Assembly (NCBI RefSeq): GCF_963853765.1
Contig: NC_088858.1
Span: 12,834,001 to 12,898,000, forward strand
Length of the DNA stretch: 64,000 nt
Source of the DNA: Magallana gigas
Taxonomy: Eukaryota
Reading direction: 5' to 3'
In this document: positions 1-64,000 of the stretch, piece after piece
How the letters are laid out: each line of letters starts with the position of its first letter
Position numbering within the stretch: the first letter of the stretch is position 1
Made by a program: the position numbers and the translations under genes
Notes under the pieces: generated by a model
Database searches by the model: none
Seen by the model: only the letters and a program-made list of their open reading frames with translations
Told to the model about the DNA's origin: nothing

Positions 1-483
1 ACTATTTCCAGCAAAGTCCTCATCTGAAATATAAATGAATCAATTAAAATCAACAGCTGCCTCTCATTTTGCCATCAAAATAATGAAATAGATATTATCT
101 AGCAACTGCGCCCAAAAAGTCACATGTTTACTTCTTAAACCATGAACTCCATATATCGAAGTTGACAAGGAGGTCCAAAAGGGAGATAACTTGAAGGAAT
201 GCTATTCCAAGACATTTTTTTTTTATTTCAAAACCTTAAAAACTTTCAATGCTTTTGAATGAACATTGATACTTCATTCAGAGGTTGATTTTCTGTGCTC
301 ATTTGATGAATTGCTCTTTGTTGTGTTGACAAAAATAAAACTACTACCTGTTTCCGTTAAAATTAAAAATTGTTTACTGAATCTCCGCCTAACATTCACA
401 TGGTTTAGGTTACTTAAAAAAAATTATAACTATTAAATATTTATAGATTTGCCTGTATCTGAAAAACATTGAATTTGCAAACG

Positions 484-586
484 TAACAGGTGGTGAAAAT
501 TCAAGTCTCAGCTAGCCAGGATTCAAACCCAAGGCCTCTTGCAATCTGTGCCAGCACCTAACCACTAGGCAACTAAGACCTGATAC
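484..586 (-). mobile_element. tRNA-derived SINE-like fragment
   Basis: Minus strand reads ...TAGTTGCCTAGTGGTTAGGTGCTGGCAC...GGGTTTGAATCC..., a degenerate Pol III A and B box. A diverged sister copy lies at ~920-1026. Confidence 0.5.
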
Positions 587-919
587 TGTTGATTCCTAAT
601 AAAATGCACGAAATTAATATCCAGGCAAACTCCTCTCATTGATTCTAAAATCTTGCATTTTTTTTCTTTAAAGCTGTATACTAAATGTAATCAATACAAA
701 AGTTCAGCGCTTTATGTTCTCATGATTTAGTAGAAAATGGCAGGATTGGGGAATCAAGTACCCCTATACAGTAAGGAAGAGACCAGGTGACATACTCCTA
801 CACTTGGTAAAATTCTCAAATTTTTATGTAGAAAAATGCAAGTTAAGGAAATGCTACAAGGCATGTGTTGCATTTCCTTGGAAATAACAGAGCATGTGGG
901 TTTTGAACATATGGTGCCA

Positions 920-1026
920 AATGTAATAGGTGGGGAAAAAGTCAAGACTCAACCAGAACTTGAACACAGGGCCTCTGGAATACCATGCCAGCACTCTAAC
1001 ATCTGAGCTAAGAAGACTTGATATAC
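920..1026 (-). mobile_element. tRNA-derived SINE-like fragment (second copy)
   Basis: Minus strand TTAGCTCAGATGTTAGAGTGCTGGCA...GTGTTCAAGTTC; same layout and 3' tail (..CCACCTxTTAC) as the 484-586 copy. Confidence 0.5.
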
Positions 1027-1355
1027 TACAGACATTTCATGAAAGGATGCTGCTATGTAGCTCAGACATTGTGTAAAAATAGATTGAAACTATCATTTCT
1101 AAGGTTTACTTGGTTTAAATGTGTATGGCCAAATACAACGTCTCTTAATTCTTAACGATCTGTGACTTCAAGTTAAATTTATTGTCAATGAGTTGTTTGT
1201 GAGCTGTCATTGAACAAATGATTATTTCCACCAATCAACTGTTGACAAAATGTTATGGTATCAAGGAATTCGCACAAAATGAATATGTAAAAGAAAATAT
1301 CGAGTTTGAAGTTTTTTTAGTCAAAGCATTATAAACAGGTTGAACCAGCATTAAA

Positions 1356-1769
1356 CAGGTTGGGACCAATCTCCCAAATGGGATATAATAGCCCGTTTGG
1401 GGTATAATAGCCCAAATGGGATATAAATTTAAAGTGCAAAAAATAAAAAATTTTGATATAACTACGCATTAGAATAGATGAAATACAACAACTTTTGGTA
1501 AACAACTTTTTCTGTAGCTGTACTATTATGGATATTGATCCCTCAGTATATCAAAAACTTCTTGGGGATCAATCTTACAAACTATAGACATATAGAAAAA
1601 CTTCTTATTAATAACCAAAAGTTGTTGCATTTGATTCCCATTTAATGCGGATTTATGTCAAAAATTTAAAAATAAAAAAAAATTTTGGCACTTTAAATTT
1701 ATATCCCATTTGGGTTATTATATTCCAAACGGGCTATTATATCCCATTTGGGAGATTGGTCCCAACCTG
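1356..1769. mobile_element. MITE with ~80-bp TIRs, CAGG termini and 5-bp TSD (TTAAA)
   Basis: CAGGTTGGGACCAATCTCCCAAATGGGATATAATAGCCCGTTTGG at 1356 and its exact reverse complement ending at 1769; TTAAA directly flanks both ends. Confidence 0.9.
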
Positions 1770-2399
1770 TTAAACTGTGTAATTATATACCAAATTATTT
1801 AAGTGTCAAATAGTAAATTTTAAAGAGTGGCTATGCAATATTAAATTTGTTACGCATATGAAGGGATCGATAATCATTAACATAGTCTGCATAAGTTTTA
1901 TTCTGAAGAGAAAGTTGACCAAATAACTGAAATATCATCAATTAGGTAAAATATAAACAAAGAAACATGCTGTCAGAACAGTGATAAATAGTGCAAATGA
2001 TGCAGTTCTCGGTCTTACACAGTTCAATTTATCTTTGATAAGTGGAAAAAAATAATAAAAAACAGGCAAAATATAGACCAAAACATAAAAAACATACCAT
2101 TAGACATATTCGCTCTGATCAAGGCATAGGCATTGTCGCAGGAAGTGAAGAGGAGTGGAGGGTGTGATGTCATATTCTAATAATGTAGGTGTATGGTCTA
2201 TTCGTTGCCAGCAAAAAATCAACCCATGAGTATTTTTATCAATCATGTTTTCACTCCTAAAAAAGTCAATCTATGTTGTATTACTTTTCAAACTGAACAT
2301 ACCCTTACTAAGACATAACTTACATAACACCAATATTGAATTACACAAATATCTTATTTTTTAAGAAATATGATCGGGATCGCCATACAGAAAGACATT

Positions 2400-2407
2400 T
2401 TTGGCGC
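2400..2407 (+). promoter_or_regulatory. E2F-type site upstream of WDHD1
   Basis: TTTGGCGC (TTTSSCGC consensus) 30 nt upstream of the WDHD1 ATG; WDHD1 is an S-phase replication gene. Confidence 0.55.
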
Positions 2408-2436
2408 GCTTATCAAACAAGGAGGTAAACCTGATA

Positions 2437-5400
2437 ATGCCGTCCTGTTCGCCGTTGCGATACGCTCACAGCGAAGGATTAACAAGTTTGTGCTATGACG
2501 ATAAAGGAAAGTAAGTAGTTTGGTCAGTCGTGGTATAATGCACCAATTACGGAATCCTGATTTAGGCTGTTTGTTGAAATGGAATGTGCATGCTAAAATT
2601 TTCATTCATCTGTTCATTTGATATTATTCTGTTAGTACAAAATTAGTCGTAAATGTATTTTATTTTTTTTGTTGCTTATCAGATATATCTTGACCTGTGG
2701 CTCAGATGGAGATGTCAGAATATGGGAAGGGGCGGAGGATGATGATGCTATATCCCATGGAACTGGTGATAAGGCATTCTGTGTTGCATACAAGGTATTA
2801 AACAAATTTCAAAAAATTATTTTTTACTTAAGTTAAAACATCTCCAAGTGATTGAGCATGTTAGGGTCATCCATGCCAGAGGAAAACTTTGAATGATGAT
2901 CTTTGATTGGAGAAATAATTTAATGGGAGTATGTGATGTCAGACTCAACACACTGGTTTGAGCGCTGGCGCTAGATAAGTAGATTTCTTAAGGTAATTTT
3001 TAATTGGGAATGTTGACATCTTTTCTCCATTACGAAGCCACTCAGAATACCTCGCACAATTTCTTATCATTATCATTCGGGTCTGTTGCAATACAAAATC
3101 CCCATTGACATCACATTTTTTAGCCATGTATAATGATGTATTAAAACCTGATAAGCTAAAGGGGGGGTTCCATAAAATGACTTGATTACAGAGATGATGA
3201 ATTGATGTCAAAGACTTCCATCGTATTTTTTTTCACAGAATGACAGATTTTACATCGCTACTGATGCAAACACTGTGCAGGCATATACTTTCCCAGGGGG
3301 CTCTCCTGATGGGATTCTGGCAAGATTTACTGCCCCTGCCAACCATTTCTGCATCAACCAGATGGTAACGACATTAGTAGCTGGATCTAGGTGTGGACAC
3401 CTGCTTTATTCATTCACTTGGTCTATTGAAAAATGCAATAAAAATAAATATAGTACAACACAGAAATGCTTTTAAATTTTAAATATGATATATCCTTTGG
3501 AGTGATATCATTTTGAGTTATGTTGTAATGAAACAAGTTCACCAGATTAACATCTTCCATATAACCATATCACACTAATTGAAAGTAATGTTAAGTTGTA
3601 TTACTGTCTAATCAGAATTTTTGGACTGCAAAAACCCTTCTTTTATTGGAGATTGTCTTGTTAAAAGGAGTGCATTTTGCAATTTAATATACATAATGTA
3701 GATATTGTTTGTTCCAGTGACTTCACAATAAAACTTGTTGACATTTCCTCTGGGGACACCAAGAAGTTTGAAGGACATGAGGCCCCTGTATTAAGTGTAG
3801 CCTTAGACCCTAAAGAAGAATTTCTGGTTAGTGTACTGTGTTGAATGCCAAAAAATGTCTGGGCTTAACCATTTTGATTAAAACCTGTGAATAATTTCTT
3901 TTAAGCTTTCAGAGTTAAGGTTTTGTACAATTTATGTGCACATGCAGATAATTTATTTCTAAACAGGTAACCCAGCATTTTATATGCTCATATTTGATAA
4001 CATAAAATCTTATTTTCCCCTTCTGTATATTAATTTTCAAGGCATCCTCTAGTTGTGATGGAAGTGTGGTGATATGGAGAGTTGAGAATAAGGAGAAAGT
4101 GAAAAAGTTCCAAATCCTTCCCAAAGTGGGTGACATTAGGTAAAATTTGAATTCAGTAACACCAATATTTGAGTTCTCTGAACATGTGTGCTAATATGCT
4201 ATATGCATGTTATATTGAAATTGTAATGCAATGTGTTTTTGATCTTTTAAACAGTTTGACCAAAGGATTGTGTAGGCTATGTTGGGAAAAGAATGGGCAG
4301 GTAAAAATAATACTAATAAGACAAAATAGATTCACATCTGTGTTTAACTTTATTTCTCACTCTGATGGTTGTTTTTTAAGTGTGTGTATAATGGCACATA
4401 CATTGAATTGCAAATATTGTTTTGTTAAATTTTAGTTCCTGTATGTTCCTTTGGAGAATGAGATCCAGATCTACGACAGAAATTCCTGGTCAACAACTGG
4501 ATCAATACAAGACAGTCAGTTTTCTGGAGTATGTGACTAAAACATTCAGTTTTTTCTCACTCATCTGTTATTCTACCTGACCTCTTGACCGAATAATCTT
4601 TGAAAGAAAATGAAATTCCTCCCATTGCCAATCACCTTATATGTACATGTATATCACTTTGAAAGTTTTGCTGAATGCCTCTTAACCTTTGATAAAATAT
4701 CTGTAATTATGGTGACTGTATATGTAGGTGTACTCTGTCCTGGATCTCTCAACTGACGGAACACACCTGGCGGCAGGATGTTATGACGGCCATATTCTCA
4801 TATTTGACCTCAAAACCAAAACCTGTGTGGATAGGTATGATACAACTGCTTGACAAGCTTATGTACAGCAGATAACAGAAGGAAAATGAGGAGAAATTTA
4901 AAGCAAGTTGGGCTGGTGGTTGAAATGTATTATTTTTGTATGTATTTATTAATGTTTATAAAAACCCATCAAAGAAACATTTTCAGGTGATGCATGCTTG
5001 ATTGACTGGGTTGTAGACGATTTTTGTTCAAATTTAATCTCTAATGCTACTTCTAGGTCCTATGTACAAATGTAAATATTAACCATCATTGAAAACATCC
5101 ACTGAAACTTGTTATTTTACTTTAGGTTTAAACATGAGAGTGGATTGTCCATCATGTCACTATCTTGGAATCCTAGCAACCAGACAGAAATAGCATTTTG
5201 TGATAGAGAGGTAAGATAAGTTTTTAATCCCTTGATTTTAGGTTTGTACATAATGAATGGGAGACAACTCAAGCATCTTATATATTTTCAAGGTTTTTTT
5301 GTTTTCTTCTAGGGACAGCTTGGACTTTTGAGTGAAATAAATCTTAAAGGAGGAAACCAGGTACTACTTGAACAGCTTCAATAAGGGTTAAAACCTGACC

Positions 5401-8400
5401 TACTAGTTATTACTCTCTGTATGTTAAACACAGCATCTCTCAAGAAATTAGCAGACTTTCTTTTTTTTATAGCCTGTAAAGGAACAAAGAGTAAAAGAGA
5501 CTCTAGGGATTTTTGAGGATGACGATGATGACGCAGAATTAGTTCAAGCTTCTGATGAGCCGAGTAAAGAGCAGATTTTCGATGAAGACAGCAATGACTC
5601 AACACCAGCCAGTGTCTTAAAGCCCCTTGATGGTAAATCATTCAGAAATTCGCTTTGATTTTTTCATGAGTGTTATTCCCATTTGGATGTGATTTTTTTG
5701 GGATGTGGAAATGAGGATTTTAGTGGATTTTAAAGTTAAAATGGTAATTCTTGAGATTAGTGCAGACTTAAAGCTGATGTGATGTCTTCCCTTTTCTCCT
5801 CTGCAAACCACATCCCTGCTCCATAAGCATTTGTTGTATGGTATCAGTCTATTATTCTAAAATACACACTCTTACACTAAACTGCTGCATGTAAGACTGG
5901 TTTTGTTGTAGATGACTTGGCATCAGAGGATGGTGAGGCTCCTCCGGTCATCCCAGTACAGACCAGAATCATTGAGAGACCGGGGTTTGTACCAACACCC
6001 CCTCAAGGGGCCTTCCAGCCAGGATCCACCCCCAAACACCTCTCTAGCAGATTCATGGTCAGTGTTTTAAGATACTCTAGAGTTAATAAGCAAATGGTTT
6101 ATGTTGTACCTGTACATTGTAATGATTCGGTGGTTGAAAATTTGTAATATCTTACAATGTATATAATAATAAACTATGAAGATCAATACTTTCATTGCTT
6201 CTGATTCAAAATGTTTTACCTTGGTAGACTTTGGAAAATTTTTGTCTACCTCTGTAAAAGTGTTAAACTATGTGGTAGTTATTTTACTAATTGGTAAGTT
6301 TTTTTTTAAAGTTTAAGAATATACTTGGTAAAATTTAGGTAGAGATATTTGTATTTACAATTTTTTTTCTTTTTATTTTATTAATTTCACAAATCTTACA
6401 TTTAAATTATCAAATAATGGTCTCATTGATGATATTTTTCCTTCGCGTAGATGTGGAATGCTGTTGGAATTATAAAGCAGTTTAACACAGAAGAAGAGGA
6501 GTCAATAGATATCGAGTTCCACAACACGGCCATACACCATGCCATGCACCTAACAAACTCAGCGGGTTACACTATGGGGGACGTCTCGACAGAAGCTGTG
6601 GTCCTAGCCAGCCCAGGGGAGGACTCTGACCCAAGGTCTGCTCAGTGTCTGTACTCCTAAGTCATCAATTACAGTACATTTGAACTTCGGTATCTCGAAC
6701 ACCGATATCTTGAATACAATGGATCTGTCGAAGTGATTTTTAGGTCCAAAACACTTTAAACTTTAAGTATTTTACCCTTGATATCTCGAATACTAGGATA
6801 TCTCGAAATTTTTAACCAGTCCCATCTAGTTCGAGATAACGAGGTTTGACTGTACATGTTCATTATCTGTACTATGGAAAGCAGATTCTTTTCAAGTTGT
6901 CAGTTAGTGTCTGTTCTATTATGTTACATGTAATATTATGTCTGTACTCATAAGAACAATTCATTGAAGCCATCAATTATGGTACATGTAATTATGTACA
7001 TGTATAAAAAGAAAAGTCATCATTTTGAATACATTTTGGGGATTATTATTAGTTTGATTTAAAAAGGGATTTCTTATTATTCAATATATGCATGTAAGAT
7101 AAAAGGAGCTGGATGTATTGTATAGTACATCTGGTGGATTCAGATTAAAGGAATAATTTTTTATACCATATCTACAACCCAATGTTCAGACCATATATTG
7201 GTATGGCTGCATATATACAGATCTGCAATGTAATGTTTCAGTAAGTTGACCTGCATGCATTTTGGATCTTGGGATAATTCTAAGGAGTGGACCATTCCCA
7301 TGGATGATGGAGAAGCAATAGAGGTTAGTAAAGAAGCTGTTCAAGTTTAAATAAGTAGTATGACTTGCTTAGTAGATTAATATTTGGACTGTAAATCCAA
7401 ATATGTACTAAATATGTAAAATTCTTCAAAACAGAACATCAGTAAATAACTGGTTTATCAGAGAGTTGACTTGGTCAAAGCTTTTATGTCATTGATAAAG
7501 CTCTCTCACATGTTAATGGTCCTCACTGTTTAATTTTACTGTAAGGAGTAAAAACATATCAGGTTGTACATTTAAGTTCATTTAAAAATGTTCCAATGTG
7601 AACTTAATAAAGATAAATAAATAAATAAATATTTTTTTAAGCTAATTACTTGAATCAGTTTTGTGTAGTTATCACTGATTTTGATTTCTTCTCTTGTACT
7701 CCATAATGTTAGGCTCTAGCAATCGGCGAGGACTGGATTGCAGTAGCCACCTCAGGGAGACTAATCAGAATCTTTTCTCTGGGAGGCATCCAGAGGGATA
7801 TCTTCTCCATACCAGGTCCTGTGGTGTGCCTCTCAGCTCACACAAACCAGCTGCTCATTGCCTACCACAGAGGAATGGGTAAACATTTCAATGTTACATT
7901 GACTTGTAGATTGGCTTGTTCATTTTCTTCTTTAGGATCCTTGGCACTTTCTACTTAAATTTCTCAGTCAAATCAGCAAGAACTGTATTATTTTTAAGGA
8001 TAAAATTTTTAGCTTGTGTACATTAATTGAAAAAGAGACTAAGATGCAATTTTGGAGAAAAACCAGAATTTACCAAAAACAGTTGTTATTTCATGTAATT
8101 CCTTGCTGCATTCTTAATAAGGATCTTACAGTTAGTGGTCAAGTGCTTTGTCTCCCGAGTTCTTAATTTTGACAAAGAATAGTTTGACTTGACAATATGA
8201 TTTTCATATTGTGACAGACTGCTGTAAAAAAAATATGTACGTATAAGTCAATGGGTATGGAATCTAGCTGTGTAGTGCTCATGTTGTAATCTTTGTCAAG
8301 GTTTGCCGGGAGACCAGTGTCTTGGAGTACATCTGATGACAGTAGAGGGAGCCACCCAGATAAACCACCAGCCACTCCCCCTGTCCCACAAGAGCTCACT

Positions 8401-11400
8401 GGCTTGGATGGGGTAAGTGTAACTCAGTGTAAACACATGGAGGTTCAGTTGCTGTCTTCAGTGTAAATTAGCATGATTTTATTGTCTTTTTATAGATTTT
8501 CTGCTGAAGGCACACCTTTTTACATGGATACATCTGGAATAGTGAGAATGTGTAATAGAAGATTTGGGATGAGCTGGGTGCAAGTAGCAAATACCAAATC
8601 ACATGTAAGTTTCATACAAATGCTGAAAAAAATGAGATATATTTATTGTACATGCAGTTATATCTATTTCCATATACAAATACATGCTTTCTGTTCTATT
8701 TACAGACAAAAGGAAAATCCGATAATTACTGGATTGTTAGTGTACACGAAAATCCCCAACAACTACGGTAAGGACTTGAATGAAGAATTACACTTTAAGA
8801 ATTTAGCATGCAACCTGTTGCCTTATTTTTAAGTTTTGGAGGTAATTTTATGACTCCCACGGCTTTTTCAAAAACGTTCCTTCAATTTTCAAGCAAATAT
8901 AAAAAAAATTGCAATTTATGGAACATGACAATACTGCATAACTTTTGTTCCTTTGTACAGAACATCACTCGAACATTTTGCTCTTTGTTTTACTTCTTGT
9001 ACTTAAGTAGAATTAGTAGATGAGGGCAAGTTGACTAACACTGTATTGTAGGTGTATCCCTTGTAAGGGGGCCCGCTTTCCTCCGGTCCTCCCCCGACCA
9101 GCTGTGGGAATCCTTCCCTTCCAGGTTCCCCTTTGTCAAATGAACACTGAAAAGAGTCAGTATGAGGTATGGACTTCTTCATGATCCTATCTTAATTATT
9201 CCCTCGTGCAACTTGTTGCGAAAGGGATATAGCATCGCTGCTGTGCGTGTATGTATATGTGTCTTCAGCGTGGAAACAAGTTTAAAAGAAAACTCTTGCA
9301 GGAATATTTATCAAACTTCGTACACTTATTTGGCATGGTAAAAGGACAAACCCTGTTAATTTTCGAGTCAATTAGTTGAATACTTTTTAATATATCGTTA
9401 AAATAACACAATTTGAAACAGAAATTTTATGTAAGTCTTGACAATAACTACTTCCGCTTCACTTCTGTGAAACCAAAGTGAGAGTAAGCAGTTCAAATCA
9501 ACAACTTGATATTTTTTGGATTTAGATCTAGTATAGGTAAAAAAAAAAAAACCCTTTTTGTAGTAATGGAGGGTTAGTAGAATTTGGTCTTTTCATTTAC
9601 ATATTCATAGATGAATATTCCTAAATAATGCATCCCCCACACAATTTTTCATGTCGCAAGGGATGCTCCGCTGTGCGGTGCCCTTGTTCAATTTTCTATT
9701 AAATTGCAATTTATGTACTTTTGTTGGACTTTATTTTGAAGGAGGAAAAATCTGGAATATATTTTGTGCTCAAGATTACACTCTTTTTGAAAAGAAAAAA
9801 ATCATATTTTTCTTTGTAGGAAGTATTTCACAGAACACAGTTGCTAAGCAGCCATTTACAGTTCTGGAATACCATTGGTTATGAATATGACACTTCAATA
9901 GCTAGCGAACTTGCTAAGCCCTCACAAGAAGCCCTGATGAAACTATTTGCTGTAAGCTTCCATTTTAACAGGATTACTATTACTTATCATTGAACCATAC
10001 ATTTATCGCTTGTTTAACTGCAAAGAATGAATAACTTATTTCCCTGCTTTTTGGCACCTTTTGGTAGTTCTATCATTTATAAATATTTCTATTTCAGTTA
10101 TCTGCTAGATCAGATAGAGAGTTTCGGGCTTTAGAGGTTTGTGAGATGATGTCAGAGCCACACACTCTGCAGCTAGCCATTAAATATGCCTGTCGCCTGA
10201 AATACATGCAGCTGGCCGAGAGGATCAGTGAGGTGGTTCAGAGGAAGTCCGCTGAACAAGCAGAGGAGGTGGAGGAGGAAGAGAAAGAAGTGGTTCATAG
10301 GGTTCAAAGGTCAAGATCATCAGTTTGCTTTGGAAGTTAAATTCAATATGGATTTTCATAAAACATATATTTTCTATGTCGGAGGATTATTTATTTTGAA
10401 TAGGGGTTGCTTTATTTAAAAGCACTGCAAGGTTGGGAAGATTAAGGGAACTGTTAATATTGTTTCATTTTTAATCCAAATATCTTCTGTTCAGGGATTT
10501 TTATCCTGTCCGAATCAGCTTAGTCATTTTATATTCTATCATAAAAAAACAACAGTAAATTCTTGATCTTAAGTATGAATTTTATAGAAATGTAGAAACT
10601 CGTCAGATTATTCAATACCAATAGCCTTGTATGTAATGTACACATGGTTCTCTTTTTGCCTTGTTTCAAATCTTTAGTAGAGAAGTTGAAATTATCGAAT
10701 GCTGGAGTTCTCTTTGTCATAGCTGTTTTAGTGTTTTATGTCTAAAGTTAATGTTTTAAACTGATATCTGGAATTTTGATCAGTGCACCAAATATAATGT
10801 TTACATGTGGTGCTAAAATGATTGCTTCACTTGCACAACACAGGCTTATTTTGTTCCCATATATACATGTAATGTGTTCTGGTGTATTACATGTATTTAT
10901 AAGTGTATATTATCTTGATTGTACAGAGTTCACAATCACCAAAATCATGTTCAGGAAGATGAAGAGATGGAAGAAGAAGATGTGGAGGTTGACCAGGAAA
11001 ATGCAGAAACAAACAGTGCTGGTGGTAATGTTCGCATTCAGATCTACAGTTTTAGAATTTATATTCAATGTATACTGTAGAATCCCTATCTTACGGAAGT
11101 ACATGTATATATTTCTGCAATTCTGTGGTTTTGTATCAAATTGAAAGAATGTAGAATCATGAATACCAAACTTTAATTCAATCTTATATTAACTTGACAT
11201 GATTTTCCATGGATGTTAATTCTTTGCGCTTGATAAGGGTCTACAGTATATAAAAGATATGTCTGGAGTATGAACTGTCAACATTTAAAAAATTCTGAGA
11301 AATGAAAATGTTATCCTTATGTAAACCCCAAACATGTGTGGTTTATAGATATTTTTGCCAATATTTATTCACTTCCACATATTTTACCCCTTCTACCAAG

Positions 11401-14400
11401 GCAACCTGCTATAAAGTATATGTGGATAAACATGATTAATGTTGCGTTTTCAAGTTTTTCAATAAATAAAATGCTTGCATTTCTTTGTAGGGCCTTTGTT
11501 GAATTTGAAAGCCAAGAGCAAAAATGAGGTGTTATCCCAATCTTATGGGTCTTCAGGGAGGTCTAATCCATTCAAGGTGTGTCCACAACCTCAGTCACAA
11601 GTCTTCTTTTCATTCAGTTTCTATAATATTAAGTTCAGCAAAAACAAGGAGAATATGCAGTGTATTTTATGGGGTTTTATTATTGTTTTCAACATTGTTT
11701 CCAGGTTTTAACACCCCAGAAACCAGAACCAACAAAAGGAACTCAGGTGTTTGACGGCATGTCAAAAAAGAAACAGACGAGTCCAGGACAGGTCATGCTG
11801 AAAAATACGAGACCTGTCAAGGCTGTAAAGAGAGTGAGTATCCTCTGATAAACCCCCTAACCTCTTACATGTATGAGGAAGCATTCAAATTAACATAGAA
11901 AGTGTTTTCCAATTAATTACTCTTTAGTTTACATAGAATGAACAAAAACAAACAAATATCTTTTTATCATATATAATTTTGATTATTTGGTAATGGGTTT
12001 TTTGTTTTCATGATCATGTTCATGTATAATATTTCTATTTCAGACTCCTCAGAGCCAGGGAAAGATAACTTCTGTAAAGTCAACAAATGAGGAAGACAAA
12101 CAGGAAGAATCACAGAAAAAGTAAATAGTTTGGATTGAAAAGAAATAAATATTATTTAATCTTAAAAAGAAAACTAGGATTGAAAATCTGTATTAGACAG
12201 AAATAGTAATCACAATTTACGTTAATTTTGAAATTAAAAAGAATATGCAGCAATTTTCTCCACTTTAAATCATAACAATTTTAAAATATAAAGAGAGGTA
12301 AACTATTTTGATGAGAATTCCATTTACCAGTAGATAATAATGCTTTACTTTTGTGTCATATGTCTTTAAGATTAGGTATTTTACAGATCTAAAAGTGCTT
12401 TTGACCTGTGGTTTGAAGAGACAAAGTCTCAGCTAATGGAGGAATTGCCAGAAGCAGACGAAGAAAGTTTGGTACAAACCGCAGCTGAACGATTCCGAAA
12501 AATTCCCAAGGAAGAACGACAGGTTGGTGTCTAATAAGGTTTATTGATGAATATTGAGAATAATTTGTCTGAGACTGTAGGATCTTGAGAGAAAAGATGC
12601 AGTGTGGGATTATAAGTACATGTTGTGAGTTTTATTTTATCTCAGGTTATTAACCTGTGTCAACTCTTAACTTCTAAGATCTCTTTCTGACTCATGGATT
12701 GGATTTTGAAGGGCTTTTGCTTAATTTAAGTGTTTTGCTCTTTGATACAAAAATGAAAAACAAACTGTTTAACATGTATATGCCTAATGATAAGAAACAT
12801 ACTCCTGATGTTTTGTCAAGGAAATTTTAGGACAGATGTTTAATGCATTGAAGTAAAGATCAACCAGAGAAAAAATGTTGTTGTTTTAGAGATCAAGGGT
12901 TTTGCCATTGAAGGTGTAGGTGGTAGAGTCTGTATTTGTTATTTACGAAAGGGAAAAAGTGTCATTTCAAGATGAAAAACTTCTGAAGATCACTTGCATT
13001 TGTAATCAGACACTGAGAAGATTACTTCCATTGTTAATATACATTTTTTTTAATAAAATTCAGTCAATCAGATTTTCCAGACTTTCCCTTAATAGACTTT
13101 GCCATGATTTTAAGTCTGTGAAGTGACTCATTTTGAAAATGGTCGTCATGGGTCCAGAAAACCCCTCTTAATCAGAACTATGATTCCCAAGCCAAAAACA
13201 GTGAGTCCAAAAATATTCCACAAAGAACAATTCATCCCCAACGCTTTCATTCTCCAATCTTAGCCTGGAATACATTGCGAGATATTTTCTAGAACTTGTG
13301 AATTTTCCAAGCTTTCTTTATTTCTTTATCGCGACTCATTTATTTCAGGTTCTGGATCAGTAACCCTTTCTGCATGAACATCCTTGTTATTATTAATGTC
13401 AGATTCACTGCCATTTGTCTCCTTTCGCATAAACTTTGTCAATATAACCTGGTTTGAGAGTAATTTTATAATTTTTTCTGTGGCATCCTGATCAACAACA
13501 AATTTTTTCTGCATTGTCATACTGTATACAGAGGTTTTTTTTGCCCATATACATTTTACCCCTCTATACTTGCAAATAGTTTCGCCCCATCTTGATTTCA
13601 CCCAAACACAGATGTGGATTATGAGAGATAATTTGAGACATTGGAATTCGCCCAGTCTTAATTTCACTGTTGACAACGAGCTTTAAGGGGCTAAAATATA
13701 GCAGGGGCAAATATTTCCCTATAAACAGTATACCGGTATCACCGAATCTCATTGGTTAATGCACTATGTGTTGATCAATGAGATTTCTCTTTGAGCATCT
13801 AGTTAATAGGTTTAGAAAGGAATGACATTCTGAAATCAAAATTTCTTAGCTAAAAAATGAAAACAAATAAATGTGTGTGTGCATTTCTAAATTTATTGCA
13901 TCCTTTGGGATGCACATATAATGAAATCATGTATCGTGAGCAAAATCTGTGCATATTTTACAAAGACTGCTTGTCAAAATGAATCGCTGTTTATGAAGTG
14001 TAATTTGCATTTACTGGCATTCAAAATTTGGGTAGAATGGAGTTCATTTGCTTATCAAAAGATATTGTTTGATTACCATGGGTTGGGTGTTTTAAAGTAC
14101 CTGATGAGCAGTGGATCAACAATATTGATGGTGATTAGATTACCAGCAAATACATTATCTCATCTGGCAATTCTCTATTAATGTCATTCCCTTGTCAATT
14201 GAATTGTTTAGCCATTAAGTAGAGTTCTGTAATGTAATTAATGTCTAGTGATATTGGTATGGGCGGAATTTATCCTGAAAGAAGTAATCACCAAATAATG
14301 GTTGATATTCAGTCGGACATACTTAGAGCTATCATTCCACCAGTTGCAATAATGAGAGCTCTAATGCTGTTTTAATGATAGAGATTAAGAGCCACCAGCA

Positions 14401-16406
14401 GTCGGTTATAAAGCTATGGTTTATTCAATGATATTATGATACAGAAAAATAAAATCAATTGGCAGAGAGCCATTGCTCTTTGAAGCGTCTATTTTGAGTT
14501 GTCCATAACTTCACACTAATAGATGTGGCAATGACTTCTACTGATTCAGAAAATTATGCTCAGTGATATACATCAAATTAAGGTAGTGTTGGACACTTCC
14601 ATGTTGTGACATATTGTTTATCGAAATAAACAAGAAAATGAAGTGTAATTATATACATGTAAGTAGTTTCTTTTCCAATATTGGCACCTAATAGCATAGC
14701 GCAGTGGATTAGAGGGTTGACTACGAAGCTGTAGGTCATTAGTTCGAATCACGCTAGGGTTTTTACAATTTTTACCTCTCCAAATATTAAAAACTGGTTT
14801 TTGGTTAAATATTGTAAAATTTGAAAATTCCAAACTGGTGAAAGTATTTCAATTATGATGTACTTTAATCCACATTAATATTGACAGATGTCCCATACCA
14901 CCTAAGTTGAATGTAAATGAGAAGCAATCACTATTTTTGCTGTTTCTATTATGAAAAACAGTCAATTTTGTTAGCTTGTGTTGTTTTTTTTTTATCATTT
15001 ATCTAGTATAAGCGCTTACTTGAAAGGAGATATGTATATGTCAAGTACAAACTTGGTCAATGAACTCATATTCCATGACACGACAGTATGTTACACATTA
15101 TTTGTCCAACTCAATCATTGAAAGATGCAAGCTAGCCATCAATATTGTCAATACATAAATTGCTGTATGCACATTATATAAATGAGGTGTGAAGAATGTT
15201 TATTCGGTGTTTCACAGAATCCACTGAGAGATGGAGATTACAGTTATTTATATAGAATTTTGTACCCATTCTCACCTCCCTGTCTAGTTTTGTAGATAAT
15301 GATAGTGTGTGCCAGGTTATTTCTGATAGCCACTTGTTCTGCAATGAATTTTACCTCCGAGTATAATTATAACACAAGGTATCGAACTCCAAATAGTCTA
15401 AGTACACCCCTTCTGTTAATTGTAGTTATTGTACCTTTCAAAGAACAACTCCAGTTCATCATTTATCATTAATAATTGATTAATCAAAATTAAATTCTTT
15501 TGAAAAGCATTGTATGCATTTATAACTTTGTATTGTATTTCTTAATATAAAACTCCTTAGTCCATAGTACGGTACTTAGATACTTTTGCTCATGTGGCAC
15601 ATGGGCCCTCAGGGTTTTTTTTTTTTTTTAAGGAAAGGGGGGGGGGGGGGTAACATCAATTTCTCTCCTCTTTTGTGGTGGTGGGGATTGGGGAGGTTGA
15701 TCATTTTGGACCTTCCTTATTTTGTGTGATTCTAAATAATCATTGGGATTATCATTAAATGCAGGCATTGGCATTGACTATAATAGTGATATACAAATTA
15801 GTCTATTATATCAGAAGTGCTATGTAAATAAATTATATTATAAAATAACTTGTTAAATTCACACTGTTTGATTCCATTGTTGTTTTTCTCTTTCATTTAT
15901 CTCTGTGATAGACTGTGTTATTGATCCAATCTTCCCATTCAGCCATTTCACTCTGATCCATTAACATAAAAGAGAAGCTAAAATACCTGTTGTTAATCCA
16001 GTTTAGTTTTTCTCTGTCAAAAGCAGATGGACAATCAAATTATAATATTTTTATTGAAACCTGAGAAATAGCAAAGAATGGAGGAGAAGATAGCTTGAAA
16101 ACTTCAATTCAAAGCCTGTTTACACAAATCTGCAACACAAATCTATGCTAGATTCTGATAATTGTGTCGTAGGCAATGACATCAACAGATCATTAACTCT
16201 GTGTCTTGTTACAAGGGATATTGCTTACTGTTTCTACTGCTGGTGAGGACGACATTTAACGGGTGGTTTACACCTCTCTTGTGTTTCAGATCTGGATTCA
16301 GAAATCAAAAGAAGGAGATAATAAGAAGAGAAAACGAGAAGAGGAAGAAATTCCCACAAGGAAGGTCAACCCCAAACTGGCGGGCTTTGCCTTCTCCAAA
16401 GACTAA
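2437..16406 (+). CDS. WDHD1: WD repeat and HMG-box DNA-binding protein 1 (AND-1/Ctf4), ~27 coding exons
   Basis: Spliced translation: MPSCSPLRYAHSEGLTSLCYDDKGK (2437-2510) / YILTCGSDGDVRIWE (2683-2794) / FPGGSPDGILARFT / GHEAPVLSVALDP / ASSSCDGSV; SepB region PQGAFQPGSTP...RFM|VWNAVGII...IDIEFHNTAIHH (5911-6633); HMG box KSAFDLWFEE...FRKIPKEERQ (12387-12522); last exon IWIQKSK...KLAGFAFSKD* (16290-16406). Motifs match AND-1 from memory; GT-AG junctions. Confidence 0.95.
6672..6852. mobile_element. Tc1/mariner (Tigger/pogo-like) MITE in a WDHD1 intron
   Basis: TA|CAGTACATTTGAACTTCGGTATCTCGAAC ... GTTCGAGATAACGAGGTTTGACTG|TA: imperfect TIRs and TA TSD. Confidence 0.8.
9196..9688 (+). mobile_element. 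Non-autonomous Helentron/HINE-like element
   Basis: 5' TTATTCCCTCGTGCAACTTGTTGCG, short microsatellite-like stretch (gtgcgtgtatgtat), 3' subterminal inverted copy GTCGCAAGGGA followed by hairpin GCTCCGCtgtGCGGTGC and TTGTT. Confidence 0.6.
13522..13728. mobile_element. TA-flanked MITE (CTGTA...ACAG family)
   Basis: TA|CTGTATACAGAGG...TTGCCC ... GGGCAAATATTTCCCTATAAACAG|TA; a related copy in the opposite orientation lies at ~37527-37990. Confidence 0.7.
14582..14902 (+). mobile_element. TTAA-flanked (Kolobok-like) non-autonomous element with internal tRNA-like segment
   Basis: TTAA|GGTAGTGTTGGACA ... TGTCCCATACCACC|TAAG imperfect TIR; internal TAGCGCAGTGG and GTTCGAATC boxes at ~14695-14750. 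Confidence 0.6.
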
Positions 16407-16800
16407 CTACTGATATAGTGGAGTTTTATGTGTAATTTATTATAGAAAAAGTTGTTTGTTATATATACCATAATGTGTATAAAACAATTTTGTTATGGCA
16501 AGGTTATAAATCAGACAGAGCACTTAGACATTCATGGCAAAGGAAGTTGTAGACAGGTGCTTGTTATAGAGCTAACAGTGTGAATATTTCATTGTTCTGT
16601 CCTTCCAACCAGACTTAACAGTCTTGGATACTGCCTGTTACATTATGTGAAAATGAATTCATAACAATGGGTGCATATAAATATATTGTGAAAATAGACT
16701 TTGGTGTTGTTGTTAATTGGCCTCAGGTCTATTTGTGATGAAACTACATTTCAATTAATTAAGGTGTGCATTTTTGTAGAAAAAGTAACAATAATTAGAA

Positions 16801-17679
16801 TCACGGATTCCTATCACAATTATATGCAACGTTTTCAAAAGCAACATTGTTGTTCCTGTAGGTTTTTATAATGACGTCTGACTTTGCAAATTGCGGCGCG
16901 GCCTTTTCAATATTCGGTTCTCTGCACGCCACTTGATATGAGTAACGACGTAACGTTTTTGTCGCGTTGACGTAATCTTCCGGTAGCGTCATGTTTGCAC
17001 TTCCTGGAGAGGAACTAGACACACTCCGCGGAGGGCATCGTTGTAAATTGTCCGACACCGAACTCTTATTGTTGTTTTGTATTGTAGGTCCGTGGCGGTC
17101 CTCAAAGGACTTCATGACGCCATCTGTAAGACTTTCCATGGAAGCAATATGACGTAACGATGTGTCGATTGAATATACGGAATTTTGTGGTGAATTTCTC
17201 TCATTGTTAAGATTTGTTGATGTCTTTTCGTACTTTGGCGGTGACCTGCTGTTATTTATAGAAGTAGGACCACAAGGACTCTTTTCGTTGTTACTTTTTT
17301 GCGATTCGGTTTCTTTATATTGGAAGGACACGTTTTCTTTATTTTTGTCGGAAACGACGTGTTTTGGCGATTCGTCGATCTGGCCCATGTTAATATAGGC
17401 TTGTCGTTTTAGTCTGACGGCCCGCAATGCTTCCTCTTTGGCCTTTATGAATTTCTTGATCTTTCTCCGATCTCTGAAACACATATCTAGAATCGTTAGG
17501 TTTTGCTTTTATAAAGAAAAGAATGAGACATAGAAGACCTCAATTAAGATACGATTCTATAGAAAATTGTCCTACCTGACTGCTTTAATTGCGGAAATGA
17601 TACAAATAAAAATGAATAATCCTCCAAAAAGAACGATGAAAAATATCGCCGCAAAGTCCTTTGCTAACATTGCCGCCAT
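16801..17679 (-). CDS. Uncharacterised single-pass membrane protein (~258 aa) with long Ser/Asn-rich cytoplasmic tail
   Basis: Exon 17679-17576 gives MAAMLAKDFAAIFFIVLFGGLFIFICIISAIKAVR (TM helix) with a phase-2 GT donor. It joins the phase-2 acceptor at 17473 to DRRKIKKFIKAK...NVAFENVAYNCDRNP*. A basic stop-transfer cluster follows the TM. Confidence 0.8.
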
Positions 17680-18537
17680 GTTACATTATTTTCTGCAAAT
17701 AAATATGCCGATTTCTGATTATGGGGCGATGCATTTTAACAATTGGCGATTGATTTATCTAGAAACAGTGACGGAGAAAAAAAAATCTCTTCTGTTAAAG
17801 TACCTGTTATTGATCCACGGAGAAATTAAATCCTTTGTCATACGGAAAGAGAATGTGGTACCTTCATTGTCAAAACATTTAACTGTTCCTTTTCCCTCCA
17901 ATTTTCTTTTTGACGGTTAATCTTGCTGATGCACCGAAAGGTGATTATAGTATATCATCTTGAAGCAGGTCTCCCATCGTCAATTATTAACTGAATGAAT
18001 GTGATTCCTGCCTCATGGTTCTCCCGAGGCTACCACACAGCAGTGATCCTTAGAAAACAAAGCAATGGAGAATTTATTAGAATTTTATGTGCATTTTTTT
18101 CCTAGGTGTGCGTGTTCAACATGTTATGTTTCGTTCAGATATCCCCATGAGCTCTCGACATTATTTTAATTCCGTAAATTGATTGTTTACACGCCAAGAA
18201 AATTTAATTAGCTTCCCCGAATTATTGCAGTAGCCTGTTCAGAACTTAGAACCCACGGGAGATATTGCCGAACTCGTGAGGAGAATACATGTGCAGCAAC
18301 AACAAAAAATTGGAGAGAGAGATCTAACAATCAAGACTACTGCGGTACATGTAATTTCATTTATTTTTAGAACCCTTACATTATGAATTATTCAAAGCTG
18401 TTTTGACCTACATCGTGGTCCTAGAATTTACCATAATTGTTTCTGAAGCAATATGTACTGGCAGTGGCCGAGTAGTATTATATATATAGTATGGTGGCAT
18501 ATCTCTGCCCCTTGTGTGCAAGTTATTTTTCTATCAA

Positions 18538-18630
18538 ATATGTCGACATGCAAGATAAATATGTTGACATGCAATATAGTTATGACAACATGCAACATAA
18601 CTATGTTGACATGCAAGAAAACTACCATAA
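18538..18630. repeat. ~21-bp tandem minisatellite (ATATGTTGACATGCAAGATAA-like), ~4 copies
   Basis: GACATGCAA/AACATGCAA recurs at ~21-nt spacing. Confidence 0.75.
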
Positions 18631-20242
18631 TATAGACAAAAATTGCATTGAACAAAACTTTGCAGGTAAAAAAAATTCTGCATGGCGGGAGAAATAAAAC
18701 CGGATGATTGCATTGTGCTGTTTATATAAAATAAGATCAGATCATGCAATGCATTGGTATTACTTTCATCGAAACAGAAAGACGATTTTATTTTACAGAT
18801 ATCGCAAATATCATCCTCAGAATTGTCTTGTTAATAAAAAAAATCAAATTAGATTTTATAAACAAGAAACATCAAAGAATGCTTTGGATATTGGCCTCAT
18901 ATATTAATATCGTTAAAATCTAAACTGCGTGCGTCTGACTAGGAGAGAATTATTTTGGATTTTATGTTTTAGCGATAACTCTTCTTATCGTTATGTGTAA
19001 CTTATTTTTTTTAACATGATAAACATTTTTGAGAGAAACTTACTGAAATACCTACTTACATTGAGATTCTTTCATAAATGAAATACTAGTACCGGTATTA
19101 CATTGAAGTCAACTGATTTCGTACTCCAACTTATTAATTTCGGATGGGGGGGGGGGCGACCTAAGTTGGTCACCTGATAATTTTTTGTTTTTATTTTTAT
19201 TAACAACGACAGATAGAGATATTTATGTCTTATAACGTTAAAACAAAGGATATTTATTGAATCAAATCAACAACATAGCAAGAGCAAGCAAGACAGAAAA
19301 AATTGCGAGATAAATACTCGATTTTGGAATGTAGACACAGGAGTATATTTAGTGTACCTTCCTGAGCTTATGCGCAATTGTCATGTAAAGGCCGTACTGT
19401 ATCCCGTTCAAATATGCATAATAAGTATATCTGCACTCAAAATTATTTCACGTCCTTATTTCTTCATGTTTTGGTTTCCTCTTCCAATTAATGTTTTATT
19501 TGGAATTTGTATTTGAGAATAATATTAAGAGGACAAGCTTTAATTCTTTTCAAAATCCATTAATCCAATGAAAATTTTACAAATGTACCTCGAGAATGTT
19601 TATTGCACTTCAACTATTAAAATGATTATATTATGGTGAAAATATACATTAGCTTTTCGTCTAGAGACCGGTAAAATTGTCATGTACTTTCGACTTTGCA
19701 ATACATATATGCACAAACATAAACAGATCAAGATTATAATTGCATCTTAATACAGTGCCAATGTTAACTCCAAATACCTTACCTTGTGCAGAAACAGTTA
19801 AGATGAGCGGCATTAAATAGCGATCGGTTTTCTCGAACCATGGATTAGCATTGGATTATCCAATTCGTTCCAATCGGTTTTGTTCAAACAATGAAAATAT
19901 ATAGTCCAATCGCTGTTATAGGCGATTAATTCTTTGAGAGCAACCGCTCTGACAGTGTTAAGGTAGTAGTACACGATGGAACTGAATTGCCTAGCCTTAG
20001 ATATGGAAATATCAGATGTAGTATCGTATATAGTCTCATAAAAAAAAAATAATAAAAAAAAAAAAACCTTACCTGAATAGCGTACGATCAGCTTCTTACG
20101 GCGAAGCACTACCATCTGTTGCTATCGATCCGTGAAAGCCGTGCTTCAAGTACCTATGTATTGATATAAAATATATGCTAGTTAACAAGGCATTGCAAAG
20201 ATGGGCTTTTTCATATTTGTACAATGCATTCATTGATGGCAG

Positions 20243-20256
20243 TGACGTCACGTGAC
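20243..20256. promoter_or_regulatory. Overlapping palindromic CRE (TGACGTCA) and CLEAR/E-box (GTCACGTGAC)
   Basis: Sequence TGACGTCACGTGAC; lies just upstream (minus sense) of candidate 5'UTR exons near 20073-20152 and ~19790. Confidence 0.5.
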
Positions 20257-20932
20257 ATAAGGTAACTACGTAATAAGAAGCCAAACCATGGATTTTTAAA
20301 GATGTGACACATGCATGTACATTGTGACAGTTTGGTTTTAATGCCCTGGAAATTTATTTTTCTGTGTTTTTTGTTTTTCGGACACTTATCCTTACAGTTC
20401 GCACTCTGTCTGTGAAAATGTTTATTTCGTCTAGATATGCTCCAGTAACGCTATTCAAACATGCTCCCGCTGTTACGTGTATGGACTGCCGGTAGATCCA
20501 CTACAAATCAATGAATTCGCCTTTTGTATAATTACTTTTTGTGCAAAGACAATGACACGACTGCGGTTATTAATATCATCTTATTATTCTTGTCATATTT
20601 TCAATGCATGCAAACATTAGACTAAGTAGTTAATGCGTTTTTCTGAAGTTAATAGTGTCCTACGTTCGCTTGTTTAATCGGTCGCGAAACAATATAGCAC
20701 GTGTATTCGAATTATGGCATTCAATATACATGTATATCAAGGACCAGTCTGAAACATTTTTACATAGATCATCTAAAACATTGTGTTGAATTTGATTTAA
20801 TTTAATTAATTTCATTTTATTTTCTACTATTAAATTTCAAAAGCAAAAAAAATTGTCTTGTTGTAACCTTCGAATTATATCTTGGTGACAACCTCTGCCC
20901 TTATGCGTCTCGTCCAAGAACTGACATGTGCT

Positions 20933-21413
20933 ATAGTCTGTCCCAAGTTATTGCTTCCCGGCCATCACTTTTGATGATTTTTAATAAAAATTCACATACC
21001 TGTGAAGGGAGTACAGTTGAAATCAATGATGGGAATATATCCAAGATATCTTCATTGACAAATTATCCCTTTTCACTCATAAAATTTCACAGGTACGAAA
21101 ATAATTTTCTTACGGAGATTTATAATGGGAAATGTTTACATCTTTTCTCCATTCGGAAGTACTCGGGACACCTCGCGCAATTTTTCAACGTTATCATCCG
21201 AGCTTACTAATGGCTGATGCAATGCAAAATCTCCGTAGACTTTCTATTTTGGGATGTGTATTGAAACCTGAAGCCATAGAGGGGGCGTTTCAAAACAGAT
21301 AATGTGGACATTTTTTCATATCAATGGATGAACATAGTTTGAGCACAAAGGTATTTATTATTATCGAAATATCAAGCGAAAATTGGTGGAAGCAATAACT
21401 CAGGACAGGGTAT
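20933..21413. mobile_element. MITE with ~28-bp imperfect TIRs
   Basis: TATAGTCTGTCCCAAGTTATTGCTTCC ... GGAAGCAATAACTCAGGACAGGGTAT; a partial inverted copy lies at ~47965-48630 in POLD2 intron 1. Confidence 0.6.
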
Positions 21414-21535
21414 CCGAAACCCCAGTCACTCTTTTTCGATTGGTTTTGCTAACCCCCGTGAACTGATACTTCGCTGTGAGAGAATTTACTAAAACTACAC
21501 TTACTGAAGTGAAGTTATGATTAACTGACTGATAA

Positions 21536-21680
21536 TTGATTGGTTGATGAACCATTTCTGTTGGTAAGACTAATAGTTGATTGGTTGATGAACCATTTCT
21601 ATTGATAAGACTGGTAGTTGATTGGTTGATGAACCATTCGTATTGCTAAGAATGACAGTTGATTGATTGATGAACCACTA
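21536..21680. repeat. 41-bp tandem repeat, ~3.5 copies
   Basis: TTGATTGGTTGATGAACCA starts at 21536, 21577, 21618 and 21659. Confidence 0.85.
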
Positions 21681-21849
21681 CAAGATTGCTACAAGTTCAA
21701 GTGTATCGCTTACCGACCTCTGTAATGGATTTGAATCATTTCCGAGGAATAAATTAGGTCTATGAGTATTTATGTAGAAAGAACAACAACTAGTACTTTA
21801 GCATGTGCCATTTTTAGTTTGACTTTATTAAAGCTTACTGTAAAATTAG

Positions 21850-22591
21850 AAAGAAGATGGGTGGATAAGGCGTGTAAAATGCCCATACGCGGTTGGCCAG
21901 GCTACTAAAAAATTAAAGTATCAACAAATCTGATGATTTTTTTTGAAATAAATTAAAACAATATATATTTAACGAATCATTGGTTTGTAACCTGTAGGTA
22001 TGTTCAATACTTGGAATATGTTGACTCAAACAGGCGTATACGTATCAAAACCTGCAAATATTGTCATTTTTTAGAACTTTAAGGCATTTTCTTTTATAGA
22101 GTGGGTCTGTGCTCCATATTTTTCTCATAGTCTAATTAAGGTCTAATGGAAAACAAACCGATTTCAATCAACAAAAACGTGGAGAGATGACCCACTATAC
22201 ATTAAAAATATAATTTTGTATCCCAACAACTGAACGTATTGAAAAAATAATACAAGTCCGGTAATTCGTGACCTTAGTCACACATACTAATTAAAAAGCC
22301 GCCTTTGTTGTGTCTGAAATGGCTCAGATGTTAGAGTACCTGGCATAAGCTAACCGTATATATCTAGGGTTTTTATGTTACGGGTTCGATACCACCAAAA
22401 TTTCCGACAATATTTTTTTCCTTATTTTTTGTTAAATATATTAAAAACTGACTATAGTTAGAAATTTTGCTTTTGCAAAGTTGTATTATAAAATATTTGA
22501 ATAGATTTAATTGGGGGAAAATAAATTTGAAATTGTATTTCACTACTAAACCGAATGGGCATTTGCGCCATCTTATTCCCCCATCTTCTTT
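21850..22591 (+). mobile_element. ~740-bp TIR element with internal tRNA-like A/B boxes (copy 1)
   Basis: AAAGAAGATGGGTGGATAAG ... CTTATTCCCCCATCTTCTTT; collinear, highly similar copy at 53901-54647. Confidence 0.85.
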
Positions 22592-23017
22592 GAAAAGAAC
22601 AGTCAAAAGAAAATACAGAACCCTCCAAGTGTCAATGTGTAAATGCCAAACGTTGCCTTTGGCGCTTTCAATAACGTCTTGACACTAGAAATCAAATGGG
22701 TTTGATTCTTGTGGAACATACTGGTTACTGTGACGCTTTCTTGACTGTAATCACGTTGGGGCATGGTTTGCGCATTCTGGGGACATTTTCGGTATGCCTG
22801 CACCCTTTCGAACATCAAATATTGTAATCGGTGTGAATAGGCGACTGTGTTTCTTTAGGACGCCGAGATCTAAAACAGTAAGTCTTGTAAGTACACATTC
22901 ATGGATAATGTTCCAGGAAGTCCGCGGTAGTTTTATCTTTTACCAATTCACCGACCCCTTTCTTTATTTATGGTTACATTGAAATTAGAACCATTATTAC
23001 AAGGCCTTGGACTTTCC

Positions 23018-23210
23018 ATAGGACGTAGCTATCACTTCTTGCGTCAAAACATGTTAAAAATGATGCTGGATTCAAGTGAAATATGTACCGATTGCGTAGT
23101 CTTAGCTCAGAAGCCAGACAAATCGTGTTGATTTCAATGAGCTTTCACTGAGTGGGCAGCAATGAAATAGACAGGCATACGTGACATTGCTGTTTGACAC
23201 AAGTACCCAA
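23018..23210 (+). repeat. Dispersed repeat (copy 1; copy 2 at ~37652-37835)
   Basis: TAGGACGTAGCT...AATGAAATAGACAGGCxTACGTxACATTGCTGTTTGxCAC is shared by both loci. Confidence 0.7.
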
Positions 23211-25462
23211 AGTCCAAGCTCCTGTTATAATGGTTCTAATGTTAAAACGGGCTTGGCCTCTGTGGTTTTTCCGCTCTGTGAAGACGATATTGGTGATAAA
23301 AAAAATTAACCTGAAAATATCGGAGGGGTCATTATAATGTACGATATTTTGAATCCCTATGTTTTATAAAATTCGATATGCATAGTTTGACATAATATCA
23401 ACACACTGTTTATTATCATCATGTGGACTGTTCAAGTATTTCCGTATGTATATGTTTGCCTCGCCCGTAAAGGTTTGTCTCGTAAAATATTCAGTTATAA
23501 AATGCCCTTTAGGACACATCCTTCGGCATCCAGATTCACGGTGATGACAAAAGCATTCCTAAAAAAGATGAGGATCTGGAAGAAATGACCACTTGGATGG
23601 GTACCGTAAACACACTATTCTGTTATCCAGTTGTTGGATTGCATAAAGCAACTCAGTTTCACCAGCAATATTTCATTCAAGAACATGCCAATGTGCGTAT
23701 ATGAAATGGCGAAAATCCGCTTATTGATTTATTTAAAAACATGTAAAACCAATTTTGAGTTTTTTAAAAAGTTCTTTTGGTTAAAATTGCTTGATAGCAC
23801 TTTGAGAACTTGAAAAAGAAACATTTCCAACTGCACGAAGACGGTTTGACTACAGGCACGTATGTACCATCATTTTTTAAAGAGGTGGCTGACTTACCCG
23901 AAATCTTGACAAGCAGAAAAAGAACATTCTTCATTCTTCGAAATCCTAATCCATGGGGGGGGGGGGGGGGAGGAGGGGGGGGGGGGGGGGGTAGCACCCA
24001 AAAATTCTTTTATTAGCTTTCACCTAAGTAAATAGAGGTACTGAAGAACGTGTCATTTAAAAAAAAAATTCCTAGTACATACGTCATGTGACACTATAGT
24101 GCATGATATAGACACTACGATAACTCTAAAAACTACCTTGGTAAAAAAAATTGAATAAATGATTTTAAAAAATACTTTAAATTCTTTTTTAATTATCATG
24201 CTCAATAAGGACCAAAAGGGAAGCGGTTTATATACATAGTCCTGTTGGAAATCGCGATTTTTTTTTACTTATATTATGTGAAACTATTCAAACTAAAGTG
24301 ATACATGACACACCGTTCTTTTAATAATAAAAAATTTTAATAGCACATGTAGCATCGGGAGGGGTGGATGCTCTTACATATACTAGAAAATATTGAATTT
24401 GAAGGAACTGCCCCACCCATTTTGTGCGCGGATTTATATGGGATTGTCCCACCCTTGAAAATTTATCAAATTCACAACATAGTTAATTTACGAAATAGGC
24501 CTCGGATCATAAGTGGTAAATGGTACTACATGTACTTATTTATTATCAGGTCAAATGTTTTCTCTAACGAATTGATATAAGTACAAGCTACTAAATGTGC
24601 CGCAGCGAGCCCGACAGGGCCGACTTTGAAAACATGGTACTTCGACTATTTTCATGACCAGTTCACTTCGCTCCATTAATTTCCAGGCATAATAGTACAT
24701 TATAAAGCGAGGTATGTATTCAATCATCACTCCCATAATTGCTAAAAAAGATCCACGGGGAAATGGACTGATGTTTGACCGAATTTTCTCGGTGATATAC
24801 ATACATCCATGATCTACACACATATCATTACACATACAGCAGTCCATGTCTTGATCTGTGACAGTGCTGTATTGGGTCTAAAGGCTTAGTCTGTTTAAAA
24901 AAAATCTTTATTATGAATAGCTCTATTTTTTTTTATAGTTGCTCGAAATGTCAAAGGACATAAAAACCATTCCTAAGTCAGATTGATCGTCCGAAATAAT
25001 TTATATACTCGGAATATTTTAAAAGTGCTTTATCGAATCATTGAGTTATAGGCATTTCTTTTATTATTTATTTATTTTATGAAAGATATGGTATTAACTG
25101 TCACGGTGTTGTTGAAGATGAACATCATTTTTATTTATATGTCCTCTTTATAAACAACAACGAAGTGAATATTTTTCATTTTTGAATAATCATTACATAA
25201 TGCATGTACGTTTTATAAAATTCTTAACCCAGCAGATGTGAAATCAACAAGAAATATATGTAACTTCGACCGTGAGGCATTCAACATAAGAACATCTATG
25301 TACATTTATTTTGTATACTTTATATATATGTATGACTTGCGCCATGTGTGGTTTTTGTCAATAAATTGAATTGAATTGAAATATTAATATTTCGTTTACA
25401 TAATAAATTTCAACAATTTTTTTTAATTTGATGAACAGATCTTTTTTTTCATCCTTCAGAAA

Positions 25463-26037
25463 ATGTCCTTTTTACACATCGTTCGCAGAAGCTTCAGGTA
25501 AGTTAAGGCTACAGATAATGATATTATATTGAAATACTTCCCCAAATTACAAAAGTAAAATCATACTTCATTTGATAGTTACGCACAATGAGTGTTAAAA
25601 ATGAATATAAATGTATGATCTTTTATTCATATACTTGGACCAGATATTTGATCTTTTTCAGTACCACGCCACAGCTTAATGAACTTCGACTCTTGAGTAG
25701 AGTTAAAGTTGTAGACAACAGTAAAATAGGAAGAAATGCTAAGCAGTCAGGGAGACCTGTAAAGGTTATCAATGTTTATAAAAAGCCCCCAGTTGGACGT
25801 CTTGGAGACAAAGTTCTTGTAACTATTGAACACGAGAAGAAGAAAGCGTACATTGTGGGATGTAAACAGAGGCAGCAAACCTTGGTTCCCAAATTTGACA
25901 GTAATAATGTTGTCCTTGTTGATGATAATGGGCAGCCGTTAGGAACGAGGATTAGAGCACCAATTCCATCTTGTTTACGAGCAAACACGGATCCAAATTT
26001 TGTGAAAATTCTGTCTTTAGCCACTACATTTGTATAA
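25463..26037 (+). CDS. MRPL14: 39S mitochondrial ribosomal protein L14 (~136 aa)
   Basis: Exon 25463-25497 (MSFLHIVRRSF, transit-peptide-like) plus 25662-26037: LSRVKVVDNS..GDKVLVTI..KKAYIVG..PKFDSNNVVLVDDNGQPLGTRIRAPIP, the uL14 signature; AATAAA downstream. Confidence 0.95.
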
Positions 26038-26289
26038 CATGTTTATAAATATGTTTTAGTATGCATTTAATTTTGAAATTTGTTAATAAAACTATAAAAT
26101 AATAAAAGTCTGCAACTTTGTTTAGTTATTTTGAAGATCATCCTAGACGTACATTTAACTTACGAAAAAAAAAAATAGAAAATGAAATGATTAGTACCCT
26201 TTTATTTTATTTAAAACATGCACAAAAATGAAGATAATAGAAAATAAAAAACAAGTAGCAGTATTATTGGAATTTCATTGCACTGAAAG

Positions 26290-29200
26290 TTAATCCTCGT
26301 CATCACTTCCGCCCCGGAATCTAACCCCGGCGGTGCTTGGAGTCGAGACCTGCAAGGTCTCCACCGGAATACCTCGGCGTTTACCGGCGATTGCACTTCT
26401 CAGGGAGTCCTCTCTCTGTGGATCTTTACCTAGTCTCATTTGATTGTGTATAGTCAACAGTTCTCTGAAACAGCAATTCAAATATAACGAAAAATATTTG
26501 TTAAACATGGTTTTATCAAAGTGAGTTAAATGACGCTCAATAACACCGATGAAATCTTTTATTGAATATATTGAAACAATGATAAACTAGTATATCCATC
26601 TAACCAAAAATAAAAGAAGATGCATCACATTATTTTCAGACAGTGTACTAAGTCGCTGCTATCTACATACTTTAATTCAAAGCGCCGGTCCCGGGTCTCC
26701 TGCAGTGTTCTCTTCAGTTCATGCAGCCTATACTTGCCAATGTCTTTCCCTGAATGCTGTCGAATGACAAAGAGTGTAAAGTAATTAGCAAGATAAACCG
26801 TCTTTAGGCATCAGAGTTGTATAATAACTATATGTTAAGTAATAGTACACAAAAAAAGAAAATTTAAACAGTCAAAGGGTTCTTAGAAATGTTCCCCGTT
26901 TTAACCACACGTTTTTCGCACACAAAATTATAGATGGGTGCGAAGAAGTTGCAATAAAACCTGATAAGCCATTGAGGTTTACAGGTTCAAACCACAGATC
27001 TGTCGTTGGTAAACGGAAATTTATCCCGCTAAAGTCATAGAGAATAAACTAATTTTTGACGCACTGACTTCCCCTACCTTGATGAGTTCGACAACGTCGT
27101 CCGTTGAAATAAGGACACCCTTCTCCTCGTACGACCTGGGAAAGAGTTCTGGCAGGTCTACGTCCTCCTTGTCACAGAATCTCACGATGTACATCAGACT
27201 GCCCATGAGCGGATCCAGCGAGCGTTCCCTTCGTGAGGGCGGTAACCGAACTGTTACCGTCAGGCCTCGCTTCTCTCTCAATTTGTGGACCAGCAAGGCC
27301 AGCTCCGTGTGTACGTCTGTTCCCTGTGTGTGGTATTTTTACAGGGTTAAAACATATATGAAGTATATATGCAGATTAAAGAAAATATAAAACGAGTCAA
27401 TCAAAGTGGTTACTTACGTCCAGTTCTATTTTCTTCAGGGGACTTTTCTTTTTAATTTTGGATGACCAGGGTTTCAGAAGTGTCATGGCTCCCTCAGAGG
27501 TAATCAGATTGTAGGAAAGCTGGGAAGTTGAACAGTGAATCATGTGTAAACGTAAAACTGAACCCATTGTATGTACATTGTACAGATTTTGTCGAAATCC
27601 AAAGCTGAAGTAAACTGACAAATGTTGGAATAATTTGTTTTCATGTATATCAGTACTTGTCACTTTGTACAATATGCAGTTCTCAATTATTAGTTGTATG
27701 TACAACCTTACCAACTTGTATGTTATCTAACTGAACTGTTGGAAGGTGAAGATTTGTGTCGATAAAAGGAAGAACCTTTTATTGCAATCATAAACTTTCC
27801 CATCTTACCTTCAGAGTGTGAAGAACTTTGTTACTGGGTAAAACCCTTGCAATAACAGGGGCAATGTCGTCTGGTATTCTATTTGCCCCGATGTCTAGAA
27901 TTGTCAGTGTTGAATTGAGACGGAGACACTCAATCAAAGAGGAACCACCCTCCTTCCCCACTCCATTCATGTTCAGAATGAGACTCTGTAATCCGTGGTT
28001 GTTCTAGAAACAGCATCAAATAGACGGGCGATATATTTTTTTGCAACTCAACAAATTTTAGCTTAGTGGAGGCAAAATCGTGCACTATCTAGAAAAGTTC
28101 CAAACGGATCAAAGAAATGCACAAATATAAATGCTTTAGTTACGGAATAAAGATTTATTAATTTTGAATAATACCCGAAGTCCTACAGCCAGAGCGTGTG
28201 CGCCAGGCCGATTGATTTGGTTCCAGGACAGGTCCAAAATCTCCAACGTGCTGTTTGATTCTGTTCATAAATAAAAATGTATGTTTAACCCCTCTGAAAA
28301 CGATTTAATCAGAAAAATAAACTAGCGATGAATTGAATTTTTTTTTGCAATGTTTCAACATCTTATAATATCAAGACTTCAAAAACTTGTCAAGGGGAAA
28401 AATACAAATTGAATCTACATGTACGTGTATTTTACTCAGCTCTTTGAATTTATTTCTTTTCGATATCAATTTAAGAAACCGATGATATGATGTACTTGCC
28501 CAATACTTTCCCAAACTGAATGGCCGATTCGTCACCGATCCCATTTCGACTAAGCAAGAGTTGTTTTATGTATACATTGTGCTATAATGAGAGAAATTAC
28601 ATAAAAATGTCATTTGAAAATTTAACAATTTAAGTGATAGCACGAGGAATTTTCTGTGTCGTTCATATACCTCTAGTATTTCGGCCATAACTTTACCTCC
28701 GACATCTTGAATTTTACAACCTAAAAAGAAAGTAATGAATTTTGTTGATAAGCAATCAACACATTAACATGCTCATTCACAAAAATAAAAAAAAATCTCA
28801 AGAGCAGTCTCAAAGTCCACGCACCTGTCAGATCGACCTTCCGAATGTGAGTATTGTTTGTGAGTATGTAGCGGACCACCTTCGCTCCTGGAACCCCAAC
28901 TGGATTATTGGAAAGGTTCTTGAAAATAGGGAAAACATGCGTAATTTACTACACATAACAGCTCAAAACTTTTGTAATATAATGAAGGATGTAGACAAGA
29001 TTACAGAAATCAAATAATCAACGGGGTTATTTGAGAAAAGGTAACAAAAAGAGCTTAGCTTTGCGTGCAGGGTTACAGAAATCAATATTCTTTCTACCCT
29101 ATACATTTGTTGCTTGATGATGAGGGAAATGTGATAATTTATTTCCCACCAAAAAGATCATATTTCCCGAGGGCATCGCCCGAGGAAAATTTAATTTTTC

Positions 29201-30809
29201 TGGGAGAATAATTGTCATATTTCCTGAACATTTATGCAATAAATGTTTTATTATATAGAACATCATATAATTTTACAAAATACATCAAGTTCTAATAGTT
29301 TTTCGACTTTACAAAAGCAATAACGTCGTGAATGTGTGATTGCCAATGATTGTCTCGTTTTTCTTTAATTCGATTCATAGATAGTTAAATCGGTTTTTGT
29401 ATAATGAGAATTAAAATAATTCAATATTTATATATAATTATATATAGTTTTGTCTTTGTCCCCGATTGGACACTACGTAACGAGTAATGCATGTATTATC
29501 TATGGTGTTCCGATAGGGCCACTTTGACCATCGCACTTTATATGCGAAGGCGAAGGAGCGATAGTAGTATCGCTTCTTCGCCTTCGCAACTTCGCCATCG
29601 CATCTTCGCACTTTCGCTCTAAAGGCGAAAGTGCGAAGGTCGAAGATCACATTTAGGTCAGAGCCTGTAACTGCAGGCAATATCCTGTGAACGTATTTTT
29701 ATGTGTTACACTTGTCATATACTGGAAAGGACAACAGGAGAGGAGTGATTTTGAACAATTAAGTGTAATATATGAACAAACTACAGTCCGGCGTACTCAC
29801 TATATCAGACACGTAGTGGTTTTGTAGAAGCATTTCCGCCAGTGCGTGGATATGTTTTCCCGTCATTCCATTATCCTCTAGATCTATCTTGGAGAAGGTC
29901 GAATTGTCCTGCAAACCAGTGTAACTTAGAAATAATATGTAATAATTACAAACAATTCCCATTAATATGATCTCTTGATTTGTTGGTCAATTTACAAATT
30001 GTAGGAATAGTAGAAAATAGGATTGCCTTCATCTCATAGCCCATTGCAGTACAGTCGTTTTTGCTGAGGTATCTATGTCGAAGTTTAATGTCGTCATCTG
30101 TTGAGTGACGTAAGAGGTAATGATTGGGTATTACATTCAACTTCCGGCACATGCGCTTATATTCCGGAAACAATCCATCATCTTTGATTTGTTTGGTTTT
30201 TTCATCAACGATAAGCTCCAGACCAACTACAAAATCAAACAGAAGAATACAATGTAGTCGAAGTTACATACATGTTACACCGTGCAAATTAACAATATTA
30301 ATAAGACTTTTTTTGTTACTGAGTTTTTATTAATGACCCAGATCTTGTCACTTACCCAGTTCTTGGTCGAGGTCTGTATCGTACTCTTCGTCCTCACTAG
30401 AGATTTCGTCCAGCCTCTTCTTCTCCAGACGACTCGGTGTTTCGATGTTCCAATACTTTTCAAGCTCACGCTTTAGTTTACTGCCCCTCAACAACCGTTC
30501 TTTTTTCTCCGCATATTGTTCGTCTGTAAGAATAGGGACATACTCCCAAGGTTTGGAGGATGGCTGTTTAGAAACTGTAGATTTGGCACTTGTAACAGAT
30601 GGAATAGGACTGGCCAAGCGACTGCTTAATTGTATTTTGCGCATTTTAGCGCTGTTTTTTCTTAGACGTGTGACACTGTGACTTCCGGTTCCACTTCCGG
30701 GACTGGAGGGTTCGGAAACAAAAGAGAGTGTGGCGGATCTCGGTGGAAATATTAACGGGGGCGGTGATGACATACCCATGTCATATCTGCCTTTTTCTAA
30801 GGCCTCCAT
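26290..30809 (-). CDS. Leucine-rich repeat protein, LRRC74-like (RNI-like LRRs), ~11 exons
   Basis: Exon 1 ends DEEYDTDLDQEL; then YKRMCRKLNVIP, SKIDLEDNGM, NLSNNPVGVPGA, QLLLSRNGIGDESA, LEILDLSWNQI, LILNMNGVGKEG, LDIGANRIP, LSYNLITSEG. Frames join in phase, with two GC-AG introns. Confidence 0.85.
29101..29260. repeat. Interspersed palindromic repeat remnant
   Basis: Central hairpin TTTCCCGAGGGCATCGCCCGAGGAAA with partly inverted flanks; intronic. Confidence 0.45.
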
Positions 30810-30878
30810 AACTTATGCGTATAAGAACTGTAATGCAATTCAAATATGTACATGTAGTAGTATTACGTGTATATTTTT

Positions 30879-30881
<3 letters not shown>

Positions 30882-30949
<68 letters not shown>
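30882..30949. repeat. (GA)n microsatellite
   Basis: Perfect AG run ~70 nt upstream of the LRRC74-like ATG. Confidence 0.98.
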
Positions 30950-30955
<6 letters not shown>

Positions 30956-33822
30956 CACCTTTCAATTAATTTTCAACGATCATTTCTAGATTGTCAGCCA
31001 TAACTGTTCACAAAACGAAAACACCACTTGGAGATTAATTCTTCGTGTTGTAGTAATCCTGATAATCATCTTACAAGATTAATTGCTGGGTCACTCGGTT
31101 CAAAGACCATCAGATTTAATAACTTTCAGATTTATTATTTTACTTTGAAATAATTTTAACTTTGCTGTCGTGGAAGTGTCATAAAAGTGTTATATCTAAT
31201 GTACATATTCAATACAGATGTTTGCCTCTGCCCGTGATTGTTTGCCGACTTTCTCTATAATCCACATTTGTTTGCATACAAAAGTCCGTAAATCGCCGTT
31301 CCAATATAGTGAATGCAATGTCATTTAAAGAGTAAACGAGGAATTAATAATACAGAGGTGTTCTGGGTTTTGTTATTACCGAAACAATCTGAGCCTCTTG
31401 ACTTGAATCACGTTTGAACTCACGATGGAATTGCTCTTCATATACTCATGGTTTTTAATTTATTTTTTAAATTCTATTCATCTTTAATTTCATGCTTTAC
31501 ATGTATATGTTTGTTCAGAATTTTTTTTTTAAATGAAGATATCGAACATAACATTGATCTCATGTTACTATGAACTAAAAGCATACACCGGTATATATAC
31601 AAAAAGTAGCGTCAATCTGGTATTCCAAAAAGGATTCGACGTTTTTATTTTGAATTATTCTTGCAAAATTTTATTTATGAGAAAAAAAATTAAGAAATTT
31701 TGAAAATATAGATATGTTAGCTATGTAATAAGCGTCTCACTATGTTTGCATTTGTTATTTTACATATGTATGTGATATGAAAAAAGAAGAGAGAACAATA
31801 CACTTTCTTAAATCAGAATACAGGGATTACCTTGACATATAGCAATAGATATAAGAAACAATTATACTGGTATATTATAGTATGATTTAAATCTTTTATG
31901 AGCAATATTTTTAGTATAAAATCCCTTTATTATCCTTTCCCCCATAATACAACTACATTGTAGGGTGAAATGATTCCATTAACCAAGAATTTTCGATAAG
32001 AAGGTACGATTATTGAACATTAAATCATGTTCTTGTATTGGACCCCACATCATTGACACACACAAGCCTGTATGTTGATTTGTTGTGCATCATTCCCGAC
32101 TATCGACAGTGTGTCACCGTCAGATTTTTGCTGCACCCTTTCACTTCTTTGTAGTACCTTAATCCTGAGATGTGCAATTATCAAGAACCACACCCTAGTG
32201 TGGTTGCATTGGCATTTATTATAAGCATAAACAAAAATGGCAGTCTTTATTCTGTTTCTCAGTAGGCTCAAATTGCAAACTTTGGAATAGGTTACACTTC
32301 TCCCACGTACATGTACGTGTACTTTGTGTCAATGAACTTTTTCTGTTAGTATTTCTTCGATTTCGGAACCTACAATGTACCATGCAGTGCAATGCACGCA
32401 TATGAAGCATCTTAATCTAATCCACGGTCTTGTCTGTAATATTTTCCAGTGTGATTACAATCTTGGCAATACTGTCTTCTCTCGTTTGAGTATTTTGTGA
32501 TATTTGATATTCGATATCTGATATTTGATATCTAAAAAAATGTACATGTACTAGTAAAACGAATAATGATCGATCTTCGTTTTTATCATTCATGAATTCC
32601 AACTGATGTTTTATTTTTTTAATTTCTACTGTAGATAGTTTATTGGTACACAGTTGTCATACTTCGTCTATCTCGAAGATTTAAAAAAAATAAGCCGTCC
32701 GTTTTCTAATATATGGATAGCAATTTATAGTACTGTACTTAATTAATAAATGCATAAAAACCAATTAAAATAACAACAGATTACTAGTATCCTTTTTTGT
32801 TTTCTTATACATGTATGACACAAAATTCCTTATAGTCAACAAAACATGCTTAAGATGTGATGCATAGTTTTTTTGTTTGGTATAATTATAAGTAACATAC
32901 GAAATATAACTCATCTTCTATTAATAGGATGGTTCAATGATATATTCACATTTACAACGGGAACACTGCGTAGATGGAAAATACGGTTGAATCGTGTTGT
33001 ATTGCATGTATGGACTGCAATGTGCTCGACATGTATAAAATTATGTCTCTGAATCATTTTTTACTATATTAACATTAATCGTGCTATTTAAAGCCGAGAA
33101 AGCCCACATCCTCCCAAACTAATCGACTTTTAAGCCATGTTAAACGGGGATGAATTTTAGTGCTAAGTTACCAAAAACACCTGAAAACTTTTCGCGTTCC
33201 TTCAATAGGTCTGCATATGACTAATCAAATTTAAAAAAAAACCCTCCAAGATTCGACAGAACAGTAGAAAAATGCACAGATGTATATTTCGTTTCTGGTT
33301 ATTTCATTGGTTAAAACAGGTCTTATAGTTGGTGCTCGATTATCCCTCAATCAAATAGACACACCCCTTCTATGTGGTATGCAATGGTTGCAGCAAAATG
33401 ATTGTTGCATGATTTGTTTTCACTGGTAAAGAAATAATCATACATTTATGTGTTTTTCTTTCGAAATTTATGCCTGCAGATTCCGCGTTTCTGGGTTACA
33501 GTTTACTTAATCGAATGACGTATTCCCTTTGCATCCCAATACATTAAAGTTCCACGATTTCCAACCAAAAACACGGGAGATTGTGACAATACGACTAAAT
33601 TGATAAACCTGCGAACATCTATTCAGTAATCATGAACCTTGAATGGATTATCCCCCAGAAATCTTGTCAATGCGGCCAAAGAAGACGAGACCCTTTGAAG
33701 TGTTTCCGCTCTTTCTTTCGCGGGAACACATAAATAATAGGAGGAGCGTCACCCAACTGCGTAATGAGAAATTTTCAATATTTATTGTATTTACCTAAAC
33801 ACAGGTTTCTTTTCAAATATTG

Positions 33823-33830
33823 CTATATAA
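33823..33830 (+). promoter_or_regulatory. TATA box of astacin gene
   Basis: CTATATAAAA about 40 nt upstream of ATG 33869. Confidence 0.6.
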
Positions 33831-33868
33831 AAGATGGTTGATATCAGCTAAGGCACAACAACAACAGC

Positions 33869-36800
33869 ATGTTGGGAAAGATCATTTTTGCGAGTTTGCT
33901 GGCTACATGTATTTTTGTGTGTGCGAACGCCGTTCCAGTATCTGTAAGTAATTGAAATAATATTTTTTTCCTATTTAAAAAGTTGCATAATTTATCAAAA
34001 TAATTTCATCAAACCGAAAAAGGGGTGTTCGTTCAAATGCCCTTCTTGTTTTATTTATTTCTTGAACTGGAGAAAGCATAAATTGAAATTGGAATATTTG
34101 GAAAATAAGCCTTGCGCCATTATAATTCGGTGATATATTTAAAAGAGTTTTAATTTTCAGGGAAATGATTTGAAGTCAATGCAAGAAGATCTGATAGAGG
34201 TCGAGCGAGCTTTACTTCGACTAGGCAGTCAAACGGATCCAGAGGCACCGATTCCAAATGTGTGTATACGTTGTCATTTCAAGTATGCGGTTTTATATAT
34301 TTGTCAGTATTTACTAGAATTTGGAAATTTAAAAATAAAAAACACGATCGTTAGAGAATATTTAAATCATTTTAGGCATCCATTAACAATTATGTTAACC
34401 ACAAGAAGCCACGAGTCCGAAAGATAAAAACTAAACATGTTCACAAACCAGCGGAACAAGAAGGACTCGAGTTCGAATCCGACATGTCGCTCTCGCCAGA
34501 GGAGAAGGAGGACATGGAAGAAATGGAATCGAGGGGGCGGATCCGGAGAAAGGCAGTGGCCAATGACATGAAACTGTGGCCCCGTGGGATTGTGTACTAC
34601 CAGTTGTCTAGTAGTCTAGGTCTGTTCTCCTTTGTACAACTGATGAATGAAGAATTCAGAACAAAATTTGTTGTATAATACTATTAATTTCCTTAAAACA
34701 TTTTTGTATTTATTTAACAAAGTTTTGCAAATTCATTCTTTCTTACGGATTTTTTTTTAAAGATAATATATTTTTGAAGAATTAATTTCAATTTGTTTTA
34801 TAATACAAGTTTTTTCTAGCTGCATATCTGTAGCTCCCGGTCTGAAAAAAATTCGAATGGGCGACCTGGTCGTCCATCCGCATTTTCTAGACCGGGAGCT
34901 ACATTCACGTTTTCATTTCTTTTCTCCTGTGTGAATTTATTTCCTTAATTTACTTTATTAATTTTTTTTTCTCGAATAATTGAAACTGTTTAAAACTCTT
35001 AGATGTTTAATGTTTTGAACTTACAGATGGTCAGGCAGTCTCTAATGTTAAATCCGCTATGAAACTGTGGGAGGATAACACTTGTCTGAGATTCAGGGAA
35101 TACAATTCAGCTTCCGGATCCTCGGATAGGATTATTTTTGTCGGATCACAGGGGTAATTAATCTAATTACTAATACATGTATATCATTAGTTGGTGGGTC
35201 AACTTTGTAGAGTGTTGATTGTTTTATGCTGCAAGATTTATTCACTGTAATGATATGCAGTTATTTACATTATTTCCTTATATCGCTTGTAAATATTATT
35301 GTTGTATATATACTAAGACCCCTTCATTGGGTCCCAGAAATGTTTATTAAAAGCGAGTTTAAATAGTTAATATCACTCACTGTAGAAAATATTTTGAAAA
35401 AATGCAAAGAAGTTATCCATCAATGCAGATATTGACTCGGTTTTCAATATGTTTAAGTTCAGCTAATTTCTGTTGATAAAAACAGAAAAAATGATTTAGG
35501 TACCTAGTTCAGAATAAGTAACCTCTTATTTGCCTTGAAGTTATGTTTTTTTTTTCAGCGTTATAATATTAGAACTATTTCATTATCTATATATTACACA
35601 GAGACTGTTTTGCTAAGAATATAATCTCCAAACACCGGTTCCAAACATCTTTGCTTTCAGATGCCAGTCTCCGATTGGTCGAAGAGGTGGTCCGCAGGAA
35701 ATCACGATTGGGGGAAGCTGTCAACAATCGGTTTGTTCACGATGATCAACCTTATATAATAAGATTGTTTTTTTTTAATTCAAACTTCTATGTTTTTTTT
35801 TTATTAAAAAGTACACATTGATTTCGTAGATTGGATCTATTGCACATGAAATTGCACATAGTATTGGATTTTACCACGAGCACTCTAGACCAGATCGGGA
35901 CGACCACGTGACTATTAACACCAATAATATACAACCGGGTTTTGAGGGGGATTTCCGGAAGATTGGCGCCAGGAGTATCGAGGACATTGAACCATACGAT
36001 GTGTCCTCTGTGATGCATTATGGTCCAACAGTGAGTGTCACACCCTGTCACGTGATATTAACAAACTCCTCAAGCTAGATATAAATTGAGAGGAAATAAT
36101 AATTTGGTGATTGCAATTCGTGTTCGATTTGTGTTGCAGTTTATGAGTCGGGACGGGCAGTCTAAAACAATAGTTCCACGGGTCAAGAACCTTCTGAACA
36201 CGATGGGTCAGCGAGATGCACTGAGTTTCCTGGACATTAAAACTGCCAACGATCTCTACAAATGCGCAGGTAAGTACGTGTTTGTAACAAGAAGTTTGTC
36301 TCTTGCCTTTAAAGTTCATTCCCAAAGTAATCATTACTCTTTTCAATTTTTATATTCGTAAATTTTTCAGCAAGTTGTCCAGTAAAGTTAAACTGCAAAA
36401 ACGAAGGCTATGTTGGACCAAACTGCGCCTGTCTGTGTCCCAATGGTTTGACAGGGAGGGATTGCTCGGAAGTTGTCCAAAGTAACACCAGTAGGTTGAT
36501 CTACTGATTGCATGTGGTTGCTATTTTCATTTGACTTAAATTTAAATCCGTTCATTCATAATTGCTGTACCTTTATGATTTTATATGAGTTTACGCCATT
36601 GCTTTTCAGACTGTGGTGGAGAGTTGACGGGAACGAGCGGAGTTCTCGCTTCTCCAAATTATCCCAGAGATTACTCATCATATGCTGACTGTCTTTGGGT
36701 TATCAAGGTTTAAAGTTTGAATTAAGAAAAATTTATTGGCCTATTAACATTAAGAAATTCTTAAGTTCTAATATCTATATTGATAGGGCAATTTATTAAT

Positions 36801-37234
36801 AGAATTTCAAGAATTCCGTTGTATCGATCAAGGCTTCGTATTTTAGGGACCAGTTGGATCAAGGATAACACTTATAATGGAGGACTTCCAAGTAGAGGAT
36901 GACTCCACGTGCTACTTTGACTGGTTGGAAATATTTCTTGGTGGACCACACATAGGGGGCGCTCGGTAAGCAACTCAGTATGGCCTCAACAATGATTAAG
37001 CCGGATTTTGCCGAAAACATTTGAAGTACATGTATCATTAGCAAAGAAATTAAAATACATGCATCTGTCTCTTTTTATTGTATTTTCAGATTCTGCGGAG
37101 AAGAAAGCGGAAGCGAGAACAGGCCCCCGCGGACCATAGAGTATCCTGGCAATACTCTGCTGATCAAGTTCCACGCAGACGACTCGAACGAGTTCTCCGG
37201 ATTTCGAGCCCGATACACCATACACTCGTCCTAA
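33869..37234 (+). CDS. Secreted astacin-family zinc metalloprotease (signal peptide-prodomain-astacin-EGF-CUB; BP10/SpAN/NAS-like), 11 exons
   Basis: Signal MLGKIIFASLLATCIFVCANA; prodomain FESDM..RIRRKA; LWPRGIVYY; HEIAHSIGFYHEHSRPDRD (35830-36030) and Met-turn SVMHY; EGF CKNEGYVGPNCACLCPNGLTGRDC; CUB CGGELTGTSGVLASPNYP...FRARY*. Confidence 0.95.
34829..34903. repeat. 75-bp near-perfect foldback hairpin in astacin intron 3
   Basis: TGTAGCTCCCGGTCT..ATGGGCGACC-T-GGTCGTCCAT..AGACCGGGAGCTACA. Confidence 0.8.
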
Positions 37235-37526
37235 TCAAAAGAAATCAATGAATCTGAATCATCATGCATTTTAAAACGAAATCAAGTGTATCGTCCAGAC
37301 GATGTTTTAATCGTGAACGACAATTTATGTTTATCTTATATGTACTAATTGAATTGTGCAACGCTGAATTTTCATGGGTTAAATTTTTTTAAGATTGATG
37401 GAAGAAGTTTTCATATTTTTGCTTGAATGTATAATAAACAGGTACTAAATAAAATCACTCTAAATTAACAAGTATTTTCTTCTTTTTTTATATTAGGGTT
37501 AAAATATGGTAATGCAGTACAAACAA

Positions 37527-37990
37527 TACTGTATAGGGGGAACTATTCGTCCACGTTTTATTTTCGCTGTTTTCGCCCATGTCGCAAGTGGGCGAATTTA
37601 AGACTGGGAAAATTCTAATTCTCCAATTAGAGCCATTTTAACAAGACCTTTCAGTAGGACGTAGCTCAAAACAAGTTAAAAATGACGCTGTTTCAAGCGA
37701 AATAAGCACCGATTGTGTAGTCTAAGCTAAAAAGCCATACATATCTTGTTGATTTCAGAGACCATGACTGAGTCAGCCTGAGTGGCTGACAATGAAATAG
37801 ACAGGCCTACGTCACATTGCTGTTTGGCACGGCTACCAAAATTCCTTCAAAGATCTTGTTAAAGAGAGATAGAACCATTTTATCTCTCTTTAACAACTTT
37901 GTATGGGTGAATTCAAATCGGTCGGGGCAAAACCGTTTGCAAGTGTAGAAAGACGAAAATAACACGGGCGAAAATAACATGTGTATAGAC
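37527..37990 (+). mobile_element. TA-type MITE interrupted by a second dispersed repeat
   Basis: TACTGTATAGGGGGAACTATTCG..GGGCGAATTTAAGACTGGG (family of 13522-13728), insert at ~37652-37835, then GGGCGAAAATAAC..TATAG. Confidence 0.55.
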
Positions 37991-38921
37991 AAAATTGATT
38001 ATTATGAACATTTTGAGATGTCTGCAATCCTGAAATAACCCAAGAACATTGTTTTATTTACTTCGGAGACCGTATATATAAACACTGCCACTTTTTTAAA
38101 TTTGCTTTTCATAAAGACAAATTGAATATTAACAAACTAAATATAATATATCAATTGCAGATCAACGATTAAAATGTATAAACTGACGATTGCAAAATAT
38201 ATATGCAACTTTAAATATACCCAAGTTTATTGAAACTGACAAAAAAATCAGAGGAAAATTTGTTATAAAATGAGATTTAACTCATGTGCACTATTACAAA
38301 GTTACATTCGGAGACTAATTCTTAATATTTAATTTGTTTGTCTTTTAATGTGTCACTTTCTTTCCCAACATAGTTACACGCATGCTTTTCGCCATGACCT
38401 TGACTGGCACCAAGCTTAGAAATTTTAGTTCAAGGTCACTACAAATCCCAATCCTTTAGACAGTCCTTTTGATTAAGTCTGTACTGTGTCCATAGATATG
38501 TAACGTTATACATGTATGTCTATGCTGTGTCTAAAGGAAAGAATTGGCTCTATAATGATTTTCAAAGAGATCTGTCGCTGAGACCTTCACTTTTGACAAA
38601 ATTAGTATATAGGTTCAGAACACATCCTCTCCTATCAATCTCTCACCAGAGGGCGTATTACGCTGCGCTACAACACCTCTGTTAACGTCTATATGCCAAG
38701 AATTTTCGCAAAACCCATTCTCAATCATGATAATATGTTTTACGGTGCTACCGTTCTTGCGAGCGCAGCAAGAATTACACACACCTTGCATCTTTGTCAA
38801 CTTATAGTTTTATTTAGGTATCAACGACCGTCAAAGAATTTTTGAGAGAGTATTGCTCTACAATAAGTGTGCTAAAGGTACTAATTTTAATGGTTATGAT
38901 ACATACAGCGCAACCCCCTTC

Positions 38922-38923
<2 letters not shown>

Positions 38924-38961
<38 letters not shown>
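38924..38961. repeat. (GA)n microsatellite
   Basis: Perfect AG run. Confidence 0.98.
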
Positions 38962-38963
<2 letters not shown>

Positions 38964-39955
38964 AGCCCGGTACCAGTTTGTAGGTGTGTAATTTCCCACT
39001 TTTAGATTTAATAGTCTGACTTTACGCAATATCTACATAATTTTTTAACTGTTTATTTTTTCATTTTATTCCTTTTTATTTATTTCAAAATGTCCTATTG
39101 TTTATTTCCTCCCTACTCATGCATGCACAATTAGCTTAAAAATGGATCGCATGCCAAGAAATGCCGTCCGGTTTAGAATAAGCCTAGCTAACGGTCTTCA
39201 ATTATACACTTAATTAAGGTCAGCCGCATTTGCTTGAAAACCCGCAATAAGGGATCGAGCCGAACTAAAGTTTCAGAGATTTGGGTCAGCGGCTGTTTAC
39301 GACAGTCTTTAGAGTGCCAATGTTTATAGCTTAGAGATACGTGTTGGGATAAGAATAAAAAGGACACAAGCTAAGATTTGGAAGACAGACACTTTGTAAT
39401 TAAAAAAAATAATTATGTGATTTTCCTCTTTTACTTATTCATCGTCTCCATATTGTTTACACTTAGAAACACAATCTCTAAGAATTATTTCTCTCTGAAA
39501 TACAGAATGTTATGTTTTGTTTGGGTTTTTTTTTTTTATAAACCTAGCATTTTTTAAAAAATTAAGCCGATATACGTACATGTAATATTGATGTACGTCA
39601 TGTAAAGTGTTAAATACACGGGTATCTTTTTTGTTAAGAGAGTTTTAATTAAGGTATGGCTAACTAACCTTGTATTAAAGGAACTGAATAAATATGAAAT
39701 ATTCAATCGGATGTAAATGTATGACCACCGCAGGGTTTATTATTATGCGATGTTTCATATAATAAATGTTACATGAAAGTTTATAGCGTTAATTTTTAAG
39801 GTATGCTGTAGAATGTATATAACACTTTTTTTATTGTTAGTTTTGAATATATTTCGTTAAACAGACACTGCACCGATCAATTATCTGTATTGGTGGGAAA
39901 TCCGAAATGCAAAAATTCTGGTAAACCGGTAAAAACTAAAACAAAAGTTGTAAAA

Positions 39956-42900
39956 ATGTCGAATTTTTTTCGACCATGGGTGGAGACACGGCCGGCTGTA
40001 CCTGTGCATAGACGTGTAATGTTGCCGTTGAATAACAACATGCAGGTACGTAACTACTTGTTTATGGATGATTCATAGTGTAGGTGATCAATACATTAAA
40101 GTTACCCACTCAGTAGAATGATAACTATAGGCTATATTTTAGCAAAAAATTAAGCCGAAATACTTATATAGTGAATATGCAGAATTTATATAAAAGTCAA
40201 TGTACGTGTATTTGACAAATTTATGTTGATATTGTATGTCATGTCAGTTATTCAGTGAAGCTTTATAATTTTTTTAATTTTTATTTCACATGCATATTTT
40301 ATTGCAATAGGACCACAATGATATGGAAAATAAGAAAACTCCACGCAAAGTAAAAGGATTTTTTGAGCTGAAACATTCTCAAAGAGGAGAAAGGAAAAGA
40401 AAATACCAAAGCGCTTTTCAAGAAGCTTCAAGCTGTGTTCACAGTGATATTTCCTCCATCAAAGTCCAGTTCAATTTTGATAATGGACATGTTTTATCCT
40501 TTTTTCCCCGCAAAGTGTCCCCTGATGAAAATGCTAGTTTGGAAGATGAAGGTGTTAAGAAATCTCAAGACCTTGCTGTAATTCAACAGGTTATTGCAGT
40601 TAAGGACAAGTTCAGAATTTCTGACGAAGCTTTACATGAACTTCATATGATTGGTTCAATAATACCAAGCAAGTCAGCCATCAATACAGAAAAATACCGT
40701 CTCAACACAACTCTTGAAATAATGAGCCATCCAACAGTAAGTACATGTACCGTGCTTTTTTATGTGTTGACCACTGACTTATTTAGCACGTTTTATTATC
40801 TTATCATTTGAATATCAATTTTTAGAAACCGATCGATCATAGCACAAGCCAATTTACTTTTATTTATTTTTTTAACAAAGGCAGACTGCAGTACTAGAAA
40901 GCTAGAGCACATTCTAGAGTTTGTACTTCAACACCAAAAATACCAGAAGTATATTGAGAATGACACTGTTACCCTGCGTTTTTCCTGTGATGGTGCCAAA
41001 ATTGCCAAAAATATCTCCTCAGTAAGAGGGGTGTTCAAGATTTTGGCACCAAGACAGTCATTGCCAGATAAGCTTGAAGATTTGAGCATGTGTCCGGAAG
41101 ATGAGTTTACTCTTTTCTTTTACATTGGTGAGAAACTTTGTATTTATTGAAATTTCCTGTCATGTATTTTGGAATTATTATTTCGATTATCACATGTTTA
41201 TTTCAATTAAGGAGATGAAAATCGATGCAGTTTAGAGGAATATGCCTCTGGGACATTAAGAGACATGGAAAATGTTCAATTGAATGGAATTGTAATCAAT
41301 GGAAGAAAAATCTCTGTAAAGTGGTAAAGTTATCTCATCATCTACGGTTATCGTTTTTTTTTATTCTATACCCTATTTGTTATTATAATATCATTTCAAA
41401 TTCTAAACTGGTACAATTATATATTTTGTAGGATAATGACTTGTGATTGGAAGGCACTTGCCTTACTGAGGGGAATTAATGGCGCTCAATGCGAATTTTT
41501 CTGCATGTGGTGCCACTGCTCCAAAAAGCAGATATGCGATTTCAGTAGTAAGTAACTGTTGTAAATTGATAAAATGATACAAACATTGTAATAAAAACAA
41601 TAGCAATTGCTGGACAACTAATGTGATTTTATAATGTTTTTTGTAGTCCCATCTTGGTTGATACAGAGATCTAAAGAAGAACAACAAACTGTTCTAAATT
41701 CTGAAAAGAAAACGTTCGGGTACAAAGATACAGATCTCTGCCCTTTCATTTCATACCATGACATGCCCATTGATGATCTTCACATGCGCATAAGGATTTC
41801 TCTAAAGCTCTTCAATCAGGTACATTGTCTCTTATTAATATACACGAATGTATACTTTTAACGACTCTGCTAACTATCTGCATACACAAGATCTCATTGC
41901 TTGATTTTGACAATTTTAAATTCAGCTTGTGACCTGGGCAATAGACCAGAAATCTGAAGACAATTTGAAAAGAGAACTGAAACGCGTAGGTGTCAGTTTC
42001 AGAATGTGGGAGGAAAGGGGGGATGACAAATTGAACACCAAAGTGAGGAAATGGTCTCAACCAACAGGTATATATATGCCTTTCTTTAAAAAAAAATACT
42101 ATAAGTGTTTGCAGTTCTTGTAGCAAATCTTCTGAAAAATATTTGCCATTTCATTTGTAGGTGATGATTTACGTAAAATTATAAGAGACGTTCAAATCCA
42201 TCATATTCTGGACAATAAAAAGGACAGGCACTACGTATCAATAGAAAGCCTTTCAGTACAGCAGTTGAGGGACGAATTAACTAACAGACAGCTTTCCAAA
42301 AAAGGAAAAAAACCCGAGCTTGTAGCCCGATTAAAAGATGCTGTCGGAAATAACACTAAGGTATATTTACAGAAACTCAAATTCACTGAATAACATTTAT
42401 ATTTCCTGAATGTTTACATAGTAATATAAAACTTTTCATTCATGTTGTTTTAGATGAGGAGGAATGTAGGCTCTCGTCTTCAGGTATCGTACGACTTTTC
42501 AGAAGATGAAGAACAGGACCTGGACGTCGCAGCCCTGCAAGATCTGTGGTCAGGTTTCCATACGCTCATGGAAAGTCTCCGGGCATTACCTGGAACAGAT
42601 AATTACAAAGATATGGAAACTTTTGCAAAAGAAGCAAAGGAATGGGCCACTGAATTTCGAAAGCAAACCTTCGATGAAGATGTTATCCCATACATTCATG
42701 GTGTGTAAAAATGTTAAAGATTCTATAAAGGAATCATACAGCCTATCCCTACTTCTTTCAGGGTATAAAATTCATTTTGTTTAAATTACATTTTCAGCTA
42801 TGGTTTATCATGTACCACAGTTTCTGCAGACATACCACTACATACATGATATCGGGGTTGCCCAAGTTGAGCGTAAAAATTTTGACCATCGTCAAGCGTA

Positions 42901-43167
42901 CTTTGGAAGCACCAACAGAAATGGGTCCAAATGGAAAAAACATGTCTCAAAGCAGGTACATACCATTATTCAGATAGTCAATCTGCTTGATTTGTTTCAC
43001 AAATTTTTCTGCCTTCTGCAATGAATAATTAATCAAAGATAAATATGCATTTCAGTCCTTGTCATACTTGTGATCTTTAATTACAGATTCTTGAGAGGGA
43101 AAATAGAATGCTTTGGTCCAGTCTACATGGAACTGTACGTGAAAAAAGAAAATATGTAAAGTCTTAA
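39956..43167 (+). CDS. RAG1-core/Transib-like DDE transposase with internal SAP domain (~663 aa, 11 exons)
   Basis: Exons 39956-40045, 40311-40736, 40881-41127, 41212-41323, 41432-41547, 41647-41819, 41926-42067, 42161-42360, 42454-42700, 42798-42955, 43087-43167; all GT-AG, in phase, no stops (1992 nt). Motifs: TVTLRFSCDG, MTCDWKALALLRGINGAQCEFFCMWC, PIDDLH, TGDDLRKII, PYIHAMVYHVP, QVERKN. From memory these correspond to RAG1 VVVKESCDG, GYDEK...CTLC, IDALH, NGNFARKLM, NYFHKTLAHVP and GNESGN. Confidence 0.85.
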
Positions 43168-44845
43168 ATACCGTCGTTTAGCTACAGTCCCAGTAACCAT
43201 GTTTCTACGAGACCTCGTAAAAGTTACGTGAATCCAGGATGGACCACGAACATACAGTATTACAGGGTCACATAGCTGTGGTCGGTTCTCCTCAGCATCT
43301 TTCCACGTGCATCTAAACAAAGATTTTTATAATGAAGCAGATCTTTATTATTATCAAGCAATATTTATTAAGAAGCCCACAAAGATGAACAAATATTGTA
43401 TTTCTATGTATAGAAATGTTGTTTTGTTATATTAAAATAATATTGTATCACACTTTTGATATTATTGTTATTGTTTTTACTATTACAATTAAGTAAATAA
43501 TGTATAAAATTGATGTTCCTTATTGCAATAATATTGTATCACACATTTGTTATTATTATTGGTTTTTTTTAAATTAAGTAAATAAACATTCACATTGGAT
43601 TAAATTTATATAATCATACCTTTTACAATTATTGTGTTGGTATTGCTTTCTCTCCTTATATCCCCACCAGACATGAATAAACTCTTTGAAGGAGACAAAT
43701 GTTTCTGTTGATGTTTTGTAACATCTATTTGACCAGTTCTCTCCAATGGCAGAAGTCATTTCTTCACCTGTAAAAATAAACATAAATTACTTAACAATTA
43801 TTTTTAGTAACCGAACACTTGCATTCCAAGTATGTCTTTCAAGATACCTCCTGTCTCCACTTGCATGGGACCAAAACTTTAAATAGACTTGTCATATGCT
43901 CAAGAAAACAATTATCATAATATTGCTTCAGATAGTTCATTACCTGTGAGGTAGAAATCCACATTTCCATTGTCTGTTGGCAGAGTATCCATCAAAGACC
44001 TGAAGTATTTATTAAAACTTGCACAAGAAAAAGGCACTTTCACTGTTGTCCTCGACTGGATGCCTAATGCACCATCAGGTGTACGGCGTGCATCGCCTAA
44101 ACTGTCAAAGATGGCCTGTCGCAGTGCCATAATGTCATCAGGGTTGTTCCTGCAGTCTATTTTGTTGGAATCTAAATTCCTGCGGTGAAGATGACAAGAG
44201 AGGGGGTTTCCTTTATTTCTTTCAATGAATTGCTGCAATTCCTGGTTTCCATCTAAACTGACCCAGGTTGATGGTCCCTCCCAGTCCTTCCATTTTACTA
44301 GCACTTCTTGCTCCCTCCTCTCTAAAATGTCTTCAATCTCCCATAGTTTCTGAGATAAATTGTTGAGAATAGTTTAAAACATGAATGATTATTCTATTAT
44401 TGTTTTTCTTAATTAGTTTGGATAATTCATAATTTTTCCCGATGTAGGATATTCGTGATCTAAGAGTGGCGCTAGATCCGCCTACACACTTTGACTGAGA
44501 TTTGTATACCTGCTTCAAATAAATATAAATAATAGAATATAGTTCTAAAATACACATAAAGGTAGATCAAAAGGGAACCCTAACGATATTTAACGATCGC
44601 AAACCATAATATATACATAGATATGTCTATACATATTATAAACATCATCAGGGACTTGTACTATGATTATTACAACTATTCTTAGAAATGAATATGTTAC
44701 AAAAGTTTAAATGTAAGTATATACGATATTTGTATAATAATATTTACCGTACCTCTTTCGACTTGTTTTCCTTTAAACTTCTAAAATTTAAATTTTCCTC
44801 CCAATCTCCGAATCTTACAGGGGCTCTTCTCTTTCTCTGTGCCAT
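43123..44845 (-). CDS. Chromodomain-containing protein (~278 aa, 4 exons) convergent with the transposase
   Basis: Exons 44845-44753 (MAQRKRRAPVRFGDW.., NLS-like), 44349-43944, 43767-43620, 43312-43123; phases 0/1/2 are consistent. Chromodomain KLWEIEDILERREQEVLVKWKDWEGPSTWVSLDGNQELQQFI, followed by an unrecognised ~190-aa domain. Confidence 0.8.
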
Positions 44846-45158
44846 TTCTTAGATAAGAATGCAGCTGAAGAAAGCACACAGGGAGCTCGATTTCACTTAA
44901 TCGGTTCATCGCCGTGGTAACGCTGACCGCCTGGGATGTGGTCACTAATTTATAACGGGGTTGTGAAAGCGGAATATTGGAGCAGAATTTCTTGGCATGA
45001 TATGACAGTAAATTATGGCTCTTGCTGATATATATACATAAAATCTCTATATTAAAAAAAATTAAAAACAAATCATACGTCAATGAGGCAGGTACCGCAG
45101 TCTATACTGAAATAGCTAGTACACGCATTACAGATGTTTGATCCACCTCTAAATTTAT

Positions 45159-45193
45159 CGCGGGAAATATAGCGCGAGTGCACTGTGACGTCA
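45159..45193. promoter_or_regulatory. Candidate POLD2 / bidirectional promoter: E2F site and palindromic CRE
   Basis: GCGGGAAA (45160-45167), TGACGTCA (45186-45193), AG|GTATGG donor at 45242 (probable 5'UTR exon), second TTTCCCGCG at 45445-45453, acceptor TTTCAG at 45780. Confidence 0.6.
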
Positions 45194-45467
45194 TCCATGA
45201 CTTTGTTCGTCTTTGTTTACGTTTCTCGACTCAATACAGAGGTATGGAAGCATGTAACAAATCTTTTGAGTCTCGCCAAAGCATATGCGGTACTCAAAAC
45301 GTGTCTTCAAACTTTAAGTCACTGTAAATTACGAGTTAAAAGTCGGCCATTTTTGGCATAGCACCACGGGTGAAAACATTAGAGAGCATTATGGGACGTA
45401 GACAAAAAATTTTGTTTGATGAACTGTAGGTTTAGCTCGTTCTTTTTCCCGCGCACACTGGTTCTTA

Positions 45468-45515
45468 GAGCTCGCTTCGCTCGCCGGCGCTACGCGCCGG
45501 CGAGCTGCGCTCGCT
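45468..45515. repeat. GC-rich hairpin, possible Helitron-type terminus
   Basis: Perfect 11-bp stem CTCGCCGGCGC-tac-GCGCCGGCGAG (45480-45504), flanked by CTCGCTTCG and GCGCTCGCT in AT-rich DNA. Confidence 0.55.
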
Positions 45516-45903
45516 ATTATAAATTATAGTTTTATATGTAGGCTATTCAGTCTACATTTCGACGTTAAAGCCTCGCTAAAAAGTGGAGCGAAGCAGGAAC
45601 GATAACTCTGGGTAGAGATTGCCTCTCCTAAATTTACGTGATTGTAATGGTAATACACATAAGATATGATATATAATTGAATTTGAGTTTTTACTACAAA
45701 CATGGTTCCTCAGACAGATAGACAGACAGTGAAAAAACCCACGTAATATATTTGATATCGTTCGTGAATAACTATTTCAGACTCAATGGAAAAGTTCATG
45801 CTTACAGGAAACAGTTTTCGTACGAAATAATATCTTCGATTGACTATCGCGCCTCAAGAAACAAAAGATTTCCACTGGCGCGAACGGTGATAAACAAAAA
45901 GAA

Positions 45904-48900
45904 ATGTTTGAGAAAAAAGGGGGTAATCATCCCGACGACCTTTTGTCAAAACCTTCACAGACACACAAAGCATGTGAAAGACAATCGGGCAACTTTTCAG
46001 ACTGCTCACATAGGTTTCTACTGAAGGATAAAACTTTCAGCAGGCAATATGCACATTTATATGCAGAAAGATTGTGGGAAGTACGTCCGAAAGTAGAGGC
46101 TTCTGCAAGAAAAAAATGGGGTATAAATAGAATATGTTTTGTTTCATATTTAATTTGTAATATTTTGTTTTAGTGGTTAATAGATTTACACCTTTTTAGA
46201 ACAAGATGTAAACACATGACCTGCTGAATTTTTTTTATTACACTCTGGCCTATATTTAATAATATCACAAATCAAATTGCTGAGTGTTCAAAACTAGTTG
46301 GTACTTGCTTGTTAATATATAGCTTCATGTCAAACAGTGCCTTATACGGTTCATACGATGAGACTGACACATACATCGGTATACAGGTCCAGTACAATCT
46401 CCAGATTTAGCTATATAGCTTGAATAAGCTAAATAGCTTTATTAAGCTATTTCAGAATAGCTTCATTTAGCTATTTTGTCATACATTTTTCTTAAATGTG
46501 TAATTTTTTCAGTATGTATAAAAAATCGCGCTTTAGTGCAGTGATAATTTTCAACTTTGAACTGTTATATAAACAATGCATGTAAAGATTACTCAAAAGT
46601 TTGCGTCTCCTTAAAGAGACTTTGCACTAAAAGTTTTGGGGCAACTGATTCATGAACACACAGTTACTTCTTGAATGAAATATAAAGGAGGTCAGTTATG
46701 GTAAACAAGATAATTGATTGGTAATAATTTATCACAATGAGAAGAAATCATACTTATCCACGCCTCATTGCACACAAAGTGGTGAACAGTTACCCAAACA
46801 ATGGAAATGTATTTTTTGCTTAAAAGTGTTTAAATCTGCAGTGTTAAAACTATCTTGCATTTGGGTCAAGTTTATAATGGTCAGTGGCGCAAATATGAGT
46901 AGCAAGTTAATTGCGATTTTTCGTCCATTTCTTACAATTAATATTTTCTTCAAAAACTGCATATAAATAGCTTTATTAAGCTATTTTGAATAGCTTTATA
47001 AAGCAATATAGCTTTTTCAAGCTATATAGCTAAATCTGGAGATTGTACTGGACCTGGTACATATACCTTTAGGTACTTGTGACAGTAGTTTTTTTGTCCC
47101 CCGCCGCAACGCGGTGCGGGGACATAGAAATGCCGGGCGTCCGTCCGTGCGTCCGTGTGTCCGTGCGTCCGTGTGTCCGTGCGTCTGTGCGTCCGTGTGT
47201 CCGTGCGTCCGTGTGTCCGTCCGTCACACTTTTTTGTAAGCGCTCTCATGCCTACAAATTTTGACGGATTTTCATTAAATTTATACCAAATGTATATACC
47301 ACTATTACCTTGGTCAAGTTCGAAAATCAGCATTGGTCGATACTACTTGTTGGAGTTATGGTACTTTGACCGCAATAATGACTCTGTTTTATCCAAAAAT
47401 TGACCTTGTAAGCGCTCTCATGCCTACAAATTTTGACGGATTTTCACTAAATTTATACCAATTGTATATACCACTATTACCTTGGACGAGTTCGAAAATC
47501 AGCATTGGTCGATACTTTTTGTTGGAGTTATGAGACTTTGACTGCAATTATGACTCTGTTTTATCCATAAATTGACCTTGTAAGCGCTCTCATGCCTACA
47601 AATTTTGACAGATTTTCATTAAATTTATACCAAATGTTTATATCGCTATTACCTTGGTCAAGTTCGAAAATCAGCATTGGTCGATACTTTTTGTTGGAGT
47701 TATGGTACTTTGACCGCAATAATGACTCCGTTTTATCCAAAAATTGACCTTGTAAGCGCTCTCATGCTTACAAATTTTGACAGATTTTCATTAAATTTAT
47801 ACCAAATGTTTATACCACTAATACTTTGGTCAAGTTCGAAAATCAGCATTGGTCGATGGACTCGATACTAGTATACTGCTTGACCGGCGGGGGACTCAGG
47901 AATTCTATTCTTGTTTACTAGGTTTTCATTTATTAATGCACATGACGGTTGTGTGTGCTGTGTATATCACTGTAATTATACCCTGTCCCAAGTTTCTGCT
48001 TCCAACACTTTTTGTTTGATATTTCGAAAACCATAAATACCTTTGTGCCCAATAGGGCTGGGACGATACTGTACTTAGCCGATTAGGTACATATCACAAT
48101 AAATGAGATGCGATACGATACATATCACTATACATTGCAACTTAATGAAAACATGAATAAGGGCTTAAATTTTATTGAATCTGTCAACGTATTACCGCAT
48201 GTCCAAAGTGATTTCATTATATGAATATATATATCATTTCAAAATGAGCATTGCACAATTTACAAATTACTTTAGTCTTGTATTCACTACTTTTTCATAA
48301 AGAAGTAATCCAAAAGTTTTCCACACTCCAGAATTAGATTCATAACAGTTTTGACAACTTTAAGAGGTTTTCCGCTATCTTTGTACTTTCATGATAGGCG
48401 CGCGGACTAAAAATAGCCAATATATATAGCTTGGATATTTTTGGAAATTAAAAAAAAGTTTGCTAAGGTATTGTTGTATTATTGGTAAATGTATAGATCC
48501 AAATATCGTCAAAATAAATACCGCGATGCACAGGTGCATCAGTGGATTGTCCCATTCCTAGTGCCCAACTACATTTATCCATTAGAATAAAAAAAAAGTT
48601 CAAATTTTCTGTTTTGAAACGCCCCCGCCGCTGCAGGTTCCAACACACAACCAAAAATAAAAAGTCTACGTTAAGTTCAAAAATAAAAAGTCTACGGGTA
48701 TATTGCATGGCAAACAACATGAAAACAACATGAAAAGTTCCAGAATGATAACGTTGAAAAATTGAGAGAATTGTTCTGAGTACCGTACGGTGCTTCCAAT
48801 TGGAGAAAAGGTGTTAAAATTCCTCATTATAAATCTCCGTAAGAAATTTGTTTTTGTTCATTTTAATTTCTCGGTGTATAAAAAAATGAAATGTCAATGA

Positions 48901-51900
48901 AGAAATTTTGGATTATTCCCCTTGTATCAACTGTAACCTGGGACATACTATAGTAATGCACTGTTTGCATGATGGTCATGTATATTTTCATCACCGAAGA
49001 TCAACAATGAATTTATATCAAATTAGACTTAATGTTCTATCGTTAAAAAAACAGATGCCCTCCTGTGCTATGATTATTATAAATTATGATTGCAGGAGCA
49101 GAAAGAGAAATTCAGTCTTAACTCATGACATTGGGGGGGGGGGGGGGGGGCATAAATTTTTCTGGATCCATGCATGTATAAATTTTTCTGGATCATGCAT
49201 GTATGAAGTCAATGAATAACGTCTTAGTATTCCAAAGACACCAAATAAAATTACTTTATGTGATAATATTGCAAAAATTTGGTTAAAAAAAAGTTTGTTA
49301 TTTAAATCTTTTATCATCTTATACACATATATATTTCATTATTGTATTTAATTTTATAGGTAAGGATATTGTTATAAGGAAACTACATGAACTCAAAAGT
49401 GATGAGACCTGTGTTGTAATTGGGACATTGTTCAAACACATGGAGCTGAAACCAAGCATATTACAGGAGATTAGTGAAGAAGTAAGATCTGCTTGATGCT
49501 TAGTTAGGCCTAAAAATAAAAGTTGTGTGTTTAGGGTAACCCGACCTAACCTACAAAAATGCCCCGATCCTACCATTTTTAGATGTCTGTTTTTATCTGA
49601 TTGTGAATTTTATATATTTTTAATTCAAAAATCCATTTTTAAATATGACACAAACAAACATTCTTAGGATTCATGCAGAAGAAATATGATAAAATAAAAA
49701 ATAATCCCTACCTACCTAATCTAATCTAATTTTTTCATCAGTGTTACCCTAAACACACAATTTTTTTTATTGGCCTTAGTCAAAAGCTGTCTATATAACA
49801 AGTGCTGATGGTATTTGACAGTTTTATTGATTGTTTTGATGTGCATCTCGTTGTATTTTCATTTATTCAACCTCTCAGAATGAGGATATAAATATCATCT
49901 AATTCTTGTTCAATTTCTTTTAATTTGTTGAATGTTTCTTTGACTAATAAATTTACTTGTATTTTTTCATTATGCATAAATGCATAAAATGTAATTCAAT
50001 ATATTTTAAATGTTGCCAGTATGAGTATAATTTAATTTAAGTAAAATTTCATTTTGATACATGTACAGTATTAATACTCCTGCCAACTGGATGCAGGATT
50101 TGGTGTTTGAATTTTTTGAATTTATTCTAAATAGATCTGTTAAGAGCTATAGCCACATCTGATTAAGATTTGAATCTCTTATCATAGAATGATGACAATC
50201 ATATATGTGTGTGAAGAGACTGTAATGGGTTATCATGTTTATTTGTAGCATAATTTGATGCCACAGCCAGTTAGAACAAAATATGTAGATGAATCGGACA
50301 AACTTTATTTAGAAGACGAACTACAAAGAATCATTCTGATGGGGGATCTCGATGTCCAAACCTCTGTTACAGGTATAATTCCTATGATATACAATAAATG
50401 GAGTTTTGATGCAGCTTATTGCTAAACAAATATTGCACTTTGTTTGGTAGTTATTTCCAGTACATTATATTGAATGTTTATAGTTTACATTTTACACTGT
50501 TAATGGTTGTACATGTAATGTATAGTAAGGAGAGCACATGGCCCAATGGTCAGGTGTTAGGTCAGTAACCGAAAAGGTCGCTGGTTTAAACACCATTGTG
50601 GTCACTTGAAGTTGTATGTTGTGCACCAATATACAAGGCAGTTTATCTACATTGTCTCAGTCCACCCAGCTGAAATAAAGTTTTGGTTTACACTGGAAGT
50701 TATGCGTTGGACTGGTGTCCCATTTAGGAGGAGTCAATGTCTCTCGTCTGCTTAGCACCACAAAGAAGGATCTAACTTTTAACTTAAAATGTTATATCAT
50801 TAACAGGTGTTATAATAGCAGTATATGGTAAAGAACCAGAGGACGACCAAGGGAAGTTCCACGTGGAGAAGTACTGTTTTCAAATGTTAAGTGACCAGGT
50901 CCCAAGGCCAGTTATACAGAAAGACAAGTCAGTTTTCCATTTATTCTTTAAGTATTAACGTTGTCTAGGATTCGTTTAGGTTTCTTAACTCCAAAAACTT
51001 CAAGCAAGTTAATATGTATATTTATATAGTTTAGATACAATGTAAGTAGCAAGTGAAAGTTCATGTACATATTAAATAATGAATCACTGCTATAAGTTTG
51101 GATGGGAATCAAAGAAATGTTATTGAAATGTATTCCCCAAGTGCTTAAAAAATAACAAATTTGAAAGATAATAAGAATATAAGATTACCAGTTCATTTAG
51201 AAATCTTTTGGGTTATTTTAACTGAAAAAAGAATTATCTTCTTTTTTCCCGTTTTTAGATATTTGGTCCTAATATCGGGACTAGAAATAGGCAGCAATGA
51301 AGAGCAGATCTTTAGCCTTCAGCTGTTCGTTGACATGGTGGCAGGGATGCTAGGTAATAGTGAGGAACAGAGTCACTGCGCAGAGATATGTAGGGTCATT
51401 GTTGCAGGGAATTCGTTAAGCTCCAGTACACAAGACAAGGACAGCTTACAGAAGGTAAAAACATGAAAACAAATCATTAATCAATATTTGTATTTTTCTA
51501 TTTCAAATTTCTTTGTATAGGTTTTCAAGGTCATTTGATTTTGCAAATTAAGATAAACAGAGATGTGAAAATACATTTTTATAAACTCACATCTTTAAAT
51601 AGAAAAGGGCTTTTTTAAGATGCAAGACATTTTACAAGGACAGAAGAAATATTTTTTTCTCATGCCTGTACAATTTCAACTTTTTTTTATACTAGGCAAA
51701 ATATCTGAGCAAGAAAACAGCAGCAGGGAGTGTGGATGCTGTAAAAACTCTGGATGATGTCTTCACACAGCTAGCAGTAAGAATATTCTTTGTTTTCAAA
51801 GATATTTCAATGATGTCATTCTCTTTAAATTTATGAAAAATATCACTTAATTTTTATTTACCATATTGTTTTTATAAAATGATGACAATATCGAGGATAT

Positions 51901-54900
51901 GACCACATACCATGTAAAATTCAAGCAACATAGGTCTATGTATGTAACAAGATTAACTAAGTTTATGAAATTGATTAAGTTATTCCATTTACCTGTGTAA
52001 ATTTTAAAGCATATTACTTACTAATGTGAATGTGTGTGCATGTATGAATGGGTGGTGAAAGAAAAAAAAAATTCATTGTAAAACCTGTATATATCTTAAA
52101 AGTGTTTATGAAAATACAATGAATAAATGTTAATTAAAAAAAACAAACTAAGTTTATGAAGATGGTAATTGATTTTGTATAGATAACAGTAGGCTGAATA
52201 TCATGCAAGATTGTACTGTATTATAATGAACAGTTCAATACACATCTTTCCATTTACTTTGTATCCAGAGTTCTGTGGATGTGGATTTGATGCCAGGGGA
52301 ATATGATCCAGCCAATTACACCCTGCCTCAGCAGCCACTCCATAAATGTATGTTCCCAGAGGCGTCTCGCTACCCAACTTTCCACACGGTGACTAATCCG
52401 TACGACTTCAAAGTAGAAGGTGTCAGGTAGGACAACTGGTTTTTGTAGAGAATACTTGGAATTTGACATTTTTGTTAGGAAAAAGTTAAAGCAAGTCTTG
52501 ATTAGTGATTAGTGAATATGTTATTGTTTGAAAGCTATTGTCCTATACTGTGGAATCATTCATCTTTATGAAATGCATTCAAAATTACAAAAGATTTAAT
52601 TATTGTCCATTGGGCATATAGCACAGAAATTATTTCTAAGTTTATACTTGTAACAGTATATGATTGTATAAAAAATTGCACAGAAATAATGGTGTGATAA
52701 ACTTGTCTGCACATCAAAAATAGACCACTGATACATTTATTAATAGCTTTGTTGATATTTTACATTTCAAAAAATGTGCACATTGTATTAGTATCTCTCA
52801 GTGTTACAAAATAGCTCAAACTTACTTATTGCTGCTTTAGTCCTGCTAAATATCCAAGTAAAATTTCGTTTTTTGAAAATCTAGGTTTCTGGGCACCTCT
52901 GGTCAAGCGGTTCAGGACATTGTCAAGTACAGCACCAATGAGGAGCCACTGGATATTCTGGAGAAGACCCTTGAGTGGGGCCACCTTGCTCCAACTGCCC
53001 CCGATACTCTTGGTGCGGGAATTATCTTGTAGTGCTTTGCCCAAATGTTTGTGCAAATTCTACATCATCAAGAATTGCTATTAACTTTCTATGAAAATTG
53101 ATGATGTTAATGGTTGTTGTAAATCACAGTTTGTAGCTATTTTCCTCAACATCTAATAAATAAGTTTTTCATTTATTTTTTCAAATGAAGAAATATTTTC
53201 CCATGGAAGGAAATGTCCATGTATTTGTTATGCATGTATAAAGCTTGTAATTGGAAACTTTATTTTATGGAATAACACATGTAATACAAGTATACCAGTA
53301 ATCATTTCATTTTGATTTCATTGTAGCAAAGTCATTCTTATAATAAGCAGAGAAGATATTTTATTTTGTTCCTTTTTTAGGCTATAACATGTGGGTTGTT
53401 TTCTTTTGCAGGATGTTATCCATTTTATAAGGAGGACCCTTTCATCATCAATGACTGTCCACATGTTCTTTTTGCAGGAAATATGACCAAGTTTGATTCA
53501 AAAGTTTTCAAGGGTAAGAAACCAAATAGTCAAATGTCAGTAGTCTGTGCTTTTGTATCTTACCATAACAAACTACATGTATGTGATATAATTAGTAAGT
53601 ACAATTTCTATTGATTAAAAAAAAAACAGTGTATAATATCACTAGTTAGTGTTTTTCCTATTTTATGAAAAGAATTTTTGACTGACAGGTATTAAATTTA
53701 ATACTTGTGGATTATTTCGACATCAGTACAATAGCAATATTTCAGTATGCAATACATGTTCTACAATGAATTAAGCAATTTTCATAATAATTAACTTTTT
53801 TCATGATCATTTTGATATTGCAAAGAATAAAACATGCCTAAATTATGTCAATTATTGTTTGCTATAAAAACCTTTTAAAATTGCAAGAAATTACATAATC
53901 AAAGAAGATGGGTGGATAAGGGGTGTAAAATGCCCATACGCGGTGGGACAGACTACTGAAAAATTAAAGTATCAATAAATCTGATGGGTTTTTTTCTAAT
54001 CATTTAAAACAATATATATTTAATGAATCATTGATTTTTAACCTATAGGTATGTTCAATACTTGGAATATGTTGACCCAAACAGGCGTATACGTATCAAA
54101 ACCTGCAAATAGTGTCATTTTTTTAGAACTTCAAGGCATTTTCTTTTATAGAGTGGGTCTGTGCTCCATATTTTTCTCATAGTCTAATTAAGGTCTATTG
54201 GAAAACAAACCGATTTCAATCAACAAAAACATGGAGAGATGACCCACTATACTCAAAAAATATCATTTTGTATCCTAACAATTGAACGTTTTGAAAAAAT
54301 AATACAAGTCCGGTAGTTCGTGGCCTTAGTCACACATAATATTTAAAAAGCCAACTTTGTTGTGTCTGAAATGGCTCAGTGGTTAGAGTACCTGGCATAA
54401 GCTAACCTTATATATCTAGGGTTTTTATGTTTCAGGTTCGATACCACCAAAATTTCCGACAATATTTTTTTTCTTATTTTTTTGTTAAATATATTATTAA
54501 AGACTGACTATAGTTAGAAATTTTGCTTTTGCAAAGTTGTATTATAATATATTTGAATAGATTTAATTGGAGAAAAATAAATTCAAAATTGTATTTCACT
54601 ACTAAACCGAATGGGCATTTGTGCCATCTTATTCCCCCATCTTCTTTATGTAAAAAAAATTGATCTATTTTGGTGAAATTTGAAACACACCCAAAAAACA
54701 ACCCTGATATACAGTATATCAACTATTACACTGTAAGAGTACAGAATGAGTACACTGATTTCAGGATGTGGGGGACAGGAGGTTCTACTGGTCAGTGTTC
54801 CCAGGTTCTCCCAGACCTCCACCGCTGTCATGGTCAACCTCCGCACACAGGACTGTGTCCCCATGCAGTTTGCAGCACCATCCACAATGGAACCTAACAG

Positions 54901-54904
54901 ATAA
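45904..54904 (+). CDS. POLD2: DNA polymerase delta subunit 2 (p50)
   Basis: Exons 45904-46120 ([13 protein letters not shown]), 49360-49481 ([24 protein letters not shown]), 50249-50372 (LEDELQRI), 50807-50927, 51259-51454, 51696-51776, 52269-52426 ([18 protein letters not shown]), 52885-53012 ([17 protein letters not shown]), 53412-53513 (CYPF..DPF..CPHV), 54765-54904. Confidence 0.96.
46384..47056. mobile_element. MITE with 41-bp perfect TIRs, CAGG termini and AGCTA-rich subrepeats (POLD2 intron 1)
   Basis: CAGGTCCAGTACAATCTCCAGATTTAGCTATATAGCTTGAA and its exact reverse complement ending at 47056; flanks GTATA / GTACA (possible 5-bp TSD, 1 mismatch). Confidence 0.88.
47089..47916 (+). mobile_element. 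HINE (Helentron-associated) element with CCGT microsatellite and ~3.7 copies of a 172-bp satellite-like unit
   Basis: Sub-TIR GTCCCCCGCCG (47096) / CGGCGGGGGAC (47885), 5' hairpin, (CCGT/GTGT) array at 47139-47224; units TTGTAAGCGCTCTCATG start at ~47234, 47406, 47578 and 47750. Confidence 0.85.
48053..48560. mobile_element. hAT-type MITE with 8-bp TSD nested in another MITE
   Basis: GTGCCCAA|TAGGGCTGGGACGAT ... GATTGTCCCATTCCTA|GTGCCCAA; it splits a copy of the 20933-21413 family. Confidence 0.85.
49507..49775. mobile_element. PIF/Harbinger- or Zator-like MITE (TTA TSD)
   Basis: TTA|GGCCTAAAAATAAAAGTTGTGTGTTTAGGGTAAC ... GTTACCCTAAACACACAATTTTTTTTATTGGCC|TTA. Confidence 0.8.
50527..50762 (+). 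mobile_element. tRNA-derived SINE with conserved central domain (CORE/V/Meta-type)
   Basis: TGGCCCAATGG A-box, degenerate B box, then CTCAGTCCACCCAGCTG and GGACTGGTGTCCCAT blocks typical of conserved-domain SINEs. Confidence 0.6.
53901..54647 (+). mobile_element. ~740-bp TIR element with internal tRNA-like boxes (copy 2; last POLD2 intron)
   Basis: Collinear with 21850-22591; TGGCTCAGTGGTTAG and GGTTCGATACC at ~54372-54446. Confidence 0.85.
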
Positions 54905-55719
54905 CTACAGCACACCTATTTATTGTTATCCGAGTAAACTGTTATACCAACATCTACAGAGTTCCTTATTTAGTCAGAGTACACAACTGTTGTTGATGTG
55001 TAACTTGCTCATGAAACATTTTATTTAAAAACGTTTATTATTAACCAATTAGTTATCTGGATGAAAAGTAGTACCTGGTAACTATTAGTTGAAGTACAGA
55101 CTTGCAACTTCAAGTTTGTTTAAATCATAATCCTCAGATTTTATGACTCCATAAAGCTGATCTTATGGTGGTATTGTTGCTCAGGTGAGCAATGTTGTCA
55201 ATGAGCCTCTTTGTTTTTTAAGGAAAGTTTATTTTTTGTCACATTACTTGTACAGCTTTCTGATATATTATACAGCTGATTTTGTCGAGCAGTAATGGTA
55301 CATGTACATATTTACGCTGACACAGAGTAGCCGTCCCCTTTACTTTGTATAATGTTTACGTCTCGTCAGAAAAACATGGAGTGTCAGTCTCATGCGTTAA
55401 CGTTTTGTTTGCTAACAGACTGCAAACAAACTTTATTTGGAGGTACTGCACATCAGTCGATTGACCCCCCTTTAGATGTATTTGGATGGGAGTCCCAGAA
55501 GTTTCAAACTCGCTTGTCAAAAATATTGATCACTGGCATTATTGACCGAATGTCTGCATAGGTAATACAATAGCGATGTGTAGAATATTTATCGAAACTA
55601 TTAAAGGAACATACAATCAATCAATTCTGCCTTTTCCCTATTTGAATGGATAGTAGAATGTTAAAAGTTATAAATATTAATATGATATAACACATTGGTA
55701 TGTCCAATGCACGATGTTT

Positions 55720-57012
55720 TATCAATATTGTCAGCATCGCAATGTTGGCCAATATCGAGTTGACATTGTGTTATATCATATTTGCATAATTATTAAATTT
55801 GCATTTGCAGCATAGGTTTATATCCTGTATACATTTTCGATATCACAGTGTTGACCAACATCGAGTCGACATTGTGTCCACATCCTGCGTCTTGTTTTTC
55901 TGTTTACATCGTCAACATCGCAATGTTGATCGATATCGGGTCGACATCGTAGCTCTTATATCCTGTTGACATCGTCGATATTGCAATGTTGATCGACATC
56001 GAGTCGATATATTGTATACATCGTGTGCCTTCTTTTCTGTTTACACCGTCGACATTGCAGTGTTGATCAACAACGTGTAGACTTCGTGTCTACATCATAC
56101 CTCCTAAAACCTGTTTACACTGTTGACATCACAATATTGACCAACACCGAGTTGACATTGTGTCTACATCGTGTTCTTTCCATCCTGTTTACATCGTCGA
56201 CATCGCAATGTTGATCGAAATCGAGTCAACATCGTGTCTACATCGTACCTCTGATATCCTGTTTACATCGTCGACATCGTGTCTACATTGTGTGCCTTCT
56301 TTCCTGTTTACATAGTCGTTAACATTGTGTCTACATTGTACCTCTTATATCCTGTTTACATCGTCGACATTGTCGATATCGCAATGTTGACCAACATCGA
56401 ATCGACATCGCAATGTTGATCGACATCGAGTCAACATCATGTCTACATCGTACCTCTTTTATCCTGTTTACATCGTCGACATCGTGTCTACATCGTGTGC
56501 CTTCTTTCCTGTTTACATCGTCGACATCGCAATGATGATCGACATCGAGTCTACATCGTATCTCTTATATCCTGTTTACATCATCAACATTGTCAATATC
56601 GCAATGATGACCAACATGGTGATATTCTAGATGTCTTACATTGTATATTTCTACTCGCTATGTAGACAATGTAAATTCGATATTGGTTCAACATCGTCGA
56701 CATTGCGATGTCAACAATGTCGATGATGTAAACAGCAAAGAAATATCGGCAATGTTGAGGATGTAAACTCGATATCGGTTGAACATGGTCATCGTTGCGA
56801 TGTCGACTATGTAAACGGCAAAGAAATATCGGCAATGTTAATAATGTATGTAAATGTCGGCAATGTAATAATGTATGTAAATTCGATATCGGCTCAACAT
56901 TGTCGACGTTGCGATGTCGACGATGTTAACGGCAAAGAAATATCGGCAATTTTAACAATGTAAAATCGATATCGTATCAATATTGTATACATCGCGATGT
57001 TGACGATATCGA
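55720..57012. repeat. Foldback array of degenerate CpG/TCGA-rich short repeats
   Basis: Modules ACATCGTCGACATCGCAATGTTGATCGACATCGAGTC and TATATCCTGTTT in one orientation (~55720-56620), reverse-complement modules GATGTCGACGATGT from ~56700 to 57012. Confidence 0.8.
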
Positions 57013-57224
57013 AAAAGAAATATGTATTGGTCATGAATGGCCGATTACGGGTCATATATTGGTGGCTAAGAGGATCAATTAATTTGAACTAAATGTACTT
57101 TGCTTCAATGTCCTATAAGTAGAACAAGACTAAAACTAAAGAAATGTTAACAATACTTTATTACGCATATAGAAGAATGTACACCACATAAAATATCACA
57201 GCTGCCATCTTGGTGGTTAGTTAC

Positions 57225-58439
57225 TGTAACGGGATGAGCGGAGGCTACTCCAAACAACAACAAGACATCTTAAATTTAACAAAATTTAATAAAAAAAAAA
57301 TAAGAGAAAGAAAGAAAAGATAGAAATATAAACACTAAACCACACAAACACTCACACACCTTTCACTCAACAAGAAAAAATATGATGTTTATACAAATGA
57401 CCAAAAATAAATTAGAAGAGTGTCCGAATCTCCGGGGCTGTAGTCCTGGACCAACTACGGACAACCACAACTAGAGTAGTTTCGTCACCACAATCATCAT
57501 CATCACCATCGCCATCATAATCATCGACACTATCGTCAACATCATCAACTACAACACCATAATCATAATAGACATCATCGTCATCACCATAATCATCTAC
57601 TTCATAATCATCACCGACGTCACCATGAACGACATCATCTTCATCGACATGACCATCATCATCGTCGTCGTCATCATCACCATAACATCATCTTCTCAAC
57701 ATCAACAATATGACACTACAATAAGTGTACAAGTGACACCATAACACCATAATAAAAACAATATTGTATAATACATCATATAAGTATCTCACTGATAGTA
57801 TCAAACTATGATAATGTATAAATAGTATTATATTAAAGGCAACATCTCAAAATATTGTAAGTATATGGTAACTAAGTTATTTGTTTACAGTAAACAATAT
57901 GGCGTCTGAGACTTCCGGTGACGCACTTCCGCCCAAGTAGTTAAGTGGAAAAAGTGACAATAAATTGTAAAATAAAATAACGCATAGAAAATAGCCCTTT
58001 AAATCACCGTTTCTTTATACAGCAATAGCAAAAACTGTACTATAGAAAAAGACGAATTCCATTTAAACACTCTCGCTAAAGTCACACATCAGTGAACACA
58101 CAGGTAACTCTACAGTGAACAATGGTCAAGGTGACTTTATAGGACGACTGCGTAATACTAATAAAAAGGCAAAAATTTACAAATAAACTACACCAAACTA
58201 AATAAATACTTACCACGGTCAGCTATCCGTGTCCGCGTCAAATGCTGAACTTGTGAAACTAAAACATGCCACACAGGCTTCTAACACGATACCCCCTTCA
58301 CACACTAAGCACGTCTTAATTGCTGGACAGCTCGGCCGGGTATAACTTAGCGCCTATTGTTAGCGTCGGCCAAGCACGTTGCAAAGAATTATGGGAAAAA
58401 TAAAATCGGGTGTGTTCGATATGAACAGTGATTGTCACA
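57225..58439 (-). repeat. 3' LTR (1215 bp)
   Basis: Direct repeat of 62454-63679; adjacent to the polypurine tract. Confidence 0.97.
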
Positions 58440-58452
58440 CACCTCCCCCCTT
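58440..58452 (-). other. Polypurine tract (PPT)
   Basis: G-rich purine run on the minus strand immediately before the 3' LTR start TGTGACA. Confidence 0.85.
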
Positions 58453-58556
58453 AAAAAATTGTCCTGCAATTTCAAATAAACAATCACTGAATTTTGAAAA
58501 TTCTCACGTATTTACAATAAAACCTATACACATACCTGTACTGTCTACTATACATC

Positions 58557-61500
58557 TCACTGACGACTCAGGTAATCCGCACCCACATTGTCGCTTCCTT
58601 TGATCGCAATGATCCTAAAGCGGTATGGCTGAAGCTGCAAAGCCCAACGCATCAGTCTGGAGTTCTCTGTCTTTGCTTTGTTAAGGTAGGTCAGGGGTTG
58701 GTGATCAGTTTCAAGTAGAAACTCGCGTCCATAAAGGTACTGGTGGAACTTCTGTATTCCCCACACTACCGCCAAACACTCCTTCTCGATAACAGCGTAT
58801 GCCTTTTCTCTTGGTTGAAGTTTCCTACTGGCGTACGCTACGGGTAGTTTCTCGTCATCCTCCATCTGTAACAGCACAGCACCTATCCCATCATCTGCAG
58901 CGTCCGTGCGTAAAATGAAGGTTTCATTAAATTCTGGCAACTTCAATATTGGCCTTTCTGATAACATGTGTTTCAATGTATCAAAAGCTCGTTGCTGACT
59001 TTCAGTCCAAATAACTTTATTTGGTTGGCCCTTCTTCGTAAGATCAGAAAGTGGAATGGCTATCGCAGAGAAATTCGGAATAAACTTTCTGTAGAATCCT
59101 GCTAAGCCTAGGAAGGCACGAACCTGTTTCTTGGTTTGTGGTATTGGCGCATTTCTGACTGCATCAATCTTGTCCTGTTCTGGTTCTAGACACTTGTTGC
59201 CCACCATATGTCCCAAACAGTCAATCTTGTCAAATCCGATGAAACATTTTGTCGGTCTGGCCGCAAGTCCCGCATCTCTTGAGTCGTTCGAACACAGTCT
59301 TCAGTATGTGTAGATGTTCTTCAAAGGTATCTGTAAAAACAATGACATCATCGATAAAGTTTTCTACGCCGTTCATACCTTGAAGTAGTTTTCTCATCAT
59401 ACGACTAAATGTTGCCGGCGCGTTTACAAGACCAAACGGCATTGTCCTGAATTGGTACAATCCGGATGGTGTGGAAAAGGCTGTAAGCGGCTTACTCTCG
59501 TCAGCCATCGGTACTTGCCAGTATCCTTTGCTTAAGTCTATCTTTGACACAAACTTCTTTCCGGTCATATTGGAAAATATGCTTTCTGGACTGGGCATTG
59601 GTTCTGCATCAAATACCGTAGCACAGTTCAGTCGTCTATAATCAATGCAAAATCGATTCGTTCCATCTTTCTTCCGAGCTATGACAACTGGAGCTGAATA
59701 AGGGGAAGATGATGGCTCAATCACATTCAACTGTAGCATTTTCTGAACTTCTTCTGTAATTGTTTTCTCTGTACTGAACGGAATTGGATATGGTTTCACA
59801 CGCACAGGTTCAGACGATGTCACAACAATCTTATGCTCCACTAAGTTCGTCACTCCAGGTATATCCGTAAATACATCTGAGAACGAATCACACAGTGATT
59901 TAGCAGTTTCCAACTGATCTGGTGTTAGTCTGTCTGCAAACTTTATGTCCTTTGCTGTTTCGGTTTGAGTAACAGGTGGCATAAGAATAGAGTCCTGTTG
60001 TTCATCATCATCTAGGTCACTAAAGTCTATGAGTGAAATTGCACATGTTGACAAAACACCACAGTTCAATGTATCTCGTTCAACATACTTCTTAAGAAGA
60101 TTTGCGTGGAAAGTTTTCAGCTTGCCTCCCATATCGATCTTGTAGTCCATCTGTCCTAACGGTACTGCAGGTACTTTTCCTTTCGGAATAGTCCGCTGAC
60201 ACACGTCACATGATCTGCAAAACCGTCTAATGTCTGACTGAATTCCTGGCCAGTAAAATTCGGACACTACTCTGTCGGTTGTTTTCTTTGATCCCAGATG
60301 ACCACCCATCAGCGTTTCATGTGCTATCTTCATGACGATAGTTCTGTATTTCCGAGGAACGATTAACTGTCGGAAAAGTTTTCCACTGGACACTTTGGGA
60401 CTGCAAAATTCTCTGAACAACATTTGCTTCCGTTCACACATTTTTGAAAATCCGCCGTCACTGAAATGTTTAAGCTGTCCACTCTCAGCTAAGCTCCATA
60501 ACTTTTTCAGTGTCTCGTCGTTTCGTTGTTCTTGTAAGATATCCTCCGGCGATACATCCCGTATTGCTTCCGGTACTTTCAATGGTTTGTATGGAGACTG
60601 TTTCTTTTTCAGTTGCGCACGCGTTTCAACAGCTGCTATGTTTTCAACGGAATGAATCCAGGCTGGATTTGGTTCATGTGGTTTCCTTACTCCACGAATA
60701 TTACCAAGAATAAGATCGTACGAAGGCGAATCAAAGCACCAAGCATCAACACTTCCGGTAAAGTAAGGAGTATCGACATCAATTCTAGCCACATCTGAAT
60801 CAATAATACGACCGTCTGCTAACTTGCATCGTTGAGATGTCCCTGTTAGTTGATCATCGTTTACCAGTTCTCTACGAATAACGGCACCACTACAACCTGT
60901 GTCTCTTAGCACAGTCACTAGTTTATTGCCAACACATCCTTTCACAACTGGCATTTCCGTTTCACAGAAAGCAACCGAATCACCAACACACGGTAAGTTT
61001 CCATGTTTCTCGACGACACTCGCGGCTCCTTGGCGACCTCTACCGCGTCCTGGATATCCATGGTTCCCATTATTGTACGACCCACGTTGAAAATCACTAG
61101 GGTAAGTATGTTTCGGTGTTGTTTCTTGTTTCTCGCTCGAATTAAACGGCCTGTTATTCGGACTTTTGCGGAAGTTGCAGTTAAAGGCTTTATGTCCTTG
61201 TCGTCCGCACTCATAACACTTCACTGCATTTCCAGATTGGTTTTGTTGCACGGAATCTTTGTACGGCGGTTGTCTATCGGACTGCTGTCGTCTGTCAAAG
61301 AGCGGTTTTTGCGTAAGTGAAGAGGATGTCACTGTTCTGGCCTCAGCAAACTGGTCCGCGTATCGCGCCATGTCTTGGATCGAAGTAGGAATCCTCTCCT
61401 TTAGGAATAAGGCAAGTTCTTTCGAGCAACACAATAAAAACTGTTCACGTAAGAACAAGTCCTTCAGATCATCGAATGTCTTGTTAGTCTTAGACAGCTG

Positions 61501-62199
61501 AATCCACCGCTCAAGGTAACTGTCCAGTCTGGTAGAAAATTGCATAAAAGTTTCACTTCCGTCTGGTTTTGAAAATCGGAACTTCTTGCGGAAACCGTCC
61601 TCCGTCATGTCAAATCGTTTCAACAGGACGTTCTTCAACTCGTTGAAATCAAGTGCTGTTTCGGGTGAGAGTCTTGCGAACACATCCAGTGCCTTTCCTT
61701 TGAGTAATGCGCTAAGATGAGTCCCCCACGTGTCTTTATTCCATTTCTGCGTTGTTGCGTATATCTCAAATCTTTGAATGTACGCGTCAATGTTGTCTTT
61801 CGAATCCTCAAACGGAGGAAGTTTTGGTCCTTTTATCACTTGAGAAGTTTCTTTCTCCTCTTTAGTCACAACACTCGGATTCATGTGAGATCTCTCGAGT
61901 TGCAGTTTGTGATCAAGTTCCAGTTCTTCTAGTTTTTGCTGATGTCTCTTTTCTTCTATCAATCGGGCGTGCTCTCGCTCATCATGTTCTCTTGCGGCGC
62001 GCTCTTTCTCCATCTGTAGTTTGAAGTCGCGGTCTCTCTCCTCCTGGTCTCTCTCCTCCTGTCTCTCGACTCTATGTTTCTCACGTTCGTCCCGCATTCT
62101 GGCCTGTTCGTCCTTCACGAATTGTTGAAGGTCTTCATCCTTCATCCCCATCTTGGTCCCCACTTCAAGTAGCTCCAGCATCTCCTTGACAGTAGACAT
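58557..62199 (-). pseudogene. gag-pol (Gag with SCAN-like region and CCHC knuckle, protease, integrase Zn-finger and C-terminus only, RT, RNase H), with integrase-core deletion and a +1 frameshift
   Basis: CYECGRQGHKAFNC; LRDTGCSG; HETLMGGHLG..YWPG..CRSCDVC; GYWQVPM..FIDDVIVF; RTDAADDGIGAVL..YAVIEKECLAVVW..ETDHQPL. Frame shifts at ~59280. Confidence 0.9.
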
Positions 62200-62433
62200 G
62201 GTGCATTGACTGACAGACCAACTTACCTCAAAATTATCTCATAAAGGGACTAACTTCTCAACTTTTAACAAAACAATCTGCCTAACGTAATGTACTCACC
62301 AAGGGAAAAGGAAACAACGACCTACACTTGCTCTTACATGTACTACAAAAGAGATCAAAAAATGAAAAATAAAATAAACCTTGGCAACTGTTCACTTATA
62401 AAGATATCTTGTAGTATCTGGAGGAGTCAACTC

Positions 62434-62451
62434 ATCCCACCGCTGCCACCA
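62434..62451 (-). other. Primer binding site complementary to tRNA-Leu 3' end
   Basis: Minus strand TGGTGGCAGCGGTGGGAT, 2 nt from the 5' LTR; matches the 3' end ATCCCACCGCTGCCA(CCA) of metazoan tRNA-Leu(AAG/TAG) as I recall it. Confidence 0.85.
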
Positions 62452-62453
62452 AT

Positions 62454-63679
62454 TGTAACGGGATGAGCGGAGGCTACTCCAAACAACAACAAGACATCTT
62501 AAATTTAACAAAATTTAATAACAAAAAAAAATAAGAGAAAGAAAGAAAAGATAGAAATATAAACACTAAACCACACAAACACTCACACACCTTTCACTCA
62601 ACAAGAAAAAATATGATGTTTATACAAATGACCAAAAATAAATTAGAAGAGTGTCCGAATCTCCGGGGCTGTAGTCCTGGACCAACTACGGACAACCACA
62701 ACTAGAGTAGTTTCGTCACCACAATCATCATCATCACCATCGCCATCATAATCATCGACACTATCGTCAACATCATCAACTACAACACCATAATCATAAT
62801 AGACATCATCGTCATCACCATAATCATCTACTTCATAATCATCACCGACGTCACCATGAACGACATCATCTACATCATCTTCATCGACATGACCATCATC
62901 ATCGTCGTCGTCATCATCACCATAACATCATCTTCTCAACATCAACAATATGACACTACAATAAGTGTACAAGTGACACCATAACACCATAATAAAAACA
63001 ATATTGTATAATACATCATATAAGTATCTCACTGATAGTATCAAACTATGATAATGTATAAATAGTATTATATTAAAGGCAACATCTCAAAATATTGTAA
63101 GTATATGGTAACTAAGTTATTTGTTTACAGTAAACAATATGGCGTCTGAGACTTCCGGTGACGCACTTCCGCCCAAGTAGTTAAGTGGAAAAAGTGACAA
63201 TAAATTGTAAAATAAAATAACGCATAGAAAATAGCCCTTTAAATCACCGTTTCTTTATACAGCTATAGCAAAAACTGTACTATAGAAAAAGACGAATTCC
63301 ATTTAAACACTCTCGCTAAAGTCACACATCAGTGAACACACAGGTAACTCTACAGTGAACAATGGTCAAGGTGACTTTATAGGACGACTGCGTAATACTA
63401 ATAAAAAGGCAAAAATTTACAAATAAACTACACCAAACTAAATAAATACTTACCACGGTCAGCTATCCGTGTCCGCGTCAAATGCTGAACTTGTGAAACT
63501 AAAACATGCCACACAGGCTTCTAACACGATACCCCCTTCACACACTAAGCACGTCTTAATTGCTGGACAGCTCGGCCGGGTATAACTTAGCGCCTATTGT
63601 TAGCGTCGGCCAAGCACGTTGCAAAGAATTATGGGAAAAATAAAATCGGGTGTGTTCGATATGAACAGTGATTGTCACA
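62454..63679 (-). repeat. 5' LTR (1226 bp)
   Basis: Differs from the 3' LTR by a 2-nt and a 9-nt indel and at least one substitution (AGCAATAGC vs AGCTATAGC). Confidence 0.97.
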
Positions 63680-63840
63680 GTTACCTACAATATAAAAAAA
63701 AGCAGACCTAATTATTTTTACATTTAAACTGATTTTAAAGATATTAATACACAATTAACAATGCAGGTCATGTTAATCAGGCCGATCAGTAAAAAATGAT
63801 TTTTTTTAATCTGACGGTATTTCTCTGTTCATAACACACT

Positions 63841-64000
63841 AATCTGTTTTGATATTGCTGTGTGTTATCAATTGTTTTTAACGACCTGGGCTACTGACCA
63901 GCTTTTAAACCGATTTCTGTCCCCCGGATTTTCCACAGGAACCACAGCTGCTGGCGGCTTTGGCGTGGTGGTGCTTACACGACTTGTTCTTGCACTGCAG
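63841..64000 (-). CDS. Possible 3' coding end of a gene running off the window
   Basis: GC-richer open frame CSARTSRVSTTTPKPPAAVVPVENPGDRNRFKSW...TD*; no recognisable domain. Confidence 0.25.

What the first reader, a model, noticed from the sequence alone, without database searches (positions are those of the whole stretch)
39956..44845. RAG-like two-gene cassette: RAG1/Transib-type transposase paired tail-to-tail with a chromodomain reader instead of RAG2
Seen: two intact, spliced, convergent genes with no spacer; one carries the RAG1-core motif series and the other a chromodomain. Known: ProtoRAG/RAGL transposons carry RAG1L and RAG2L tail-to-tail, and RAG2 reads H3K4me3 through its PHD finger, whereas Transib carries the transposase alone. 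Inference: this may be a distinct RAG1-like lineage that independently recruited a methyl-lysine-reading partner, as an active element or a domesticated recombinase module. I know of no described element with this gene pair, but could not search.
Basis: partly seen in the sequence, partly recalled or inferred. Interest (0 to 1): 0.93.

Follow-up and report, generated by a model that had tools for sequence, protein, structure and literature searches.

The report
Conserved transposase plus chromodomain gene pair
Two overlapping, convergent oyster genes, one a cutting enzyme with the same fold as the immune recombinase RAG1 and the other a small chromatin-reader protein, have stayed paired from sea anemones (where the pair still jumps) to molluscs (where it looks like a fixed host gene pair), a parallel to RAG1-RAG2.

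Summary
The window (Crassostrea/Magallana gigas or a very close relative) carries an 11-exon, 663-aa gene (39956-43167, +) and a 5-exon, 268-aa gene (44845-42997, -). Public RNA supports nearly all splice sites, and the 3' ends interleave.

- **Large protein:** its predicted fold matches RAG1 best (Z 20.5; Foldseek E 2e-12). D209/D297/E609 and C316/C319/H584/H589 are invariant. It carries an internal SAP domain.
- **Small protein:** it has a chromodomain fold with an intact aromatic cage and a conserved H-C-C-C motif.
- **Pairing:** the convergent pair recurs in Saccostrea, Mytilus, Mercenaria and Littorina. In Nematostella it forms a 5,030-bp element with 10-bp inverted ends and five identical copies.
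- **Selection:** both oyster genes are under purifying selection (dN/dS 0.12 and 0.16), and no inverted ends flank them.

The motif series and the fold define the whole EnSpm/Mirage/Chapaev/Transib (CMCT) clade, not RAG1/Transib specifically. Defining Transib, RAGL and Chapaev features are not met. The best reading is a domesticated two-gene module from an unnamed CMCT lineage.

The scan had already noted a mobile relative elsewhere in this genome. I found no published description in the held library.

The parts
39613..45000 (.). Whole conserved unit: the only stretch of the window that aligns with the Saccostrea locus (both genes plus about 340 bp and 155 bp of upstream sequence)
   Evidence: blastn window vs L002; no inverted repeats at its edges
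39956..40045 (+). Large gene, coding exon 1 (residues 1-30); uncertain
   Evidence: Same as NCBI model P0055; 88% identical to Saccostrea exon 1; but intron 1 is retained in RNA contig X17 record 15, in which case translation starts at the ATG at 40323
40311..40736 (+). Large gene exon 2 (N-terminal basic/helical region)
   Evidence: RNA joint 40736>40881
40881..41127 (+). Large gene exon 3, carries first catalytic Asp D209 (F-S-C-D-G)
   Evidence: strand beta-1 of the RNase H-like fold in the model
41212..41323 (+). Large gene exon 4
   Evidence: RNA joints at both sides; confirmed by transcript-derived protein P0031
41432..41547 (+). Large gene exon 5: second catalytic Asp D297 (C-D-W-K) and zinc ligands C316, C319; 38-aa exon with identical boundaries in molluscs and the Nematostella element
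41647..41819 (+). Large gene exon 6 (conserved D-x-L-H block, D373/H376)
41926..42067 (+). Large gene exon 7
42161..42360 (+). Large gene exon 8: SAP domain (residues about 460-497) inserted in the helical insertion domain
   Evidence: Pfam PF02037 E 1.3e-11; fold match to SAP domains Z 6.1; also present in the Nematostella protein
42454..42700 (+). Large gene exon 9, ends with zinc ligand H584
42798..42955 (+). Large gene exon 10: H589 and catalytic E609 (V-E-R-K-N)
43087..43167 (+). Large gene exon 11 with stop codon TAA (43165-43167); the 3' UTR runs to about 43524
44753..44845 (-). Small gene exon 1 (basic N-terminus, start ATG at 44845)
   Evidence: RNA joint 44753>44349
43944..44349 (-). 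Small gene exon 2: chromodomain (cage W34, W51, W54) and the start of the unassigned middle domain
43620..43767 (-). Small gene exon 3 (middle domain; ends with H-x2-C-x-R)
   Evidence: RNA joints; colinear with uninterrupted homologs P0010-P0012
43172..43312 (-). Small gene exon 4: rest of the H-C-C-C motif, RP-x2-C, and the basic F-T-R-x-R-R-N block
   Evidence: conserved from oyster to Nematostella; RNA joints 43620>43312 and 43172>43015
42997..43015 (-). Small gene last coding exon (R-Q-K-N-L, stop), lying inside intron 10 of the large gene; the transcript continues antisense (further joint 42961>42586)
   Evidence: RNA joints in runs X1 and X2; gives 268 aa, matching 269 aa in Saccostrea and 267 aa in Mytilus

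Best explanation
The locus is a fixed, expressed host-gene pair that descends from a two-gene cut-and-paste DNA transposon of the CMCT clade (the EnSpm/CACTA-Mirage-Chapaev-Transib group, to which RAG1 also belongs). Gene 1 encodes a 663-aa RAG1-fold DDE enzyme with an intact active site (D209, D297, E609), an intact C2H2 zinc site (C316, C319, H584, H589) and a SAP DNA-binding domain inside its helical insertion. Gene 2, convergent and interleaved at the 3' end, encodes a 268-aa protein with an N-terminal chromodomain that has a complete aromatic cage, a middle domain of unknown fold, and a C-terminal H-C-C-C zinc-type motif with a basic tail. Shown: structure, expression, fold, residue conservation, conserved linkage across two phyla, mobility of the same pair in Nematostella, and purifying selection on both oyster genes. 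Inferred: the two proteins act together, with the small one binding methylated histone tails and directing or licensing DNA binding and cleavage by the large one. That would be analogous to, but not homologous with, RAG2's PHD finger guiding RAG1. In the mobile form this would steer integration. In molluscs the module has been kept for a host function that still needs the catalytic site.
For: Gene models and RNA support; identity to NCBI's model. RAG1-type fold: Foldseek top 49 hits all RAG1/Transib/BbRAGL, best E 2.2e-12; VIA-align Z 20.5 to RAG1 core, 19.2 to BbRAGL, 12.7 to HzTransib, against 11.1 for P element. All catalytic and zinc residues invariant in 11 homologs. SAP. Chromodomain fold: model residues 1-60 at pLDDT 82-92; all top 50 Foldseek hits are chromodomains; Z up to 5.9; cage W/W/W(Y) invariant. 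Linkage: a convergent small-gene homolog sits directly downstream in Saccostrea, Mytilus, Mercenaria, Littorina and Nematostella. Mobile form: five 100% identical 5,030-bp Nematostella copies with 10-bp TIRs and unrelated flanks. Host-gene behaviour: dN/dS 0.124 (658 codons) and 0.159 (271 codons) at dS about 0.5, all intron positions kept, introns about 75% identical. One locus was returned for each of the six mollusc proteins that could be looked up. No TIRs. Protein tree congruent with the species tree where resolved. CMCT framing: PMC12730594 and PMC4411706; Atlas neighbours.
Against: Orthologous position is not proven. Outside the 5.4-kb unit nothing aligns between Crassostrea and Saccostrea within 8-10 kb, and no shared neighbour genes were found in any mollusc locus. 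A low-copy, vertically persisting mobile unit is therefore not excluded. Batillaria lacks the small gene within 10 kb. Active transposons can also show low dN/dS. Physical interaction of the two proteins, methyl-lysine binding and nuclease activity are all untested. The structure models are of moderate overall confidence (mean pLDDT 68 and 70) and come from shallow alignments (11 and 8 sequences). Placement within CMCT rests on fold and feature neighbours, not on a phylogeny with reference transposases.
Confidence: 0.68

Rival explanations
1. The pair in this window is itself a still-mobile, low-copy two-gene transposon whose termini I failed to recognise; it is not a domesticated host locus.
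For: Similarity with Saccostrea stops sharply at the unit's edges with no alignable flank. No shared neighbour genes were found. The same architecture is demonstrably mobile in Nematostella, and an earlier scan note reports an intact mobile relative in this genome. That family seems to leave no target duplication, which makes ends hard to see.
Against: No inverted repeats at the edges in either oyster. Matches to Nematostella-type termini are at chance level. One locus was returned per genome. The tree follows the species tree. Homology at the edges decays gradually (68% identity in the promoter), not abruptly. A dispersed repeat abuts the right edge, which suggests flank turnover.
Confidence: 0.17
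2. One reading: a distinct lineage specifically within or sister to RAG1/Transib that independently recruited a methyl-lysine reader.
For: The best solved-structure matches are RAG1 and BbRAGL, over the whole core from the dimerisation domain to the C-terminal domain. H-x4-H spacing is as in RAG1. Orientation is convergent, as in RAGL. The left end of the Nematostella element partly resembles the protostome RAGL TIR consensus.
Against: Motifs and fold are CMCT-wide. Pfam's RAG1 models and a family profile against PDB RAG1/Transib give nothing. The Atlas nearest neighbour is a DUF1280-type fungal cluster, with RAG1, Transib-like and Transposase_21 clusters about equally distant. Termini start CAT rather than the invariant CAC, and there is no 5-bp TSD.
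Confidence: 0.12
3. Two unrelated host genes that merely happen to be neighbours, with the large one an inactive transposase relic.
For: No interaction or activity data exist. Pfam does not recognise either protein apart from the SAP domain.
Against: The adjacency and orientation are kept in six genomes of two phyla and inside a mobile element bounded by TIRs. All catalytic and zinc residues are invariant. Both genes show strong purifying selection.
Confidence: 0.03

Closest known systems
RAG1-RAG2 locus and RAGL/ProtoRAG transposons
   Same: A RAG1-type fold over the whole core (Z 19-20.5), a DDE triad with C2H2 zinc site, and two convergent genes: transposase plus a partner that carries a histone-reader domain. 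Both a mobile form and a fixed form exist.
   Different: No sequence-level similarity to RAG1 models. The partner is a chromodomain/H-C-C-C protein, not a Kelch propeller plus PHD finger. There is no NBD-type nonamer-binding domain, N-terminal zinc finger or RING detected; it has a SAP domain instead. Termini of the mobile relative start CAT, and no 5-bp duplication is seen.
Transib transposons (e.g. HzTransib)
   Same: Same fold (Z 12.7; Foldseek E 5e-8) and motif order; found in cnidarians and protostomes.
   Different: Transib carries one gene, has CAC termini and makes 5-bp TSDs. None of these holds here.
Chapaev / Chapaev3 (CMC superfamily, placed in the Transib superfamily by Kapitonov and Koonin 2015)
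   Same: A distant RAG1-like core with C(2)C and H(3-4)H motifs; first described in Nematostella and lancelet. An earlier scan note calls the oyster mobile relative 'Chapaev-type'.
   Different: No N-terminal Chapa zinc finger. Chapaev3 has CAC termini, 3-bp TWA duplications and a single ORF (PMC3014272). Here there are CAT termini, no duplication and two genes.
EnSpm/CACTA elements
   Same: A CMCT core; multi-gene, intron-containing elements with 5'-CA..TG-3' ends.
   Different: No Transposase_21/DUF4218 Pfam match. Atlas similarity is lower (0.86; TM 0.56). The second gene is unrelated to TnpA as far as tested. No 3-bp TSD.
Chromodomain-bearing integrases of chromoviruses and Maverick/Polinton elements (own knowledge)
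   Same: A mobile-element enzyme coupled to a chromodomain, thought to steer integration by histone marks.
   Different: There the chromodomain is fused to a retroviral-type integrase. Here it sits on a separate, convergently encoded protein beside a RAG1-fold enzyme.
HARBI1-NAIF1, the domesticated Harbinger transposase plus Myb-like partner (own knowledge)
   Same: A two-protein transposon system in which both partners were domesticated and conserved.
   Different: A different superfamily (PIF/Harbinger). The two vertebrate genes are no longer adjacent, and the partner is a Myb-like DNA binder, not a chromatin reader.

Membership tests
CMCT clade (EnSpm/CACTA-Mirage-Chapaev-Transib, incl. RAG1) | [quoted passage not shown] | tested here: met
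   D209, D297, C316-x2-C319, H584-x4-H589 and E609 are invariant. The model has the beta1-3/alpha/beta4 topology with the Asp residues at the expected places. Fold matches.
CMCT clade (EnSpm/CACTA-Mirage-Chapaev-Transib, incl. RAG1) | 5'-CA...TG-3' termini and 2-5 bp target-site duplications | tested here: inconclusive
   The mobile Nematostella relative has CATATCAAAC...GTTTGATATG termini (met), but no duplication at any of 5 insertions (not met). The oyster locus has no termini at all.
Transib superfamily sensu stricto | Core recognisable by RAG1/Transib sequence models | tested here: not met
   No Pfam RAG1 family hit at E up to 10. phmmer and a family-profile hmmsearch against the PDB find only SAP domains.
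Transib superfamily sensu stricto | TIRs beginning CAC (heptamer-like), 5-bp TSD, single gene | tested here: not met
   CAT termini, no TSD and two genes in the Nematostella element. Reference features from PMC7204232.
RAGL / ProtoRAG | Convergent partner gene encoding RAG2L (Kelch propeller, usually with PHD finger) | tested here: not met
   The partner is convergent, but it is a 268-aa chromodomain protein. Fold searches give only chromodomains.
RAGL / ProtoRAG | RAG1-type core fold from the dimerisation domain to the C-terminal domain | tested here: met
   Model 112-658 aligns to mouse RAG1 458-1008 (438 residues, rmsd 4.2, Z 20.5) and to BbRAGL 545-1111 (Z 19.2).
Chapaev / Chapaev3 | N-terminal Chapa (NZD-like) zinc-finger domain | tested here: not met
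   N-termini of the oyster, Batillaria and Nematostella proteins are basic/coiled-coil without Cys/His clusters. Chapa alignment seen in the PMC4411706 supplement.
Chapaev / Chapaev3 | CAC termini and 3-bp TWA duplication | tested here: not met
   against PMC3014272.
Chapaev / Chapaev3 | Core groups with Chapaev transposases in a phylogeny | not testable with these tools
Chromodomain proteins (methyl-lysine readers) | Three-stranded sheet plus C-terminal helix, with a three-residue aromatic cage | tested here: met
   Model pLDDT 82-92 over residues 1-60. All top 50 Foldseek hits are chromodomains. Cage W/W/W (Y in Nematostella) is invariant. Pfam Chromo is below threshold only (best 21.2 bits against 25.1).
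Chromodomain proteins (methyl-lysine readers) | Binding of a methylated histone lysine | not testable with these tools
   Needs peptide-binding assays.
Domesticated transposase genes | Fixed orthologous locus without transposon ends, under purifying selection | tested here: inconclusive
   Purifying selection, no ends and a species-tree-like phylogeny are met. Synteny of flanking genes could not be shown.

The most novel reading that the evidence does not exclude
Molluscs keep a catalytically active, two-subunit, chromatin-guided DNA recombinase: a RAG1-fold enzyme plus a chromodomain partner, domesticated independently of RAG1-RAG2 from a transposon that is still jumping in sea anemones. It would carry out programmed DNA cleavage or rearrangement, or transposon policing, at histone-marked sites. 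This would be a second, independent 'RAG-like' domestication in animals.
Probability: 0.12. Interest if true: 0.92.

Novelty: new variant of a known kind. Interest (0 to 1): 0.72.

Why it matters
RAG1-RAG2 is the textbook case of a two-gene transposon turned into a host recombinase, and how a RAG1-type transposase came to depend on a chromatin-reading partner is still an open question. Here a distant RAG1-fold enzyme is tied to a different histone-reader protein in the same convergent layout, and it exists in both states. One state is a very recently mobile 5-kb element in a laboratory model (Nematostella, five identical copies). The other is a selectively maintained pair across gastropods and bivalves, apparently fixed, with every catalytic residue intact. 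The partnership between a transposase and a chromatin reader, and its domestication, can therefore be tested experimentally outside vertebrates. The finding also flags an apparently unnamed CMCT lineage with unusual properties: a SAP insertion, no target-site duplication and two genes.

Tried and rejected
- **Sequence links to RAG1/Transib.** Pfam on single exons and on full-length homologs, phmmer of exons and homologs against the PDB, and hmmsearch with the family profile A1 were all negative except for SAP.
- **Deepening the family.** A profile search added almost nothing. The family is small in public protein sets (39 hits in 1.84 billion representatives).
- **Transposon ends around the oyster unit.** The inverted-repeat search, edge-against-edge alignment in Crassostrea and Saccostrea, and a search for Nematostella-type termini (103 matches against 116 expected by chance) found none.
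- **Target-site duplication in Nematostella.** None of 1-9 bp at five insertions.
- **Synteny.** tblastn and tblastx of window flanks against the mollusc loci gave only noise. The C. virginica locus could not be fetched.
- **P0069 as a fused 'Rosetta stone'.** A profile comparison of the partner family with the N-terminus of P0069 was not significant (probability 4%), so it is not used as evidence.
- **Middle domain of the partner.** No convincing fold match in the PDB or the Atlas, and language-model neighbours were uninformative.
- **High RNA depth at 45049.** Rfam found no match.
- **Retrotransposon remnant.** The chromodomain as a gypsy-integrase remnant is rejected. The nearest retroelement is 13 kb away, and the gene is spliced, conserved and linked to the transposase in other phyla.
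- **Practical limit.** The spliced proteins have no reference, so searches used exons or the near-identical database proteins P0055 and P0054.


Full report
**1. What is there**

The window is AT-rich eukaryotic DNA. RNA and DNA runs that hold it are from oysters. Reading the three frames across the region gave GT-AG introns that join eleven plus-strand exons (39956-43167) into a 663-aa product. That product differs at only three residues from NCBI's C. gigas protein LOC105327491 (P0055), and its last 441 residues are identical to P0054.

Contigs of four public runs laid on 39800-45200 show GT..AG joints at exactly introns 2-10. Two of these runs are on record as RNA; for the other two, RNA is the tool's guess. 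Intron 1 is retained in the one full-length contig, so the first 34 residues are less sure. However, exon 1 is 88% identical in Saccostrea while intron 1 does not align at all.

On the minus strand, the ATG at 44845 opens a gene whose three introns are confirmed by CT..AC joints. Two further minus-strand joints (43172>43015 and 42961>42586) extend it antisense into the large gene. Using the first of these gives a 268-aa protein ending A-K-R-R-R-Q-K-N-L. This matches the annotated 269-aa Saccostrea and 267-aa Mytilus neighbours. The last coding exon of the small gene thus lies inside the last intron of the large gene, so the two genes interleave at their 3' ends.

**2. The large protein**

Pfam sees only a SAP domain (E 1.3e-11). 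Neither single sequences nor an 11-member family profile reach any RAG1 or Transib sequence in Pfam or the PDB.

An AlphaFold2 model built from the family alignment has mean pLDDT 68, with the core at 80-95. It was searched in two independent ways:

- **Foldseek against the PDB:** the first 49 hits are all RAG1, HzTransib or amphioxus BbRAGL. The best is E 2.2e-12 with TM about 0.5 over roughly 640 columns. The first other transposase, P element, comes at E 7.8e-5.
- **VIA-align against 48,161 representative chains:** Z 20.5 to the mouse RAG1 core (438 residues, rmsd 4.2, model 112-658 against RAG1 458-1008), 19.2 to BbRAGL and 12.7 to HzTransib. Other transposases score 11.1 (P element), 10.0 (ISCth4) and 6.9 (Hermes).

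D209, D297, E609, C316, C319, H584 and H589 are invariant in every homolog that covers them. In the model, D209 and D297 lie at the positions expected for the first two catalytic residues of an RNase H-like fold. E609 lies on a helix at the C-terminal end of the core.

The SAP segment is also present in the Nematostella protein and in all bivalve proteins, so it is ancestral. Batillaria's gene model lacks it.

**3. What family this is**

[quoted passage not shown] This is the CMCT clade, and it usually has 5'-CA..TG-3' ends and 2-5 bp duplications. Kapitonov and Koonin (PMC4411706) place Chapaev and Chapaev3 inside the Transib superfamily as only distantly related clades. Only RAG1, RAGL and Transib of this clade have solved structures, so any CMCT enzyme would hit RAG1 first.

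The ESM Atlas gives a broader view:

| Neighbour cluster | Feature score | Shape TM |
|---|---|---|
| Mucoromycota cluster, partly DUF1280 | 0.91 | 0.62/0.73 |
| Vertebrate RAG1 | 0.86-0.90 | about 0.6 |
| Arthropod Transib-like | 0.89 | 0.58/0.64 |
| EnSpm-type Transposase_21 | 0.86 | 0.56 |

The DUF1280-type cluster is nearest by both measures, and the others are about equally distant. The defining Chapa zinc finger of Chapaevs is absent.

I therefore file the protein as a member of the CMCT clade in a lineage I cannot name. I do not file it as Transib, RAGL or Chapaev.

**4. The small protein**

Sequence support for a chromodomain is below threshold: the best is 21.2 bits against Pfam's 25.1, in homolog P0012.

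A model of homolog P0012 folds residues 1-60 at pLDDT 82-92 as three strands plus a helix. All 50 best Foldseek hits are methyl-lysine-binding chromodomains (CBX2/7, MPP8, CDYL, LHP1, Rhino, HP1), with target TM about 0.6. VIA-align gives Z up to 5.9 over residues 1-67, and all of the nearest Atlas clusters carry Chromo. The three cage positions are W/W/W in every mollusc and W/W/Y in Nematostella.

Residues 70-180 match nothing convincing. The C-terminal exon carries H-x2-C-x2-C, then RP-x2-C and a basic F-T-R-x-R-R-N block, all conserved from oyster to sea anemone. This is probably a zinc-binding element (inference).

**5. The pairing is not chance**

Orthologs of the large gene were found in C. 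gigas, Saccostrea, C. virginica, Mytilus (two species), Mercenaria, Batillaria, Littorina and Nematostella. I fetched the loci and searched them with the small protein:

- A convergent homolog lies immediately downstream in Saccostrea (overlapping), Mytilus (5 bp away) and Mercenaria (about 130 bp away).
- It lies about 2.4 kb downstream in Littorina.
- It is present in every Nematostella copy, at 31% identity and E about 1e-24.
- Only Batillaria lacks it within 10 kb.

**6. The mobile form**

In Nematostella the identical 563-aa protein is encoded at five places. The copies are 100% identical 5,030-bp blocks with unrelated flanks and perfect 10-bp inverted ends, CATATCAAAC...GTTTGATATG. No target-site duplication of any length is visible at any of the five sites.

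All copies carry one in-frame stop at about three quarters of the small ORF, after which homology continues.

The 38-aa exon with D-W-K...C-x2-C has the same boundaries in the element and in all mollusc genes. The introns are therefore older than the split between the mobile and the fixed forms.

**7. Mobile or fixed in the oyster?**

For fixation:
- dN/dS between the window and Saccostrea is 0.124 for the large gene (658 codons) and 0.159 for the small gene (271 codons), at dS about 0.5.
- Every intron position is kept, while the introns have drifted to about 75% identity.
- There are no inverted repeats at the unit's edges in either species.
- Matches to Nematostella-type termini are at chance level.
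- One locus was returned for each mollusc protein that could be looked up.
- The protein tree recovers gastropods (98/95) and oysters (100/100) as clades.

Against:
- Similarity with Saccostrea is confined to 39613-45000.
- I could find no shared neighbour gene in any mollusc locus.

A dispersed repeat with very high RNA depth abuts the right edge, so repeat turnover could explain the unalignable flanks. Synteny remains unproven. I put about two thirds on a domesticated pair and about one sixth on a still-mobile low-copy unit.

**8. How it probably works**

Shown: two co-inherited, co-expressed genes; an enzyme with an intact DDE/zinc architecture of RAG1 type and a SAP DNA-binding module; and a partner with a cage-bearing chromodomain.

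Inferred: the partner binds a methylated histone tail and recruits or licenses the enzyme on chromatin, much as the PHD finger of RAG2 does for RAG1 and as chromodomains do for chromoviral integrases (own knowledge). In the mobile element this would bias integration. In molluscs the retained active site suggests a host function that still involves DNA cleavage or strand transfer.

**9. Earlier scan notes and literature**

Notes on another piece of this genome (s1-382346 and s1-382363) describe an intact mobile two-gene element with a RAG1-fold transposase and a convergent chromodomain partner. It is said to insert without a duplication and to be 'Chapaev-type'. That lead sent me to the CMC/Chapaev literature.

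My data agree on the fold, on the partner and, through the Nematostella copies, on the missing duplication. The Chapaev label itself is not supported by the features I could test.

Full-text searches for Transib or Chapaev together with chromodomain found no description of such a partner gene. The RAGL surveys I read mention none either.

**10. Verdict**

This is a new variant of a known kind, a two-gene CMCT transposon lineage and its apparently domesticated mollusc descendant.

Noticed in passing
window 57415-62927: A Ty3/gypsy-type retrotransposon on the minus strand: a 1,002-aa and a 247-aa open frame (58560-62238), flanked by two near-identical repeats (57415-57687 and 62646-62927) that look like LTRs. 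It is unrelated to the chromodomain gene 13 kb away.
   Followed up: no
window 45049-45200: RNA contig depth jumps 100- to 1000-fold here, and contigs of three runs all diverge at 45168. This points to a dispersed, highly transcribed repeat abutting the small gene's promoter. There is no Rfam match.
   Followed up: partly
window 42586-43312, minus strand: The small gene's transcript continues by two further splices antisense through the large gene's last intron and into exon 9. The two mRNAs are therefore partly complementary, giving a possible natural antisense pair.
   Followed up: partly
window 46384-47056 and 47234-47857: A 68-nt inverted repeat pair (94% complementary, 537 nt apart) that looks like a small MITE, followed by a 172-bp tandem repeat of 3.6 copies.
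   Followed up: no
window 45844-46170, plus strand: An exon-like open frame that from memory resembles the small subunit of a replicative DNA polymerase. It would be the right-hand neighbour gene. It is not seen within 8 kb of the Saccostrea pair.
   Followed up: no
L007 6226-6228 (all five Nematostella copies): The small ORF of the mobile element has one in-frame stop codon, after which homology to the mollusc proteins continues for about 60 residues. The copies nevertheless spread recently, so the stop may be read through, the truncated protein may suffice, or the copies may be mobilised in trans.
   Followed up: partly
L014 10001-12612 (Mytilus coruscus): A distant, nearly intronless homolog of the large protein (about 25% identity over about 500 aa) is preceded on the same strand by a canonical chromodomain segment, and the two are annotated as one protein (P0069). 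It may be a lineage in which reader and enzyme are fused. A profile comparison with the partner family was not significant.
   Followed up: partly
P0050 and P0062 (database proteins): P0050 joins an N-terminal fragment of a paralog of the large protein to a retroviral-type integrase. P0062, an older C. gigas model, joins the SAP-containing part to an FCF1 rRNA-processing protein. Both are probably annotation chimeras.
   Followed up: no
L007-L011 flanks: One Nematostella copy sits in an IMPDH intron, one in an intron of a large EGF/lectin gene and one in a GAT microsatellite. Two copies have long poly-C or poly-G tracts next to one end.
   Followed up: no

Follow-up and report, generated by a model that had tools for sequence, protein, structure and literature searches.

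Whether a gene split over eleven exons in the oyster Crassostrea gigas can still encode an intact DNA-cutting enzyme of the RAG1/Transib type, and what sort of element would carry such a gene, are the questions raised by this locus. In the known relatives, Transib and RAGL, the ends begin with CAC and the duplications are nearly always of 5 bp. The window analysed is a stretch of 64,000 nucleotides, and the features located in it are collected in Table 1. The codons given for D209, D297 and E609 in a preliminary description were all verified, and its CMWC and HAMVYH motifs were located.

Table 1. Features of the oyster element, in window coordinates (strand: +, forward; -, reverse).
Feature	Position	Strand	Details
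Complete transposon copy, lineage 1	39150-44999		5,850 bp; exact extent common to the C7 (97.2%) and C8 (99.3%) copies
Left terminal inverted repeat, CATGCCAAGAAAT	39150-39162	+	13 bp, matching the right end perfectly in inverse orientation
Transposase gene	39956-43167	+	11 exons, 10 GT-AG introns, single open frame of 663 aa
Transposase exons 1-6	39956-40045, 40311-40736, 40881-41127, 41212-41323, 41432-41547, 41647-41819	+
Transposase exons 7-11	41926-42067, 42161-42360, 42454-42700, 42798-42955, 43087-43167	+
D209, proposed first catalytic Asp	40989-40991	+	GAT, SCDG; end of predicted strand beta-1
D297, putative second catalytic Asp	41445-41447	+	GAT, CDWK; invariant column, aligned to RAG1L D351 = mouse D708
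C316-x-x-C319 (CMWC)	41502-41513	+	D297+19 and D297+22, as RAG1 C727/C730
SAP domain	42241-42342	+	between CxxC and HxxxxH; Pfam PF02037, E 8e-12, 44.9 bits vs gathering cut-off 23.9
H584-x4-H589 (HAMVYH)	42697-42811	+	interrupted by intron 9 (42701-42797): 42697-42700 plus 42798-42811
E609, putative catalytic Glu	42869-42871	+	GAG, VERKN; H589+20, as RAG1 H942 to E962
Partner gene	43123-44845	-	278 aa; 4 exons, 44845-44753, 44349-43944, 43767-43620, 43312-43123; CT..AC RNA joints and gene model
Subterminal block	44940-44958	-	~42-60 bp inside the right end, with an almost identical counterpart in the divergent C3 lineage
Right terminal inverted repeat, reverse complement of CATGCCAAGAAAT	44987-44999	-

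The exons of the transposase gene join in frame without stops, as had been proposed. The gene model is 99.5% identical, without gaps, to the RefSeq entry 'uncharacterized protein LOC105327491 [Crassostrea gigas]' (P0042), with 3 of the 663 residues different, and its junctions are supported by RNA. Eight of them are present as GT..AG joints in an RNA contig of 2,708 nucleotides, pieces of which also border the junction 42955>43087; intron 1 is kept in this contig and removed in another. Relatives with 86-88% identity occur in other oyster genera. In annotations, these proteins are named only 'uncharacterized' or 'SAP domain-containing'. The SAP domain is missing in the gastropod homologue P0014, and the amino-terminus of the transposase contains neither a Chapa nor a RING zinc finger and is not cysteine-rich. 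When the exons were searched one by one against Pfam, together with the relatives P0014 (full-length) and P0018 (partial), nothing but SAP was matched, and the RAG1 models (PF12940, PF26100 and others) gave no match at E ≤10 to the exons or to either relative. Searched by sequence with one exon, with a full-length relative and with a profile of three sequences, the PDB returned SAP or noise only. The locus is also missing from the PF12940 matches of this genome, in which bona fide RAG1L open reading frames exist elsewhere. Proteins of this kind thus slip past the Pfam RAG1 models.

To judge from its sequence, the spliced oyster gene encodes a RAG1/Transib-like cutting enzyme in which every putative catalytic and zinc-binding residue is intact. 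All seven residues, with identical spacing, are kept in every full-length family member examined (from oysters, Mytilus and a gastropod), and in molluscan relatives down to 35% identity. Blind alignment by MAFFT to one Transib-like and 13 RAG1-like proteins places the motif residues in columns that are invariant or ≥90% conserved; RAG1L residues were mapped to mouse D600/D708/C727/C730 through a PDB alignment. The proposed equivalence of the triad to RAG1 D600/D708/E962 holds for D297 and E609, which align to D708 and E962. For D209, it is indicated by the SCDG motif, identical to mouse S598-C599-D600-G601, and by strand beta-1, on which D209 is the sole invariant acidic residue, but the aligners put it three residues before the D600 equivalent. 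In the predicted strand order (beta1-beta2-beta3-alpha-beta4), D209 ends beta-1 and D297 comes directly after beta-4, while the helix bearing E609 is modelled at low confidence (pLDDT <50). The cysteine and histidine motifs align, with RAG1 spacing, to the zinc ligands C727/C730 and H937/H942, for which they had been taken, and probably have the same role.

Profile comparison with hhalign matches the family to 24 RAG1-like proteins with a probability of 89-91% (E 9e-7 to 2e-6), with D297, CxxC and HxxxxH paired, and to one Transib-like sequence (P0097) with an E-value of 9e-4. E609 pairs with the catalytic glutamate in a relaxed hhalign run (mact 0.05), as it does in the MAFFT alignment. Among the protein-language-model neighbours of the transposase there are RAG1 clusters, at 0.89-0.90; the top neighbour is DUF1280, which is absent from this genome. 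Two predicted models were used to compare folds. With the family-only model, calculated by AlphaFold from a 13-sequence family alignment (pLDDT 48.9), the best 46 Foldseek matches are all RAG1, BbRAGL or HzTransib (best 3e-7), the next being Hermes at 0.017; in VIA, this model reaches a Z-score of about 9 for RAG1, which is not above helical-bundle noise. The second model (pLDDT 56.9 overall, 70-91 in the core) gives a fold match that is partly circular, because its input alignment held RAG1-like proteins. An exhaustive VIA search with it superposes residues 116-612 onto residues 459-966 of mouse RAG1 (Z 19.8, 362 amino acids, 4.7 Å), followed by BbRAGL (Z 19.1), HzTransib (13.5) and the P element (10.6), with non-transposase folds at 6.6 or below. 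The comparison with the RAG1 and HzTransib structures suggested earlier agrees, at the level of predicted folds, with a RAG1/Transib-type core. The structural match begins at RAG1 residue 459, in the family-only model too, a residue that, on the domain map of RAG1, lies within the modules preceding the RNase H fold. The amino-terminal basic motif, likened earlier to the nonamer-binding domain and Transib, did not hold up: it is aligned at zero confidence, in a region modelled at pLDDT <50.

The element that contains the gene has perfect inverted repeats at its ends. The same 13-mer, with R at position 7, terminates the divergent C3 and C1 lineages, and the same ends bound a lineage that is merely ~55-60% identical. 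These ends, which read CATGCC..., do not have the form of recombination signals (RSS): position 3 is a T, and neither at 12 nor at 23 bp is there a block resembling a nonamer. The subterminal block near the right end is possibly a second transposase-binding site. The partner gene is convergent with the transposase gene, its coding sequence sharing 45 nucleotides with the last transposase exon. The amino-terminal region of its product is chromodomain-like, with a weak signal (Pfam Chromo E 0.18, LHP1 chromodomain E 0.28), and the protein has no usable named language-model neighbour. In the C3 lineage, a 43% identical partner gene is located on the opposite strand, directly downstream of the transposase gene. 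P0045 was considered as the product of the C3 paralogue and rejected; it represents a third lineage, because it matches the truncated C1 copy.

Three copies with 97-99% identity are present on three chromosomes, each in a different sequence context and with reading frame and splice sites intact; two of them sit inside other repeats. The window copy (C6) is inserted in a high-copy host repeat, of which seven paralogous copies are uninterrupted across the insertion point. The target-site duplication is 0 bp in all three testable insertions (C6, C7 and C3), as judged from 3-7 paralogous empty sites per insertion. A concealed duplication was rejected, also one in which CATG would itself be the copied target, since the empty sites do not contain CATG; no target consensus is visible at the insertion sites. 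Among the copies, dN/dS is 0.19-0.28. When the window copy and C7 are compared, non-synonymous changes make up 8 of the 16 differences (P = 0.007 against neutrality), and identity is 99.0% at coding sites versus 95.9% at non-coding sites. The element is missing from some individuals and located at other sites in others, according to assembled contigs. One DNA run of the same organism, from the same study, has a depth of 0 over the element (in assembled contigs, which are better at showing presence than absence), and two other runs, one of RNA and one of DNA, contain two extra left-end flanks that differ from those of C6, C7 and C8. Recent activity and purifying selection, put forward earlier as alternatives, both apply, as shown by the three intact copies, the dN/dS values and the polymorphism of presence and insertion site. 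A genome search with the 13-bp end, for many copies or miniature derivatives, gave 46 matches, the control giving 15; a large family is therefore absent.

The residues thus probably belong to the transposase, with a RAG1/Transib-type core, of an autonomous DNA transposon of the cut-and-paste type, which is recently mobile and present at low copy number in Crassostrea gigas or a species very close to it. The predicted 663-residue product would consist of an RNase H-fold DDE domain with a long helical insertion carrying a C2H2 zinc site, to which a SAP domain for DNA binding is added. D209, D297 and E609 would coordinate the catalytic metals, while C316/C319 and H584/H589 would hold a structural zinc, as in RAG1. 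The enzyme may cut out the element, after binding to its 13-mer ends, and insert it again. Given the missing target-site duplication, integration would proceed via zero-stagger strand transfer or another joining route.

In a competing placement, which we consider less likely, the transposase stands on the CMC side (Chapaev, Mirage or EnSpm-like) or on a separate deep branch and not in the Transib/RAG lineage; its matches to RAG1 would then arise simply because, in the clade, solved structures and deep profiles exist for RAG1 and Transib alone. Common to the whole CACTA-Mirage-Chapaev-Transib clade are the C(2)C and H(3-4)H motifs, as well as 5'-CA..TG-3' termini, and HHpred sends another lineage of the clade, ESTA, to RAG1 as well (PMC12730594). 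With these motifs and its CATG...CATG termini the oyster element fits the CMC description, but they do not discriminate, because Transib and RAG1 have them too; the zinc motifs, regarded earlier as a mark of RAG1/Transib, are conserved and aligned but clade-wide. The gene has multiple introns, as in EnSpm, the genes of which typically carry many. A profile of five oyster CMC open reading frames (Transposase_21 type) matches the family with an E-value of 0.009, with D1, D2, CxxC and the D..H motif in register, while ten subsets of five RAG1L sequences give E-values of 2e-6 to 0.026 (median ~0.008). At the level of sequence profiles of equal depth, RAG1L and CMC score the family about alike and are not separated as its nearest superfamily. 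Between RAG1L itself and the oyster CMC profile no match is detectable (E 0.9); the transposase family matches both. Against the CMC side, the full RAG1L profile reaches an E-value of ~1e-6 and three of the ten subsets ≤4e-5, and the single Transib-like sequence scores better (E 9e-4) than single CMC sequences (E 0.09-0.23). The starting point of the structural match and the composition of the amino-terminus argue in the same direction, the family has no match to Pfam Transposase_21, and a 0-bp duplication is unlike that of CMC, at 2-4 bp, too. Of the RAG1/Transib affinity first proposed, the profile, Foldseek and VIA matches stand, but oyster CMC sequences score alike at equal depth, and the termini and the lack of a duplication are unlike Transib and RAG. 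Tentatively, the element could be the first representative of a two-gene lineage, so far undescribed and of superfamily rank, between Transib/RAG and CMC, with a zero-stagger RAG1-fold transposase and a chromodomain-like chromatin-reader partner. If so, the pairing would parallel, independently, that of RAG1 with RAG2, which bears a PHD.

That this locus represents an immobile host gene, domesticated from a RAG1/Transib-like transposase and with its frame kept by host-level selection, is very improbable. Ten introns, expression, a dN/dS below 1, the close relatives in other oyster genera and the ordinary-gene annotation at NCBI would suit such a gene, but its perfect terminal repeats with sharp identity boundaries, its near-identical copies in different contexts on three chromosomes, its absence or different flanks in other individuals and the recurrence of the same ends around a much diverged lineage would not. 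It is scarcely credible that the D/D/E, CxxC and HxxxxH residues are a chance resemblance in a protein that is not a RAG1-like nuclease. The restriction of Pfam and PDB sequence matches to SAP would be expected in that case; the RAG1 spacing and its conservation across distant molluscs, the invariant columns of the blind alignment, the hhalign E-value of ~1e-6, the Foldseek and VIA matches specific to RAG1/Transib and the places of D209 and D297 in the strand order all speak against it.

As a low-copy, two-gene transposon of 5.85 kb with a RAG1/Transib-type core, the element differs from its known relatives in inserting without target-site duplication. It is a naturally intact, expressed and polymorphic case of a RAG1 fold with other ends, no duplication, a SAP insertion and a different accessory gene, and it widens the known range of the RAG1-type catalytic core. 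Apparently still active, it offers a system for studying what determines the geometry of target joining, and possibly a bridge between the Transib/RAG and CMC transposases. A mollusc-wide transposon survey had found one Transib element only (PMC10294476).

The RAG1 and RAG1-like core (mouse RAG1, PDB entry 4WWX; amphioxus BbRAGL, 6B40) shares with the oyster protein the DDE triad and the C2H2 ligands in their exact spacing (D+19/+22, HxxxxH, H+20=E), and the fold match to it is collinear between RAG1 residues 459 and about 966 (Z 19-20); RAGL elements also have a convergent second gene. The oyster protein, however, is only 12-19% identical, is not matched by Pfam RAG1 models, is encoded with ten introns, contains the SAP insertion and has neither an amino-terminal zinc-finger or RING region nor a demonstrable nonamer-binding domain. 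The partner is a chromodomain-like protein of 278 residues in the oyster and the kelch+PHD protein RAG2 in RAGL, while the ends begin with CAT instead of the CAC of RAG and the duplication is 0 bp instead of 5 bp.

Like Transib (HzTransib, PDB entry 6PQN), the oyster element has a transposase of ~650-700 residues that is essentially the core alone, and a very low copy number; the fold match (Z 13.5) and the hhalign match to a Transib-like protein (E 9e-4) point the same way. Transib elements have a 5-bp target-site duplication and RSS-like ends, made up of a CACAATG heptamer (CAC invariant), a spacer and an A-rich nonamer (Kapitonov & Jurka 2005, PMC1131882), although, according to a recent preprint, the duplications within Transib can be 5, 3 or 2 bp long and the terminal bases are not constant (10.64898/2026.08.26.747230). 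The oyster element, on the other hand, has two genes instead of one, the SAP insertion, no heptamer/spacer/nonamer ends and no duplication. CMC elements (CACTA/EnSpm, Mirage, Chapaev), which together with Transib form the 'CMCT' clade of Kojima 2025 (PMC12730594), resemble it in their C(2)C and H(3-4)H motifs, CA..TG termini and genes with many introns, and show a marginal similarity to it by profile (E 0.009). They differ from it in their duplications of 2-4 bp, and it lacks a Chapa domain and a Transposase_21 match. The target sites of Spy elements are AAA|TTT. Spy elements, of the PIF/Harbinger group, insert precisely and without target-site duplication, in the account of Han et al. 2014 as cited in PMC12730594. 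Although their transposase belongs to an unrelated superfamily, Spy and the oyster element are both eukaryotic DDE transposons with precise, duplication-free insertion.

When 20 kb around the copies were aligned, a sharply bounded unit was found at window positions 39150–44999, starting with CATGCCAAGAAAT and ending with its perfect inverse. The unit is an intact, expressed and polymorphic two-gene transposon of the clade of RAG1/Transib and CACTA-Mirage-Chapaev (CMC), with atypical ends and lacking a target-site duplication. No description of it was found in the literature searched, and it may represent a new superfamily-level lineage. The first gene, read within window 39800–43600, encodes the transposase, a 663-residue open frame of 11 exons spliced at GT-AG sites. 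The database protein P0042 ("uncharacterized protein LOC105327491 [Crassostrea gigas]") differs from it at three of 663 residues, without gaps, which points to C. gigas or a very close relative as the source of the genome.

The splicing is borne out by public RNA-seq contigs. One of 2,708 nt contains eight junctions listed as GT..AG joints and resumes at 43084, its pieces flanking the 42955>43087 junction, which is itself absent from the listed joints shown. Intron 1 is retained in this contig and removed in contig L038. Logan contigs L036–L041 (one public-run series) are spliced and presumably transcripts. Their source copy has lost two internal segments, and a 441-residue reading frame starting at M223 remains. 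As these spliced contigs carry the deletions, an internally deleted copy is expressed in some samples. The second, convergent partner gene has four exons and a product of 278 residues. Tail to tail, its coding region shares 45 nt with the last transposase exon, and the 3' regions of the two genes overlap beyond these 45 nt. The two mRNAs could form antisense duplexes. By sequence, the amino-terminal part of the partner appears weakly chromodomain-like (Pfam Chromo E 0.18; LHP1 chromodomain E 0.28).

Coordinates of the transposon, its genes and related loci (window positions unless a chromosome of assembly G000 is named)
Feature	Position	Strand	Remarks
Transposase exons 1–6	39956-40045, 40311-40736, 40881-41127, 41212-41323, 41432-41547, 41647-41819	+	GT-AG splicing
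Transposase exons 7–11	41926-42067, 42161-42360, 42454-42700, 42798-42955, 43087-43167	+	GT-AG splicing
RNA-supported junctions	40736>40881, 41127>41212, 41323>41432, 41547>41647, 41819>41926, 42067>42161, 42360>42454, 42700>42798	+	GT..AG joints, 2,708-nt contig
Codons of D209, D297, E609	40989-40991, 41445-41447, 42869-42871	+
Internal deletions	40576-40901, 40962-40999		source copy of L036–L041; non-canonical borders
Partner gene, four exons	44845-44753, 44349-43944, 43767-43620, 43312-43123	-	RNA joints with CT..AC ends
Coding overlap of the two genes	43123-43167
Third-lineage truncated copy	G000:C1:55316927-55319200 (L042:2028-4269)		83-98% identical to the 692-residue P0045
RAG1-like ORF, C2	G000:C2:53473763-53475607 (L035:1136-4183)		intronless
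RAG1-like ORF, C9	G000:C9:44605801-44607645		intronless
Insertion junction, C6	...GGATCG/ATATGA...		empty paralogues
Insertion junction, C7	...GATAAA/CCTAGT...		empty paralogues
Insertion junction, C3	...AAAATG/TTCGGC...		empty paralogues

The protein family was collected by an HMMER search of a protein library with exon 3 (window 40881–41126), followed by two word-indexed searches; in the genome, this exon matches two loci on other chromosomes at 99% identity, besides more distant paralogues. Among the proteins recovered, the family is small and confined to molluscs: oysters (86–99% identity), a 692-residue lineage (63%), Mytilus (54%), Mercenaria (59%) and a gastropod protein (35%, without the SAP insertion). 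Their database names are all "uncharacterized" or "SAP domain-containing". The SAP domain, in exon 8 (E 8e-12), is the only Pfam match; the transposase exons, the full-length gastropod homologue P0014 and the partial relative P0018 have no match to the Pfam RAG1 family, and PDB sequence searches returned SAP proteins only. With a bona fide RAG1-like (RAG1L) ORF of the same genome as query, 47 RAG1-like proteins were obtained. Compared profile to profile, the family and 24 of these 47 proteins gave Prob 89–91% and E 9e-7 to 2e-6, pairing D297 with the second catalytic Asp, and CxxC and HxxxxH with the same RAG1L motifs; E609 is paired with the catalytic Glu in a relaxed alignment (mact 0.05). 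Bona fide intronless RAG1-like ORFs, of 1,015 residues (Pfam RAG1 276–286 bits), are located on C2, with a convergent 328-residue ORF downstream, and on C9; C6 (37.21 Mb) and C10 (22.20 Mb) hold degraded copies. The C2 and C9 loci are RAGL-type elements, distinct from the two-gene transposon.

The main observation of the preliminary description, an intact DDE triad with its zinc ligands, is confirmed, and its interpretation mostly holds. The residue numbers and codons of D209, D297 and E609 are exact, CMWC provides C316/C319 and HAMVYH, interrupted by intron 9, provides H584/H589. Asp, Asp, CxxC, HxxxxH and Glu are identically spaced in all six full-length family members examined. In a blind MAFFT alignment of the family with RAG1-like proteins, D297, K299, G306, C316 and G355 are invariant, and D209, C319, H584, H589 and E609 are at least 90% conserved. 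In the RAG1L protein P0054, PDB alignment with mouse RAG1 (chain index + 258) equates D240 with D600, D351 with D708, C370/C373 with C727/C730 and the HxxxxH...E block with H937/H942/E962. Aligners put D209 on an Asp that precedes the D600 column by three residues. Because D209 is the sole invariant acidic residue in that stretch, and its context SCDG is identical to mouse S598-C599-D600-G601, it is probably the D600 equivalent. The likeness of an amino-terminal basic motif to the nonamer-binding domain, also proposed earlier, was without statistical support in hhalign.

An AlphaFold model from a 13-sequence family alignment is poor (pLDDT 48.9). It has the order beta1-beta2-beta3-alpha-beta4, in which beta-1 ends at D209 and D297 comes just past beta-4, and its top 46 Foldseek matches are all RAG1, amphioxus RAGL (BbRAGL) or the Transib transposase HzTransib (best 3e-7), with Hermes next at 0.017. 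A second model reaches pLDDT 70–91 at residues 180–400 and 520–600, and is partly circular, since RAG1-like proteins were included in its alignment. With this partly circular model as query, an exhaustive structure search (VIA) gave mouse RAG1 a Z of 19.8 over 362 residues at 4.7 Å (model 116–612 on RAG1 459–966), followed by BbRAGL (19.1), HzTransib (13.5), the P element (10.6), and ISCth4 and Hermes (about 8), with every other, unrelated fold at 6.6 or below. RAG1 residue 459, where the match starts, precedes the RNase H fold. The helix bearing E609 has pLDDT below 50 in the second model too, and the amino-terminal 110 residues are unmodelled.

EnSpm/CACTA, Mirage, Chapaev, Transib, Plavaka, ESTA, Lanisha and RAG1 share C(2)C and H(3-4)H motifs and CA..TG termini, and RAG1 is also what HHpred returns for ESTA transposases (Kojima 2025, PMC12730594). 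As motifs and termini are thus clade-wide, five oyster ORFs matching Pfam Transposase_21 were taken as a CMC control. The family matches this five-sequence profile with E 0.009, in an alignment that keeps D1, D2, CxxC and the D..H motif after it in register, and ten random five-sequence RAG1L profiles with E 2e-6 to 0.026 (median about 0.008); RAG1L against oyster CMC gives E 0.9. Single-sequence values are 9e-4 for a Transib-like protein, 0.17 for oyster RAG1L and 0.09–0.23 for CMC. The family thus belongs to the RAG1/Transib-CMC clade, within which it leans to the Transib/RAG side, as does the start of its fold match at RAG1 residue 459; it may form a bridge between Transib/RAG and CMC. At least 37 Transposase_21 (CMC/EnSpm type) matches occur in the assembly (for example C1:60399089, C10:25763662 and C1:73637608), many in open frames of 600–1,028 residues; the genome is rich in CMC elements that have long open frames.

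Only three full lineage-1 copies are present in the assembly: that of the window, on C6, and those on C7 (97.2% identical) and C8 (99.3%). Non-coding insertions are present in the C7 copy (about 1.1 kb at window-equivalent 39300) and the C8 copy (about 0.37 kb at 44746–44749). The divergent C3 lineage, 55–60% identical, has the same ends, and its transposase gene is directly followed by a matching partner gene on the other strand; a second conserved block lies about 42–60 bp from the right end in both this lineage and lineage 1. A third lineage, truncated, with the same left end, is found on C1; its full-length form was seen only in transcripts from other samples. The 13-mer end is barely enriched genome-wide (46 matches versus 15 in the control). 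Five exact end motifs on one strand of G000:C9:461103-491721, about 7.4–8.3 kb apart, look like a tandem array containing the 13-mer by coincidence.

In each of the three lineage-1 copies, the reading frame is complete and no splice site has been lost. Purifying selection, suggested earlier from the open frame, is evident from dN/dS values of 0.19–0.28 between them; 8 of 16 coding differences between window and C7 are non-synonymous (P = 0.007 against neutrality), and coding sites are 99.0% identical versus 95.9% for non-coding ones. One public DNA run covers the element fully, and another from the same study and organism has zero depth across it. Two runs, one RNA and one DNA, contain extra left-end flanks unlike any of the three assembly copies, and two others have almost no element words, though their organism label is that of two element-holding runs. 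The suggestion of recent activity is thus upheld by intact copies, absence in one run and new flanks in others. Taken together, the run data (coverage, zero depth, novel flanks and word-poor runs) indicate that the element is recently or still mobile, and not a fixed domesticated gene.

The C6, C7 and C3 copies are each inserted inside other high-copy repeats; around the C6 copy (window 38900–39149 and 45000–45200), the host repeat has hundreds of candidates at 87–95% identity. Uninterrupted paralogues spanning the insertion point number seven, three and five, respectively, and show no gap and no CATG there. As they read straight through, the insertions are precise, with a 0-bp duplication, in all three testable cases and in two divergent lineages. 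Strand transfer at phosphates lying directly opposite each other could give such zero duplication, as could another joining route. CMC elements make duplications of 2–4 bp. For Transib, the defining features are a duplication of 5 bp and CACAATG ends (PMC1131882); in protostome RAGL elements, 5 bp and CAC occur without exception (PMC7204232). A 2026 preprint describes duplications of 5, 3 and 2 bp and variable termini inside Transib, and holds that duplication length and termini should not outweigh transposase homology (10.64898/2026.08.26.747230). Compared with this range of 5, 3 and 2 bp, the zero of the oyster element would be a further extreme.

Follow-up and report, generated by a model that had tools for sequence, protein, structure and literature searches.

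The question raised by this locus is whether a SAP DNA-binding domain truly forms part of the catalytic core of a RAG1-like transposase and, if so, what it might do there. The locus lies in a 64,000-nucleotide stretch of the Magallana gigas genome (contig NC_088858.1, positions 12,834,001 to 12,898,000 of assembly GCF_963853765.1), hereafter referred to as the window, and all positions given below are counted from its first letter. A preliminary description of this DNA had proposed that exon 8 of a transposase gene encodes a canonical SAP motif, placed within the equivalent of the RAG1 insertion domain. I examined this proposal at the level of the gene model, the domain, the catalytic core, the related copies and the family to which the protein may belong.

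Gene structure and expression

The window carries a gene whose product is a DDE transposase-type protein of the RAG1/Transib-CMC kind; the gene is intact, contains many introns and is transcribed. Its coding span runs on the forward strand from 39956 to 43167, and comprises 11 coding exons for a protein of 663 amino acids; a tblastn search found it as a single copy within the 64 kb. Exon 1 (39956–40045), which is preceded by an in-frame stop upstream of the start codon, and exon 2 (40311–40736) are followed by exon 3 (40881–41127), which holds the first catalytic aspartate, D209, in the motif SCDGAK. Exon 4 (41212–41323) leads to exon 5 (41432–41547), encoding the second aspartate, D297 (TCDWKA), and the zinc ligands C316-x2-C319. 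Exons 6 (41647–41819) and 7 (41926–42067) come next, and then exon 8 (42161–42360), which is 200 nt long, starts in phase 1 and ends in phase 0. It is separated by intron 8 (42361–42453, 93 nt, GT..AG) from exon 9 (42454–42700), which encodes a basic-then-acidic linker and then conserved helices up to PYIH, containing the first histidine ligand. H589 and the catalytic glutamate E609, in QVERKN, are encoded by exon 10 (42798–42955), and exon 11 (43087–43164) is closed by the stop codon at 43165–43167. All ten introns are of the GT..AG type, and the reading frame is open through all 11 exons.

RNA contigs from three studies cover every splice junction of the gene. Nine of the ten junctions correspond to listed joints in these contigs (runs X2, X3, X15 and X1), and junction 1 comes from two pieces of a single X3 contig. 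One RNA run shows a 1-nt insertion in exon 2. The RNA-supported model makes exon 8 the eighth coding exon, in agreement with the original numbering. This exon is preceded by AG and followed by GT, and its two joints, 42065/42159 (+2) and 42358/42452 (+2), are both seen in X2, X3 and X15. Transcripts lacking exon 8, which had been named as the observation that would speak against a functional insert, are absent from the joints listed in the RNA contigs; as 200 nt is not a multiple of three, such skipping would shift the frame. The preliminary description had also joined RLKDA directly to VSYDF. This junction was dropped, since the RNA contigs support 42360|42454 (X15, X2, and a loose end in X3), which places 16 extra residues (VGNNTK and MRRNVGSRLQ) between the two motifs.

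Identity and position of the SAP domain

The gene product constitutively includes a true SAP domain, encoded in frame. The Pfam scan that had been proposed as a check returned PF02037 with an E-value of 8e-12 and 44.9 bits, well above the gathering cut-off of 23.9, with residues 27–60 of the exon-8 peptide aligned to profile positions 2–35 of 37. The domain, made of a helix, an extended loop and a second helix, is encoded at 42241–42342 on the forward strand, corresponding to residues 462–496 approximately. A phmmer search against the PDB retrieved SAP structures from Tho1 (4uzw and 1h1j, E 0.006), hnRNPUL1/E1B-AP5 (1zrj, E 0.008) and MKL1 (2kvu, E 0.6). A full-text search of the literature found no paper connecting a SAP domain with Transib, Chapaev or transposases, in line with the earlier statement that such a domain is not known from RAG1 or Transib.

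Exon 8 encodes, in order, the GDDLRKII motif, a 19-residue lead-in, the SAP domain and VGNNTK. The domain thus falls between TGDDLRKII (residues 435–443) and PYIHAMVYH (residues 581–589), as had been described, and is followed by a flexible linker of about 30 residues, basic in its first part and acidic in its second. The presence of an acidic linker after the domain was correctly recognised, but this stretch, SYDFSEDEEQDLD, is at 42487–42525 and belongs to exon 9 rather than exon 8. In the same way, the range first assigned to the insert, 42161–42500, does include exon 8, but also takes in intron 8 and the start of exon 9.

Geometry of the catalytic core

The catalytic residues D209, D297 and E609 and the four putative zinc ligands C316, C319, H584 and H589 are all intact, H584 being encoded by the final complete codon of exon 9. 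The two cysteines lie 19 and 22 residues past D297, and the two histidines 25 and 20 residues ahead of E609. In human RAG1 the corresponding residues are D711, C730/C733, H940/H945 and E965 (PMC10579426), and both sets of spacings are identical to those of the oyster protein. In contrast, the distance between the second aspartate and the glutamate is 312 residues in the oyster protein and 254 in human RAG1, the values given initially, and the excess is localised between the cysteine pair and the histidine pair: C319 to H584 spans 265 residues, against 207 for C733 to H940. This excess of 58 residues, close to the 60 or so first estimated, fits the SAP domain plus its linkers.

The SAP domain therefore follows C-x2-C, precedes H-x4-H and lies between the second aspartate and the glutamate, within the equivalent of the insertion domain, as had been claimed. 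Judged by motif order, it sits inside a putative helical zinc-binding region that matches ZnH2 of RAG1. The motifs which define this geometry recur in related copies, with the D209 motif conserved in six of them (L001, L004–L007 and L011), the D297/C-x2-C motif and its spacing in L008 and L011, and the exon 10 region containing H589 and E609 in L011, L014 and L018.

Related copies and selection on the SAP codons

A survey of homologues, also suggested at the outset, showed exon 8 to be present in all fairly close relatives where the region is visible. The SAP domain is conserved in P0047, P0048, P0050, P0051, P0053 and L017, and partly in L011; expressed as exon identity, it is present in relatives at 72–91% and partly present in one at 53–69%. 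In P0048 it scores 43.8 bits in Pfam (E 1.7e-11). Exon 9 is also highly conserved among the relatives (alignment A3).

Compared with L018, 273 codons give a dN/dS ratio of 0.08 and the 35 codons of the SAP domain one of 0.07, dS being about 0.8–1.25; the SAP codons show 14 synonymous and 7 non-synonymous differences (Fisher p 5e-7). Purifying selection has kept the SAP codons in related oyster copies, which argues that the domain functions in the protein and is no fortuitous resemblance. The domain is probably a trait of the whole transposase family in oysters, rather than something inserted once, here alone. Several copies carry lesions: L017 has frameshifts and a dN/dS of 0.36, and L018 and L020 have TGA in place of the W431 codon and have lost 2 nt where exon 8 begins. 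In L011, exon 6 is missing, exon 7 has a 1-nt deletion, and exon 8 ends early, after KKGKK, so that the transcript is without the second SAP helix.

Exon 2, used in an exhaustive phmmer search, matched exon-sized fragments only, and word searches started from P0018, exon 9 and exon 8 yielded nothing beyond close relatives. The searched libraries contained no annotated full-length protein, the sole named match being P0054, an 84-residue Magallana gigas fragment. A metagenome scan yielded seven loci from one assembly (JAAUYG01), of which the best, L008, ends 86 nt past exon 7. Three sequences first taken as relatives at 52–55% identity (L015, L016 and P0044) were rejected, having proved to be bisulfite reads, with C converted to T, from this same species.

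Partner gene and element ends

A second gene, with five coding exons in a 268-residue model and CT..AC joints, lies on the reverse strand at 42999–44845, tail-to-tail with the transposase-like gene, and its 3′ part overlaps intron 10 and the 3′ UTR of the latter. It is conserved beside the relatives in L011, L013, L014 and L018. In Pfam it comes closest to Chromo, at a non-significant E-value of 0.12, and the 268-residue model gave no kelch or PHD match.

No flanking inverted repeat was found between 37500 and 47000. CACWGTG occurs at chance frequency, with a copy at 45181 that is without a mate, and no ends starting with CAC(A/T)GTG and bordered by a 5-bp target duplication were found. A very deep stretch at 45013–45200 behaves as a dispersed repeat, and gave no match in Rfam and tRNA scans.

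Family placement

No sequence match to RAG1 or Transib was found, either with the Pfam RAG1 models (using each exon, P0018 and the relatives), by phmmer of the exons against RAG1/Transib chains of the PDB, or by hmmsearch with the family profiles A2 and A3. Structures were predicted for two contiguous pieces of relatives. The model of the N-terminal piece is partly usable, its catalytic part reaching a pLDDT of only 51–71; that of the piece following the SAP domain has a pLDDT of 51, and its fold matches are generic helices. Foldseek found no match, and the Atlas fold search was also blank. A VIA-align comparison against 48,161 chains placed five RAG1/Transib entries among the ten best, at low Z: HzTransib (6pqn), BbRAGL (6b40) and RAG1 (4wwx, 6cij and 6dbi). 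All five match the same three helices, model residues 73–122 against the dimerisation-and-DNA-binding domain (DDBD) of RAG1 (residues 461–510), with Z-scores of 4.3–5.1, the highest being that of HzTransib (rmsd 2.5 Å across only 48 residues).

Language-model neighbours point in a similar direction. One relative's N-terminal half falls near the RAG1 preR, RNase H and ZnC2 clusters (0.93, with 173–179 shared features), and the piece that directly follows the SAP domain, equivalent to exon 9, near a RAG1_ZnH2 cluster (0.91, a weak match). Clusters of the CMC (CACTA/Mirage/Chapaev) group, namely DUF1280, Transposase_21 (tnp2) and DUF4218, are also among the neighbours; the RAG1 clusters are placed above them in both Atlas searches, with the CMC clusters close behind. 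At the short N-terminus no Cys/His cluster is present; in the relatives this part is Q-rich and coiled-coil-like. The protein has one cysteine in its first 170 residues and none beyond residue 362. Taken together, the motif geometry, a weak but specific DDBD fold match and the language-model neighbours are weakly suggestive of kinship with RAG1/Transib.

Possible role of the SAP domain and alternative explanations

I am moderately confident that the locus is an intact, expressed transposase gene of the RAG1/Transib-CMC type, in which the SAP domain is an extra DNA- or chromatin-binding module. The SAP domains of Tho1, Ku70, PIAS and SAF-A have a non-specific affinity for AT-rich or bent DNA. 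By analogy with these, the oyster domain may be loosely tethered on the surface of the catalytic body and add an affinity of this kind, which could improve the grip of the enzyme on donor or target DNA, or its retention on chromatin. That it alters target capture, as was suggested initially, is speculation.

The assignment to RAG1/Transib might itself be mistaken, the protein being instead a Chapaev element, another CMC member or part of a more distant DDE group; the comparison with the RAG1 insertion domain would then be mere analogy, and a SAP domain might be ordinary for that lineage. The lack of similarity to RAG1/Transib in HMMER and the CMC clusters among the neighbours are consistent with this, as is the finding that CMC and Transib are sister groups with a common architecture (bioRxiv 10.64898/2026.08.26.747230). 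I nevertheless regard it as somewhat unlikely, because the zinc-ligand spacing equals that of RAG1 residue for residue, the RAG1 clusters rank above the CMC ones in both Atlas searches, and a Chapa/NZD-like N-terminal zinc finger is absent, the first 170 residues having one cysteine and the start being preceded by an in-frame stop. The solved structures that match are also those of RAG1/Transib only, though no CMC structure exists. Very improbable, for its part, is the idea that the SAP domain is a functionless relic in an ageing transposon copy: related copies do have stops or frameshifts near or in exon 8, and the L011 transcript has lost a SAP helix, but in the window the whole ORF including the SAP domain is intact and correctly spliced, the P0048 domain scores equally high in Pfam, and the substitutions in the SAP codons relative to L018 are predominantly synonymous.

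Another explanation is that the gene pair has been domesticated for a host function other than transposition, with the SAP domain either recruiting other proteins or anchoring this protein, along with its chromodomain-like partner, on chromatin or on the nuclear scaffold, such that DNA cutting may no longer matter. The ten introns, at positions common to relatives of 30–60% identity, would agree with this, as would a cassette without flanking terminal inverted repeats or a CACWGTG pair, a tail-to-tail partner conserved in several lineages, strong purifying selection and steady expression. However, the catalytic D, D and E and the four zinc ligands, which a pure tether would not need, are intact and conserved, many related copies are decaying, a picture that suits a transposon family better than one essential gene of the host, and the chromodomain of the partner is not significant in Pfam. 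Domestication is unlikely, and the reading of an intact transposase carrying an additional binding module is preferred.

Implications

A further and quite unlikely prospect is that the gene represents a distinct oyster lineage of RAG1-fold transposases, possessing a SAP domain in ZnH2 and a paired chromodomain-like reader in place of a RAG2-type partner, of which the present copy, being intact and expressed, may still be competent for catalysis or newly domesticated. If this is true, the lineage would have solved in another way the task of guiding a RAG-like enzyme to DNA and chromatin. ZnH2 of RAG1 contacts DNA beside the cleavage site, and accounts for the greater part of the surface to which RAG2 is bound (PMC10579426). 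A RAG1 relative with a SAP domain at this position, and no RAG2-type partner, would show that accessory DNA or chromatin recognition is easily exchanged on a RAG1-type scaffold, a point central to the question of how a transposase became the V(D)J recombinase. The locus also offers a compact, testable case, consisting of one exon, one 35-residue motif and natural copies that have lost the motif.

Comparison with known systems

Chapaev and other CMC elements share the same general core. Chapaev is marked by an N-terminal Chapa (NZD-like) domain with two zinc fingers (bioRxiv 10.64898/2026.01.24.700457), which the oyster protein does not have, and neither element ends nor a target duplication could be recognised at the locus. 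Transib, as exemplified by HzTransib (6PQN), is likewise a single polypeptide of about 650 residues without the N-terminal zinc-finger region of RAG1, likewise has a long helical, zinc-binding insertion that separates the E of its D, D, E triad from the second D, and provides the best structural match to the modelled N-terminal helices. The oyster protein differs from it in having no HMMER-detectable similarity, ten spliceosomal introns, no CAC... terminal repeats or 5-bp duplication found at the locus, a SAP domain in the ZnH2-like region and a conserved convergent partner gene.

RAGL transposons are known from oysters (PMC7204232, PMC4411706), and consist of a RAG1L with N-terminal zinc fingers and a C-terminal Cx2Cx3GHx4C, and a convergent RAG2L with a kelch propeller and a PHD finger (PMC7204232). 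The oyster protein shares with RAG1 and RAG1L, its nearest language-model neighbours, the zinc-ligand spacing, a putative DDBD-like three-helix unit and the convergent two-gene layout. In contrast, it has neither N-terminal zinc fingers or RING nor the C-terminal tail, gives no Pfam RAG1 match, and is longer between the second aspartate and the glutamate by the segment containing the SAP domain, and its partner is not a kelch/PHD RAG2L. The domain itself is that of the SAP-containing nucleic-acid binders such as Tho1, the hnRNPUL1/SAF-A family and MKL1, with the same helix-extended-loop-helix motif and the common pattern L..L.V..LR.EL..R.L...G.K..L..RL. However, while scaffold, repair and transcription proteins carry SAP as a terminal module, in the oyster protein it is internal, within the catalytic transposase core.

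A spliced SAP domain between the two halves of the zinc site

The transposase-like gene contains a genuine SAP domain, a constitutively spliced part of an intact, conserved and expressed transposase-type protein, in which it separates the Cys and His halves of the zinc site. The gene model was built by aligning the contigs of four sequencing runs (labeled X1, X2, X3 and X15) to positions 39300–45200, with GT..AG joints defining the introns; the runs matching the locus, both RNA and DNA, are oyster in origin. On the forward strand, this yields 11 exons encoding 663 amino acids, with a frame open from the ATG at 39956 to the stop at 43165, and tblastn shows a single copy within the 64-kb window. 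Run X1 possesses an in-frame 9-nt deletion at 42631 (3 amino acids), also present in P0036–P0038, and a 1-nt insertion in exon 2 at 40505 that would break the frame, in an allele or paralogue.

Exon 8 spans 42161–42360 according to the contig joints, starting where the preliminary description put it. The joints from exon 7 to 42161 and from 42360 to 42454 are both found in X2 and in X15, a declared RNA library, and X3 has the first of these together with a loose end matching 42360, bringing the support to three studies. The RLKDA/VSYDF junction previously proposed is unused, as the contigs join 42360 to 42454 with 16 further residues between, and the acidic stretch formerly placed in exon 8 belongs to exon 9. 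Skipping of exon 8, which had been set against the claim and which would shift the frame because the exon is 200 nt long, is absent from the listed joints, these being contig data that can miss rare forms.

The Pfam scan suggested earlier identified the SAP domain (PF02037) in the exon 8 peptide with an E-value of 8e-12 and a score of 44.9 bits, the curated cut-off being 23.9. The match covers profile positions 2–35 of 37 (window positions 42241–42342, residues ∼462–496), and a phmmer search of the PDB matched SAP domains of known structure, those of Tho1, hnRNPUL1 and MKL1. The Pfam score and these matches show that the motif is real, far above chance, and the original observation is confirmed, with the exon junction corrected. 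In the literature library searched, no paper connects Transib, Chapaev or transposases with a SAP domain.

In the 663-residue model, the catalytic residues are D209 (in SCDGAK), D297 (in TCDWKA) and E609 (in QVERKN), with C316 and C319 located 19 and 22 residues after D297, and H584 and H589 located 25 and 20 residues before E609. All four zinc-ligand offsets are identical in human RAG1 (D603, D711 and E965; ligands C730, C733, H940 and H945; PMC10579426). As reported initially, the spacing from the second catalytic Asp to the Glu is 312 residues, compared to 254 in RAG1. The distance from the Cys pair to the His pair is 265 residues against 207, which places the 58-residue excess between the two pairs. 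Residues 444–527 comprise a 19-residue lead-in, the 35-residue SAP, and a 30-residue linker that starts basic and turns acidic; from the motif order, the SAP sits in the equivalent of ZnH2. TGDDLRKII presumably pairs with the DNA-contacting R-M-N-G-N-F-A-R-K segment of RAG1, and LQDLWSGF with the RAG1 helix before W893, both taken as leads only. The original interpretation, a SAP inside the insertion domain of a RAG1/Transib-type transposase that could alter target capture, is partly supported.

Relatives and selection

The family is present in several species, with 33 exon-2 fragments (25–98% identity) having the intron after exon 2 in common. At the JAAUYG01 loci, exons 3 and 5–7 are positioned as in the oyster gene, and UniRef includes a related Magallana gigas protein fragment (P0054). 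Exon 8 with its SAP was identified at 72–91% identity in the ENA and Logan contigs P0047, P0048, P0050, P0051, P0053 and L017–L020, the P0048 SAP having a Pfam E-value of 1.7e-11. Compared to L018 (77.7% nucleotide identity), 273 codons give a dN/dS of 0.08 (dS 0.82). The 35 SAP codons taken alone give 0.07, with 14 synonymous changes against 7 non-synonymous ones (p 5e-7), indicating that the SAP has been maintained as coding sequence.

L018 (111–552) and L020 (203–649) share a TGG-to-TGA change at the W431 codon; both have also lost 2 nt where exon 8 begins, which puts the SAP in phase 0, and L018 has one more 1-nt deletion. A strong alternative donor, AAA/GTGAGG, lies upstream of the TGA and might bypass these defects and reopen the frame, and these copies may represent compensated re-splicing and not pseudogenes. 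In a more distant relative (spliced RNA contigs L011–L013, 53–69% identity), exon 8 stops directly after KKGKK, so that the second SAP helix is lost and only the first helix and loop are left. This transcript (L011:1–3709, L012 and L013; genomic counterpart L014) lacks exon 6 and is missing 1 nt of exon 7, and each of its three parts is in a frame of its own, with exons 9–11 still well conserved. L017 has frameshifts and a dN/dS of 0.36. One intact copy accompanied by decaying relatives looks like the picture of a transposon family.

Three further candidates, L015, L016 and P0044, were rejected as 52–55% diverged homologues because they are reads from the same locus after bisulfite conversion (C-to-T); in the protein collection, entries of this kind can pass for distant relatives.

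Partner gene and surroundings

The convergent partner gene (42999–44845, reverse strand) has 5 coding exons encoding 268 amino acids, its last exons falling within the transposase-like gene's intron 10 and 3′ UTR, and is kept beside the relatives in L011, L013, L014 and L018. The chromodomain first attributed to it receives a Pfam Chromo E-value of only 0.12, its 12.8 bits falling short of the cut-off of 25.1. A reverse-strand intron at 42587–42960 (CT..AC joint 42586/42961 in X3) belongs to an antisense spliced transcript spanning back over exon 10 into exon 9 of the transposase-like gene, so that natural sense and antisense RNAs of the two genes overlap. Both are merged in one Logan contig (X2, record 17).

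Just upstream of the partner gene start, ∼44999–45200 is a high-copy dispersed repeat, where three runs out of four show contig depth rising to 1350–6100 and many contigs and loose ends occur at 44999/45004 and 45168. It includes CACTGTG at 45181–45187 and the palindrome TGACGTCA; the window has no second copy of it, and Rfam and tRNA scans gave no match. The cassette seems to be flanked by two ordinary host genes, from astacin/CUB-type exons upstream (35900–37250, forward strand) and a DNA-polymerase-delta-subunit-2-like exon downstream (45900–46180, forward strand), both recognized by eye only. Repeated ∼190-nt units at 47000–47900, with near-identical ORFs on both strands and adjoining a His/Arg/Thr/Asp-coding short repeat, are probably a satellite or MITE array.

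Family assignment and comparison with RAG1

Across all exons, the relatives and both family profiles, sequence searches gave no match to the Pfam RAG1 models or to the RAG1, BbRAG1L and HzTransib chains. Three weaker lines, namely motif geometry, fold and language-model neighbours, agree with a RAG1/Transib-type core. The catalytic and zinc motif spacings are kept in relatives. For the fold, a contiguous 289-residue ORF from spliced RNA (L011:1616–2482, 56% identical to the oyster protein) was modeled with AlphaFold2, with residues 1–120 confident and the catalytic part poor. Foldseek gave no match with this model. An exhaustive VIA-align search of 48,161 chains ranked HzTransib (6pqn) first, with Z 5.1 and an RMSD of 2.5 Å over 48 residues, and BbRAGL (6b40) and RAG1 (4wwx, 6cij, 6dbi) within the top ten. 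All RAG1/Transib matches fall on the same three helices, against RAG1 461–510 (the dimerisation-and-DNA-binding domain), which form the most conserved motif of the family, KD.YRISD.ALHELHM..IPSKN. Since the Z values are low, this modeled match to the RAG1/Transib domain is suggestive, not proof.

For the same 289-residue piece, the top three named language-model clusters are RAG1 preR/RNase H/ZnC2 (0.93, 173–179 shared features, recognition 2662), followed by DUF1280, an arthropod RAG1_RNase_H cluster and Transposase_21. For P0042, the piece directly after the SAP, a RAG1_ZnH2 cluster reaches 0.91 and DUF4218 reaches 0.84, with weak recognition. These lists place CMC (CACTA/Mirage/Chapaev) families close behind RAG1, and CMC is the sister group of Transib (bioRxiv 10.64898/2026.08.26.747230). 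A search for terminal repeats flanking the cassette found none. I file the gene as a RAG1/Transib-CMC-type transposase gene.

Chapaev proper possesses an N-terminal Chapa zinc finger (bioRxiv 10.64898/2026.01.24.700457), and its absence from the oyster protein speaks against that assignment. RAG1L possesses N-terminal zinc fingers, a Cx2Cx3GHx4C tail and a RAG2L partner (PMC7204232), and the lack of all three in the oyster gene speaks against RAG1L. In RAG1, the ZnH2 domain touches DNA close to where it is cleaved and also provides the RAG2 interface (PMC10579426). The oyster SAP is probably an additional module for binding DNA or chromatin, flexibly attached to the ZnH2-like surface, and may serve target capture, donor-end binding or chromatin tethering. 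By analogy, since the oyster protein is without a RAG2-type partner, a built-in DNA or chromatin binder is plausible at the surface equivalent to the RAG2 interface of RAG1.

What the first reader, a model, noticed from the sequence alone, without database searches (positions are those of the whole stretch)
44200..44349. Partner chromodomain keeps a full aromatic cage (W/W/W)
LWEIE...VKWKDW...STW aligns with the HP1/Pc pattern Y-x-VE...LKWKGF...NTW, with Trp at all three cage positions. This predicts methyl-lysine binding. It could tether the transposase to heterochromatin (as chromoviral integrases do) or to active marks (as RAG2 does). The C-terminal ~190 aa is a domain I do not recognise.
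Basis: partly seen in the sequence, partly recalled or inferred. Interest (0 to 1): 0.7.

Follow-up and report, generated by a model that had tools for sequence, protein, structure and literature searches.

The report
Transposon partner protein with intact chromodomain
The second gene of a young two-gene DNA transposon in this oyster genome encodes a small protein with a real HP1/Polycomb-type chromodomain, aromatic cage intact, and the same gene pair occurs from sea anemone to amphioxus, so this transposon family seems to carry its own chromatin reader.

Summary
Window 44349-44215 (minus strand) encodes a chromodomain. Trp sits at the three cage positions (W34, W51, W54 of a 278-aa protein) and at the structural core position (W60).

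Pfam Chromo alone is below threshold (E 0.12). A family profile, however, hits only chromodomains in the PDB. AlphaFold gives a strand-strand-strand-helix fold at pLDDT 90-96. All top-50 Foldseek matches are methyl-lysine-binding chromodomains.

The gene is spliced in RNA. It is the second gene of a 5.85-kb transposon (39150-44999; 13-bp inverted ends; three near-identical intact copies; no target-site duplication). The other gene is a DDE transposase with the D-D-C(2)C-H(4)H-E signature of the CACTA/Mirage/Chapaev/Transib/RAG1 clade.

The tail-to-tail pair recurs in diverged oyster paralogues, Littorina, Mytilus, Nematostella and Branchiostoma belcheri. The "partner" reading is therefore supported.

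The C-terminal ~190 aa folds confidently as an alpha/beta domain with a conserved H-x2-C-x2-C-x12-C motif. It has no Pfam, PDB-sequence or clear fold match.

Methyl-lysine binding, contact with the transposase and chromatin targeting are all inferred, not shown.

The scan had already noted this transposon type on another piece of the same genome (s1-382346).

The parts
39150..44999 (.). Whole two-gene DNA transposon, 5850 bp
   Evidence: Homology with the copies on C8 (99.5%) and C7 (98.2%) stops exactly here. Uninterrupted paralogues of the host repeat join 39149 directly to 45000.
39150..39162 (+). Left terminal inverted repeat, CATGCCAAGAAAT
   Evidence: Identical to the reverse complement of the right end.
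44987..44999 (-). Right terminal inverted repeat
40323..43024 (+). Transposase CDS, 625 aa in 9 coding exons: 40323-40736, 40881-41127, 41212-41323, 41432-41547, 41647-41819, 41926-42067, 42161-42360, 42454-42700, 42798-43024
   Evidence: Six GT..AG introns are seen as joints in RNA contigs. The other two come from homology with the C3 paralogue.
42241..42342 (+). SAP domain inside the transposase
   Evidence: Pfam SAP, E 1.3e-11, 44.2 bits against a cut-off of 23.9.
44753..44845 (-). Partner exon 1 (31 aa): basic stretch plus the P-x-R-F-G-x-W motif
   Evidence: The motif is conserved at the N-terminus of full-length relatives. Splicing of intron 1 was not seen in the RNA contigs.
43944..44349 (-). 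Partner exon 2: chromodomain plus the first half of the C-terminal domain
   Evidence: The joint 43944|43767 is seen in metatranscriptome contigs.
44215..44349 (-). Chromodomain, residues 32-76. Cage codons: W34 at 44343-44341, W51 at 44292-44290, W54 at 44283-44281. Core W60 at 44265-44263
43620..43767 (-). Partner exon 3
   Evidence: Joints 43944|43767 and 43620|43312 in RNA contigs. This region is colinear with exon 2 in intron-less relatives.
43123..43312 (-). Partner exon 4 with the stop codon
   Evidence: RNA contig 43102-43312 is joined to 43620. Homology with the C3 paralogue and full-length relatives.
43270..43636 (-). Conserved H211-x2-C214-x2-C217-x12-C230 motif, split by intron 3; a candidate zinc site
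   Evidence: H in 31/34, C in 33/35, C in 12/21 (the other residues at this column, mostly Tyr, look like intron read-through) and C in 13/14 family members.

Best explanation
The finding is the chromodomain (residues 32-76) of a 278-aa accessory protein. That protein is encoded by the second, convergently transcribed gene of a low-copy, recently mobile two-gene cut-and-paste transposon. The protein has three parts: a short basic N-terminus, an HP1/Polycomb-class chromodomain with an all-Trp cage, and a ~190-aa alpha/beta C-terminal domain carrying a conserved His-Cys3 motif. Proposed mechanism (inferred): the cage binds a methylated lysine on a histone H3-type tail, while the C-terminal domain contacts the transposase or the transposon ends. 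Transposase activity or integration would then be tied to a particular chromatin state. This is the same logic as the chromodomain of chromoviral integrases and the PHD finger of RAG2, but carried out by an unrelated protein. Shown here: the fold, the cage residues and their conservation, splicing and transcription, intact copies, and linkage of the two genes across three phyla. Inferred: ligand, binding to the transposase, and targeting.
For: Chromo fold and cage.

Gene model: exon 2/3 and 3/4 joints are seen in RNA contigs, and the few reads of a poly(A) run lie in the direction expected for sense transcripts in most stranded libraries.

Mobile element: precise ends with a 13-bp inverted repeat. 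There are three copies on different chromosomes, 98-99.5% identical, with both reading frames intact.

Partnership: all six loci in this genome that encode the partner exon sit next to transposase sequence. These are three young copies, one decayed fragment, and two old lineages at 40-50% partner identity. The same tail-to-tail pair occurs in Littorina saxatilis, Mytilus coruscus, an unnamed ENA assembly, Branchiostoma belcheri (weak but colinear hits that keep the D, D and E motifs) and Nematostella vectensis.

Family: 118 clusters at E<=1e-3 and 62 at E<=1e-10 in 1.84 billion representatives. The full-length relative P0031 folds at pLDDT 86, pTM 0.73.
Against: The window protein alone does not reach Pfam's Chromo cut-off.

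I could not open the model coordinates, so the cage geometry is inferred from alignment only.

The hairpin between strands 1 and 2 is four residues shorter here than in LHP1 and in older paralogues.

Eight of 46 relatives lack an aromatic residue at cage position 3. The B. belcheri protein has a degenerate cage, and the B. floridae relative has no chromodomain at all.

The best PDB sequence match is cpSRP43, whose chromodomains bind non-histone peptides.

There are no binding data and no test of contact with the transposase. Only three insertion sites are known: two in high-copy repeats and one in unique DNA. That is too few to show any targeting.
Confidence: 0.55

Rival explanations
1. The partner reads methyl-lysine but serves as an anti-silencing factor, not a targeting subunit. 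It would occupy H3K9me- or K27me-marked chromatin on the element's own copies and compete with host HP1/Polycomb readers, keeping the transposon expressed.
For: The fold and cage evidence is the same as for the main reading. Two of the three young copies lie in high-copy repeats, which are likely silenced. The convergent genes overlap at their 3' ends, and one RNA contig runs antisense through the partner gene. That arrangement invites small-RNA silencing.
Against: Nothing separates this from targeting. Strict physical linkage to the transposase over very long times fits a subunit at least as well. The conserved C-terminal domain with a His-Cys3 motif suggests a specific macromolecular contact.
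Confidence: 0.2
2. The cage binds a non-histone ligand, for example a basic or methylated motif on the transposase itself. cpSRP43 chromodomains bind the Arg-rich tail of cpSRP54 in this way. The domain would then be an assembly module rather than a chromatin reader.
Against: Most sequence and structure matches are histone methyl-lysine readers. The E-value gap to them is small for so short a domain.
Confidence: 0.15
3. The domain is a chromo-shadow-like or purely structural module with no ligand pocket, and the Trp residues are kept for folding only.
Against: All three cage positions are aromatic and conserved, and the sequence aligns to chromodomains, not chromo-shadow domains, in the PDB and Pfam searches.
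Confidence: 0.07

Closest known systems
HP1 / Polycomb / LHP1 / CDYL / MPP8-class chromodomains (Pfam PF00385)
   Same: Three-strand-plus-helix fold. Aromatic residues at the three cage positions and the core Trp. Best sequence and structure matches.
   Different: Below Pfam's cut-off. An all-Trp cage. Shorter first hairpin. Attached to an unrelated C-terminal domain and encoded by a DNA transposon.
RAG2 and RAG2-like partners of RAG1-like transposases (ProtoRAG and protostome RAGL transposons; PMC7204232)
   Same: A second gene, convergently oriented with a transposase that carries the D-D-C(2)C-H(3-4)H-E signature shared with RAG1. It also contains a candidate histone-mark reader.
   Different: No Kelch propeller and no PHD finger, so the proteins are not homologous. 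The element has CAT, not CAC, termini and makes no 5-bp duplication.
Chromodomain of chromoviral (Ty3/gypsy) integrases; chromodomains of Ginger-type transposases (PMC6839031, seen only as a search hit whose text holds the word chromodomain, not read; the fusion claim is my own knowledge)
   Same: A chromodomain encoded by a mobile element and presumed to guide integration by chromatin state.
   Different: In those elements the chromodomain is fused to the integrase or transposase. Here it is a separate protein with its own large domain, partnered with a CMCT-clade DDE transposase.
Chapaev / Chapaev3 transposons (Repbase; described in lancelet and Nematostella according to PMC4411706)
   Same: Same broad transposase clade and the same host taxa (lancelet, sea anemone).
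   Different: I could not compare with Repbase sequences. The N-terminal 138 aa of this transposase has a single Cys, so it cannot hold the complex Chapa zinc finger that PMC4411706 describes. I do not know whether Repbase entries list a second gene.

Membership tests
Chromodomain (PF00385, HP1/Pc class) | Three antiparallel strands packed against a C-terminal helix | tested here: met
Chromodomain (PF00385, HP1/Pc class) | Aromatic residues at the three cage positions | tested here: met
   W34, W51 and W54 align with Y, W and W of LHP1. Conserved in the family at 29/33, 48/49 and 38/46.
Chromodomain (PF00385, HP1/Pc class) | Score above Pfam's gathering cut-off | tested here: not met
   12.7 bits against 25.1 for the window exon. 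The full-length relative P0031 reaches 24.4 bits (E 2.7e-5), and 12/52 members hit at E<=0.01 with a best E of 1.1e-5.
Chromodomain (PF00385, HP1/Pc class) | Binds methylated lysine peptides | not testable with these tools
   Needs peptide arrays or ITC.
RAG2 / RAG2-like | Kelch beta-propeller plus C-terminal PHD finger | tested here: not met
   No Kelch or PHD hit in 52 family members. The model is a chromodomain plus a ~170-aa alpha/beta domain, and no propeller appears among the fold matches.
CMCT clade of DDE transposases (CACTA/EnSpm, Mirage, Chapaev, Transib, RAG1), for the neighbouring gene | [quoted passage not shown] | tested here: met
   The order SCDGAK ... CDWK ... CMWC ... HAMVYH ... 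VERKN is read in the spliced model and conserved in five other loci.
CMCT clade of DDE transposases | 5'-CA..TG-3' termini | tested here: met
   The ends read CATGCC...GGCATG.
CMCT clade of DDE transposases | 2-5 bp target-site duplication | tested here: not met
   No duplication in any of the three copies. Uninterrupted paralogues of the host repeat read GGATCG|ATATGAC exactly at the insertion point.
Transib / RAG-like transposons | CAC-starting ends resembling the RSS heptamer, and a 5-bp duplication (PMC7204232) | tested here: not met
   Ends start with CAT, and the duplication is 0 bp.
Transib / RAG1 | Detectable sequence similarity to solved RAG1 or Transib proteins | tested here: inconclusive
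   Exon-level profiles of the D1 and E regions find no RAG1 or Transib chain in the PDB at E<=10. There is no Pfam hit apart from SAP. The exons are short, and I could not submit the spliced protein.
Chapaev | N-terminal Chapa zinc-finger domain (PMC4411706) | tested here: not met
   The first coding exon (138 aa) has one Cys, and homology with the C3 paralogue starts at residue 8. I had no Chapa sequence to compare with.

The most novel reading that the evidence does not exclude
An ancient lineage of RAG1-clade transposons, shared by cnidarians and bilaterians, carries its own histone methyl-lysine reader as a separate subunit. That subunit is unrelated to RAG2. If so, a RAG1-type transposase has been paired with a chromatin-reading partner at least twice independently. 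This lineage also integrates without any target-site duplication.
Probability: 0.35. Interest if true: 0.8.

Novelty: new variant of a known kind. Interest (0 to 1): 0.62.

Why it matters
RAG2 links V(D)J cleavage to H3K4me3, and how RAG1-type transposases came to need a chromatin-reading partner is an open question. Here a transposase of the same broad clade travels with a different, unrelated candidate reader. The pair is kept from sea anemone to amphioxus and is still intact and transcribed in an oyster. That gives a second, independent system for testing whether and why this kind of transposase depends on a histone-mark reader. The partner is small, its cage residues are obvious mutation targets, and three intact copies supply natural sequences for assays. 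The chromo-less, transposase-less relative in Branchiostoma floridae may be a domesticated descendant.

Tried and rejected
1. Pfam on the window exon alone gave Chromo only at E 0.12, plus a chance PB1 hit.

2. Pfam on six transposase exons found nothing except SAP.

3. PDB profile searches with the D1-exon and E-exon alignments of the transposase gave only chance hits and no RAG1 or Transib. I therefore do not claim a RAG1 fold myself.

4. C-terminal domain of the partner:
- no Pfam family in 52 members;
- no PDB sequence match beyond chance;
- the ESM Atlas feature search returned nothing usable;
- the Atlas shape search returned only chromodomain proteins;
I cannot say the fold is new.

5. 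I first read the joints 39147-39149|44999-45000 in the reads as an allelic empty site. This was rejected. The flanks belong to a repeat with at least 590 copies, so those reads are paralogues. They still show the uninterrupted target sequence, but they do not prove that the insertion is polymorphic.

6. Literature: two full-text searches (Transib + chromodomain; chromodomain + cut-and-paste / accessory protein / transposase), and term searches for "chromo"/"chromodomain" inside PMC7204232, PMC4411706 and a DDE-transposon survey preprint, found no description of a separate chromodomain partner. Repbase Reports are not in the library.

7. Complex prediction was not used. The spliced transposase cannot be given by reference, and exon fragments would not be a fair test.

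Full report
**What is at the coordinates.** It is the start of exon 2 of a four-exon gene. By my model the exons are 44845-44753, 44349-43944, 43767-43620 and 43312-43123, giving 278 aa.
- The exon 2/3 and 3/4 junctions appear as joints with GT..AG on the minus strand in contigs of an oyster metatranscriptome.
- A contig runs colinearly from 43102 to 43312, so no further splice precedes the stop.
- Intron 1 was not seen spliced; one RNA contig is colinear across it.
- Exon 1 nevertheless carries a basic stretch and a P-x-R-F-G-x-W motif that recurs at the N-terminus of full-length relatives. I keep it in the model.

**Is it a chromodomain?**
- Pfam Chromo on the window exon alone is sub-threshold: E 0.12, 12.7 bits against 25.1.
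- Relatives exist. The word search found proteins at 45% identity.
- A five-sequence profile found 118 clusters at E<=1e-3 and 62 at E<=1e-10 among 1.84 billion representatives.
- The same profile against the PDB lists only chromodomains at the top: cpSRP43 at E 1.9e-4, then CDYL, LHP1 and MPP8.
- Twelve of 52 family members hit Pfam Chromo at E<=0.01, and no other family recurs.
- AlphaFold2 on the window exon with a 52-row alignment gives three strands and a helix at pLDDT 90-96.
- All 50 best Foldseek PDB matches are chromodomains, most of them solved with methyl-lysine peptides.

**The cage.** The pairwise alignment with LHP1 puts the window's W34, W51 and W54 opposite the Y, W and W of LHP1's YEIE / KW / GW motifs. 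W60 falls opposite the core Trp. That these are the cage residues is my own knowledge of HP1 (Y24/W45/Y48) and its relatives.
- Across the family, position 1 is aromatic in 29 of 33 sequences, position 2 is Trp in 48 of 49, position 3 is aromatic in 38 of 46, and the core Trp is kept in 43 of 48.
- The first hairpin is four residues shorter than in LHP1 and in the older paralogues.
- I had no access to model coordinates, so the cage geometry was not measured.

**The rest of the protein.** A full-length relative, P0031 (273 aa), folds at mean pLDDT 86 and pTM 0.73. It consists of the chromodomain followed by a compact alpha/beta domain.
- That domain has a conserved H-x2-C-x2-C-x12-C motif (H211, C214, C217, C230 in the window protein), which I read as a candidate zinc site.
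- It has no Pfam family, no PDB sequence relative, no usable Atlas neighbour, and only weak fold matches.
- Because the chromodomain filled the hit lists and I could not fold this domain alone, "unrecognised" is the right word. "Novel fold" would overstate it.

**Context: a two-gene transposon.** The partner exon has six loci in this 564-Mb genome.
- Three belong to 5.85-kb units that are 98-99.5% identical to the window's over 39150-44999. Their flanks are unrelated and the ends are precise.
- The ends are a 13-bp inverted repeat, CATGCCAAGAAAT.
- Both reading frames are intact in all three copies.
- The terminal 100 bp occur only in these copies plus one fragment, so there is no MITE progeny at this level of similarity.
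- None of the three copies has a target-site duplication.
- The window copy sits inside a repeat with at least 590 copies. Uninterrupted copies of that repeat read GGATCG|ATATGAC exactly where the element lies. The insertion therefore added nothing and duplicated nothing.
- I first took similar joints in the reads for an allelic empty site. They are more simply paralogues, so I do not claim that the insertion is polymorphic.

**The other gene.** The plus-strand gene (40323-43024, nine coding exons, 625 aa) has six introns confirmed by RNA joints.
- It carries a SAP domain (Pfam E 1.3e-11).
- It has, in order, SCDGAK, CDWK, C-x2-C, H-x4-H and VERKN. All are conserved in the paralogues and in other species.
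[quoted passage not shown] That clade makes 2-5 bp duplications. This element meets the motif and terminus criteria but not the duplication criterion.
- It lacks the CAC start and the 5-bp duplication of Transib and RAG-like transposons (PMC7204232).
- Exon-level profile searches find no RAG1 or Transib chain in the PDB.
I confirmed the missing duplication. I could test neither the fold nor the Chapaev link.
- The N-terminal exon has a single Cys, which does not fit the Chapa zinc finger described in PMC4411706.

**Is the chromodomain protein really a partner?** Yes, by linkage.
- The older paralogue on C3 has a partner 40% identical and a transposase 55-80% identical per exon. It keeps the same tail-to-tail order. 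So does a decayed copy on C1.
- Named relatives come from Mytilus coruscus, Littorina saxatilis, Batillaria attramentaria, Nematostella vectensis, Branchiostoma belcheri and B. floridae.
- In Littorina, Mytilus, an unnamed ENA assembly and Nematostella, a homologue of the window transposase lies immediately downstream on the opposite strand.
- In B. belcheri a 707-aa gene occupies that place. It gives weak but colinear matches that include the D, D and E motifs.
- The B. floridae relative has lost the chromodomain and has no transposase beside it.

**How it most likely works.** Shown: a chromodomain with a conserved cage, on a transcribed accessory protein that has stayed linked to one transposase family across cnidarians, molluscs and a cephalochordate.
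- Inferred: the cage binds a methylated lysine of a histone tail, the C-terminal domain holds the transposase or the transposon ends, and together they couple transposition to chromatin state.
- I cannot tell which mark is read.
- Three insertion sites (two in high-copy repeats, one in unique DNA) say nothing statistically.
- Rivals: an anti-silencing role, a non-histone ligand as in cpSRP43, or a purely structural module.

**Comparison and novelty.** The domain is an ordinary, if divergent, chromodomain. Chromodomains fused to integrases or transposases of mobile elements are known.
- What I did not find described is a separate chromodomain subunit travelling with a RAG1-clade DDE transposase (full-text searches; term searches inside PMC7204232, PMC4411706 and a DDE-transposon survey preprint).
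- Repbase, which may hold such entries under Chapaev, could not be searched.
- I therefore rate it a new variant of a known kind, with moderate to high interest because of the parallel with RAG2.

Noticed in passing
window 39149|39150 and 44999|45000; copies on C8 (L007+L012) and C7 (L008+L013): The transposon inserts with no target-site duplication. This is unusual for a DDE cut-and-paste element of this clade. The insertion point in the host repeat is GGATCG|ATATGAC.
   Followed up: yes
window 39030-39149 and 45000-45100: The flanks of the element are one high-copy repeat (at least 590 candidate copies at 96-98% identity). The transposon landed inside it. The left flank of the C7 copy is also a high-copy, partly tandem repeat (at least 843 candidates). 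The C8 flank is unique.
   Followed up: partly
window 43084-44999: One assembled contig of a run whose RNA label is only a guess carries the spliced transposase exons and then runs on, unspliced and antisense, through the whole partner gene to the right end of the element. The stop codons of the two genes are only ~100 bp apart, so the convergent transcripts would overlap.
   Followed up: no
window 42241-42342: A clear SAP DNA-binding motif (Pfam E 1.3e-11) lies inside the transposase between the 'WSQPTG' exon and the H(4)H/E exons. It is also present in the C3 paralogue, the ENA contigs and Nematostella.
   Followed up: partly
L036 (Branchiostoma floridae) and L017 (B. belcheri): The B. floridae relative of the partner lacks the chromodomain, has two annotated isoforms and has no transposase next to it. 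In B. belcheri the pair sits between ordinary host genes and the cage is degenerate. Either could be a domesticated copy or a relic.
   Followed up: partly
C8 copy, equivalent of window 44747-44749; C7 copy, equivalent of window ~39300: The C8 copy has about 367 extra bases in intron 1 of the partner gene, a few bases from the exon 1 donor. The C7 copy has about 1.1 kb inserted near the left end, plus several small deletions in non-coding parts.
   Followed up: no
window 47200-47860: Several tandem units of roughly 170-250 bp, 90-96% identical to a stretch next to the decayed element copy on C1. The ORFs called here look like artefacts of the repeat.
   Followed up: no
L020-L022 (ENA contigs), 8565-9866 minus strand: In the unnamed ENA assembly, a 433-aa ORF with no Pfam hit lies head-to-head just upstream of the intron-less partner gene. 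Whether it belongs to the element is unknown.
   Followed up: no
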